From IMG/VR virus record IMGVR_UViG_3300029653_000099: a stretch of 6,604 nucleotides of DNA; one strand, given 5' to 3'. The notes beneath the pieces are model-generated. The model did not search any database. It saw only the letters and a list, made by a program, of their open reading frames with translations, and was not told the origin of the DNA. Shown here in pieces: positions 1 through 6,604 of this stretch. This stretch comes from a virus. Lineage: Duplodnaviria; Heunggongvirae; Uroviricota; Caudoviricetes. The position numbers and the translations under genes were made by a program. Positions within the stretch are counted from its first letter, which is position 1; every line of letters starts with the position of its first letter.

Positions 1-90
1 GATGGTCAGGTTGCGGAGGCTATGGCCCTGGTACGAGCGCTGAACAAAATGACGAAAGCAGGTATGCCTGAAAGCGTGCGTATTGCCTGA
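1..90 (+). CDS. 3' end of an ORF cut by the window edge (frame 1, ...DGQVAEAMALVRALNKMTKAGMPESVRIA, stop TGA 88..90); may be a displaced upstream segment of pacA or the end of a separate upstream gene
   Basis: Frame 1 is open from position 1 to the TGA at 88..90. Too short to classify by content. Confidence 0.3.
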   Translation, partial: DGQVAEAMALVRALNKMTKAGMPESVRIA

Positions 91-232
91 AAACACAACC
101 CGCTACGGGGGAGACTTACCCGAAATCTGATTTATTCAACAAAGCCCCCTGGATGATGATGGTGAACGCTTTGAATTCGAAGCTGGCGATTACCTGATAG
201 ATAACGTTGAAGCGCGGAAGGCCGCGCGCGCT

Positions 233-946
233 ATGTTGCGTCGGTCCGGGGCCGATGTTCTGGAAACCACTCTTCTGGAAAAGTCTCTTTCTCATCTCCT
301 TATGCTGGAGAACGCCAGGGATACGTGTATTCGCCTGGTGCAGGAAATGCGCGATCAGCAAAAAGACGATGATGAAGGTACTCCGCCTGAATACCGTATC
401 GCGAGCATGCTAAACAGCTGTTCCGCGCAGATAAGCAGCCTGATCAACACCATTTACAGCATCCGGAATAACTATCGAAAAGAAAGCCGGGAGGCGGAAA
501 AGCACGCTTTGTCTATGGGGCAAGCTGGCATTGTTAAGCTGGCATACGAACGAAAGCGTGAAAATAACTGGTCAGTGCTGGAAGCGGCTGAATTCATCGA
601 GGCGCATGGAGGAAAAGTGCCGCCCCTGATGCTGGAGCAAATCAAAGCCGATCTGCGTGCTCCTAAGACCAATACCGATGATGAGGAAAACCAAACAGCA
701 TCTGGCGCTCCATCACTTGAAGATCTGGATAAAATCGCGCGAGAACGGGCCGCCAGCCGCCGCGCTGATGCGGCATTGTGGATTGAGCATCGTAGAGAAG
801 AAATTGCCGATATCGTCGATACAGGTGGTTATGGTGATGTCGATGCGGAAGGCATATCAAACGAAGCATGGCTTGAACAGGATCTGGACGAAGACGAGGA
901 GGAAGACGAAGAAGTTACCCGCAAACTGTACGGGGATGATGATTAA
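233..946 (+). CDS. pacA: Terminase small subunit PacA-like, C-terminal portion (237 aa from the first ATG; frame open from 131)
   Basis: Sits immediately upstream of pacB with a TAATG stop/start overlap at 944..948, typical of coupled terminase subunits. The acidic C-terminal tail ([11 protein letters not shown]...GDDD) is typical of small terminase subunits. Synteny with P1 pacA-pacB. The frame is closed upstream by TGA at 128..130 and 41..43, so the gene is either interrupted or shorter than the P1 protein as I recall it. Confidence 0.55.
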
Positions 947-2430
947 TGGCCAGAAGTTGCGTAACGGACCCACGTTGGCGCGAGCTTGTGGCGCTATATC
1001 GTTATGACTGGATTGCGGCCGCTGATGTGTTGTTTGGGAAGACACCAACCTGGCAGCAGGATGAGATCATTGAGTCCACGCAGCAGGACGGCAGTTGGAC
1101 AAGTGTGACCTCCGGCCATGGTACTGGTAAATCGGATATGACGAGTATCATTGCAATACTCTTCATCATGTTTTTCCCCGGCGCTCGCGTCATTCTGGTC
1201 GCTAACAAAAGACAGCAAGTCCTTGATGGTATTTTCAAATACATAAAGAGCAATTGGGCTACTGCTGTTAGCAGATTCCCGTGGTTGTCGAAGTATTTCA
1301 TTCTTACAGAAACGTCTTTTTTTGAGGTGACTGGCAAGGGTGTTTGGACAATATTGATAAAGTCCTGTCGCCCCGGAAATGAGGAGGCGTTGGCTGGTGA
1401 ACACGCCGATCATCTCTTGTATATCATCGACGAAGCGTCGGGTGTGAGTGATAAAGCATTCAGTGTGATAACAGGTGCGCTGACCGGTAAGGATAACCGT
1501 ATTCTGCTTCTTTCCCAGCCTACGCGACCTTCAGGCTATTTCTACGATTCACACCACAGACTAGCTATTCGCCCGGGAAATCCTGATGGATTGTTTACTG
1601 CGATAATACTGAATAGTGAAGAATCTCCGCTTGTAGATGCAAAATTTATACGAGCAAAACTTGCGGAGTATGGCGGTCGTGATAACCCCATGTACATGAT
1701 CAAAGTACGTGGTGAATTTCCCAAATCTCAAGATGGCTTTCTTCTTGGTCGTGATGAGGTTGAGCGGGCGACGCGGCGAAAGGTCAAGATTGCCAAAGGA
1801 TGGGGCTGGGTTGCATGTGTTGACGTTGCTGGTGGCACAGGACGAGATAAGTCCGTTATTAATATCATGATGGTGTCCGGCCAGCGAAATAAACGCCGTG
1901 TAATCAACTATCGTATGCTGGAATACACAGACGTTACAGAAACGCAGTTAGCCGCCAAGATTTTCGCAGAATGTAACCCAGAACGGTTCCCGAACATAAC
2001 CATAGCTATTGATGGCGATGGCTTGGGGAAATCGACGGCTGATCTAATGTACGAACGCTATGGCATTACCGTCCAGCGTATCCGCTGGGGTAAAAAGATG
2101 CACAGCCGTGAAGATAAAAGCCTTTATTTCGATATGCGCGCTTTCGCGAATATTCAGGCGGCAGAAGCTGTAAAATCAGGGCGTATGCGGCTTGATAAGG
2201 GGGCTGCGACTATAGAGGAAGCATCAAAGATACCGGTAGGGATAAATTCCGCAGGTCAATGGAAGGTGATGTCAAAGGAAGATATGAAGAAAAAACTCAA
2301 CCTGCACTCACCGGACCATTGGGATACATATTGTTTCGCTATGTTGGCGAACTATGTTCCCCAAGATGAAGTGCTTAGCGTCGAAGACGAAGCGCAGGTT
2401 GATGAAGCTCTGGCATGGCTTAATGAATAA
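946..2430 (+). CDS. pacB: Terminase large subunit PacB (494 aa), ATPase plus nuclease
   Basis: 494-aa ORF matching the length I recall for P1 PacB. Walker A-like P-loop (SGHGTGKS) and Walker B-like (LLYIIDEAS) near the N-terminus, acidic residues in the C-terminal half consistent with an RNaseH-like terminase nuclease. Start overlaps the pacA stop. Confidence 0.88.
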
Positions 2431-2455
2431 CAATTTGACCATGCCGGATGGAAAA

Positions 2456-3307
2456 CTATTGCGCGCTTTCGGGGTTGCTGTTTACTGGCTGCCCCTTCTT
2501 AGTTTTACGGCTGCGCGTAACTGATGCGGCTGATTTGACCTTTTTCTCTTCGCGAGTGATGGCAATTTGTTTTTTTACATTTTCAATATCTGCCAGGCGA
2601 TATATTTTTGCCTGCGGCCAGCGGTCGCAGATGATCGGTTCTATAGAGTCATAAAGGCTAAATTTTGCTTTCTCGAATTTCCCGTTGATGATGATTCCAT
2701 CACGGAGAGTTTCATCGCAGATAAACACACCACACAGCGGCACATGGTAACTAACTGATTTACCATCATTGTAGTTAGGGCTACTGGAAATGTAATGGAC
2801 GCGCAACATTGTTTCGCTAAAGCCGTGTACACGCATACGGAATTTTTCATCCTCCGGGTACTGCTTCATTAGCTCTTTTGTTGCTTCCAGGTTCTCTATG
2901 TATTTCGCACTGTGCTCATTGATCCCCGCGCTTTTCTGGATGCGAATGTCCTTATCAATCAGATGAATAATGCGGCCAGCGGTCATGTTGACGCTGTTCA
3001 CAGCTTCTGTCTGATAAGTTGTAACCTTACGCACACCGCGAAGGATGTTAGGCACTGGATATAAAATAGTCTTTGGGATATTGAGGTCTGGGTACTGTTC
3101 CAGTTCCCGCGCCATTAAAGTCCATTTATCAATTTCAGCCTGAATGCTGTCCGTTTCTTTGAACGGCAGAACGACAACCGGGCGAACAGGACGACCGTCG
3201 CTGGCGGCATCAACGTGTTGGGCGCGTGCAACAGCTTTTTTTAGAAAGAGATCCCTGAAGCTGACGAACTCCTGGTACAGTTGTTCGCCGTAGACATAAT
3301 TTATCAT
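2456..3307 (-). CDS. c1: C1 repressor of lysogeny (283 aa), immC
   Basis: 283-aa ORF convergent with pacB. Length and N-terminus (MINYVYGEQLYQEF...) match my recollection of P1 C1. Strong RBS GGAGGAGGA 6 nt upstream of the ATG on the minus strand. Lies next to coi and loxP-cre as in P1. Confidence 0.88.
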   Translation of the reverse strand: MINYVYGEQLYQEFVSFRDLFLKKAVARAQHVDAASDGRPVRPVVVLPFKETDSIQAEIDKWTLMARELEQYPDLNIPKTILYPVPNILRGVRKVTTYQTEAVNSVNMTAGRIIHLIDKDIRIQKSAGINEHSAKYIENLEATKELMKQYPEDEKFRMRVHGFSETMLRVHYISSSPNYNDGKSVSYHVPLCGVFICDETLRDGIIINGKFEKAKFSLYDSIEPIICDRWPQAKIYRLADIENVKKQIAITREEKKVKSAASVTRSRKTKKGQPVNSNPESAQ

Positions 3308-3329
3308 TGATCCTCCTCCAGAATTGACA

Positions 3330-3372
3330 TGGCCAACAACTCACAGCGGATTACACTGGGAGTTGTTGGCCA
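3330..3372. repeat. Perfect 13-bp inverted repeat (TGGCCAACAACTC / GAGTTGTTGGCCA) with a 17-nt spacer, in the coi-c1 intergenic region
   Basis: Arms at 3330..3342 and 3360..3372 are exact reverse complements. No T-tract follows on either strand, so it is not a canonical intrinsic terminator. Confidence 0.85.
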
Positions 3373-3374
3373 CC

Positions 3375-3418
3375 ATTATAGAAGGATCCAACGAAAATAA
3401 TAGATTTATTAGTGCATT
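3375..3418 (-). promoter_or_regulatory. Putative c1-proximal sigma70 promoter (-10 TATAAT on the minus strand at 3375..3380) with an overlapping C1-operator-like site (AATGCACTAATAAATCT, 14/17, minus strand 3402..3418)
   Basis: Perfect TATAAT hexamer on the minus strand about 70 nt upstream of the c1 start. Operator-like 17-mer overlaps the -35 region and the coi stop codon. The -35 hexamer itself is weak. Confidence 0.35.
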
Positions 3419-3627
3419 TATTGTGAGTCTGGCTGGTTAGTGGCCATGAGATATTCGATTGTGTCAGTGAGATCATCCAGGTCGTCTTGGGTGATGCGGT
3501 ACTCCTGATTGGATATCTTTGAGTAGTGTTCAGCAATGGCGCGGGCAGCGTCGGTTTCGGCGGGGTCTACAGATAAAGCGTTAGAGCAATGTCTAACGTC
3601 GTCGATGGTTGGTGGAATGAAAGCCAT
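3418..3627 (-). CDS. coi: Coi, C1 inactivator (69 aa)
   Basis: 69-aa ORF directly upstream of c1 on the same strand. Length and position match P1 coi as I recall it. RBS GTGAGG 7 nt upstream of the ATG on the minus strand. Confidence 0.8.
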   Translation of the reverse strand: MAFIPPTIDDVRHCSNALSVDPAETDAARAIAEHYSKISNQEYRITQDDLDDLTDTIEYLMATNQPDSQ

Positions 3628-3820
3628 AATTATGCCTCACTGTATTGACAACACAGAGCCTGAAGCTCTGACCTACTGTTTCACCCATGATCCATGCTGG
3701 GGTAATCCTACAACATTGCGCTGTGTGTAAGATGAGCAATGCATAGCTGTAATGCCGTTGTATAAGGTTTCCCTGTTTGCTCATTTCCTTCTGAGCCGCT
3801 CTACAACGCTGAAGACACAT
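3593..3820 (-). CDS. Possible small ORF in the imcA/imcB position upstream of coi (75 aa; alternative internal start at 3784); coding status doubtful
   Basis: Only ORF over 60 aa on the minus strand between coi and the operator-bearing promoter. Overlaps the coi start by 35 nt. No convincing RBS (GAAGGAA abuts the internal ATG with 1-nt spacing). Cys/Trp/His-rich composition atypical of a real protein. Confidence 0.2.
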   Translation of the reverse strand: MCLQRCRAAQKEMSKQGNLIQRHYSYALLILHTAQCCRITPAWIMGETVGQSFRLCVVNTVRHNYGFHSTNHRRR

Positions 3821-3858
3821 TAAATAGTGAATCCAAAGTTGTATTACGAAACGGCGGC

Positions 3859-3888
3859 AAAACTATAATTTATTAGAGCAATTGTCAA
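3859..3888 (-). promoter_or_regulatory. Putative immC promoter driving coi-c1: -35 TTGACA (minus strand 3883..3888), near-consensus C1 operator ATTGCTCTAATAAATTA (minus strand 3866..3882, 16/17) in the spacer, -10 TATAGT or TAGTTT
   Basis: Perfect -35 hexamer directly abutting a 16/17 operator match, followed by a -10-like hexamer at 15 to 17 bp spacing. Oriented toward coi and c1. Operator consensus is from recalled P1 literature. Confidence 0.5.
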
Positions 3889-3948
3889 ACAACTATGAAA
3901 AACAATCCAGTTTTTGGCTGGTGGAGTGGGATTTTTCTCTCAAAATTT

Positions 3949-3965
3949 ATTGCTCTAATAATTCT
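3949..3965 (+). promoter_or_regulatory. C1 operator copy ATTGCTCTAATAATTCT (15/17), inverted relative to the 3866..3882 copy
   Basis: Direct sequence match to the asymmetric operator consensus. Forms a back-to-back pair with the minus-strand copy 66 bp away. Confidence 0.6.
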
Positions 3966-4008
3966 TGATTTTTATGCGCAGCTGGACGTAAACTCCTCTT
4001 CAGACCTA

Positions 4009-4042
4009 ATAACTTCGTATAGCATACATTATACGAAGTTAT
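4009..4042. other. loxP: loxP site-specific recombination site (13-bp inverted repeats ATAACTTCGTATA flanking the 8-bp spacer GCATACAT)
   Basis: Exact 34-bp match to canonical loxP. Lies about 420 bp upstream of the cre start, as in P1. Confidence 0.97.
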
Positions 4043-4060
4043 CTTAAGGGTTATTGAACA

Positions 4061-4154
4061 TGATCAATTTACCTGTAAATCCATACAGTTCAATACCTTA
4101 TCAGGTCAAATAGTGATCACTTGATCATTTGATCAAGGTTGCGCTACGTAAAAT
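4061..4154 (+). promoter_or_regulatory. Dam-site cluster and putative cre-region promoter: four TGATCA hexamers (4061, 4114, 4122, 4130), the last three at exact 8-bp spacing, overlapping the -35 region of a -10-like TAAAAT (4149..4154)
   Basis: GATC at 4062, 4115, 4123 and 4131. Recalled literature describes cre promoters regulated by Dam methylation. The -10 and -35 assignment is my own reading. Confidence 0.45.
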
Positions 4155-4199
4155 CTGCGAAATGTTGGCAGTGTTTGTGCTCCAGATTTCGCGTAGCGC
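4141..4199. repeat. Imperfect 17-bp inverted repeat (GCGCTACGTAAAATCTG / CAGATTTCGCGTAGCGC, 15/17) with a 25-bp spacer, ending 33 nt upstream of the 73-aa ORF
   Basis: Arms at 4141..4157 and 4183..4199. Candidate dimeric-protein binding site or RNA stem-loop. Confidence 0.7.
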
Positions 4200-4231
4200 A
4201 CTTAGCACCACCAATCAATCAGAGGTGAAAA

Positions 4232-4453
4232 ATGGGATATTCAGCTGCTAAAGTGTCCACTCATCTTGAGCTTGAGAAAAATCGTGGTTACTGGCGGGCA
4301 AAAGGGTTTGATCGTGATAGTTGTCAACTGTCATTATCGCGCGGTGAAGAAAAGATAGAACGCAGTCGCGGTCGTTGGCGTTTCTATGACGAGAACCATA
4401 AACAGGTAAAGGCAGAGCCGATCCTGTACACTTTACTTAAAACCATTATCTGA
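4232..4453 (+). CDS. Hypothetical small basic protein (73 aa) immediately upstream of cre
   Basis: ATG preceded by a strong RBS (AGAGGTGA, 6-nt spacing). Stop lies 7 nt before the cre ATG, so the two are likely co-transcribed. Lys/Arg-rich sequence. No family recognised. Confidence 0.5.
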   Translation: MGYSAAKVSTHLELEKNRGYWRAKGFDRDSCQLSLSRGEEKIERSRGRWRFYDENHKQVKAEPILYTLLKTII

Positions 4454-4460
4454 GTGTCAA

Positions 4461-5492
4461 ATGTCCAATTTACTGACCGTACACCAAAATTTGCCTGCAT
4501 TGCCGGTCGATGCAACGAGTGATGAGGTTCGCAAGAACCTGATGGATATGTTCAGGGATCGCCAGGCGTTTTCTGAGCATACCTGGAAAATGCTTCTGTC
4601 CGTTTGCCGGTCATGGGCGGCATGGTGCAAGTTGAATAACCGGAAATGGTTTCCCGCAGAACCTGAAGATGTTCGCGATTATCTTCTATATCTTCAGGCG
4701 CGCGGTCTGGCAGTGAAAACTATCCAGCAACATTTGGGCCAGCTAAATATGCTTCATCGTCGGTCCGGGCTGCAACGACCAAGTGACAGCAATGCTGTTT
4801 CACTCGTCATGCGACGGATCCGAAAAGAAAACGTTGATGCCGGTGAGCGTGCAAAACAGGCGCTGGCGTTCGAACGCACTGATTTCGACCAGGTTCGTTC
4901 ACTCATGGAAAATAGCGATCGCTGCCAGGATATACGTAATCTGGCATTTCTGGGGATTGCTTATAACACCCTGTTACGTATAGCCGAAATTTCTAGGATC
5001 AGAGTTAAAGATATCTCACGTACTGACGGTGGGAGAATGTTAATCCATATTGGCAGAACGAAAACGCTGGTTAGCACCGCTGGTGTAGAGAAGGCACTTA
5101 GTCTGGGGGTAACTAAACTGGTTGAGCGATGGATTTCTGTCTCTGGTGTGGCTGATGATCCGAATAACTACTTGTTTTGCCGTGTCAGAAAAAATGGTGT
5201 TGCCGCGCCATCTGCCACCAGCCAGCTATCAACTCGCGCCCTGGAAGGGATTTTTGAAGCAACTCACCGATTGATTTTCGGGGCTAAGGATGACTCTGGC
5301 CAGAGGTACCTGGCCTGGTCTGGACACAGTGCCCGTGTCGGAGCCGCGCGAGATATGGCCCGCGCCGGAGTTTCAATACCGGAGATCATGCAAGCTGGTG
5401 GCTGGACCAACGTAAATATTGTCATGAACTATATCCGTAACCTGGATAGTGAAACAGGGGCAATGGTGCGCCTGCTGGAAGATGGCTATTAG
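4461..5492 (+). CDS. cre: Cre tyrosine site-specific recombinase (343 aa)
   Basis: 343-aa ORF, near-identical to P1 Cre as I recall it (MSNLLTVHQNLPALPVDATSDEVRKNLMDMFRDRQAFSEHTWK...), with the cognate loxP site upstream. A few apparent substitutions relative to the canonical sequence (for example LQRP vs LPRP, IAEISRI vs IAEIARI, LIFGA vs LIYGA, C-terminal GY vs GD); these rest on memory. Confidence 0.97.
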   Translation: MSNLLTVHQNLPALPVDATSDEVRKNLMDMFRDRQAFSEHTWKMLLSVCRSWAAWCKLNNRKWFPAEPEDVRDYLLYLQARGLAVKTIQQHLGQLNMLHRRSGLQRPSDSNAVSLVMRRIRKENVDAGERAKQALAFERTDFDQVRSLMENSDRCQDIRNLAFLGIAYNTLLRIAEISRIRVKDISRTDGGRMLIHIGRTKTLVSTAGVEKALSLGVTKLVERWISVSGVADDPNNYLFCRVRKNGVAAPSATSQLSTRALEGIFEATHRLIFGAKDDSGQRYLAWSGHSARVGAARDMARAGVSIPEIMQAGGWTNVNIVMNYIRNLDSETGAMVRLLEDGY

Positions 5493-5509
5493 CCATTAGC
5501 GCGCAAATG

Positions 5510-5526
5510 ATTGCTCTAATTCTTTG
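5510..5526 (+). promoter_or_regulatory. C1-operator-like site ATTGCTCTAATTCTTTG (13/17; first 11 positions exact) between cre and the downstream ORF
   Basis: Direct match to the conserved 5' half of the operator consensus, 17 bp upstream of the next ORF start. Confidence 0.4.
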
Positions 5527-5542
5527 GTATTTATGGTGACAT

Positions 5543-5854
5543 GTGAGAAAGGATTTCAACATCGACGGAAAATATGTAGTGCTGTCTGTAAGCACTAATA
5601 TTCAGTCGCCAGCCGTCATTGTCACTGTAAAGCTGAGCGATAGAATGCCTGATATTGACTCAATATCCGTTGCGTTCCCTGTCAAAAGTATGCGTAGTGC
5701 TGAACATTTCGTGATGAATGCCACCGAGAAAGAAGCACGGCGCGGTTTTGCCAAAGTGATGGCCGAGTTTGGCGAATTTTTGGGGCACGTTGACAAAGCC
5801 CTTTCAATCAGTTCAGCAAGGTCCAAAGCGTTAACAGCTTCCATGCTGAAATAA
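5543..5854 (+). CDS. Hypothetical protein (103 aa) downstream of cre, in the position of P1 cra (cre-associated)
   Basis: GTG start with GGTGA 3 nt upstream, so the exact start is uncertain. Same strand as cre; stop TAA at 5852..5854 followed by a hairpin. No motif recognised. Confidence 0.5.
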   Translation: MRKDFNIDGKYVVLSVSTNIQSPAVIVTVKLSDRMPDIDSISVAFPVKSMRSAEHFVMNATEKEARRGFAKVMAEFGEFLGHVDKALSISSARSKALTASMLK

Positions 5855-5879
5855 AAAAAGCCTGGCAAGGAGCCAGGCT
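5853..5879 (-). terminator. Intrinsic terminator oriented for the minus strand: 8-bp stem (AGCCTGGC / GCCAGGCT), 5-nt loop, then a 6 to 7-U tract on the minus strand
   Basis: On the plus strand it is an A7 tract followed by the hairpin with no downstream T-tract, so it is canonical only for leftward transcription. It sits right at the 3' end of the plus-strand ORF. Confidence 0.5.
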
Positions 5880-5984
5880 GCACAAAAGAGCGGGTTTGTA
5901 TTCCGCATTCAATCAATCAAGAAGGAGTATAGTACACAGGTACTGAAGTGAAAAAATGTGATTCGCGATAAACAAATAACTTTA

Positions 5985-6014
5985 ATTGCTCTAATTGATT
6001 GCTATAATTGAGCC
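5985..6014 (+). promoter_or_regulatory. C1-controlled ref promoter region: operator-like ATTGCTCTAATTGATTG (5985..6001, 14/17), overlapping second partial copy ATTGCTATAATTGAGCC (5998..6014), and extended -10 TGcTATAAT (6000..6008)
   Basis: Perfect TATAAT with an upstream TG, inside two overlapping operator-like repeats about 95 nt upstream of ref. Consistent with recalled C1 repression of ref through operator Op2. Confidence 0.55.
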
Positions 6015-6068
6015 GCAGTTTTTGTCAACTACGAAGACGCTGCCATTACTTCACTCCTTGACATCATT

Positions 6069-6094
6069 GGCGGCCATTAGGCCGCCTTTTTTTT
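6069..6094 (+). terminator. Intrinsic terminator-like hairpin (7-bp GC stem GGCGGCC / GGCCGCC, loop ATTA) followed by T8, ending 5 nt before the ref ATG
   Basis: Stem arms are exact reverse complements, followed by eight consecutive T on the plus strand. Confidence 0.65.
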
Positions 6095-6099
6095 GCCAT

Positions 6100-6537
6100 A
6101 TGAAAACAATCGAACAAAAACTTGAACAGCGCCGCGAGTGGCAGAAGGCAGCCAGAGAACGAGCGATCGATCGGCAACGGGAAAAGTTGGCTGACCCCGC
6201 CTGGCGAGAATCGCAATATCAGAAAATGCGGGATTCTATCGACCGCCGTATCGCTAAACAGAAAGAGCGCCCACCAGCCAGCAAAACGCGGAAAAGTGCG
6301 GTAAAAATAAAATCTCGTGGCTTGAAGGGGCGAACACCGACGGCGGAGGAACGGACCATCGCCAATGCTCTTGGCACTCTCCCCTGCATTGCCTGCTACA
6401 TGCATGGAGTAATATCTGAAGAGGTGTCTCTGCACCATATCTCCGGTCGTACCGCGCCGGGTTGTCACAAAAAGCAATTGCCCCTTTGTAGATGGCACCA
6501 CCAGCATGCAGCACCGGCTGAAGTAAGAGGGGTTTGA
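6100..6537 (+). CDS. ref: Ref-like HNH endonuclease (recombination enhancement function); 145 aa from the MKTIEQ start, apparently shorter than P1 Ref
   Basis: N-terminus MKTIEQKLEQRREWQKAARERAIDRQREKLADP... and the HNH-like core (LHHISGRTAPGCHKKQLPLCRWHHQHAAP) match my recollection of P1 Ref. A highly basic N-terminal region precedes the core. The TTG at 5995 in the ORF track is an in-frame extension through the operator and terminator and is unlikely to be the real start. Confidence 0.75.
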   Translation: MKTIEQKLEQRREWQKAARERAIDRQREKLADPAWRESQYQKMRDSIDRRIAKQKERPPASKTRKSAVKIKSRGLKGRTPTAEERTIANALGTLPCIACYMHGVISEEVSLHHISGRTAPGCHKKQLPLCRWHHQHAAPAEVRGV

Positions 6538-6577
6538 GGGCCAATGATGTAAAAAACCACGCTAAGGAGGTAATTCA

Positions 6578-6604
6578 TTGTTTAAATTGAGATTTAACGG
6601 CCTC
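6578..6604 (+). CDS. Possible 5' end of a gene starting with TTG after a strong RBS (AAGGAGG 6564..6570, 7-nt spacing); runs off the window
   Basis: Consensus Shine-Dalgarno followed by TTG TTT AAA TTG AGA... Only 9 codons are visible. Confidence 0.3.

Follow-up and report, generated by a model that had tools for sequence, protein, structure and literature searches.

Loss or inactivation of genes is known to turn P1-like phage-plasmids into plasmids (Pfeifer and Rocha, Nat Commun 2024, PMC10879196). In P1, pacA was essential in a genome-wide CRISPRi screen, and amber mutants of the gene are recorded (PMC10695390); it is also one of the most highly conserved genes in P1-like phage-plasmids (PMC9603915). 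Inactivation of a gene by insertion of IS903B has been described for cirA in Klebsiella pneumoniae, with a 9-bp duplication as the reported hallmark of the insertion (PMC13618097).

In the 6,604-nucleotide stretch of DNA analysed here (the window), an IS903B-type insertion sequence (IS) has very probably transposed into pacA of a P1-like phage-plasmid, duplicating the 9-bp target CCCTGGATG. This locus resembles cirA::IS903B (PMC13618097) in the IS involved (99% over the ends seen), its 18-bp repeats, the 9-bp duplication, and the interruption of a coding sequence. It differs in the target, which is the pacase gene of a P1-like element, and in the expected phenotype, which is loss of packaging instead of drug resistance. 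The window shares with P1 (AF234172) and P7 (AF503408) the gene order pacB-c1-coi-loxP-cre-ref, and positions 147..2430 are 99-100% identical to the 3' part of their pacA together with pacB. In contrast to both phages, its pacA is split after nucleotide 403 by the IS, and the late promoter LPpac, the start codon, codons 1-131, and the pac site are absent from the window.

The cases of Pfeifer and Rocha (PMC10879196) offer a further parallel: this element likewise belongs to the P1 group, an essential function of virion production is disrupted while plasmid and lysogeny functions are kept, and mobile elements have accumulated, here IS903B in pacA and a Tn3-family end in ref. Unlike those cases, it would stand very near the start of the process, with one IS insertion, which precise excision could potentially undo; neither large deletions nor acquired mob/oriT were seen within the 6.6 kb of the window. 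Both the insertion sequence and the gene are known, and such events are routine; the result is an insertion pseudogene of the textbook kind, lying at the edge of a contig. Its importance is small: another IS inactivating an essential phage gene, and an instance of the decay of P1-like phage-plasmids to plasmids.

The IS903B end at the left edge

IS903 is about 1057 bp long and encodes one DDE transposase of 307 amino acids. The window begins within IS903/IS903B, and its first 146 bases match both the IS903 copy of HK022, annotated there as a repeat_region "insertion sequence IS903" of 1057 bp, and the IS903B copy of the plasmid NZ_CP034659.1 (145/146 in each case). The sole difference, G instead of A at position 15, is synonymous (GCG/GCA, Ala). 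A megablast search of phage genomes also placed this segment in phage O276 (99.3%), where the features are a transposase or insertion sequence IS903. The segment also matched more than 5000 plasmid records, as is expected of so common an IS. One further hit, phage SJ46, appeared to cover 1..6529; this proved to be an artefact of joining separate pieces, as the IS903 of SJ46 lies beyond the end of ref beside blaCTX-M-27, outside pacA.

The terminal inverted repeat GGCTTTGTTGAATAAATC is present at both ends of the IS, one of them in the window and the other in five contigs that carry the opposite junction (L015-L019), and both copies are identical to the ends of the IS903 of HK022 and the IS903B of NZ_CP034659.1. 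Of the IS, 146 bases at its right end and some 126 at its left are assembled; no contig found covers the interior, which every such assembly had collapsed as a repeat.

Table 1. Features of the window, with the basis on which each was placed.
Feature	Coordinates	Strand	Basis or remark
IS903/IS903B (IS5 family), right-hand end	1..146	+	145/146 identical (99.3%) to known copies
IS903 transposase 3' end, last 29 codons, ...DGQVAEAMALVRALNKMTKAGMPESVRIA then stop	1..90 (TGA 88..90)	+	frame-1 translation, collinear with the HK022 CDS
IS903 18-bp terminal inverted repeat, GGCTTTGTTGAATAAATC (read inward from the IS end)	129..146	-	sequence identity
9-bp target-site duplication, right copy, CCCTGGATG	147..155	+	P1 AF234172 90923..90931, pacA nt 395..403
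pacA 3' remnant	147..946	+	gene nt 395..1194, codon 132 second base to stop; P1 annotation and alignment
Longest ATG-initiated ORF within the remnant, 237 aa	233..946	+	ORF list
pacB, intact, 494 aa	946..2430	+	start codon overlaps the pacA stop (TAATG)
c1	2456..3307	-	ORF of 283 aa
loxP	4009..4042		exact

The breakpoint in pacA and the succession of reading frames

When positions 1..1000 were compared with phage genomes by megablast, the query split exactly at 146/147, and the part from 147 to 1000 was 99.6-99.8% identical to the pacA-pacB region of P1 and P7 and 100% identical to that of many P1-like plasmids. In a multiple alignment, the window tracks IS903 through ...CAACAAAGCC at position 146, and the P1-type sequences join from 147 at CCCTGGATG; to the left of 147 the window bears no resemblance to P1 or the closest plasmid, and to the right of 146 the IS903 of HK022 diverges. 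Position 147 corresponds to AF234172 90923, the second base of codon 132, so the remnant is expected in frame 2, as observed.

Only codons 132-397 of pacA are contiguous with pacB. The pac cleavage positions lie at AF234172 90804-90813. PacA has a single recognisable feature, a helix-turn-helix (HTH_23) match below threshold at residues 10-44 of the P1 protein, and this falls outside the remnant. Judged from these alignments, pacA here is a split pseudogene, with a remnant 99.6-100% identical to true pacA.

The first-pass annotation of this DNA had described three frames open in succession at the left edge, and this description holds: frame 1 is open over 1..87, frame 3 over 72..194, and frame 2, that of pacA, from 131 to the pacA stop at 944..946, with in-frame TGA codons at 41..43 and 128..130. 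Its 494-residue PacB was correct, and its figure of about 397 residues for P1 PacA agrees with the annotation of AF234172 (90529..91722). Direct reading and six-frame translation added one stop in frame 2 that it had missed (TAA, 50..52), and frame 3 is bounded by stops at 69..71 and 195..197. The TGA at 128..130, where the pacA frame closes, reaches into the inverted repeat at its inner edge. Frame 1 belongs to the transposase and frame 2 to pacA, and frame 3 is a chance frame over the junction. On the sequence comparisons, this succession is what two unrelated sequences abutting at 146/147 produce, and not a pattern of indels within one gene.

The reciprocal junction and the target-site duplication

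A simple transposition of IS903 into pacA predicts that, on the other side, nucleotides 1..403 of the gene run into the left end of the IS, giving PacA residues 1-134 followed by Gly-Leu-Cys-stop. This predicted 137-residue fusion (residues 1-134 plus GLC) was found by exact match in a public protein collection. The matching variant was the one built from the N-terminus of the ATCC 98082 type, that of the closest relative; seven variants of the fusion built from other lineages were absent from the collection by the same exact matching.

Four of the left-junction contigs (L015-L018) carry phd-doc-pdcA-pdcB-lpa and the 5' part of pacA. The left-junction contigs end in ...GACACCCTGGATG/GGCTTTGTTGAATAAATCGAAC..., also written ...CCCTGGATG/GGCTTTGTTGAATAAATCG, with the left end of IS903 following the slash, and the right junction in the window reads ...CAACAAAGCC/CCCTGGATGATG. 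The 9-bp sequence CCCTGGATG, which occurs once in intact pacA, thus stands directly to the right of the IS in the window and directly to its left in L015-L019. The two copies are on separate contigs of the same samples, with no read or contig linking the junctions. Their presence on both flanks of the IS is the signature of simple IS903 transposition, and the insertion point would lie between pacA nucleotides 394 and 404. The left junction contains the transposase-proximal end of the IS and the right junction its transposase-distal end, with the same orientation at both, the arrangement expected of a single copy.

The window itself would be a short-read contig that starts inside the repeated IS, which accounts for its first 146 bases being the 3' end of the transposase and a terminal inverted repeat, with pacA resuming at 147. 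The megahit contigs of the left junction stop about k-1 bases into the IS (126 bases in L015, at k=127), as expected where a repeat occurs in several copies.

Relatives and recurrence

The closest complete relative is NZ_CP034659.1 (Escherichia coli ATCC 98082), with 3 differences in 6458 positions over 147..6604 of the window. In this plasmid, pacA is an intact 1194-nt CDS (397 amino acids) preceded by lpa. It carries an IS903B copy of its own (L002 14350..15406, about 424.3-425.4 kb), which interrupts hsdM, the methylase gene of a type I restriction-modification system, some 3.7 kb upstream of the intact pacA, and has the duplication GCGCTGAAC on either side. This second site points to repeated IS903B activity in this plasmid backbone.

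The right junction recurs in two contigs, one (L012) identical to the window over 6585 bases and the other (L013) with 2 differences in 6439. The former comes from the same sample as left-junction contigs L015 and L017 (ERR912081/ERZ918259, a human gut metagenome), and the latter from the same sample as L016 (SRR34061433). Contig L018 derives from a third run (ERR10113986), and the fifth left-junction contig from the JGI metagenome 3300029653, via IMG/VR. The five left-junction contigs show no differences over up to 10.4 kb and come from at least four data sets. This identity suggests one fairly widespread clonal pacA::IS903B plasmid lineage, or a shared strain. No record spans 146/147 among the PLSDB plasmids or the RefSeq complete E. 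coli genomes (5,426 genomes), the exact right junction had no match in GTDB representative genomes, IMG/VR, or JGI metagenome contigs, and no contig spanning the whole IS was found.

Alternative explanations

The first-pass annotation had proposed that pacA runs to the left edge of the window and is broken by two single-base indels at homopolymers, either real or due to sequencing error, in keeping with the three successive open frames and the homopolymers nearby. Alignment of the left edge with P1 pacA refutes this explanation. Positions 1..146 have no similarity to pacA nucleotides 249..394, where the gene would have continued, and they are 99.3% identical to IS903; homology to pacA ends abruptly at 147 and does not carry on across the frame changes, even with two gaps permitted. 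The homopolymers have another origin, since CCCCC (145..149) is the junction itself, made of CC from the IS and CCC from pacA, and AAAA (90..93) and GGGGG are normal IS903 sequence, the same in the reference copies. The coordinates given for AAAA and CCCCC were right, and those of GGGGG are 107..111 instead of 106..110. We consider the indels virtually excluded. An assembly error had also been raised, in which an IS903 end from elsewhere was misjoined to a fragment of pacA. The window is indeed a short contig with both ends in repeated mobile elements, and its junction is missing from all complete records searched. Yet the same right junction is present in two other data sets, and the reciprocal left junction, with the matching 9-bp duplication, was recovered in five contigs from four data sets; the pipelines behind them differ (ENA megahit, Logan, JGI), and a random misjoin would make no target-site duplication. 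A chimera is extremely unlikely on these grounds.

Tn903 carries its IS903 copies in inverted orientation. A split of pacA by more than one 1057-bp IS would be conceivable as a composite transposon of directly repeated IS903 copies, or as the outcome of a later IS-mediated rearrangement, given that the interior of the IS is unassembled and that IS903B often flanks resistance modules, as with blaCTX-M-27 beside the IS903 of SJ46. However, the proximal and distal ends in the same orientation, together with the 9-bp duplication, form the pattern of a single copy, and the shared orientation excludes an architecture of the Tn903 type. Had the DNA been rearranged after the insertion, the two copies of the duplication would usually no longer be paired. 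We regard this explanation, too, as very unlikely, and insertion of a single IS903B-type element remains our preferred reading.

The 237-residue open reading frame

Another suggestion had been a genuinely shorter PacA with a different gene upstream. A different gene does lie upstream, namely the IS903 transposase, and a natural PacA of 237 residues found no backing, as the nearest complete relatives have a pacA encoding 397 residues. The short form had seemed plausible because a 237-residue product is called on many contigs, and inspection gave other causes for it: runs of N over the pac region (L008-L011, L014), deletions (L005, L006), or a contig end (L007). The calls on L012 and L013 stem from the same IS junction as in the window. 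The product has no Pfam match. The 237-residue ORF is a product of gene calling, and a natural short PacA is not supported.

The gapped contigs are ENA assemblies labelled "METAG-scaffold". In L008-L011, 100 N cover about pacA nucleotides 120-440 in P1-like elements. In L014, the gap within pacA is 10 N long, and the sequence after it (CCCTGGGTG...) starts at the very base where pacA resumes in the window. Assembly of the pac region seems to be difficult, and the N gaps create a spurious 237-residue "PacA" call.

Other disruptions affect the same part of the gene, in the regions L005 9526..10714 and L006 9601..10714. In GCA_028485975.1, a 5-nt deletion near pacA nucleotide 370 has removed part of the last pac hexamer and leaves ORFs of 132 and 237 residues. 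In SRR14138312, an 80-nt deletion (pacA nucleotides 396-475) starts one base from the IS903 insertion point; this proximity may be coincidence, a fragile spot, or an IS footprint. When a contig begins within an IS, as here, annotation yields a plausible 237-residue "terminase" and an apparent frameshift, which should be read neither as a short PacA variant nor as a sequencing error.

Predicted consequences for the element

The insertion would cut PacA into a 137-residue N-terminal piece and a promoterless C-terminal remnant with its first in-frame ATG at 233. The 5' fragment beyond the IS comprises LPpac, codons 1-134, and the complete pac site, ending in Gly-Leu-Cys-stop inside the IS. In the left-junction contigs, LPpac is kept and none of the eight TGATCA/G hexamers around the pac cleavage site is damaged; as the insertion lies 14 bases past the last hexamer, pac itself is intact. 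We infer that the element makes no functional PacA. As P1 requires pacA for pac cleavage and lytic growth, the element is probably defective in packaging and would be maintained only as a plasmid. The genes for C1 and Cre (283 and 343 amino acids) and loxP are intact in the window. Of the earlier proposal of a pseudogenised small terminase in a defective, plasmid-like derivative of P1, the disruption of pacA stands and the defectiveness probably does as well, while its indel mechanism falls.

A simple scan of positions 1..1000 returned no sigma-70-like promoter and so gives no evidence of an outward promoter in the IS driving the remnant; transcription out of the IS into pacA'-pacB may occur. 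An intact pacA allele could coexist with the interrupted one in the metagenomic samples. It is conceivable, if rather unlikely, that pacA::IS903B is a stably circulating lineage locked into the plasmid lifestyle and possibly selected because its host is not killed by productive lysis. More speculatively, the element could still be packaged, through precise excision of the IS in a subpopulation or with PacA supplied by a co-resident P1-type helper; the latter is conceivable because the pac site is intact. PCR detection of P1-like elements uses pacA as a marker (PMC9603915). With this allele, the amplified fragment could exceed the expected length by about 1.07 kb or be missing, depending on the primer site.

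The right edge of the window and the c1 difference

At the right edge, ref (ATG at 6100; 186 amino acids in intact relatives) is truncated. Homology to P1-like ref ends at 6529, and the remaining bases (6530..6604) open with a terminal repeat of the Tn3-family type, GGGGTTTGAGGGCCAATG.... With ref truncated here and the IS end in pacA at the other edge, the window has a mobile element at each of its ends, as would fit a short-read contig that broke at repeats. The same ref/Tn3 junction is found in NZ_CP034659.1 and NZ_CP061756.1, followed by a fragment of a Tn3-family transposase and IS26; in NZ_CP061756.1, a heat-resistance locus (psiE-GI, kefB-GI, trx-GI, and others) follows too.

Within c1, the window has TC at 2680..2681, where NZ_CP034659.1 and NZ_CP061756.1 both have CA. 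This dinucleotide change replaces Glu by Lys at residue 210 of the C1 repressor and leaves the length of the ORF unaltered.

Follow-up and report, generated by a model that had tools for sequence, protein, structure and literature searches.

A 13-bp palindrome lying between the coi and c1 genes of phage P1 is very probably the DNA image of a selected stem-loop in the c1-sense RNA, as judged from sequence comparisons across P1 relatives. This cis-acting RNA hairpin probably tunes the yield of repressor from each kind of c1 transcript. The comparative evidence that the hairpin is functional is strong, and a role in setting the C1:Coi balance is plausible. An earlier, sequence-only reading of this DNA had offered two explanations of the palindrome, namely a binding site for a dimeric regulator distinct from C1 and an RNA structure modulating c1 translation or stability. 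The RNA structure of the second explanation is borne out by covariation and by its presence in seven hairpin types, and we infer that it may indeed act on translation or stability. The binding site did not survive the comparison, since the arms are unconserved among close relatives and their symmetry is partly achieved through G.U pairs.

The window, i.e., the whole stretch of 6,604 nucleotides that was analyzed, is the immC/lox-cre region of phage P1. Its positions 3200-3700 are 100% identical to P1 (AF234172 93975-94475) and also to phiW39 and SJ46. Window coordinates correspond to AF234172 coordinates minus 90775 and, past the end of that record at lox, to record coordinates plus 4025. The features discussed below are listed in Table 1.

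Table 1. Genes, promoters, operators and RNA elements of the P1 window, in window coordinates.
Feature	Position	Strand	Basis and remarks
pacB	946-2430	+	ORF list and P1 annotation
c1, primary repressor, 283 aa, PF27008	2456-3307	-	ORF list and P1 annotation; ATG at 3307-3305
c1 ribosome-binding region	3304-3319	-	SD GGAGGAGGA at 3319-3311, ATG at 3307-3305
Full RNA stem-loop of the c1 leader	3329-3373	-	20 pairs, one C.U mismatch, 5-nt apical loop
3' arm of the RNA (CUGUGAGUUGUUGGCCA)	3330-3346	-	Repeat search
5' arm of the RNA (UGGCCAACAACUCCCAG)	3356-3372	-	First 4-6 nt upstream of the predicted Pc1 start
Pc1 transcription start, predicted 6-8 nt past the -10	3367-3369	-	Inferred from the -10 position; inside the 5' arm
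Pc1 (formerly P99a) -10 hexamer TATAAT	3375-3380	-	Annotation in AF234172; invariant in all hairpin types
Candidate anti-SD segment (UCGUUGgAUCCUUCU), Pc1 spacer, read-through RNA only	3380-3394	-	Minimum-energy fold; tentative
Oc1ab (formerly Op99a,b), bivalent C1 operator overlapping Pc1	3391-3418	.	Annotation; consensus match at 3402-3418
Pc1 -35 TCTATT, weak consensus match	3399-3404	-	Annotation; missed by a strict promoter scan
coi, C1 inactivator, 69 aa; cistron upstream of c1 in read-through transcripts	3418-3627	-	ORF list and annotation
imcB and imcA	upstream of coi		ORF list and P1 annotation
P1coi (formerly P99d), C1-controlled through operator Oc1d at 3866-3882	3859-3888	-	Annotation and operator match; source of read-through coi-c1 RNA
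loxP	4009-4042		Repeat search and annotation
P2coi, with LexA box 4071-4090	4066-4093	-	Annotation, AF234172 41-68; possible second source of read-through RNA
cre	4461-5492	+	ORF list and P1 annotation

The two halves of the palindrome, 3330-3342 (TGGCCAACAACTC) and 3360-3372 (GAGTTGTTGGCCA), are exact reverse complements over 13 bp with a 17-nt spacer, just as the sequence-only reading had described them. A repeat search lengthens them to 17-nt arms (3330-3346 and 3356-3372), which lie 9 nt apart and contain one mismatch. When the window was shuffled 3000 times with its dinucleotides preserved, perfect 13-bp inverted repeats with spacers of 3-50 nt turned up in 13 of the shuffles (0.43%; on average 0.0057 repeats per shuffle), so the earlier chance estimate of ~0.003 has the correct order of magnitude. 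Within the window itself, loxP (4009-4042) is the one other repeat of this kind. The adjoining minus-strand TATAAT, also pointed out earlier, is present and is the annotated -10 hexamer of Pc1, and the location in the coi-c1 intergenic region just before c1 is likewise correct, with 22 nt between the hairpin and the c1 ATG. The helix begins 1-2 nt after the Pc1 -10, within a 67-nt leader that reaches from this hexamer to the c1 ribosome-binding site, and a short A/U-rich stretch separates it from the c1 SD. Its predicted folding energy in P1 is -31.5 kcal/mol (z of -8.3 against dinucleotide shuffles), while the minus-strand fold of 3420..3300 as a whole reaches -46.4 kcal/mol (z = -7.0). The hairpin is the sole structured element between coi and c1.

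The element did not match any known RNA family in an Rfam search at E <= 10, where the best hit scored 19.2 bits against a threshold of 60 (E = 2). Hairpin annotations are absent from the GenBank records of P1 (AF234172, 535 features), P7, P7 immC and phiW39 immC. The P1 papers covered, PMC8546580 and RNA-seq studies of P1vir that map no transcript ends among them, do not mention the hairpin; older P1 papers lie outside this coverage and may hold an earlier mention of the dyad. Two other roles of the same segment were considered and rejected. One is a leader peptide: the 11-codon ORF that opens at the ATG of TATAAT+G and crosses the hairpin lacks an SD and is either missing or altered in the other hairpin types. 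The other is an alternative match between the 3' arm and codons 7-10 of c1 (3279-3289), which is not kept in the RCS47 type described below and is probably due to chance.

Annotated promoters precede the hairpin, which occupies the gap between coi and c1 on the sense strand of both genes, and c1 is treated as co-transcribed with coi from P1coi (PMC8546580). According to the same source, C1 is produced from both P1coi and Pc1, Coi is produced from P1coi only, and the two proteins neutralize each other 1:1 (PMC8546580). Under such neutralization, a coi-c1 transcript would need a device that skews its two outputs. The 17-bp consensus of the C1 operator (ATTGCTCTAATAAATTT) is asymmetric, in agreement with the earlier description, and has matches in the window at 3402-3418, 3866-3882, 3949-3965 and 5985-6001. 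None of its matches with up to three mismatches overlaps 3329-3373.

Altogether, 702 PLSDB plasmids match the 151-nt region around the hairpin, including 334 at >=99% identity and 339 at 80-90%. The latter group represents the RCS47 type, which is near-identical to P1 in c1, coi, the operator, the promoter and the SD; for instance, C1 is 98.9% identical between P1 and RCS47-type elements. The differences are confined to a narrow segment: P1 and RCS47 differ at 19 of 42 positions in 3333-3374, at none in 3243-3332, and at ~3% of positions in c1 and coi. The RCS47 arms (GGTCAGTAATGACCGG and CCGGGCGTTATTGACC) nonetheless fold in the P1 register. Across ten distinct leaders of the P1 and RCS47 types, 92% of the alignment cells take part in pairing, with both sides altered in 6 of the 20 pairs. 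The covariation score of this alignment was matched by none of 500 shuffles, and slid registers pair just 27-52%. Conservation of the arms across P1-like genomes had been proposed in the sequence-only reading as a check on the palindrome; the arm sequences proved not to be conserved, and it is the pairing that compensatory changes keep. Since four natural variants break a pair, not every pair is essential: L057 and L007 each lose one outermost pair, and L038 and L177 widen the internal loop beside the mismatch. A further variant, L042, closes the single mismatch.

More distant relatives were gathered by tblastn, from the protein database and through contig look-ups. Hairpins were found in JK004/Klebsiella, Salmonella Newport/Kisarawe, L101/L111, L106/L107, L110 and L109, whose C1 proteins are 71-79% identical. 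Together with the close relatives, they make up seven hairpin types (P1, RCS47, JK004/Klebsiella, Salmonella Newport, L101, L106/L110 and L109) with C1 identities of 71-99% and unrelated arm sequences. Each of the seven types has the invariant TATAAT, followed 0-3 nt on by a stable hairpin with folding energies of -22 to -31.5 kcal/mol and z-scores of -3.0 to -8.3, and the full helix measures 16-20 pairs in all of them. In L109, the stem begins at the first nucleotide after the -10 and contains 12 perfect pairs, while a comparison of L106 with L110 adds two compensatory pairs. RNAalifold, applied to nine lineages with an input alignment that was not structural, returned a consensus helix with double-sided changes in 5 of 8 pairs. 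C1-type switches do not all have the element, as a clade of more distant C1 proteins (53-59% identity) lacks the long hairpin. Further searches added little: a C1 scan of genome contigs gave near-identical loci only, a pattern scan of viral contigs gave no new hairpin types, a pattern scan of metagenome contigs gave a single real case among 51 hits (the rest being almost all chance A+T-rich matches), and additional protein look-ups only repeated the known types.

The direction of the fold indicates which molecule is under selection. Eight of nine representatives fold more stably as c1-sense than as antisense RNA, for instance RCS47 (-24.5 vs -13.5 kcal/mol) and two others (-26.5 vs -14.6 and -26.9 vs -16.9 kcal/mol), because G.U pairs turn into A.C mismatches on the other strand. 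Four natural single substitutions, either C-to-U or A-to-G, retain pairing in the sense RNA only; they include C to U at 3369 and at 3362 and A to G in the RCS47 3' arm. A G-to-A change in L164 converts the G.U closing pair into A-U. As duplex DNA, the RCS47 element is an imperfect palindrome (13/16), and its symmetry needs the G.U pairs. Such strand-specific G.U covariation makes a sequence-specific protein site very unlikely, and a symmetric process at the DNA level likewise.

These observations bear directly on the two explanations that place the palindrome in DNA. A dimeric regulator other than C1, binding the 13-bp half-sites and controlling c1 transcription, would be well served by a perfect 13-bp symmetry right downstream of the -10, where a bound protein would block RNA polymerase. 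However, the half-sites are unrelated in the seven types even though C1, Coi and the flanking promoter and operator are conserved, nearly half of the positions in 3333-3374 change between P1 and RCS47 despite almost identical repressors, the arms have no match to the C1 operator, and the symmetry holds through G.U pairs of the sense strand, with a weaker antisense fold in nearly all representatives. A DNA-binding palindrome is rejected for its unconserved arm sequences and the strand-specific pairing, and we consider a regulator of this kind highly improbable. Alternatively, the palindrome could lack a function altogether, having arisen by template-switch correction of a quasi-palindrome or as an imported recombination patch. 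Template switching does give double-sided changes without selection, and the difference between P1 and RCS47 is a sharply bounded patch; yet template switching predicts Watson-Crick symmetry rather than strand-specific G.U pairs, the hairpin keeps the same place relative to the -10 and the SD in seven types of unrelated sequence, and the chance expectation is below half a percent per window (0.43%). A functionless palindrome is thus almost as improbable as the DNA-binding site.

With the expected Pc1 start falling inside the 5' arm, the two transcript classes of c1 would carry different versions of the RNA hairpin. For any predicted start at nt 6-9 past the -10, the Pc1 RNA of all eight lineages retains a hairpin whose energy lies between -10 and -24 kcal/mol and which leaves 0-2 nucleotides at the 5' end unpaired; in P1, this truncated form has an energy of -15 to -21 kcal/mol, and it comprises 12-15 pairs. 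Between the -10 and the predicted start lie six bases that the Pc1 RNA would lack and that show a specific complementarity to the hairpin's 3' flank. The share of all 4096 hexamers that pair equally well is 0.0017 for P1, 0.014 for RCS47, 0.006 for L106, 0.003 for L110 and 0.0005 for L109. Combined over seven types, this complementarity gives a Fisher p of 1e-7, a value that overstates independence as the lineages are related. The excess complementarity upstream of the predicted start points to selection of the full helix in RNA initiated upstream of Pc1, and in our judgment there is a good probability that the full helix matters in the read-through RNA. The two-form reading depends on the predicted Pc1 start and would be weaker if transcription began unusually near the -10. 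The location of this start within the 5' arm is a point that the sequence-only reading had missed.

Two further explanations accept the RNA hairpin and assign it to one of these transcript classes. As an attenuator or terminator, it would stop or pause P1coi and P2coi transcripts after coi, leaving c1 to be expressed mainly from Pc1. A strong G+C-rich hairpin is indeed found in the right place, with the full stem present in the read-through RNA only; L106 has UUUAGUUUUUU past the stem, short U runs occur nearby in Newport, L101 and JK004, and in RNA-seq of an hfq mutant coi was increased at 10 min, with no such increase for c1 (bioRxiv 10.64898/2025.12.28.696737). On the other hand, a U-tract is missing in P1, RCS47, L110 and L109, the tail is unconserved, typical intrinsic terminators have shorter stems than these 18-20 pairs, and c1 is described as co-transcribed from P1coi (PMC8546580). 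In P1, neither strand carries a U-tract after the stem and a terminator scan made no call, in keeping with the earlier view that this is not a standard terminator; the scan also called nothing in L106 and JK004. A canonical terminator is rejected for the missing U-tract and the unconserved tail, and attenuation in the broader sense, with partial termination, appears unlikely. A slightly better, though still low, probability is given to a hairpin that serves solely as a stabilizing 5' stem-loop of the Pc1 mRNA, with its upstream pairing being incidental or covering variable starts. The short unpaired 5' ends and stable truncated hairpins predicted for starts at nt 6-9 in eight lineages fit this explanation, as does the location of the pair-breaking changes of L057 and L007 in the outermost pairs. 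A protective 5' hairpin of the ompA type does not need 18-20 pairs, however, and positions 1-6 after the -10 surpass random hexamers in complementarity to the 3' flank (the Fisher p of 1e-7 given above), with the 12-pair perfect stem of L109 starting at the very first of them.

The best overall explanation, which we favor by a small measure over an even chance, is that a cis-acting leader RNA gives the two classes of c1 transcripts different fates. In this scheme the element would uncouple the output of C1 from that of Coi. RNA from P1coi or P2coi, which also encodes Coi, would hold the whole helix of 18-20 pairs (about -31 kcal/mol in P1), and the full helix in this read-through RNA would lower c1 expression. 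One route may be processing or decay of the RNase III type at this double-stranded site; in some lineages, the helix may also keep an anti-SD segment, encoded in the spacer, paired with the c1 SD and AUG. Read-through transcripts would then yield a net excess of Coi. The Pc1 RNA would start within the 5' arm and have a shorter hairpin right at its 5' end; this truncated terminal hairpin may protect the mRNA from 5'-end-dependent decay while leaving the ribosome-binding site open, a form that would favor C1 in the lysogen. A helix near two turns in all types, reduced to 12-15 pairs in the Pc1 RNA, would fit an RNase III-type site that discriminates between the two RNAs; the full helices are borderline with respect to the length of roughly two turns (~20 pairs) expected for this enzyme. 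As a specific mechanism, differential stability or translation of the two c1 RNAs is put forward tentatively and rates as a possibility somewhat short of even.

A more elaborate version of this scheme involves the Pc1 promoter itself. In the minimum-energy fold of the P1 read-through RNA, the c1 SD and AUG are paired, around the hairpin, with the segment 3394-3380, and the outer helix of this clamp recurs in 11 of 12 representatives. When the spacer was shuffled, pairing reached the 6% level for P1 and 5.5% for RCS47, and other lineages were not significant. Accessibility of the SD compared with random upstream segments gave p = 0.05-0.1 in six lineages and no signal elsewhere (Fisher p 0.005). 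Duplex energies compared with random 30-mers were lowest-ranking for P1 (-17.4 kcal/mol, p = 0.017), followed by L105, L106, RCS47 and L104 (p = 0.045-0.08); the Fisher p of 0.008-0.02 for this comparison overstates independence, as do the other combined p-values, given the relatedness of the lineages. The duplex signal was absent in Newport, L101, L110, L109 and L102, and some RCS47-type variants have uncompensated changes inside the anti-SD segment. In the distant clade (C1 identity of 53-59%), the ribosome-binding site pairs in the long RNA, though not in the short one, with sequences located at the proximal -10 or upstream of it, which hints at a clamp. Because the signal occurs in about half of the lineages only, the clamp is kept as a tentative sub-mechanism. 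Promoter-gated translation of the repressor, with the Pc1 spacer and -10 doubling as an anti-SD that the hairpin clamps in read-through RNA only, is therefore rated as unlikely. Under this reading, Coi-encoding RNAs, including those from the LexA-boxed P2coi, would be translationally silent for C1, and Pc1 RNAs, starting past the anti-SD, would be open. One DNA segment would then act as a promoter for one transcript and as a translational silencer in another, which would explain how a single operon gives net antirepressor in the lytic decision or upon SOS induction.

The lysis-lysogeny switch of P1 hinges on the C1:Coi ratio, and both genes share a read-through transcript. Quantitative models of P1 subtract coi mRNA from c1 mRNA (PMC8546580). 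A conserved RNA element between coi and c1 would add to such models a post-transcriptional layer that depends on the promoter used, and the hairpin arms within 3330-3372 provide a mutable target for analyzing how P1-like phage-plasmids set this ratio. In E. coli and Salmonella, resistance genes are commonly carried by these phage-plasmids, and 702 plasmid records match the region. The hairpin further provides a clear example from nature of fast compensatory evolution, with ~45% of its positions differing between the two main alleles and ~3% or less in the flanks.

None of the known systems compared with the P1 hairpin is homologous to it; it would act in the manner of known stem-loops in leaders and between cistrons, and as a system it is reminiscent of lambda cI. 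With the C1 operators of P1 itself it shares its location: the hairpin adjoins Oc1ab in the same control region, and it has no match to the operator consensus with up to three mismatches. Intrinsic terminators consist of a G+C-rich stem of ~5-14 pairs, a loop of 3-8 nt and a U run 0-2 nt past the stem. The P1 element shares with them a G+C-rich stem-loop with a 5-nt loop at the end of coi, but its tail (UGUCAAUUCU) has no U run and its 20 pairs make it over-long; a clear U run is found in L106 only. Intercistronic stem-loops are also known to set differential mRNA stability in operons, as in the malE-malF REP and the pap operon. Like these, the P1 hairpin is variable in sequence, conserved in structure and located between cistrons needed in unequal amounts. 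Unlike them, it is not a repeated REP element and it overlaps an internal promoter.

Regulation of the lambda repressor offers a parallel at the level of transcripts. The cI gene has two promoters, PRE and PRM, whose repressor mRNAs differ both at their 5' ends and in their translation: the proximal promoter gives a leaderless mRNA, and the mRNA from the distal promoter is translated well. P1 c1 similarly has a distal promoter and a proximal, autoregulated one, and leader structures that differ between the two RNAs. In contrast to lambda, the proximal P1 RNA keeps an SD and a 5' hairpin, the distal RNA also encodes the antirepressor, and there is no homology between the systems. RNase III processes hairpins of phage mRNAs at the intercistronic sites of T7 and at the lambda N leader site that governs N translation. 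Compared with these sites, the P1 helix is at the short end and has no sequence resemblance or Rfam match, and it is a candidate site at most. It resembles them as an intercistronic helix of ~18-20 pairs, or about two turns, that is interrupted by an internal mismatch and conserved in length, and that precedes a ribosome-binding site closely within a regulatory operon of a phage. Finally, stabilizing stem-loops at the 5' terminus exist in E. coli mRNAs, such as those of the ompA 5' UTR type (Emory, Bouvet, Belasco), which lie no more than about 2-4 nt from the mRNA 5' end and lengthen the half-life of the message. The P1 helix departs from them in running upstream of the predicted start and in being longer than protection requires. 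It agrees with them in that the Pc1 RNA is predicted to start in the helix with 0-2 unpaired 5' nucleotides in every lineage, and in that its sequence is free to vary while the structure is kept.

The P1-type hairpin of the c1 leader and its main alternative allele, that of RCS47 (L010), are about equal in frequency among 702 plasmids. Between the window and RCS47, 19 of the 42 positions at 3333-3374 differ, compared to none in the 90 nt adjoining the hairpin and to ~3% across c1 and coi (the gene for the C1 inactivator). Judged by sequence comparison, the hairpin is a hot spot of divergence with sharp edges. Compared with the C1.100 protein in the reference P1 record, the C1 repressor encoded by the window (2456-3307) is 98.9% identical; its identity to the C1 of many plasmid prophages is 99.6%. 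On account of these values, the window seems to derive from a P1-like element distinct from the sequenced c1.100 strain.

Apart from the c1 hairpin, the window contains just one perfect inverted repeat with 13-bp arms, loxP. Across 3000-4100, the sole terminator-like call was the stem inside coi. Among more distant relatives, the Salmonella lineage L106 has a hairpin followed by UUUAGUUUUUU (~940-990 of L106) that is terminator-like in appearance, and the hairpin of its sister lineage, L110, has no U run. Because P2coi has a LexA box and lies beyond lox from coi, SOS induction could yield RNA that extends across lox, imcA, imcB and coi in the direction of c1. Such a path would strengthen the need for a device that stops this RNA from making C1 too.

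Features in the window (minus strand indicated where assigned)
Feature	Position	Strand	Remarks
C1-operator-like site TTTGCTCGTATAAATTT	1642-1658	-	3 mismatches; inside pacB
GATC (Dam) site	3309-3312		between c1 SD and ATG
11-codon ORF MVANNSQCNPL	3341-3376	-	ATG from TATAAT+G; spans hairpin
GATC (Dam) site, within GGATCC	3384-3389		Pc1 spacer
Stem, 7 pairs, T-rich tail	3579-3598	-	within coi, overlapping operator Oc1c
loxP	4009-4042		arms 13 bp, spacer 8 nt
P2coi, second coi promoter	4066-4093	-	annotated in AF234172

Several further features were found. Set against 3331-3341, positions 3279-3289 (c1 codons 7-10) are a near copy of the hairpin 5' arm (10 of 11 positions). In RNA from the internal promoter Pc1, the freed 3' arm could base-pair with this copy, with the ribosome-binding site enclosed between the two. 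The RCS47 type does not conserve the copy. The 11-codon ORF has no SD and is missing or altered in other hairpin types. The GATC of the Pc1 spacer recurs in most lineages, if not all, and the distant C1 clade has GATC twice in the promoter. The operator-like site in pacB, unannotated in the P1 reference record AF234172, may be a chance match.

That distant clade (L102, L104 and L105; C1 53-59% identical) carries a palindromic double operator, CTCTAAAAAAATCAATTTTTTAGAG, ~150 nt upstream of the c1 homologue, with TACTAT as the -10, and lacks a long hairpin. Segments near or upstream of the -10 are predicted by folding to base-pair with the start codon and its SD, but only when the transcript is long.

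What the first reader, a model, noticed from the sequence alone, without database searches (positions are those of the whole stretch)
4043..4460. Uncharacterised 73-aa basic ORF between loxP and cre, behind a Dam-site cluster and a 17-bp inverted repeat
The loxP–cre interval is usually treated as pure regulatory DNA. Here it holds a 73-aa Lys/Arg-rich ORF (4232..4453) with a much better RBS than cre itself, ending 7 nt before the cre ATG, which would allow translational coupling. Upstream are four TGATCA Dam hexamers (three at exact 8-bp period, 4114..4135) and a 15/17 inverted repeat (4141..4199). Together these look like a methylation- and protein-gated control module for the recombinase that includes a small protein of unknown role.
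Basis: partly seen in the sequence, partly recalled or inferred. Interest (0 to 1): 0.55.

Follow-up and report, generated by a model that had tools for sequence, protein, structure and literature searches.

The report
Known P1 cra gene upstream of cre
The small ORF between loxP and cre is the long-annotated but functionally unexplained phage P1 gene cra, sitting in the known Dam-methylation-sensitive control region of the Cre recombinase, so the finding is real but not new.

Summary
The finding is not new. The window is a P1-like phage-plasmid, 98.4% identical to phiW39 and SJ46. The 73-aa ORF is cra ("Cre-associated"; ORF1 of Sternberg 1986; Cra in the P1 genome record), 97% identical to P1 Cra. 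The GATC sites are the annotated Dam sites of promoter pR1/P3cre. A LexA box and the leftward promoter P2coi also lie in the interval.

New comparative results:
- cra is a real gene: dN/dS is 0.07-0.27 with saturated dS, and there are remote homologs.
- In the P1 group it is only loosely constrained: pN/pS is 0.36 against 0.07 for cre, about 5% of alleles are broken, and it is non-essential by CRISPRi.
- A strong cra ribosome-binding site, a weak cre one and a 7-8 nt gap recur in all seven loci examined, down to 64% Cre identity. This fits translational coupling.
- The inverted repeat keeps both arms and an exact 53-bp span in five lineages but shows no compensatory changes. It looks like an unannotated operator, not a hairpin.
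- Other lineages insert extra genes (orf356 and others) between the leader and cra.

The biochemical role of Cra remains unknown: it has no Pfam domain and no informative fold match.

The parts
4009..4042 (.). loxP site (13-bp arms 4009-4021 and 4030-4042, spacer GCATACAT)
   Evidence: Perfect 13-bp inverted repeat with an 8-nt spacer. Annotated as lox in P1, phiW39 and X03453.
4061..4066 (.). TGATCA; Dam site 1 of the cre regulatory region (GATC 4062-4065)
   Evidence: P1 record feature 'Dam methylation site 1' at P1 37-40.
4066..4093 (-). Leftward sigma-70 promoter P2coi, overlapping the LexA box
   Evidence: P1 record, positions 41-68, mapped through the ungapped alignment.
4071..4090 (.). 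LexA binding site (core CTGTAAATCCATACAG at 4073-4088)
   Evidence: P1 record, 46-65. CTGT-N8-ACAG is present at the same place in the P1-group loci and in L084, L086 and L098. L088/L089 carry CTGG in place of CTGT.
4114..4135 (.). Three TGATCA hexamers at 8-bp period. The last two are Dam sites 2 and 3 of P1. The first (GATC 4115-4118) is TGACCA in reference P1.
   Evidence: Present in 48 of 53 haplotypes of the P1 group. Clusters of 2-3 GATC sit at the same place in L084, L086, L088 and L098.
4129..4154 (+). Promoter pR1 = P3cre (-35 TTGATC at 4129-4134, containing a GATC; -10 TAAAAT at 4149-4154)
   Evidence: P1 record 104-129 and X03453. A simple consensus scan does not find it, so it is a weak promoter.
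4140..4200 (.). Dyad element: arms 4140-4157 and 4183-4200 (16/18 complementary) with a 25-bp variable spacer. The left arm covers the pR1 -10.
   Evidence: In the P1 group 3 of 36 arm columns vary against 11 of 25 spacer columns. Arms and the exact 53-bp CTACGT..ACGTAG span are conserved in five lineages. No covariation. Not annotated in the P1 record.
4211..4227 (+). Leader motif CCAATCAATCA followed by the Shine-Dalgarno sequence GAGGTG of cra
   Evidence: The same motif plus SD precedes the first gene of the operon in L084, L086 and L098, and both orf68 and orf356 in L086.
4232..4453 (+). cra (Cre-associated protein; ORF1 of Sternberg 1986), 73 aa, basic
   Evidence: 97% identical to P1 Cra. 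Annotated cra in P1, phiW39, P7 and SJ46. PHROG 804, E = 9e-35. dN/dS 0.07-0.27.
4308..4337 (+). Promoter pR2 = P2cre inside cra (-35 TTGATC with a GATC at 4310-4313; -10 CATTAT at 4332-4337)
   Evidence: P1 record 283-312. The hexamers are not conserved in L084 (codons TTT AAT CGT and TGC CTG ACA).
4425..4449 (+). Promoter pR3 = P1cre inside the 3' end of cra. It would give a cre mRNA with a leader of only a few nucleotides.
   Evidence: P1 record 400-424. A -10-like hexamer (CATTAT, GATAAT or TATAAT) recurs at this place in most lineages. The leader length is inferred.
4454..4460 (+). 7-nt gap between the cra stop codon and the cre ATG. The only SD-like element for cre (GAG, 4452-4454) overlaps the cra stop codon and runs one base into the gap.
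   Evidence: X03453 marks the putative cre rRNA-binding site across the cra stop codon.
4461..5492 (+). cre, tyrosine recombinase, 343 aa

Best explanation
The interval is the cre control region of a P1-like phage-plasmid, and the ORF is the known gene cra.

Shown:
- cra is a real, translated-type gene under purifying selection.
- It is the first cistron of the unit that starts at promoter pR1/P3cre, whose -35 hexamer lies in the GATC cluster.
- It also carries, inside its coding sequence, the two cre-only promoters pR2 and pR3.

Established in the literature: transcription of this region is affected by Dam methylation.

Inferred, about 55% likely: on pR1 transcripts, ribosomes load at the strong cra ribosome-binding site, terminate at UGA and restart 7 nt later at the cre AUG, which has almost no Shine-Dalgarno sequence of its own. 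Cre made from the methylation-sensitive promoter would then depend on cra translation. pR2 and pR3 would provide a low, independent supply.

Inferred, about 45% likely: the 61-bp dyad is an operator. Two conserved half-sites lie 43 bp apart centre to centre, one on the pR1 -10 and one at about +30. They would be bound by a still unidentified protein that shuts pR1.

The biochemical activity of the Cra protein is unknown. It is dispensable for lytic growth and is loosely constrained in the P1 group. It is more probably an accessory plasmid-maintenance-zone protein than an obligatory Cre cofactor.
For: Identity:
- 98.4% DNA identity to phiW39 and SJ46, and 95.6% to P1. The ORF is annotated cra or ORF1, and the Dam sites, pR1-3, LexA box and P2coi are annotated.
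- 97% amino-acid identity to P1 Cra. PHROG 804, E = 9e-35.

Coding:
- Between lineages dS is above 1 or saturated while dN is 0.10-0.35, giving dN/dS of 0.07-0.27.
- Full-length 71-aa homologs at 59-68% identity occur in Salmonella, Klebsiella and Cronobacter.
- Remote homologs of 65-79 aa share the GYWRAKGF and LLKTII motifs.
- The frame is intact in 76 of 80 Cre-anchored loci.

Coupling:
- The stop-to-start gap is 7-8 nt in all seven loci examined (six lineages).
- The cra SD scores -5.8 to -12 kcal/mol.
- The cre SD scores +0.7 to -2.5 in five of them.
- The pairing persists down to a Cre homolog of 64% identity.

Dyad:
- Arms are nearly invariant while the spacer varies.
- The same half-sites and an identical 53-bp span occur in five lineages.
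- There is no compensatory covariation.
- There is no U-tract or terminator and no Rfam family.
- The left arm contains the pR1 -10, so pR1 transcripts cannot form the hairpin.

Dispensability:
- CRISPRi EOP of 0.66, classed non-essential (PMC10695390).
- pN/pS of 0.36 against 0.07 for cre.
- Truncated and in-frame-deleted alleles exist.
Against: - No expression data were available here. Translation of cra and coupling to cre are inferred from sequence only.
- pR2 and pR3 lie inside cra and give transcripts on which cre must start independently, so coupling cannot be obligatory.
- Alleles truncated to 41 aa persist (one on 115 contigs in the large collection). Cre supply therefore survives loss of coupling.
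- In the Pantoea group cre has a moderate SD of its own, -5.8 kcal/mol.
- The pR1 hexamers are 14 bp apart, which is unusual for sigma-70, so the promoter geometry is uncertain.
- The operator reading has no candidate binding protein. Six sequences give little power to detect covariation.
- The Cra model is only of moderate confidence (pLDDT 71) and matches nothing informative.
Confidence: 0.85

Rival explanations
1. Cra is a trans-acting partner of the recombination system. It would bind the conserved dyad to autoregulate the pR1 operon, or bind Cre or lox to modulate cyclization or dimer resolution. This is the 'protein-gated module' the first reader proposed.
For: - Cra is basic, pI 9.6.
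- cra is kept immediately upstream of cre in every P1-like lineage examined, down to 64-65% Cre identity.
- The dyad co-occurs with cra in all these lineages.
Against: - Remote family members are not next to any recombinase. They lie next to iteron arrays, a Rep3 gene or umuDC.
- The predicted fold (two helices, a four-stranded sheet, one helix) gives no HTH, RHH or winged-helix match.
- The half-sites stay almost unchanged across lineages in which Cra has diverged far: 59-65% identity in L084, L086 and L088, and visibly lower in the Pantoea lineage. That fits a host factor or a highly conserved factor better.
- cra is loosely constrained and sometimes broken in the P1 group.
- From general knowledge, Cre needs no accessory protein in vitro.
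Confidence: 0.2
2. The inverted repeat acts as an RNA or DNA hairpin (attenuator, RNase III site or cruciform) rather than as a protein-binding operator.
For: The 105-nt RNA 4136-4240 folds into the long stem at -32.1 kcal/mol, z = -2.2. Across six sequences 85% of cells form standard pairs.
Against: - Pairing is no better than in column shuffles (253 of 500 reach it). Only one pair changes on both sides, and mismatches fall at different positions in each lineage.
- The left arm holds the pR1 -10, so the pR1 transcript starts inside the element and folds no better than shuffles (z = +0.7).
- There is no U-tract and no Rfam match.
Confidence: 0.15
3. The ORF is not a functional gene. Its conservation reflects the promoters pR2 and pR3 and the cre translation start embedded in it.
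For: - Two promoters and the cre initiation region lie inside it.
- In the P1 group pN/pS is fairly high at 0.36.
- About 5% of alleles are broken, and in-frame deletions occur.
Against: - Synonymous sites are saturated between lineages while the protein is kept, with dN/dS of 0.07-0.27.
- pR2 is not conserved in L084, yet the frame is.
- Remote homologs with the same motifs exist in loci with no cre at all.
- A strong SD is present in all seven loci.
Confidence: 0.03

Closest known systems
Phage P1 cra (Cra, 'putative cre associated function'; ORF1 of Sternberg, Sauer, Hoess and Abremski 1986, GenBank X03453; AF234172 positions 207..428)
   Same: Same gene: 71 of 73 residues identical, the same position 190 bp after loxP, the same 7-nt gap to cre, the same SD, and the same internal promoters pR2 and pR3.
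   Different: Two substitutions (A5T and S45T relative to P1). The window has a third GATC in the upstream cluster where P1 has TGACCA. The exact allele already exists in public data: several IMG/VR loci and a 100% match in plasmid NZ_CP034659.1.
Dam-methylation-sensitive promoters with GATC in the -35 or -10 hexamer (P1 pR1/P3cre itself; P1 PkilA/P53, which also carries three annotated Dam sites; IS10 pIN from general knowledge)
   Same: GATC lies inside the -35 hexamer TTGATC, with further GATC sites just upstream. The P1 record annotates a similar trio of Dam sites at PkilA.
   Different: Here the cluster is followed by a conserved dyad that covers the -10, which is not part of the classical description. 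The effect of methylation was not measured here.
Lambda xis-int type arrangement (a small basic protein gene directly upstream of a tyrosine recombinase gene)
   Same: A small basic protein gene is co-transcribed with a tyrosine recombinase gene and lies tightly adjacent to it.
   Different: - Xis is a winged-helix directionality factor, whereas the Cra model shows no such fold.
- Cre/lox has no known directionality control.
- Remote Cra relatives occur without any recombinase.

This is resemblance of layout only, not membership.
Translationally coupled gene pairs (termination-reinitiation)
   Same: A short 7-8 nt gap, a strong upstream SD and a weak or absent downstream SD, conserved across lineages.
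   Different: Dependence of cre translation on cra translation is untested. Internal promoters allow uncoupled expression.

Membership tests
P1 cra / PHROG 804 | Sequence match to P1 Cra and to the family profile | tested here: met
   97% identity to P1 Cra over 73 aa. PHROG 804 E = 9.3e-35 covering residues 3-73.
P1 cra / PHROG 804 | Location between lox and cre on the cre strand, ending just before the cre ATG | tested here: met
   loxP 4009-4042, cra 4232-4453, cre 4461. Same layout as the P1, phiW39 and X03453 records.
Dam-regulated promoter (pR1/P3cre) | GATC within or next to the promoter hexamers | tested here: met
   The -35 TTGATC at 4129-4134 contains GATC 4131-4134. Two more GATC sites lie 8 and 16 bp upstream.
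Dam-regulated promoter (pR1/P3cre) | Promoter activity differs between dam+ and dam- hosts | not testable with these tools
   Rests on Sternberg et al. 1986 (title and GenBank features only; the paper is not in the held library).
Translationally coupled pair | Stop and start codons within a few nucleotides of each other, and a downstream gene lacking a good SD | tested here: met
   Gap of 7-8 nt in seven loci. The cre SD scores +0.7 to -2.5 kcal/mol in five of them, against -5.8 to -12 for cra.
Translationally coupled pair | Downstream translation falls when upstream translation is blocked | not testable with these tools
   Needs reporter fusions.
Operator (protein-bound dyad) | Conserved symmetric half-sites at fixed spacing overlapping a promoter | tested here: met
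   Arms conserved, spacer variable, and an identical 53-bp span in five lineages. The left arm covers the -10.
Operator (protein-bound dyad) | A protein that binds it | not testable with these tools
   No candidate was identified. The half-site occurs nowhere else in P1 positions 1-50000.
Structured RNA / intrinsic terminator | Compensatory base changes that keep the stem; for a terminator, a U-tract | tested here: not met
   Covariation is no better than shuffles. No terminator-like site. No Rfam hit at E <= 1.
Creatininase (the name NCBI gives many copies) | Creatininase domain in a protein of enzyme size | tested here: not met
   The protein is 73 aa with no Pfam or NCBIfam match. The name appears on many database copies and looks like an annotation error.
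Small DNA-binding regulators (HTH, RHH, winged helix / Xis-like) | The corresponding fold | tested here: inconclusive

The most novel reading that the evidence does not exclude
The conserved 61-bp dyad is an unrecognised operator. Together with the GATC cluster and the LexA box it makes Cre synthesis conditional. Cra would be a dedicated, translationally coupled partner that either binds this operator or modulates Cre/lox or plasmid-maintenance functions. The Cra family would then be a new class of small proteins placed next to cis-acting plasmid maintenance sites (lox, iterons).
Probability: 0.15. Interest if true: 0.55.

Novelty: already known. Interest (0 to 1): 0.25.

Why it matters
Cre/loxP is one of the most widely used tools in genetics, yet the native control of cre and the role of its conserved neighbour cra have hardly been studied since 1986.

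The finding itself adds nothing new: the gene, the promoters and the Dam sites are all annotated. The comparative results do give concrete, cheap experiments:
- Test whether Cre supply from the methylation-sensitive promoter depends on cra translation.
- Identify what binds the conserved dyad over the pR1 -10.
- Find out why other P1-like plasmids carry extra conserved genes (orf356 and others) in the same operon.

A practical point: many database copies of Cra are misnamed 'creatininase'.

Tried and rejected
- Pfam, NCBIfam and PADLOC scans of Cra gave nothing meaningful. A PDB sequence search with a family profile also gave nothing.
- Rfam on 3800-4700 gave no hit at E <= 1. The consensus scan for promoters and terminators found none, so the annotated promoters are weak ones.
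- I tested whether the dyad arms are disguised lox half-sites that might let Cre repress itself. The best match to the 13-bp lox arm is 6-7 of 13, which 18-67% of shuffled arms reach, so I rejected the idea.
- I tested whether the genes following the remote Cra homolog in L099, or preceding the one in L101, are c8-like, which would mean the same block without cre. There was no similarity, so I rejected this.
- I looked for LexA boxes near remote homologs. They are present only at the umuDC-linked loci L090-L092, not at L093, L094 or L099-L102. SOS control of the whole family is therefore unsupported.
- I searched for the dyad half-site elsewhere in P1. It is absent from positions 1-50000. The second half of the genome was not searched.
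- The P1 genome paper (Lobocka et al. 2004) and Sternberg et al. 1986 are not in the held library. Their content is used only through GenBank feature tables and citations.
- My first polymorphism count was inflated by one frameshifted allele read out of register. I corrected it.

Full report
**What the window is**

The 6.6-kb window is the immC-lox-cre segment of a P1-like phage-plasmid (Punavirus). Gene order:
- pacA (partial) and pacB on the + strand
- c1 and coi on the - strand
- loxP at 4009-4042
- the 73-aa ORF at 4232-4453
- cre at 4461-5492
- c8 and the start of ref

The interval 3990-4480 is 98.4% identical to phiW39 and Salmonella phage SJ46, 96.7% to P7 and 95.6% to P1. The 418-bp finding region occurs in 700 PLSDB plasmids, mostly from Escherichia, with one 100% match.

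**Check of the observation**

- The ORF, its coordinates and its length are correct.
- It is basic: 15 K+R against 10 D+E, pI 9.6.
- GAGGTG lies 4 nt before its ATG. It pairs to the anti-SD at -7.1 kcal/mol, against -2.5 for the cre start region.
- The cra stop codon ends 7 nt before the cre ATG.
- TGATCA occurs at 4061, 4114, 4122 and 4130. A cluster of three or more GATC in 21 nt arose in 33 of 2000 shuffles.
- The inverted repeat is 16/18 at 4140-4157 / 4183-4200.

**It is already annotated**

[quoted passage not shown] ORF1 (aa 1-73)', with its own putative ribosome-binding site and promoters pR1, pR2 and pR3.

The P1 genome record AF234172 names it cra, 'putative cre associated function'. 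It also annotates:
- Dam methylation sites 1-3 'within the regulatory region of cre'
- P3cre (= pR1), with a GATC inside its -35
- P2cre (= pR2) and P1cre (= pR3), both inside cra
- a LexA site and the leftward promoter P2coi

phiW39, P7, SJ46 and RCS47 annotate cra as well. The window aligns to P1 without gaps from the lox centre to cra, so the P1 features map at P1 coordinate + 4025.

The only local difference from reference P1 is that P1 has TGACCA where the window has the first TGATCA of the cluster. P1 therefore has two GATC sites there and the window three. The three-site form is the common one, in 48 of 53 haplotypes.

Piya et al. 2023 (PMC10695390) list cra as 'cre associated function'. 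Its CRISPRi knock-down gave an EOP of 0.66, it is classed non-essential, and the cra-darB region was used as a neutral insertion site. I found no paper that assigns Cra a function.

**Is it a real gene?** Yes.
- Homologs of 71 aa at 59-68% identity exist on roughly 90-kb P1-like contigs from Salmonella, Klebsiella, Cronobacter and other Enterobacteriaceae.
- Between these lineages synonymous sites are saturated (dS of 1 or more) while dN is 0.10-0.35. That gives dN/dS of 0.07-0.27, compared with 0.05-0.08 for cre.
- A profile search of 1.84 billion representative proteins found only 16 hits at E < 0.001.
  - These include 65-79-aa remote relatives that keep the motifs lELeK-rGYWRAKGF and LLKtII.
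  - The C-terminal motif is therefore conserved at protein level, not merely because pR3 overlaps it.
- The family is PHROG 804, function unknown. It has no Pfam, NCBIfam or PADLOC match.
- The AlphaFold model (pLDDT 71) has two short helices, a four-stranded antiparallel sheet and a C-terminal helix. It resembles nothing characterised.

**How tightly is it kept?** Less tightly than cre.
- In a Cre-anchored sample of 80 close relatives, the 73-aa frame was intact in 76. Two had lost the ATG (CTG) and two were truncated, to 41 and 26 aa.
- The large protein collection also holds in-frame deletions and several frameshifted forms. One 41-aa form was seen on 115 contigs.
- Within the P1 group pN/pS is 0.36 for cra against 0.07 for cre.

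**Relation to cre**

In every P1-like lineage examined cra ends 7-8 nt before cre:
- the P1 group
- L084, L086 and L088
- a Pantoea plasmid, L098, whose Cre is 65% identical
- a metagenomic contig, L093, whose Cre is 64% identical

In all seven loci cra has a good SD (-5.8 to -12 kcal/mol). In five of them cre has essentially none (+0.7 to -2.5).

Coupling cannot be obligatory, for three reasons:
- pR2 and pR3 lie inside cra.
- pR3 would give an almost leaderless cre mRNA (inference).
- Truncated cra alleles persist.

pR2 is not conserved outside the P1 group, whereas a -10-like hexamer at the pR3 position mostly is.

**The operon is larger elsewhere**

In the Salmonella, Klebsiella, Enterobacteriaceae and Pantoea lineages the same leader is followed by extra genes, then cra, then cre. 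The shared leader is lox, a GATC, the LexA box, 2-3 GATC, the dyad, CAATCAATCA and an SD. The extra genes are:
- a 68-aa ORF (PHROG 19934), or a 188-aa ORF in the Pantoea plasmid
- a 352-356-aa ORF (PHROG 7674, unknown function)
- a further 143-aa ORF in the Pantoea plasmid

The start of cra overlaps the preceding gene. The P1 group therefore carries the minimal version, with the operon leader joined directly to cra.

**The regulatory module and the inverted repeat**

- The order and spacing of lox, LexA box, GATC cluster and dyad are conserved in all lineages.
- Within the P1 group 3 of 36 arm columns vary, against 11 of 25 spacer columns.
- Across five lineages the half-sites (consensus about GCGCTACGYRAAWTCTG) and the exact 53-bp span from CTACGT to ACGTAG are retained, while the spacer is unrelated.
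- Formal counting shows 85% of cells paired. Pairing and covariation are no better than in column shuffles (253 and 310 of 500), and mismatches fall at different positions in each lineage.
- The left arm contains the pR1 -10, so a pR1 transcript starts inside the element and cannot form the stem. Its fold is unremarkable.
- There is no U-tract and no Rfam match.
- The half-site occurs nowhere else in the first 50 kb of P1, and its likeness to a lox arm is at chance level.

The best reading is a two-half-site operator that clamps the pR1 -10 and the early transcribed region, bound by an unknown protein. A hairpin role is not excluded, but nothing supports it. The P1 record does not annotate this element. 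It is the least-known part of the interval.

**Remote family members**

These are not Cre-linked.
- One (L090-L092) is a single gene with its own terminator, transcribed divergently from umuDC, with a LexA box between them.
- Three loci (L101, L090, L094) have iteron-type repeat arrays directly after the gene. In L101 the array lies next to a Rep3 initiator gene.
- One (L099) sits in an operon of unknown genes.

This argues against Cra being an obligatory recombinase cofactor. It hints, weakly, at a role tied to plasmid maintenance regions.

**Verdict**

Worth keeping from this work:
- the conserved coupling anatomy
- the conserved, unannotated dyad over pR1
- the extended operon in other lineages
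- the evidence that cra is a real but loosely constrained gene

Interest is low to moderate, because the open question (what Cra does, and what binds the dyad) concerns a famous system but is not surprising to a specialist.

Noticed in passing
window 4232-4453; database copies P0002, P0005, P0006, P0011 and others; PLSDB hits H27, H29, H30, H32: Many NCBI copies of this 73-aa protein are named 'creatininase'. It has no creatininase domain and no Pfam or NCBIfam match at all, so the name looks like a propagated annotation error, possibly arising from the gene symbol cra.
   Followed up: partly
L084 2934-4004; L086 2688-2894 and 2934-4004; L088 2697-2903 and 2934-4004; L098 296-862, 859-1917 and 1914-2345: In P1-like plasmids of Salmonella, Klebsiella, other Enterobacteriaceae and Pantoea, the lox-proximal operon carries extra conserved genes of unknown function between the leader and cra. 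These are a 352-356-aa protein (PHROG 7674), a 68-aa protein (PHROG 19934), and in the Pantoea plasmid also 188-aa and 143-aa ORFs. None has a Pfam, PADLOC or PDB match.
   Followed up: partly
window 4211-4227 and 5909-5926; P1 186-196 and 1885-1895; L086 2669-2678 and 2908-2917: The motif CAATCAATCA followed by a Shine-Dalgarno sequence recurs at gene starts in this region. A second copy, CAATCAATCAAGAAGGAG, sits just after the c8 terminator with no start codon or ORF behind it. It looks like the orphan leader of a lost gene, or a boundary sequence for cassette exchange.
   Followed up: partly
L101 3221-3681; L090 4264-4620; L094 1819-2024: Remote Cra homologs (P0051, P0047, P0049) are each followed directly by an array of iteron-like direct repeats. 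L101 has 9 copies of 20 nt next to a Rep3_N initiator gene. These family members therefore sit beside plasmid replication regions rather than beside a recombinase.
   Followed up: partly
L090 3391-4200 (also L091, L092): One remote homolog is a single-gene unit with its own intrinsic terminator. It is transcribed divergently from a umuD/umuC pair, with a consensus LexA box (CTGTATAAAAATACAG) in the shared intergenic region.
   Followed up: partly
L086 2467-2500; L098 about 40-73: Natural lox variants accompany diverged Cre homologs. The Salmonella lineage has spacer ACACACAT (Cre 79% identical). The Pantoea plasmid has spacer GCTCCAAT with altered outer arm bases (Cre 65% identical). These could be heterospecific recombinase/site pairs.
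   Followed up: no
L084 2268-2391 (- strand): A tRNA-like element lies between coi and lox in the Enterobacteriaceae P1-like plasmid. It scores 31 bits against Rfam RF00005 (threshold 29) and is unusually long at 124 nt. ARAGORN does not call it. No counterpart was looked for in the window.
   Followed up: partly
window about 4283-4390 (cra codons 18-53); alleles P0005, P0006, P0007, P0011, P0035: Several natural cra alleles carry in-frame deletions in the central, predicted beta-sheet part. Some lie between short direct repeats, for example RGYWR...RGRWR. The conserved N- and C-terminal motifs are retained.
   Followed up: no
window 4310-4313 and 4062-4065: The GATC inside the pR2 -35 (TTGATC) is lost in some close relatives (4312 T>G in 7 of 53 haplotypes, giving D27E). 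Dam site 1 is lost in 6 of 53 (4065 C>T). Dam control of these two sites is therefore not universally kept.
   Followed up: no

Follow-up and report, generated by a model that had tools for sequence, protein, structure and literature searches.

The spacer between c8 and ref in P1-family phage-plasmids has, in our judgment, about an even chance of carrying a small leftward transcription unit, and such a unit is annotated in no record. The hairpin at 5859..5879 is a predicted leftward-only intrinsic terminator, and this terminator and a conserved promoter nearby probably make an unannotated RNA of ~65 nt. The window, i.e., the whole stretch of 6,604 nucleotides that was analyzed (IMG/VR record IMGVR_UViG_3300029653_000099), is a P1-family segment with the gene content pacB, c1, lox, cra, cre, c8, and ref. 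The start of ref is at 6100 on the plus strand. On the ref side of the spacer, P1 annotation and a check of the sequence place the C1 operator Oref (ATTGCTCTAATTGATTG) at 5985..6001 of the plus strand and the -10 element of P2ref (TATAAT) at 6003..6008 of the same strand. P2ref is rightward, C1-controlled, and divergent from the leftward promoter described below. The sequence CGATAAA, published as the H-NS binding motif of the ref 5′ region (PMC4713147), was read from the window at 5966..5972. Further right, a terminator scan and folding revealed a rightward intrinsic terminator in the ref leader (GGCGGCC-AUUA-GGCCGCC + U8, 6069..6094, plus strand). Judging by the title of Windle, Laufer and Hays (1988), as cited in PMC4713147, it is most likely the ref attenuator published there. 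As far as that title goes, the attenuator does not explain the hairpin at 5859..5879, which lies 190 bp to the left and on the other strand.

The original prediction described a hairpin at 5859..5879 that is followed by a U-tract on the minus strand only and has no minus-strand gene to its right. The hairpin and the tract are both present, and the absence of such a gene holds within the window. On the plus strand, the hairpin reads AGCCTGGCaaggaGCCAGGCT. On the minus strand, it forms a stem-loop (AGCCUGGC-UCCUU-GCCAGGCU) of 8 bp with 6 G-C pairs, a loop of 5, and a folding energy of -15.6 kcal/mol. The minus strand then continues at 5858..5849 with TTTTTT-A-TTT, which would be transcribed as UUUUUU-A-UUU and overlaps the c8 stop codon (5852..5854); both the terminator scan and the sequence check pointed to this tract. 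When the last stem base is counted, there are 7 consecutive U, then A, and then UUU, whereas the plus side reads GCACAAAAGAGC and has no T-run. A generic terminator scan of the window was not enriched (7 seen vs. 6.6 expected). Under stringent criteria (a perfect 8-bp stem, at least 5 G-C pairs, and at least 6 T in 8), the hairpin was the sole match in the window, and none of 300 dinucleotide shuffles yielded any. The stem-loop is identical in 63 of 69 unique sequences from relatives; the other six show one compensatory change from U-A to C-G, one change from C-G to U.G, and otherwise changes in the loop. A U-run 5–9 U long is found in every relative. The cells of the terminator helix are 100% paired in the relatives, with one two-sided and one wobble change, which gives low power. 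Covariation is thin: a single compensatory pair was seen, and 42 of 500 shuffles reached an equal score. The wobble pairs assign the strand by 2 to 1, which is not decisive.

A candidate promoter for this terminator was found by promoter scanning at 5954..5926 of the minus strand. Its -10 hexamer, TATACT (5931..5926), matches TATAAT at five of six positions and is preceded by an extended -10 triplet (5934..5932), the two together occupying 5926..5934. A weak -35 hexamer, TTTTCA (5949..5954), stands at a spacer of 17 bp. In the c8-ref spacer of P1, this is the single leftward promoter-like site, and the scan flagged the TG before its -10. TATACT is invariant in all 71 unique sequences, in all 68 that cover it in another alignment, and in all 105 viral matches. 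The triplet is TGC in 68 of the 71 unique sequences, and TG is present in 102 of the 105 viral contigs and in P1; the window reads TAC, and TG is replaced by TA there and in two close relatives. The -35 varies among relatives (TTTTCT, CTTTCA, TTTTTA). Because the -35 is weak and variable and the TG extension is missing, the promoter may be weak in the window. It would be a sigma-70 promoter, usually extended by TG, from which transcription is predicted to start at about G5918. This start would lie back-to-back with that of P2ref, ~97 bp apart, with the H-NS motif just upstream (~50 bp from the start). Since the promoter lies outside the C1 operator, no direct repression by C1 would be expected.

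Transcription from this start would yield an RNA of ~65 nt, all of whose parts lie on the minus strand. The RNA would open with a 12-nt single-stranded 5′ tail (GAUUGAUUGAAU, 5907..5918) beginning GAUUGAUUG, in which the first base is G5918 or A5917, as predicted from the position of the -10. In the predicted fold, the tail is followed by a small stem-loop of 4 bp, SL1 (GCGG-AAUACAAAC-CCGC, 5890..5906), by a U-rich single-stranded linker beside the terminator (UCUUUUGUGC, 5880..5889), and by the terminator and its U-run, which would place the 3′ end of the RNA at the c8 stop codon (expected at ~5853–5856). The z-score of the fold is -3.5, and the plus and minus strands fold equally well. c8 has no rightward terminator downstream until 6069 in a scan of the window, so c8 transcripts would carry the hairpin sequence; the leftward RNA would be fully antisense to those reading past the c8 stop codon.

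The conservation pattern fits such a unit, from TATACT to the terminator, base by base. The promoter spacer varies in 11 of 14 columns, the -10 is an invariant island, the discriminator between the -10 and the start (5919..5925, minus strand, predicted to be untranscribed) varies in 5 of 7 columns between invariant blocks on either side, and the first nine transcribed bases (columns 5910–5918) are fixed in 71 unique sequences. Downstream of them, SL1 shows a stem-lengthening insertion, a change from G-C to G.U, and a break, each seen once, and the linker is nearly invariant. Nucleotide diversity (pi) is 0.017 in the RNA body, against 0.10–0.14 in the flanking non-coding DNA and 0.06–0.22 at the third codon positions of c8 (Fisher p = 2e-8, uncorrected for phylogeny). 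The C8 homologues are all at least 82% identical, and the family was not found below that level. All of these relatives are close, so part of the low diversity could be due to linkage with the conserved 3′ end of c8.

The same hairpin might act as a barrier and nothing more, an insulating terminator for leftward transcription from far to the right with no discrete local RNA; we regard this as possible, though rather unlikely. With or without a local RNA, the hairpin would be the first canonical stop for leftward transcription arriving from the ref side and would therefore shield c8-cre from antisense transcription. A possible source is the C1-controlled promoter beside Omat, which would give an antisense-ref RNA in P1 and the c4-icd-ant mRNA in variants. 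In P1, a leftward promoter-like sequence (TTGTCA-16-AATAAT, 10/12, 2672..2645) abuts the operator Omat and points into ref. An identical block stands at the head of a full leftward immI-like module (a1b1-c4-icd-ant) in the icd/ant variants, and no canonical leftward terminator other than the hairpin follows that module. For the window, another possible source is the tnpA remnant of an inserted Tn3-family transposon: in a plasmid nearly identical to the window, ref is truncated and is followed by a leftward fragment of a Tn3-family transposase. The genes res/mod were rejected as a source, as res has its own hairpin and T-run straight after its stop codon. A barrier, however, needs just a hairpin and a U-run. 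It leaves unexplained the nearly invariant 60 nt to the right of the hairpin and the invariant TGnTATACT island between variable columns. Moreover, a barrier is compatible with an RNA unit and does not exclude it.

If the ~65-nt RNA is made, it is most likely a base-pairing regulator. Its first nine nucleotides are invariant and are unpaired in the fold, as would suit a seed, and they are complementary to CCAAUCAAUC sites located directly 5′ of two Shine-Dalgarno sequences, that of cra, upstream of cre, and that of a small ORF ahead of pmgT. This ORF (P1 84392..84478) is unannotated and conserved, and its 28 codons encode a hydrophobic product. The candidate target at cra, CCAATCAATC, lies directly 5′ of the Shine-Dalgarno sequence (4211..4220, plus strand; cra ATG, 4232), and the complementarity extends over 9 bp in the window and 10 bp in P1. 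In the P1 genome, CCAATCAATC occurs 5 times, compared with 0.33 times in shuffled genomes, and none of 300 shuffles reaches 4; copies stand just 5′ of the Shine-Dalgarno sequences of both cra and the 28-codon ORF. Alternatively, the over-represented motif may reflect shared ancestry. A duplex-energy scan of the annotated P1 start regions ranked cra at the top, but 10% of shuffled seeds did equally well (p ~0.1, not significant), and changes at position 10 of the RNA, which is variable, are not matched by changes at the cra site. In its fullest form, the proposal is a conserved, C1-independent, trans-acting sRNA of ~65 nt. Its seed GAUUGAUUG would pair upstream of the Shine-Dalgarno sequence of cra, affecting cra-cre transcripts from the upstream cre promoters, and upstream of that of an unannotated gene for a 28-residue membrane peptide heading the C1-controlled pmgT operon. 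We offer it tentatively, as an unlikely reading when taken as a whole. Two other roles were considered and set aside. A cryptic C1 operator at the cra site or the spacer motif was rejected, given that by eye 9–12 of the 17 consensus positions match and the ATTGCTCTAAT half is missing. An antitoxin of a type I toxin-antitoxin system was also rejected: no ORF lies opposite the RNA at the locus, and the AAGGAG there has no start codon after it. The motif in the pmgT leader does precede a 28-codon hydrophobic ORF, and no leftward promoter was found there.

The recurrence of these motifs also bears on the opposite strand. The hairpin, CCAAUCAAUCA, and AAGGAG could act on a rightward RNA, in which case the leftward terminator look would be incidental. 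The element could be a 3′ stabilizer or a processing site of the c8 mRNA, or a relic or decoy of the cra/pre-pmgT 5′UTR cassette. Because the order of CCAAUCAAUCA followed by a Shine-Dalgarno sequence recurs in two rightward 5′UTRs, the c8-ref spacer could indeed be such a relic or plus-strand element. In the pmgT leader, the motif directly follows a hairpin, itself preceded by an A-run that is the rightward -10 region; the cra copy has an inverted repeat ~10 nt upstream. The lack of a rightward terminator between c8 and 6069 and the equal folding of both strands would also suit this explanation. It is nevertheless doubtful. The AAGGAG of the spacer has no start codon at a usable distance, and its Shine-Dalgarno-like core varies (5923, 5924), whereas the block without variation coincides exactly with the leftward -10. 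The pmgT-leader copy has no TATACT -10, and a scan of the window found no acceptable rightward promoter before the hairpin.

The leftward RNA was originally predicted in another form, as a transcript of ~140 nt from a promoter at 6028..6001 that would face P2ref, be repressed by C1, and end at the hairpin at 5859..5879. The hexamers themselves are real: the minus strand carries TTGACA (6028..6023) and TATAGC (6006..6001) at a spacing of 16 bp, and the latter overlaps the plus-strand TATAAT (6003..6008), as had been said. The site also overlaps Oref. As a working promoter, this pair (6001..6028, minus strand) was judged unlikely. Its -35 is perfect, and its spacer falls within the 16–18 bp sought beside a sequence near TTGACA; the -10 sought had A as its second and T as its sixth base, and the sigma-70 scan does not report the site in either the window or P1 because its -10 lacks this T. 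This hexamer is TATAGC, TATAAC, or TATATC in 63 of 69 unique sequences, and the remaining six have transposon junctions or other changes; the final T occurs in none. The final base is never T because that C is also the last G of the C1 operator and is fixed by it. TTGAC(A/T) is kept in 65 of the 69 sequences. It sits, however, within an invariant plus-strand block, GTCAACTACGAAGAC, that is part of a predicted ref-leader hairpin, and its conservation may therefore have no promoter role. With 10 copies on the two strands of the window, vs. ~3.2 expected from the base composition, TTGACA is unremarkable on its own. Furthermore, the stretch 5955..5984, which would be transcribed from this promoter, is among the most variable of the region (pi of 0.14–0.22), and the invariant island at 5926..5931 would go unexplained.

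Opposed promoters at a C1 operator have a precedent in the P1 annotation. There, PaskilA (P53as) yields a leftward RNA in the region of the C1 operator OrepL, opposite the C1-controlled rightward promoter PkilA (P53), and this is the layout that the original prediction envisaged. The two promoters are oriented face-to-face, with an antisense RNA that overlaps the 5′ region of kilA, whereas the candidate promoter is back-to-back with P2ref and outside the operator. The ~140-nt version is very unlikely. What stands of the original prediction is the terminator and the plausibility of a short non-coding leftward RNA ending there; the conservation pattern instead favors a promoter ~75 bp farther to the left, a start near 5918, and ~65 nt in place of ~140 nt, and with these the face-to-face arrangement under C1 control is lost. 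A leftward protein gene, i.e., the 104-codon ORF at 5916..5602 that is open and antisense to c8 with its third codon positions coinciding with those of c8, or a 25-codon hydrophobic ORF from the AUG at 5909, is extremely improbable and was rejected, since both frames cross the terminator and the U-run, whose length variation from 5 to 9 among relatives breaks them, no Shine-Dalgarno sequence is present, and the diversity at c8 codon positions 1 and 2 (0.072 and 0.016) fits c8 and not the antisense frame.

The element occurs in 615 of 5426 complete E. coli genomes (~11%), and it adjoins c8 in every case in the viral scan. A genome scan for distant relatives returned 3 loci, and the viral scans returned P1-type contexts only. 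None of the record annotations checked covers the element. No leftward RNA at this locus came up in full-text literature searches, whose scope ended short of the terminator table in the P1 genome paper (Lobocka 2004). A search of Rfam 15 at a permissive E-value gave no match in the window at the gathering score; the best E-values were 0.06–0.29, and the top scores (SorX 22.4, GcvB 22.1, and suhB 22.5 bits) fell well short of their gathering scores and were driven by the shape of the terminator. NCBIfam held nothing for the 28-residue peptide, C8, or Cra.

Several known systems help to place the predicted RNA. The OOP RNA of phage lambda is a 77-nt leftward RNA convergent with cII; it overlaps the coding sequence of cII by ~50 nt and works via RNase III. 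The RNA predicted here would likewise be short and non-coding, with its own constitutive-type promoter and intrinsic terminator, and it would converge on a putative lysogeny-establishment gene from the spacer before the next rightward gene. However, its 3′ end would lie at the c8 stop codon, with overlap limited to the read-through 3′ region, the role of c8 is putative, and the two RNAs share no sequence similarity. Trans-acting sRNAs of the Hfq type from prophages, e.g., DicF, have a single-stranded 5′ seed, a stem-loop, a U-rich stretch by a Rho-independent terminator, and a long U tail. The candidate shares this architecture in its predicted fold and has candidate targets at ribosome-binding sites, but it has no homology to any Rfam family. 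C4 of P1 (RF01695; a1b1 targets, RF03163) is also a small phage base-pairing RNA, in which short boxes just upstream of a start codon block ribosome binding, and some relatives carry a second c4 module directly to the right of the spacer. In contrast to the candidate, with its own predicted promoter and terminator, C4 is processed from the operon transcript that it regulates and has a covariance model; neither RF01695 nor RF03163 matched the window in the Rfam search.

Cre-lox comes from P1, a classical model phage that is also the prototype of phage-plasmids. P1-type phage-plasmids occur in about 1 in 9 of the complete E. coli genomes of the collection. Among the 535 features of the curated P1 annotation, C4 is the single small regulatory RNA, and the transcript opposite kilA is the single antisense one. 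A second RNA unit running from promoter to terminator, if real, would add a regulator beside cre and c8 to a region thought to be fully mapped, and this candidate unit is more tightly conserved than the silent sites of the neighboring gene. It would also offer a testable link to cra/cre and to the leader of a late operon. Should the RNA be a trans-acting sRNA, it would be the second riboregulator of P1 besides C4, encoded next to the cre gene of Cre-lox technology. Even on the minimal reading, the terminator would mark a module boundary that shields cre-c8, whether the cassette on its right is ref, a second immI-like module, or a transposon.

The 6.6-kb window is a segment of a P1-family phage-plasmid. 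It shares 99.9% identity with an E. coli ATCC 98082 plasmid and is 95% identical to P1 over the cre-c8-ref part, where window position x corresponds to approximately x minus 4024 in P1. Its left part holds pacA' and pacB, in that order, before c1 (2456..3307, minus strand); coi/imc and then lox lie between c1 and cra (4232..4453), and cre (4461..5492), c8 (5543..5854) and ref (ATG at 6100) follow. Plaque formation does not need cra, cre, c8 or ref (PMC10695390). The hairpin and the candidate RNA lie in the 245-bp c8-ref spacer, for which the curated P1 record lists only the C1 operator Oref and the promoters P2ref and P1ref. Neither the database records and Rfam nor the literature searched, which excluded the terminator table of Lobocka et al. 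2004 that possibly lists the hairpin, gives a leftward RNA or terminator here. The spacer element is confined to the P1 family and always adjoins c8. Of 5426 complete E. coli genomes, 615 carry it, and 552 of the 617 records that match reach at least 99% identity across 110 nt. The best explanation, with roughly even chances of being right, is an unannotated leftward RNA of ~65 nt, made from an extended -10 promoter and ended by a terminator that doubles as a module-boundary barrier.

The sequence features of the original prediction (hairpin, U-tract, TTGACA and TATAGC) are all where it placed them. The hairpin at 5859..5879 has an 8-bp stem with six G-C pairs and a free energy of -15.6 kcal/mol, and is followed by UUUUUU-A-UUU on the minus strand and by GCACAAAAGAGC on the plus strand. 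Generic scanning of the window showed no enrichment of terminators (7 found vs 6.6 in shuffles). Stringent criteria left this hairpin as the sole match in the window and gave no match at all in 300 dinucleotide shuffles. Because the U-run is on the minus strand only and the stringent match is unique, the hairpin is, judged by its sequence, a real one-way leftward intrinsic terminator, as had been proposed.

A promoter scan of the window returned a leftward TTTTCA-17-TATACT site at 5954..5926. Its counterpart is the sole leftward promoter-like site in the P1 spacer and belongs there to the extended -10 class, since TG stands one base upstream of the -10. TATACT is invariant (71/71 unique sequences, 105/105 viral-contig matches); the TG is present in 68/71 and 102/105, respectively, and the window is among the few with TA. 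Transcription would start at G5918 or A5917 and end at the terminator (3' end 5853-5856), which gives ~65 nt instead of the ~140 nt proposed earlier. The predicted fold consists of a free 5' tail of 12 nt, a 4-bp stem-loop, a U-rich linker and the terminator (z = -3.5). The complementary strand folds just as well. There is little covariation: a single change is compensatory (U-A to C-G, in the terminator), and pairing is kept on the minus-strand RNA only by two changes and on the plus strand only by one. The U-run and the promoter, not covariation, are therefore the basis for assigning the strand.

Conservation among 71 unique spacer sequences fits this promoter and RNA unit base by base. The predicted RNA body (5853..5918) has a pi of 0.017, and its first nine transcribed bases, GAUUGAUUG (5918..5910), are invariant. 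Five of seven discriminator columns (5919..5925) vary; the -10 hexamer (5926..5931) is invariant, 11 of 14 columns of the spacer between -10 and -35 (5935..5948) vary, the -35 (5949..5954) is moderately variable, and pi reaches 0.14 further upstream (5955..5984). For comparison, diversity is 0.06-0.22 at c8 third codon positions and 0.14 in the cre-c8 spacer. The comparison of variable columns gives a Fisher p of 2e-8, with sequences treated without regard to phylogeny. Two independent transposon or foreign-DNA junctions fall at 5940-5942 (in relatives L007, around 2179, and L023), one with a Tn21-type inverted repeat, GGGGTCGTCTCAGAAAACGG. Lying just upstream of the -10, they remove the -35 and leave the -10 and RNA body intact.

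The favoured promoter is back-to-back with P2ref, with ~97 bp between start sites. Upstream, its -35 is separated from the C1 operator (5985..6001) by more than 30 bp, and direct C1 repression is therefore not expected. The H-NS motif CGATAAA of the ref 5' region (5966..5972; PMC4713147), ~50 bp upstream of the predicted leftward start, could affect both promoters. A C1-operator-like 17-mer, ATTGCTCTAATTCTTTG, also occurs at 5510..5526, 17 nt upstream of the c8 start, with four mismatches to the consensus and the conserved ATTGCTCTAAT half intact; its P1 equivalent, ATTGCTATAATTATTTG, with TATAAT, is unannotated in the P1 record.

The candidate RNA would be cis-antisense to c8 read-through RNA, and no rightward terminator lies between c8 and 6069, so it might act on c8 or cre transcripts in the manner of OOP. 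The sequence is strongly constrained and cis pairing imposes no sequence constraint, which favours a trans or protein partner. The complement of the invariant RNA 5' end, CCAATCAATC, occurs five times in P1 vs 0.33 times in dinucleotide-shuffled genomes (0/300 shuffles reach four copies). Plus-strand copies lie at P1 186, immediately upstream of the Shine-Dalgarno sequence of cra (window 4211..4220); at 1885, the RNA's own locus; at 82472, early in pmgS; and at 84367, again immediately upstream of a Shine-Dalgarno sequence, that of a hydrophobic 28-codon ORF which precedes pmgT and is not annotated. The minus-strand copy at 73528 is downstream of gene 5, antisense to the dbn 3' end. A duplex-energy scan of annotated P1 start regions was not significant (p about 0.1), and the cra site does not co-vary with variable RNA position 10. 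Just upstream of the cra copy and ribosome-binding site, an 18-bp inverted repeat (4140..4200, 89% complementary, 25-nt loop) spans the P3cre start region.

A purine-rich, Shine-Dalgarno-like run follows three copies of this 10-mer. The motif could be an element common to these 5'UTRs, perhaps one with a role in translation of the leaders, and have no connection with a small RNA. The pmgT leader, a rightward 5'UTR in which no leftward promoter was found, has the same order as the spacer: a hairpin, then CCAAUCAAUCA, then a Shine-Dalgarno sequence. The spacer may thus derive from a duplicated 5'UTR cassette. A leftward RNA would then be antisense to the paralogues, and this origin also allows a plus-strand element or a relic. 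The 28-codon ORF, MNTAFKIIMAAIYFWLFSITFGGIVAHG (P1 84392..84478; 34392..34478 in P1 stretch L099), has a good Shine-Dalgarno sequence and lies between the PpmgT promoters and pmgT. Relatives, among them 61 viral contigs, conserve it; most of the differences are synonymous, and one changes Gly to Ser. Its 84-nt coding part also occurs in several hundred non-P1 plasmids, and its product has no NCBIfam match.

The terminator for the candidate RNA would also block distal leftward transcription. In about one-fifth of unique relatives, a leftward module of icd-like and KilAC-antirepressor genes replaces ref; Rfam places a1b1 sites and C4 RNA above the gathering score, making it a complete immI-like unit. 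Its promoter-operator block, TTGTCA-16-AATAAT beside the operator named Omat in P1, is identical in P1, where it faces the 3' end of ref in antisense orientation. This leftward promoter-like site (10/12) abuts Omat (P1 stretch L098, 2628..2672; relative L010, 4074..4101), which would cover its start and lies ~60 bp upstream of the Pmat start. In P1-type plasmids of E. albertii and E. coli O103, the same block heads a leftward a1b1-c4-icd-ant module. In P1 and icd/ant arrangements alike, leftward transcription from this block would meet its first canonical terminator at the c8-proximal hairpin. The window's ref breaks off at codon 143 of 186, where the end of a Tn3-family transposon begins (GGGGTTTGAGGGCCAATGATG..., 6527..6604); in a near-identical plasmid (L003, 3768..4477), a leftward-reading remnant of its transposase and IS26 come next. 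In P7, too, the 3' end of ref harbours Tn3, suggesting that this is a hot spot for insertion. As a source of leftward transcription, res was rejected, having its own hairpin and T-run. The hairpin thus marks a module boundary and would guard c8-cre against antisense transcription whichever cassette (ref, icd/ant or transposon) lies to its right. A hairpin acting solely as a barrier would not need the near-invariance of 60 nt on its right side.

On the ref side (6003..6094), a strong rightward terminator lies ~55 nt beyond P2ref and only 5 nt short of the ref ATG, which lacks a Shine-Dalgarno sequence. To judge from the title of Windle, Laufer and Hays 1988, this terminator (6069..6094) probably corresponds to the ref attenuator of that paper. 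P2ref, leader hairpin and terminator are intact in relatives with icd/ant instead of ref (L010, 2230..2330), and the unit could also yield a stand-alone, C1-controlled transcript of ~80 nt.

The original prediction held up in its terminator and its small-RNA idea; its promoter, length and face-to-face arrangement under C1 control did not. TTGACA (6028..6023) and TATAGC (6006..6001) are present, spaced by 16 bp, and a leftward RNA starting from them is nevertheless very improbable. The hexamer reads TATAGC, TATAAC or TATATC in 63 of 69 unique spacer relatives, the other six having transposon junctions or other changes there. In none does it end in T, as nearly every sigma-70 -10 element does, because the final G of the C1 operator occupies this position. 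Promoter scans of the window and of P1 did not report the site. The first DNA it would transcribe (5955..5984) is among the most variable of the region, and a start further right leaves the invariant island on the -10 hexamer at 5926..5931 unaccounted for. The conserved TTGAC(A/T) falls within the invariant plus-strand block GTCAACTACGAAGAC and may owe its conservation to that block, which contributes to a predicted hairpin where the ref leader begins. Leftward ORFs across the hairpin stretch were rejected, as U-run length variation breaks the frame and c8 codon-position diversity (position 1, 0.072; position 2, 0.016) rules them out. A 104-codon minus-strand ORF antisense to c8 (5602..5916) has its third codon positions in register with those of c8, which keeps it open; codon-position diversity favours c8 as the real gene.

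The candidate RNA, if real, would be a phage-encoded small RNA of the P1 family, hitherto unannotated.

Follow-up and report, generated by a model that had tools for sequence, protein, structure and literature searches.

The leader of ref in the P1-like phage-plasmid analysed here is probably a P1-type regulatory leader, acting as a two-layer brake on a host-harming nuclease. Its arrangement, a repressor-controlled promoter followed by a terminator placed before the gene, was reported for phage P1 in 1988 and is already known; the title of that report (Windle, Laufer and Hays, J Bacteriol 1988;170:4881) names attenuator-antiterminator control of P1 ref. Newly described here are a competing antiterminator helix, predicted to be able to form before the terminator 3' arm is made; a terminator stem whose evolution is 10-15 times slower than that of c8 third-codon positions, its loop being free to vary; retention of the terminator in ref-less relatives, whose leaders otherwise drift about neutrally; and an equivalent layout with another hairpin in a second Ref clade, where the changes appear from the sequences to be compensated in both helices.

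Organization of the ref leader

The window, by which we mean the whole 6,604-nt stretch of DNA that was analysed, derives from a P1-like phage-plasmid and carries pacB, c1, coi, cra, cre, c8 and ref. Over the whole intergenic region between c8 and ref (5850-6130) its identity to P1 is 98%, and from the -10 element to the ref ATG the two sequences differ by a single base, at 6041. P1 coordinates were converted to window coordinates with an alignment offset of +4023 (P1 record AF234172), and the positions given for P2ref, Oref and P1ref in this GenBank record match those of the window. The features considered below are listed here.

5985-6001, plus strand: C1 repressor operator ATTGCTCTAATTGATTG (Oref of P1, formerly Op1/Op2a), placed from the P1 annotation at 1962-1978 via the offset
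5998-6014, plus strand: second operator-like copy ATTGCTATAATTGAGCC, overlapping the first operator, read from the sequence and a repeat search
6000-6008, plus strand: extended -10 TGCTATAAT of the C1-controlled promoter (P2ref of P1), read from the sequence; the P1 -10 at 1980-1985 maps to 6003-6008
6015-6043, plus strand: 5' leader hairpin, predicted by MFE and centroid folds of 6015-6110 and by growing-transcript folds
6024-6036, plus strand: invariant 13-mer GTCAACTACGAAG, comprising the loop and 3' strand of the 5' hairpin
6040-6046, plus strand: 5' strand CUGCCAU of the predicted antiterminator helix, pairing with UGGCGGC at 6068-6074; the fold uses GCUGCCA, 6039-6045
6040-6067, plus strand: predicted second sigma-70 promoter (P1ref of the P1 record), placed from the P1 annotation at 2017-2044 with the offset of +4023
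6069-6086, plus strand: terminator (attenuator) hairpin GGCGGCC-ATTA-GGCCGCC, with 7/7 G:C pairs, a 4-nt loop and -15.0 kcal/mol
6087-6094, plus strand: T8 tract, beginning 0 nt after the stem; expected 3' end of the RNA
6095-6099 and 6100-6102, plus strand: GCCAT spacer, then the ref ATG, so that T8 ends 5 nt 5' of the ATG
6100-6537, plus strand: ref (RecA-dependent HNH nuclease) with a Shine-Dalgarno-less ATG; 92% identity to P1 Ref over residues 1-143

Two overlapping ATTGCT(C/A)TAATTGA repeats (5985-5998 and 5998-6011) are present, the first coinciding with Oref, and the repeat search lists the same repeats as direct pair D2 (5982-5994 and 5995-6007). The extended -10, composed of TG at 6000-6001 and a TATAAT hexamer at 6003-6008 that nearly all relatives retain, lies inside the C1 operator. 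The operator-like repeats that the preliminary description had seen around this element are thus confirmed by the sequence at 5985-6011, and the overlap of ATTGCTCTAATTGATTG with the promoter points to ref as a putative member of the C1-controlled operons of P1. The 17-bp asymmetric C1 operator consensus we take to be ATTGCTCTAATAAATTT. Because its -35 element is poor (about 5980-5985), the C1-controlled promoter is omitted by a generic promoter scan; it depends on its extended -10, from the position of which transcription would start at about 6015. The internal promoter, with a -35 at 6040-6045 (CTGCCA) and a -10 at 6062-6067 (CATCAT), matches 8 of 12 consensus positions in the window and is likewise absent from the generic scan. 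Its transcripts would start near 6074, within the terminator 5' arm, and would bypass the terminator, so that this promoter could provide ref mRNA without read-through. A minus-strand TTGACA (6028-6023) was discarded, the sequences at hand (TATAGC or ATAGCA) offering no acceptable -10.

The hairpin is located 61 nt past the -10 hexamer on the same strand and combines the properties of an intrinsic terminator: a G+C-rich stem, a short loop, an immediate U-run, a position downstream of a same-strand promoter, and a structure under selection in which the stem stays paired and the loop varies. A strict scan (seven perfect pairs, at least six of them G:C, and at least seven T in the next eight positions) returned two sites in the window, the terminator at 6069-6094 and a minus-strand site at 5879-5859, and none in 300 dinucleotide-preserving shuffles of the window. 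The GC-rich hairpin with T8 that had been proposed about 60 nt past the -10, ending 5 nt before the ref ATG, was borne out in both structure and position. Termination on the minus strand at the same hairpin is ruled out, as AATGATG follows the stem in that direction. Most transcripts are predicted to end near 6092-6094, yielding from the C1-controlled promoter an RNA of about 78-80 nt. Such a by-product is to be expected, and a separate function for it is not supported.

The ref gene of the window is a truncated copy, interrupted by a transposon end after residue 143 of 186. Homology to P1 stops near 6529, and the PF16786 (RecA_dep_nuc) domain is incomplete, the match spanning profile positions 1-64 of 103. 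No Shine-Dalgarno sequence precedes the ATG, as had been noted earlier: the best anti-SD duplex within 25 nt 5' of it reaches -2.4 kcal/mol, as weak as those of cre and c8 in the window and weaker than those of pacB (-5.7) and cra (-7.1). Relatives carry frame-shifting indels just upstream (T7-T10, G/GA), and coding therefore begins at the 6100 ATG. These indels also dispose of an N-terminal extension of Ref; the TTG at 5995, considered as the start of such an extension or of a leader peptide, is in the ref frame but lies upstream of the inferred transcription start site. An antisense ORF on the minus strand (6064-6507, 147 aa) gave no Pfam match.

Competing folds of the leader RNA

The MFE and centroid fold of 6015-6110 has an energy of -24.3 kcal/mol (z -3.1). 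In transcripts ending at 6075-6079, the antiterminator is the predicted best fold, at -17.4 kcal/mol vs -7.8 kcal/mol without the helix; in the full-length leader, the terminator prevails (-24.0 kcal/mol, pair probability 1.00). The alternative helix uses the terminator 5' arm and excludes the terminator, as the antiterminator of an attenuator would. Pairing at the base of the 5' hairpin (6015-6019 with 6039-6043) is in turn predicted to sequester part of the antiterminator strand, which would make this hairpin an anti-antiterminator. Folding of relatives returned the antiterminator as the best fold in most ref-containing P1-type leaders but not in some (L012, L025), and the register of the 5' hairpin differs among P1-clade variants.

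A search of the leader for a sensor found no ATG or GTG and no small ORF preceded by a Shine-Dalgarno sequence, and hence no leader peptide; the leader TTG codons lie in a frame that is not conserved, owing to indels. A conserved minus-strand mini-ORF (Shine-Dalgarno plus ATGGC..., 5-6 codons) was rejected, its frame changing between variants. Searching 5500-6604 against Rfam in E-value mode yielded no family at threshold. The sub-threshold matches, namely suhB/mmgR (22.5 bits vs a cut-off of 41) and, on the minus strand, SorX, GcvB and MicX, are driven by the terminators and were dismissed.

Conservation of the leader with and without ref

The hairpin and T-run are retained in 83 of the 88 c8-anchored loci with enough sequence. 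In 21 unique leaders all stem cells are paired; changes affect three stem pairs only, are one-sided and preserve G:U pairing, and the loop occurs in five variants. Nucleotide diversity is 0.009 and 0.014 in the stem arms, 0.30 in the loop and 0.005 in the T-run, vs 0.14 at c8 third-codon positions, and the terminator is thus under strong purifying selection. The T-run measures T7-T10 in relatives and T6 in ref-less loci, and the spacing from hairpin to ATG is closely preserved within the P1 clade. Within that clade, no compensatory change reached significance for the terminator, the antiterminator or the 5' hairpin. Three rearranged loci (L004, L072 and L019), in which homology is lost at about 6049, were set aside as uninformative.

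Constraint on the rest of the leader depends on what follows it. Where ref is present, the operator and -10, the antiterminator strand and the linker show a diversity of 0.046-0.068, about half the neutral value; where ref is replaced, the same elements reach 0.15-0.29, about neutral (~0.15), and only the terminator and the 13-mer GTCAACTACGAAG stay constrained. Replacement was found in 15 loci, where ref has given way to an inverted cassette of an Op51-like operator, c4-region, icd and ant, the homology stopping precisely where the T-run ends. These ref-less relatives retain promoter, leader and terminator beside the convergent ant gene, with no same-strand ORF downstream. The 13-mer has a diversity of 0.017 vs 0.14 at c8 third-codon positions, and it stays invariant in ref-less loci despite drift of the strand with which it pairs (0.289), and also in loci lacking everything to the right of 6049.

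A second clade of Ref proteins, here clade B, was found in a different gene neighbourhood. It includes the proteins of Salmonella and Klebsiella phage-plasmids (L091, L092), with 65-68% identity to P1 Ref, and four others (L100-L103) with 77-99% identity to the Salmonella protein. In L092 and L100-L103, a C1-operator-like site and TATAAT are accompanied by a leader, the hairpin GACGGTC-TTCG-GACCGTC and a T-run. The operator-like site of L091 is more diverged and its -10 reads TATTAT; its hairpin has the same clade B stem but a TACG loop. The T-run is T5 in L092, T8 in L100-L103 and T7 in L091. Relative to the P1 clade, positions 2 and 6 of the terminator arm are changed, and so are their partners in the 3' arm. 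The putative clade B antiterminator is ACUGUCA/UGACGGU, its upstream strand having changed together with arm positions 2 and 6. Two antiterminator pairs thus differ between the clades on both sides (G:C to A:U and C:G to U:A), a covariation that represents a single evolutionary split in a hand-built alignment, with the clade B strand picked from its fold. The probability of a chance 7-mer of such complementarity somewhere in the leader is presumably about 0.03, as a rough estimate. In some clade B members, GGGA or GGAG occurs after the T-run and before the start codon, so that the absence of a Shine-Dalgarno sequence is not general. The motif CUCCYUGAC recurs in clade B leaders. Among Ref homologues of at most 58% identity (Pantoea, Enterobacter, Leclercia and Klebsiella prophages, and Buttiauxella), no promoter-terminator leader was found.

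Proposed mechanism, alternatives and known systems

In the mechanism that we propose, C1 bound to the operator overlapping the extended -10 would shut the promoter in the lysogen. As a second layer, transcripts from about 6015, as well as any read-through from cre-c8, would be halted at the terminator 5 nt before the ref ATG. Read-through into ref would be set by pairing of the antiterminator strand (6040-6046) with U plus the 5' arm (6068-6074) before the 3' arm is made, an interaction that the outer pairs of the 5' hairpin would oppose. The balance between terminator and antiterminator would be kinetic or modulated by a factor; a constitutive kinetic leak is possible, and a protein factor might conceivably serve as the sensor of the leader. 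To our knowledge, P1 has no known RNA-binding antiterminator. Handles on the input that sets read-through into ref are offered by the antiterminator strand positions, by the compensated clade B and by the ref-less variants that keep only the terminator.

Published expression data are in line with such a brake. C1 control of ref has been demonstrated in earlier work: after C1 inactivation, ref mRNA rises 73-fold by rt-qPCR (PMC4713147), and termination is therefore not absolute. Its peak comes later and lower than those of the C1-controlled ssb, dmt and kilA (PMC4713147), which is consistent with a leaky or delayed attenuator; two P1vir RNA-seq papers do not report where ref transcripts begin or end. 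Ref cuts lysogenisation 40-fold and raises ciprofloxacin lethality (PMC4713147), and the safe carriage of this host-harming protein by a plasmid prophage is explained by a double lock of repressor and attenuator. Attenuation or antitermination control, as suggested in the preliminary description, accordingly finds support in the title of the 1988 report and in the constraint on the terminator, and also in the mutually exclusive antiterminator helix predicted here and the apparent compensation of both helices in clade B.

It is possible, though we do not favour it, that hairpin and U-run are mainly a module-boundary terminator, stopping rightward transcription of the constitutive cre-c8 unit and from the C1-controlled promoter before it enters the next module; the antiterminator would then be incidental, and ref would be supplied through leakage or from the internal promoter. 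The hairpin at 5859-5879, right after c8, has a T-run on the minus strand only, and that at 6069-6086 is the first plus-strand intrinsic terminator downstream of cre-c8; the end of homology at the T-run in the 15 cassette-bearing loci, and the restriction of constraint to the terminator and one 13-mer in loci without ref, also fit a boundary. This leaves unexplained, however, why the terminator lies downstream and not upstream of the ref promoter, and why the leader is constrained in the presence of ref; clade B, moreover, has the same promoter-leader-terminator-ref order and a compensated antiterminator strand in another neighbourhood. A boundary role is in any case compatible with the two-layer brake and not exclusive of it.

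Unlikely is a main role of the hairpin and U8 in translation or mRNA stability, the U-tract recruiting ribosomal protein S1, the hairpin protecting the 5' end and termination being weak in vivo. The Shine-Dalgarno-less ATG 5 nt past U8, the A-rich first codons, the tight hairpin-to-ATG spacing in the P1 clade and the ref mRNA clearly produced upon induction would suit it, but hairpin and T-run are equally conserved in loci without ref, some clade B members carry GGGA or GGAG before the start, and a 7-bp all-G:C stem with U8 is a canonical strong terminator, which the 1988 title calls an attenuator.

We give a rather low probability to the promoter-leader-terminator unit, or at least GTCAACTACGAAG plus the terminator, having a function of its own, either as an RNA of about 80 nt under C1 control or as a DNA or RNA site for a factor. 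If true, this would explain retention of the unit when the inverted c4-icd-ant cassette replaces ref, and the same factor could provide the attenuator with its input. Lower still do we rate a free-standing C1-controlled sRNA gene of about 80 nt, with a single-stranded linker containing CUCCUUGAC, whose product would target phage or host mRNAs in trans, ref being merely downstream. The architecture is sRNA-like (5' hairpin, linker, terminator hairpin and U-tail), the unit has its own promoter and terminator and persists without a downstream same-strand ORF in ref-less relatives, and CUCCYUGAC is the motif recurring in clade B. Against this, promoter and operator, 5' stem and would-be seed drift about neutrally in ref-less lineages (0.16-0.29 vs 0.15), the putative seed linker having a diversity of 0.177 vs 0.153 neutral; no Rfam family matches; and a linker and loop duplex scan of the 94-kb ref-less plasmid pTA13-2 found none beyond shuffled controls (best non-self duplex -28.3 kcal/mol vs -21.7 to -27.6 kcal/mol for shuffled linkers). 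That the hairpin arose by chance and has no function we regard as practically refuted by its conservation: the generic scan that finds 7 terminator-like sites vs 6.6 in shuffled sequence is too loose to discriminate, whereas the strict criteria yield 0/300, the stem evolves far more slowly than third-codon positions and clade B conserves the structure with a different sequence.

Known leaders offer several parallels to the two-layer brake. Small RNAs derived from leaders by premature termination include rnTrpL of Sinorhizobium and the riboswitch-derived SreA and SreB of Listeria, and a short terminated leader RNA is likewise the expected main product of the ref promoter; unlike these, the ref leader has no trans target in the pTA13-2 scan, and its putative seed is neutral in ref-less lineages. 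The leader of E. coli rnd (RNase D) reportedly has a GC hairpin and U8 before the start codon that are needed for translation, as described by Zhang and Deutscher (PNAS 1992), and recruitment of S1 by its U-tract has been reported. Both rnd and ref have a terminator-like hairpin and U8 directly 5' of the start codon; unlike in rnd, the element of the ref leader persists where no gene follows, and the title under which it was published terms it an attenuator.

With the classical attenuators (trp and pyrBI leaders, bgl/sac antiterminator proteins, T-box and riboswitches), the ref leader shares mutually exclusive terminator and antiterminator helices and an upstream helix competing with the antiterminator, as predicted from its folds; unlike them, it is without a leader peptide, a Shine-Dalgarno sequence or an Rfam leader or riboswitch match. 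Its closest counterpart is the ref region of P1 (P2ref/Oref, leader and attenuator), which is this very locus in a closely related phage. Gene order is shared, and the window does not differ from P1 in C1 operator, extended -10, hairpin, T8, GCCAT spacer or ATG. The C at 6041, in place of the T of P1, turns an antiterminator G:U pair into G:C, with a predicted truncated-transcript fold of -17.4 kcal/mol vs -14.9 kcal/mol with the P1 base, and weakens the predicted internal promoter -35 (CTGCCA vs TTGCCA in P1); ref itself is cut at residue 143 by the transposon end, unlike in P1. The comparative data leave the classification of this element unchanged, as a known regulatory leader.

Setting of the ref leader

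The open reading frame order of the window, together with 93-97% identity of its final 1.1 kb to phages P1, P7, SJ46, RCS47 and other punaviruses, indicates that it is a P1-type phage-plasmid. Among the records found, the closest was a 454-kb plasmid of E. coli ATCC 98082 (99.7% identity over 5880-6250). Alignment with P1 gave 98% identity over 5850-6130 and a single difference between the -10 and the ref ATG, at 6041 (C in the window, T in P1). Being cut off after residue 143 of 186, the window's ref copy is probably non-functional. P1 homology stops near 6529 and is followed by GGGGTTTGAGGGCCAATGATGTAAAAAACCACGCTAAGGAGG, which we take to resemble a Tn3-family terminal inverted repeat; the 454-kb plasmid has the same junction, and IS26 lies about 0.8 kb beyond it.

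Features of the window
Whole window: open reading frames in the order pacA'/pacB, c1, coi, cra, cre, c8, ref
c1: minus strand, 283 aa
4461-5492: cre, 343 aa
5543-5854: c8
5879-5859, minus strand: strict intrinsic terminator, AGCCTGGC-TCCTT-GCCAGGCT plus T7, overlapping the c8 stop codon
5954-5926, minus strand: promoter-like TTTTCA-17-TATACT, right of the minus-strand terminator
Starts at 5985 and 5998: two overlapping operator-like repeats
6000-6008: extended -10, TGCTATAAT
6069-6086: terminator hairpin, GGCGGCC-ATTA-GGCCGCC
6087-6094: T8
6100: ref ATG, after a GCCAT spacer following T8
~6530-6604: ref truncation junction, also at 3650-3720 of compared locus L005

The elements of the preliminary description, an extended -10 within operator-like repeats, a GC-rich hairpin with T8 ahead of the ref ATG and a ref start lacking a Shine-Dalgarno sequence, are all present, no anti-SD duplex upstream of the ATG being stronger than -2.4 kcal/mol. 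The isolated hairpin folds at -15.0 kcal/mol. A generic terminator scan, too permissive to discriminate, returned 7 sites in the window against 6.6 expected and ranked 6069-6094 best; strict criteria retained this site and minus-strand 5879-5859, and none of 300 dinucleotide shuffles held any.

Folding and conservation of the leader

The full leader (6015-6094) is predicted to fold at -24.0 kcal/mol into a 5' hairpin and the terminator, the latter with a pair probability of 1.00. For a transcript truncated downstream of the terminator's 5' arm (at 6075 or 6079), the best predicted fold pairs 6040-6046 with 6068-6074 (-17.4 kcal/mol, versus -7.8 for the upstream part alone). This predicted antiterminator and the terminator are mutually exclusive, and the former additionally shares bases with the outer pairs of the 5' hairpin, giving the modelled leader a classical 1:2 / 2:3 / 3:4 layout. 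Predicted folds behave alike in most ref-containing P1-type leaders, and C6041 makes the window's antiterminator helix about 2.5 kcal/mol stronger than that of P1. The P1 clade itself shows no covariation bearing on the antiterminator either way. AAGGAGTATAGTA, upstream of the promoter (5922-5934), and TACTTCACTCCTT, within the linker of the leader (6047-6059), show 85% complementarity; since both arms are present only in read-through transcripts from c8, such transcripts could fold differently at the attenuator from those of the C1-controlled promoter.

A C8-anchored collection of 80 viral contigs and 3 genome contigs, with the window and plasmid and P1 loci fetched earlier, provided 88 scorable loci. 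The hairpin and T-run are followed by ref in 68 of these and occur without ref in 15; in the other five they were not scored as present (three rearranged, one with Ns across the hairpin, one diverging before the leader). All stem cells are paired in 21 unique leaders, where one-sided C-to-T changes yield G:U in 3 of 7 pairs and disrupt none. Measured against a near-neutral yardstick of 0.14 (c8 third-codon positions), diversity was 0.009 and 0.014 in the stem arms and 0.005 in the T-run, versus 0.30 in the loop (ATTA, ATCA, TAAA, GAAA or GCAA). A near-invariant, always-paired stem around so variable a loop points to strong selection on the hairpin as a structure.

A search with P1 Ref recovered homologues down to ~45% identity, and upstream regions were read for nine of them and for 22 viral contigs retrieved by searching with two of the nine. 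A second Ref clade (clade B) resides in ~86-94 kb Salmonella and Klebsiella plasmids whose gene neighbourhood is unlike that of P1, with Ref 65-68% identical to P1 Ref in loci L091 and L092 and 77-99% identical to the Salmonella protein in L100-L103. Its element order is that of P1: operator-like site, -10, leader with a 5' hairpin, terminator hairpin, T-run and start codon. In all six loci a C1-operator-like site (e.g., ATTGCTCTAATAATTAT and variants) lies ~20-120 nt upstream of ref and the start codon follows the T-run by 10-16 nt; outside L091, TATAAT is followed by TGAG as in P1. The hairpin itself differs from that of P1 (GACGGTC-TTCG-GACCGTC plus T8; T5 in L092, T7 and loop TACG in L091). 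L091 is the most divergent, with a more diverged operator-like site (ATTGTTCTAATATTTTG), a TATTAT -10 and no evident 5' hairpin. Clade B ref sits after NinX-like and other small genes, yet has P1-type operator-like sites in front; a CUCCYUGAC leader motif is common to both clades.

Directly 3' of the clade B 5' hairpin, ACUGUCA pairs with UGACGGU, that is, U plus arm positions 1-6. Relative to P1, the 5' arm changes from G to A at position 2 and from C to U at position 6, matched by C to U and G to A in both the 3' arm and the antiterminator strand. This apparent two-sided compensation, drawn from a single evolutionary split and a hand-assembled alignment, argues more strongly than any other result that both helices matter. 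A Pantoea element with 61% identity carries an operator and GCCGCC-TCCG-GGCGGC plus T7 ~100 nt upstream of the annotated start; among the homologues examined, those at ≤58% identity have no promoter-terminator leader upstream.

Ref-less relatives and other readings

Promoter, leader, hairpin and T6 are all shared by pTA13-2, pO111_2 and 13 viral contigs; homology goes no further than T6, and 3 nt past it lies the end of a convergent ant gene. The whole pTA13-2 sequence shows that an inverted cassette has taken the place of ref between leader and mat; in addition to a c4-like region, icd and ant, this cassette has a palindromic C1 operator of its own. Such immI-like inverted cassettes occur at L002/L090 (pTA13-2 55095-56990), L003 (pO111_2) and viral contigs L017, L023, L029, L035, L043, L050, L058, L059, L076 and L084; pTA13-2 holds three icd-ant modules (2496-3757, 50092-51422, 55095-56425). 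The ref/cassette breakpoint falls exactly at the end of the leader T-run.

Only the terminator (stem 0.026 and 0.0, T-run 0.0) and the 13-mer GTCAACTACGAAG (0.019) are still constrained in ref-less lineages. The operator/-10 (0.164), 5' stem (0.289), antiterminator strand (0.153) and linker (0.177) drift there at about the neutral 0.153 or above, whereas with ref they stay at 0.046-0.068, which suggests that the regulatory parts of the leader are tied to ref. The persisting terminator would also act as a module boundary, stopping cre-c8 and promoter transcripts. The 13-mer (6024-6036; diversity 0.017-0.019) is essentially invariant in all P1-like leaders, kept in ref-less loci despite drift of its pairing partner (0.289) and in rearranged loci missing everything right of ~6049. 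It does not match a C1 operator, is unconvincing as a promoter element on both strands and has no evident function.

P1 record AF234172 places a second predicted promoter, P1ref, at the equivalent of 6040-6045 and 6062-6067; transcripts from this internal promoter would begin at ~6074, within the 5' arm, and so avoid the terminator. The window has a weakened version of it, matching 8 of 12 consensus positions. With its SD-less ATG just after U8, the leader recalls that of E. coli rnd, where a U-run reportedly drives translation; a comparable role for U8 would fail to explain an element kept without ref. A trans-acting sRNA is disfavoured by the drift of all but the terminator and 13-mer in ref-less leaders and by a target scan of the ref-less plasmid pTA13-2 that gave nothing above shuffled controls. 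The leader matches no Rfam family and contains no leader peptide.

Conservation across the region peaks in the c8-ref intergenic stretch (5855-5940), where diversity is 0.016; it is 0.075 in the c8 coding sequence and 0.14 at c8 third-codon positions. The minus-strand promoter-like site and terminator of this stretch point to a leftward RNA of ~67 nt, which folds at -21.6 kcal/mol (z -3.3) and gives no Rfam hit at threshold. Alternatively, the terminator may halt leftward transcripts, e.g., those of the ant cassette in plasmids lacking ref.

Comparison with the P1 ref attenuator

The P1 record annotates a sigma-70 promoter, P2ref, with its -10 at window 6003-6008, and a monovalent C1 operator, Oref, at 5985-6001, and marks no terminator at the homologous positions. 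Windle et al. reportedly found in 1988 that deleting the terminator raised Ref activity. In P1, ref is C1-controlled and H-NS binds CGATAAA in its regulatory region (window 5966-5972); C1 inactivation raises ref mRNA 73-fold by 30 min, with a lower and slightly later peak than ssb, dmt and kilA (Ronayne et al., 2016, PMC4713147). Termination upstream of ref is therefore incomplete. In the same study ref lowers lysogenisation 40-fold, which makes tight control biologically sensible. The attenuation or antitermination control proposed in the preliminary description is upheld: the feature is real and strongly selected, and it is the ref attenuator known from P1-type phages, a kind of system already known, to which our comparative results add incremental support and testable positions.

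Follow-up and report, generated by a model that had tools for sequence, protein, structure and literature searches.

Truncation of ref in a P1-like phage-plasmid at the end of a Tn3-family transposon, and a possible recurrent target site

We analyzed a DNA stretch of 6,604 nt, referred to here as the window, from the virus record IMGVR_UViG_3300029653_000099. The window covers the immunity and lox region of a P1-like phage-plasmid, with the distal part of pacA followed by pacB, c1, coi, cra, cre, c8, and ref. From position 147 to position 6604, it is 100% identical to CP034659, a plasmid of E. coli ATCC 98082, and it is 99.9% identical to CP061756 from strain 873.10. The ref allele belongs to the phiW39/SJ46 type, with 99.2% identity to those phages and 95.3% identity to P1. 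Both ends of the window contain DNA of other origin (Table 1).

At the left end, all P1-like matches begin at position 147, where the end of an IS903B-family element interrupts pacA, the gene for a packaging (pacase) subunit. Neither the retrieved relatives nor any PLSDB plasmid has this joint at 146/147, and the source of the window therefore differs from all of these relatives. Wherever this region is present in a retrieved carrier of the 145-amino-acid Ref described below, it contains an intact pacA of 397 codons' worth of protein (397 amino acids); the IS903B insertion is therefore a second insertion, private to the molecule from which the window derives. The interruption of pacA would probably abolish packaging.

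Table 1. Positions of the inserted elements and of the features around the end of ref in the window
Feature	Position	Strand	Description
IS903B-family (IS5-like) element end	1-146		Non-P1 DNA
IS903B-family transposase C-terminus	Stop at 88-90		...LNKMTKAGMPESVRIA
IS903B-family terminal repeat	129-146		GATTTATTCAACAAAGCC
Truncated ref pseudogene	6100-6537	+	Codes for Ref residues 1-143 followed by Gly-Val; these last two codons and the TGA come from the transposon repeat
TAAGA target pentamer	6524-6528		Left copy of 5-bp target-site duplication; right copy beyond the window
38-bp Tn3-family terminal inverted repeat	6529-6566		Transposase end of the element, GGGGTTTGAGGGCCAATGATGTAAAAAACCACGCTAAG; GGGG...TAAG
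tnpA 3' end	6562-6604	-	Last 13 codons (translation ...RPLNLNLNNELPP) and TAG stop
AAGGAGG and TTG frame	6564-6604 (AAGGAGG 6564-6570; frame from 6578)	+	Spurious start, antisense to the tnpA end

At the right end of the window, the ref frame starts with an ATG at 6100 to 6102 and stops with a TGA at 6535 to 6537, giving a product of 145 amino acids that ends in ...HHQHAAPAEVRGV (AAPAEVRGV). In P1, ref has 561 nt and encodes 186 amino acids (NC_005856, 2077 to 2637; the chain of PDB 3PLW also has 186 residues), which agrees with the length that the initial annotation had given and with its reading of the frame as cut short. Residues 1 to 143 align to residues 1 to 143 of P1 Ref (3PLW_A, E = 9e-86). 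The last two residues and the stop are foreign, because the frame reads the codons GGG GTT TGA from the terminal repeat of the adjoining element. The truncated protein matches positions 1 to 64 of the 103 positions of the Pfam domain RecA_dep_nuc (PF16786), compared to positions 1 to 102 in P1 Ref, so 39 of the 103 nuclease-domain positions are lost; the earlier suggestion that part of the nuclease domain is missing is thus borne out.

Ref consists of a disordered N-terminus of 76 residues and a globular HNH domain of 110 residues (PMC4330346). His153 coordinates the active-site Zn2+, and an H153A variant makes no double-strand breaks (PMC3973344, PMC4330346); this variant does not cut the displaced strand, yet it still nicks one strand (PMC3973344). 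Like P1 Ref (3PLW), the truncated form has a complete unstructured, DNA-binding N-terminus (residues 1 to 76), but it differs in having lost the last 43 of the 110 residues of the globular domain, including His153. The complete domain with its HNH metal site is therefore absent, and given the structure and the H153A phenotype, the 145-amino-acid Ref is probably inactive; a loss of this extent would very probably prevent either folding or activity.

The exact 145-amino-acid sequence occurs in 277 blocks of public assemblies, and a Tn3-family transposase gene follows it in most of the nine places listed. The ref junction is carried by 5 of 5,426 complete E. coli genomes. A homologue search with the 145-amino-acid Ref merged truncated forms into a cluster of 2,341 members, which gave no distribution of truncation points. 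In RefSeq, the same sequence carries the label 'Ref family ... incomplete; missing C-terminus'.

We compared the window with 19 phage records and about 1,200 plasmid records, and in every comparison the similarity to P1-like ref stops at 6528/6529. The alignment of positions 6100 to 6604 to P1 and P1-like plasmids that had been proposed in the initial annotation puts the loss of identity at 6529: P1 continues as GTAAGAG followed by AAAAATACCC, and the window continues as GTAAGAG followed by GGGTTTGAGGG. The uninterrupted P1 sequence at this site is GAAGTAAGAGAAAAATACCC, in which the TAAGA pentamer corresponds to nucleotides 425 to 429 of ref. Only 4 of the approximately 1,200 plasmid records extend past 6529, and all of them do so through the same foreign sequence.

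This foreign sequence has the features of the end of a Tn3-family transposon, for which 38-bp repeats and 5-bp AT-rich duplications are hallmarks (PMC4133298). The repeat begins exactly at the junction, starts with GGGG, and ends with TAAG; identical 38-mers lie next to a Tn3-family transposase gene in CP061756 and CP086387, and 17 of the outer 18 bases are identical to those of a second Tn3-type repeat. A 150-nt query spanning the junction has partial matches in more than 700 E. coli records; of the matches listed, those confined to its transposon part (positions from about 6528 on) carry the annotation 'Tn3 family transposase'. The TAG stop of tnpA is the complement of 6562 to 6564, inside the inverted repeat. 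Although the window contains just 75 bp of the element, including 13 codons of the transposase gene, the same C-terminus occurs in a 1,002-amino-acid protein of CP086387 that has the DDE_Tnp_Tn3 domain (PF01526, E = 4.5e-153) together with DUF4158 (PF13700).

The element shares several traits with Tn3 and Tn2, namely the 38-bp GGGG...TAAG repeat, a tnpA stop within the repeat (TAA in Tn3), the combination of DDE_Tnp_Tn3 and DUF4158, the 5-bp AT-rich duplication, and, in its intact copy in CP086387, a serine resolvase gene beside tnpA. It differs from Tn3 in the sequence of its repeat and in its cargo: the intact copy carries a SIR2-HerA defence pair rather than bla. PGAP and PLSDB name the transposase no more specifically than 'Tn3 family transposase', with no Tn number, and we found no description of the element in the literature on Tn3 with the heat-resistance locus.

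Because the window ends within the element, the second repeat, the duplication, and the cargo were read from relatives with an identical left junction, not from the molecule of the window itself. In CP061756, the remainder of ref and most of mat (P1 2507 to 3336, 96.4% identity) lie about 27.3 kb away. They are preceded there by an inverted second Tn3-type repeat and a second TAAGA, in the arrangement ...CAGACCCC-TAAGA-GAAAAATACCCC (with a longer left flank, ...CTTAGCGTACGTTTTCGTTCCATTGGCCCTCAGACCCC-TAAGA-GAAAAATACCCC). The right junction of CP034659 is the same, and that of CP010179 reads ...CAAACCCC-TAAGA-GAAAAATACCC. These relatives thus carry both the 5-bp duplication and the second inverted repeat beyond the span of the window. 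RefSeq annotates the two genes as 'Tn3 family transposase ... missing N-terminus' and 'Ref family ... missing N-terminus', and it treats both halves of ref and the transposase gene as pseudogenes. The repeat in the window (6529 to 6566) is identical to its partner at 36 of 38 positions in CP010179 (counted from the sequence) and at 29 of 38 positions in CP061756 (22572 to 22609). Since the match in CP061756 is only 29/38, its insert may be a hybrid bounded by the ends of two different Tn3-family elements, yet its TAAGA duplication is clean.

The DNA carried between these junctions varies among carriers. In CP061756, the insert begins with a remnant of tnpA (224 amino acids), IS26, and a locus of heat resistance (tLST) with clpK, sHSP20, yfdX1/2, hdeD-GI, trx-GI, kefB-GI, psiE-GI, and htpX; these are followed by IS26, ISKpn26, betT, and the arsenic operon arsRDABC. 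The same left junction is present in CP010179, in CP086387, and in the chromosome record of NCTC9040, and tnpA is either intact or cut by IS26 at differing points, with lengths across carriers of 224 amino acids, 1,692 nt, 2,346 nt, and full length. The intact form in CP086387 (12527 to 19836) comprises tnpA, the resolvase gene tnpR, and the SIR2-HerA pair (PADLOC E values of 2e-155 and 2e-245). In this plasmid, an anti-phage system is thus located on a transposon within a phage-plasmid. Strain AW1.7, a classic heat-resistant strain, also has this tnpA end adjoining IS26 and the locus of heat resistance.

Kamal et al. (2021, PMC7984374) described pFec10, a P1-derived IncY plasmid that carries the TLPQC/tLST locus for heat resistance together with arsenic genes and numerous insertion sequences. 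Its cargo is of the same kind as that of CP061756, CP010179, and CP086387; the words 'ref', 'Tn3', and 'transposon' gave no matches in that paper. In the chromosome record of E. coli NCTC9040 (LR134247, 2.18 to 2.22 Mb), the junction between ref and the transposon occurs at a locus where the P1-like genes have recombination genes of the lambda type as well as other plasmid replication genes as neighbors. This locus is either an integrated P1-like element or a join introduced during assembly.

We consider the insertion of a Tn3-family transposon into a P1-type ref gene to be the explanation of the early stop, with a probability of about 0.95. The initial annotation had proposed a mosaic junction, possibly one where different cargo replaces the ref-mat junction of P1. 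A junction with foreign DNA does exist at 6529, but a mosaic produced by homologous recombination does not fit a breakpoint that coincides with the outermost base of a 38-bp repeat, nor does it fit the duplication of TAAGA in relatives. Replacement by recombination or deletion, with the rest of ref gone, would be easy to accommodate in a window that ends 75 bp beyond the junction. These inserts have clearly undergone rearrangement by IS26 and other insertion sequences, and in CP086387, which has the same left junction, the 3' end of ref was not found in the approximately 62 kb examined; later rearrangement can therefore remove it. We nevertheless regard such a breakpoint as an unlikely origin of the junction. 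The joint lies exactly at the outer end of a complete repeat, and the closest records, CP034659 and CP061756, retain the 3' end of ref behind a second repeat and a second TAAGA, so any loss would be secondary to transposition. With mat and the 3' end of ref still present about 27 kb away in these relatives, the event is better described as an insertion into ref than as a replacement of the ref-mat junction.

Two further readings of the sequence dispense with a transposon or add a gene to it. Truncated proteins of the Ref family occur at many lengths in public data, and a naturally short or frameshifted Ref, or a sequencing error, might also produce an early stop with P1 DNA continuing downstream. 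This is hardly credible for the window: none of the 19 phage records shows P1-like ref similarity past 6529, the few plasmid records that pass this point all do so through the transposon end, the downstream bases match Tn3-family ends in hundreds of unrelated plasmids, and the same 145-amino-acid product recurs in the 277 blocks noted above. The other reading takes the AAGGAGG and TTG that follow ref as the ribosome-binding site and start codon of a new cargo gene, as the initial annotation did. The motif is present, 26 nt after the ref stop rather than the 27 nt first given, and it is a perfect 7-nt Shine-Dalgarno-like sequence located 7 nt 5' of a TTG (6578 to 6580) whose frame is open to the end of the window. 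In CP061756 and CP086387, however, the frame has only 22 codons (MFKLRFNGLNSPFIISSGSVNV) and is wholly antisense to tnpA. At the inner end of the repeat, tnpA ends with two proline codons and part of its stop, and AAGGAGG is therefore simply their complement. The window contains one match to AAGGAGG compared to 0.53 expected, and 85 of 200 shuffled sequences contain at least one; the occurrence of the motif is at chance level. No record that we examined annotates a gene here. We therefore see no gene start in this overlap of the inner repeat end with the tnpA stop; a real cargo gene at this position is highly improbable, and the AAGGAGG/TTG pair appears to be without function.

For the transposon insertion, the sequence comparisons suggest the following course of events. 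A Tn3-family replicative transposon entered the ref gene of a P1-like plasmid of the phiW39/SJ46 type at TAAGA, and the ref frame now reads two codons of the repeat (Gly-Val) and then TGA. The ancestral insert was presumably an intact transposon such as that in CP086387. IS26 is likely to have remodelled the insert later, given that the point at which tnpA is cut differs from carrier to carrier. The 145-amino-acid remnant of Ref may still be expressed from the C1-repressed ref promoter, and it would be inactive as a RecA-dependent double-strand nuclease. Beyond position 6604, we would expect tnpA (intact or cut by IS26), cargo, a second repeat, CCCC-TAAGA-GAAAAATACC, the 3' end of ref, and mat. 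Disruption of ref by a transposon is in itself ordinary, and it is already annotated in the form of the RefSeq pseudogenes.

A comparable case, known for a long time, is phage P7 (phi-Amp), a P1-type phage-plasmid in which Tn3 lies within ref and the C-terminus of Ref is likewise altered. The P7 record (NC_050152) states for Ref that the 'C-terminal region ... extended as compared to P1 Ref at Tn3 insertion'. Tn3 occupies 1120 to 6069 of that record, in the last codons of ref, and it has 38-bp repeats and a 5-bp duplication of TGAAA. The two cases differ in the transposon, in the position of the insertion, and in the consequence for the protein: the insertion in P7 is about 115 nt further downstream, near codon 180 of 186, whereas that in the window follows codon 143, and P7 Ref retains the whole nuclease domain with a tail of 36 amino acids, whereas the nuclease domain in the window is broken.

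The site used in the window has also been used by other elements. Six types of junction fall on the pentamers AAGTA and TAAGA, which are 3 bp apart, and they represent five or more separate insertions of Tn3-family elements, with three types of repeat and in both orientations. The heat-resistance-associated transposon is inserted at TAAGA in a P1-type ref allele, and the same transposon end is inserted at TAAGA in the window, in the phiW39-type allele that has diverged by about 5%. A complete 4.95-kb Tn2/Tn3 is inserted at TAAGA, which is duplicated. At AAGTA, there are insertions of Tn2/Tn3-bla and of an element with a third repeat type. In addition, a metagenome contig carries the heat-resistance-associated transposon in the opposite orientation at TAAGA in a P1-type allele; here the element may have been inverted in place, in which case this is no new insertion. 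For the two insertions of the same transposon end in different alleles, the flanks begin to differ 16 nt to the left and 12 nt to the right of the joint, and 703 bp of the transposon are identical. This pattern argues for separate insertions rather than for one insertion spread by recombination; a single insertion followed by exchange of the flanks is unlikely with allele differences reaching so close to the joint.

These cases came from several searches. A query with the right junction identified eight E. coli plasmids in which Tn2/Tn3-bla abuts ref 3 nt upstream of the site in the window, with AAGTA duplicated. In an unbiased scan of IMG/VR, we also looked for all ends of the GGGGT type located up to 30 nt downstream of a conserved 14-mer of ref. 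The matches derived from ref occurred at two offsets only, and they comprised the junction type of the window (three contigs), the 4.95-kb Tn2/Tn3 at TAAGA, and the third repeat type at AAGTA. Two upstream control windows of 30 nt gave no junctions in IMG/VR, even though an island of equal AT-richness and a perfect TAWAA pentamer lie within them, and a downstream control window of 30 nt gave two matches, neither of them derived from ref. A pattern scan of metagenomes gave one ref-derived match among the matches listed, which were mostly chance matches.

From these data, we lean slightly toward the view that nucleotides 422 to 429 of ref (codons 141 to 143; window positions 6521 to 6528) are a nucleotide-precise hot spot for Tn3-family transposons in P1-like phage-plasmids and a main point at which these take up cargo, with blaTEM and the locus of heat resistance as examples. 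Because the survey was small and the way in which the cases were found introduced some bias, we treat the hot spot as a lead, not as a result. AT-richness does not account for it: five other islands in ref are at least as AT-rich, and two of them gave no junctions in IMG/VR. The Tn1/Tn3 consensus TTWTA/TAWAA does not account for it either, with three perfect matches and 27 pentamers with one mismatch in ref. Because neither property singles out the site, the transposase may be guided to it by the structure of the local DNA or by a protein bound there. Pfeifer et al. (PMC9600943) include 'Ref family' among the numbered genes that they mapped around resistance genes in P1-like elements; we did not find a nucleotide-level description of the ref target site in the literature.

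For annotation, these findings mean that the open reading frame at the end of the window is a ref pseudogene and that the apparent start downstream of it should not be called. The insertion in ref is the route by which one widespread lineage of P1-like plasmids gained a locus for heat and chlorine resistance, which is relevant to food safety. It also removes a nuclease linked to ciprofloxacin sensitivity, in that Ref has been reported to raise the ciprofloxacin sensitivity of P1 lysogens (PMC4713147). If the hot spot is real, it would provide a natural system for investigating what directs the choice of target by Tn3-family transposons, and it would predict where P1-like phage-plasmids acquire cargo.
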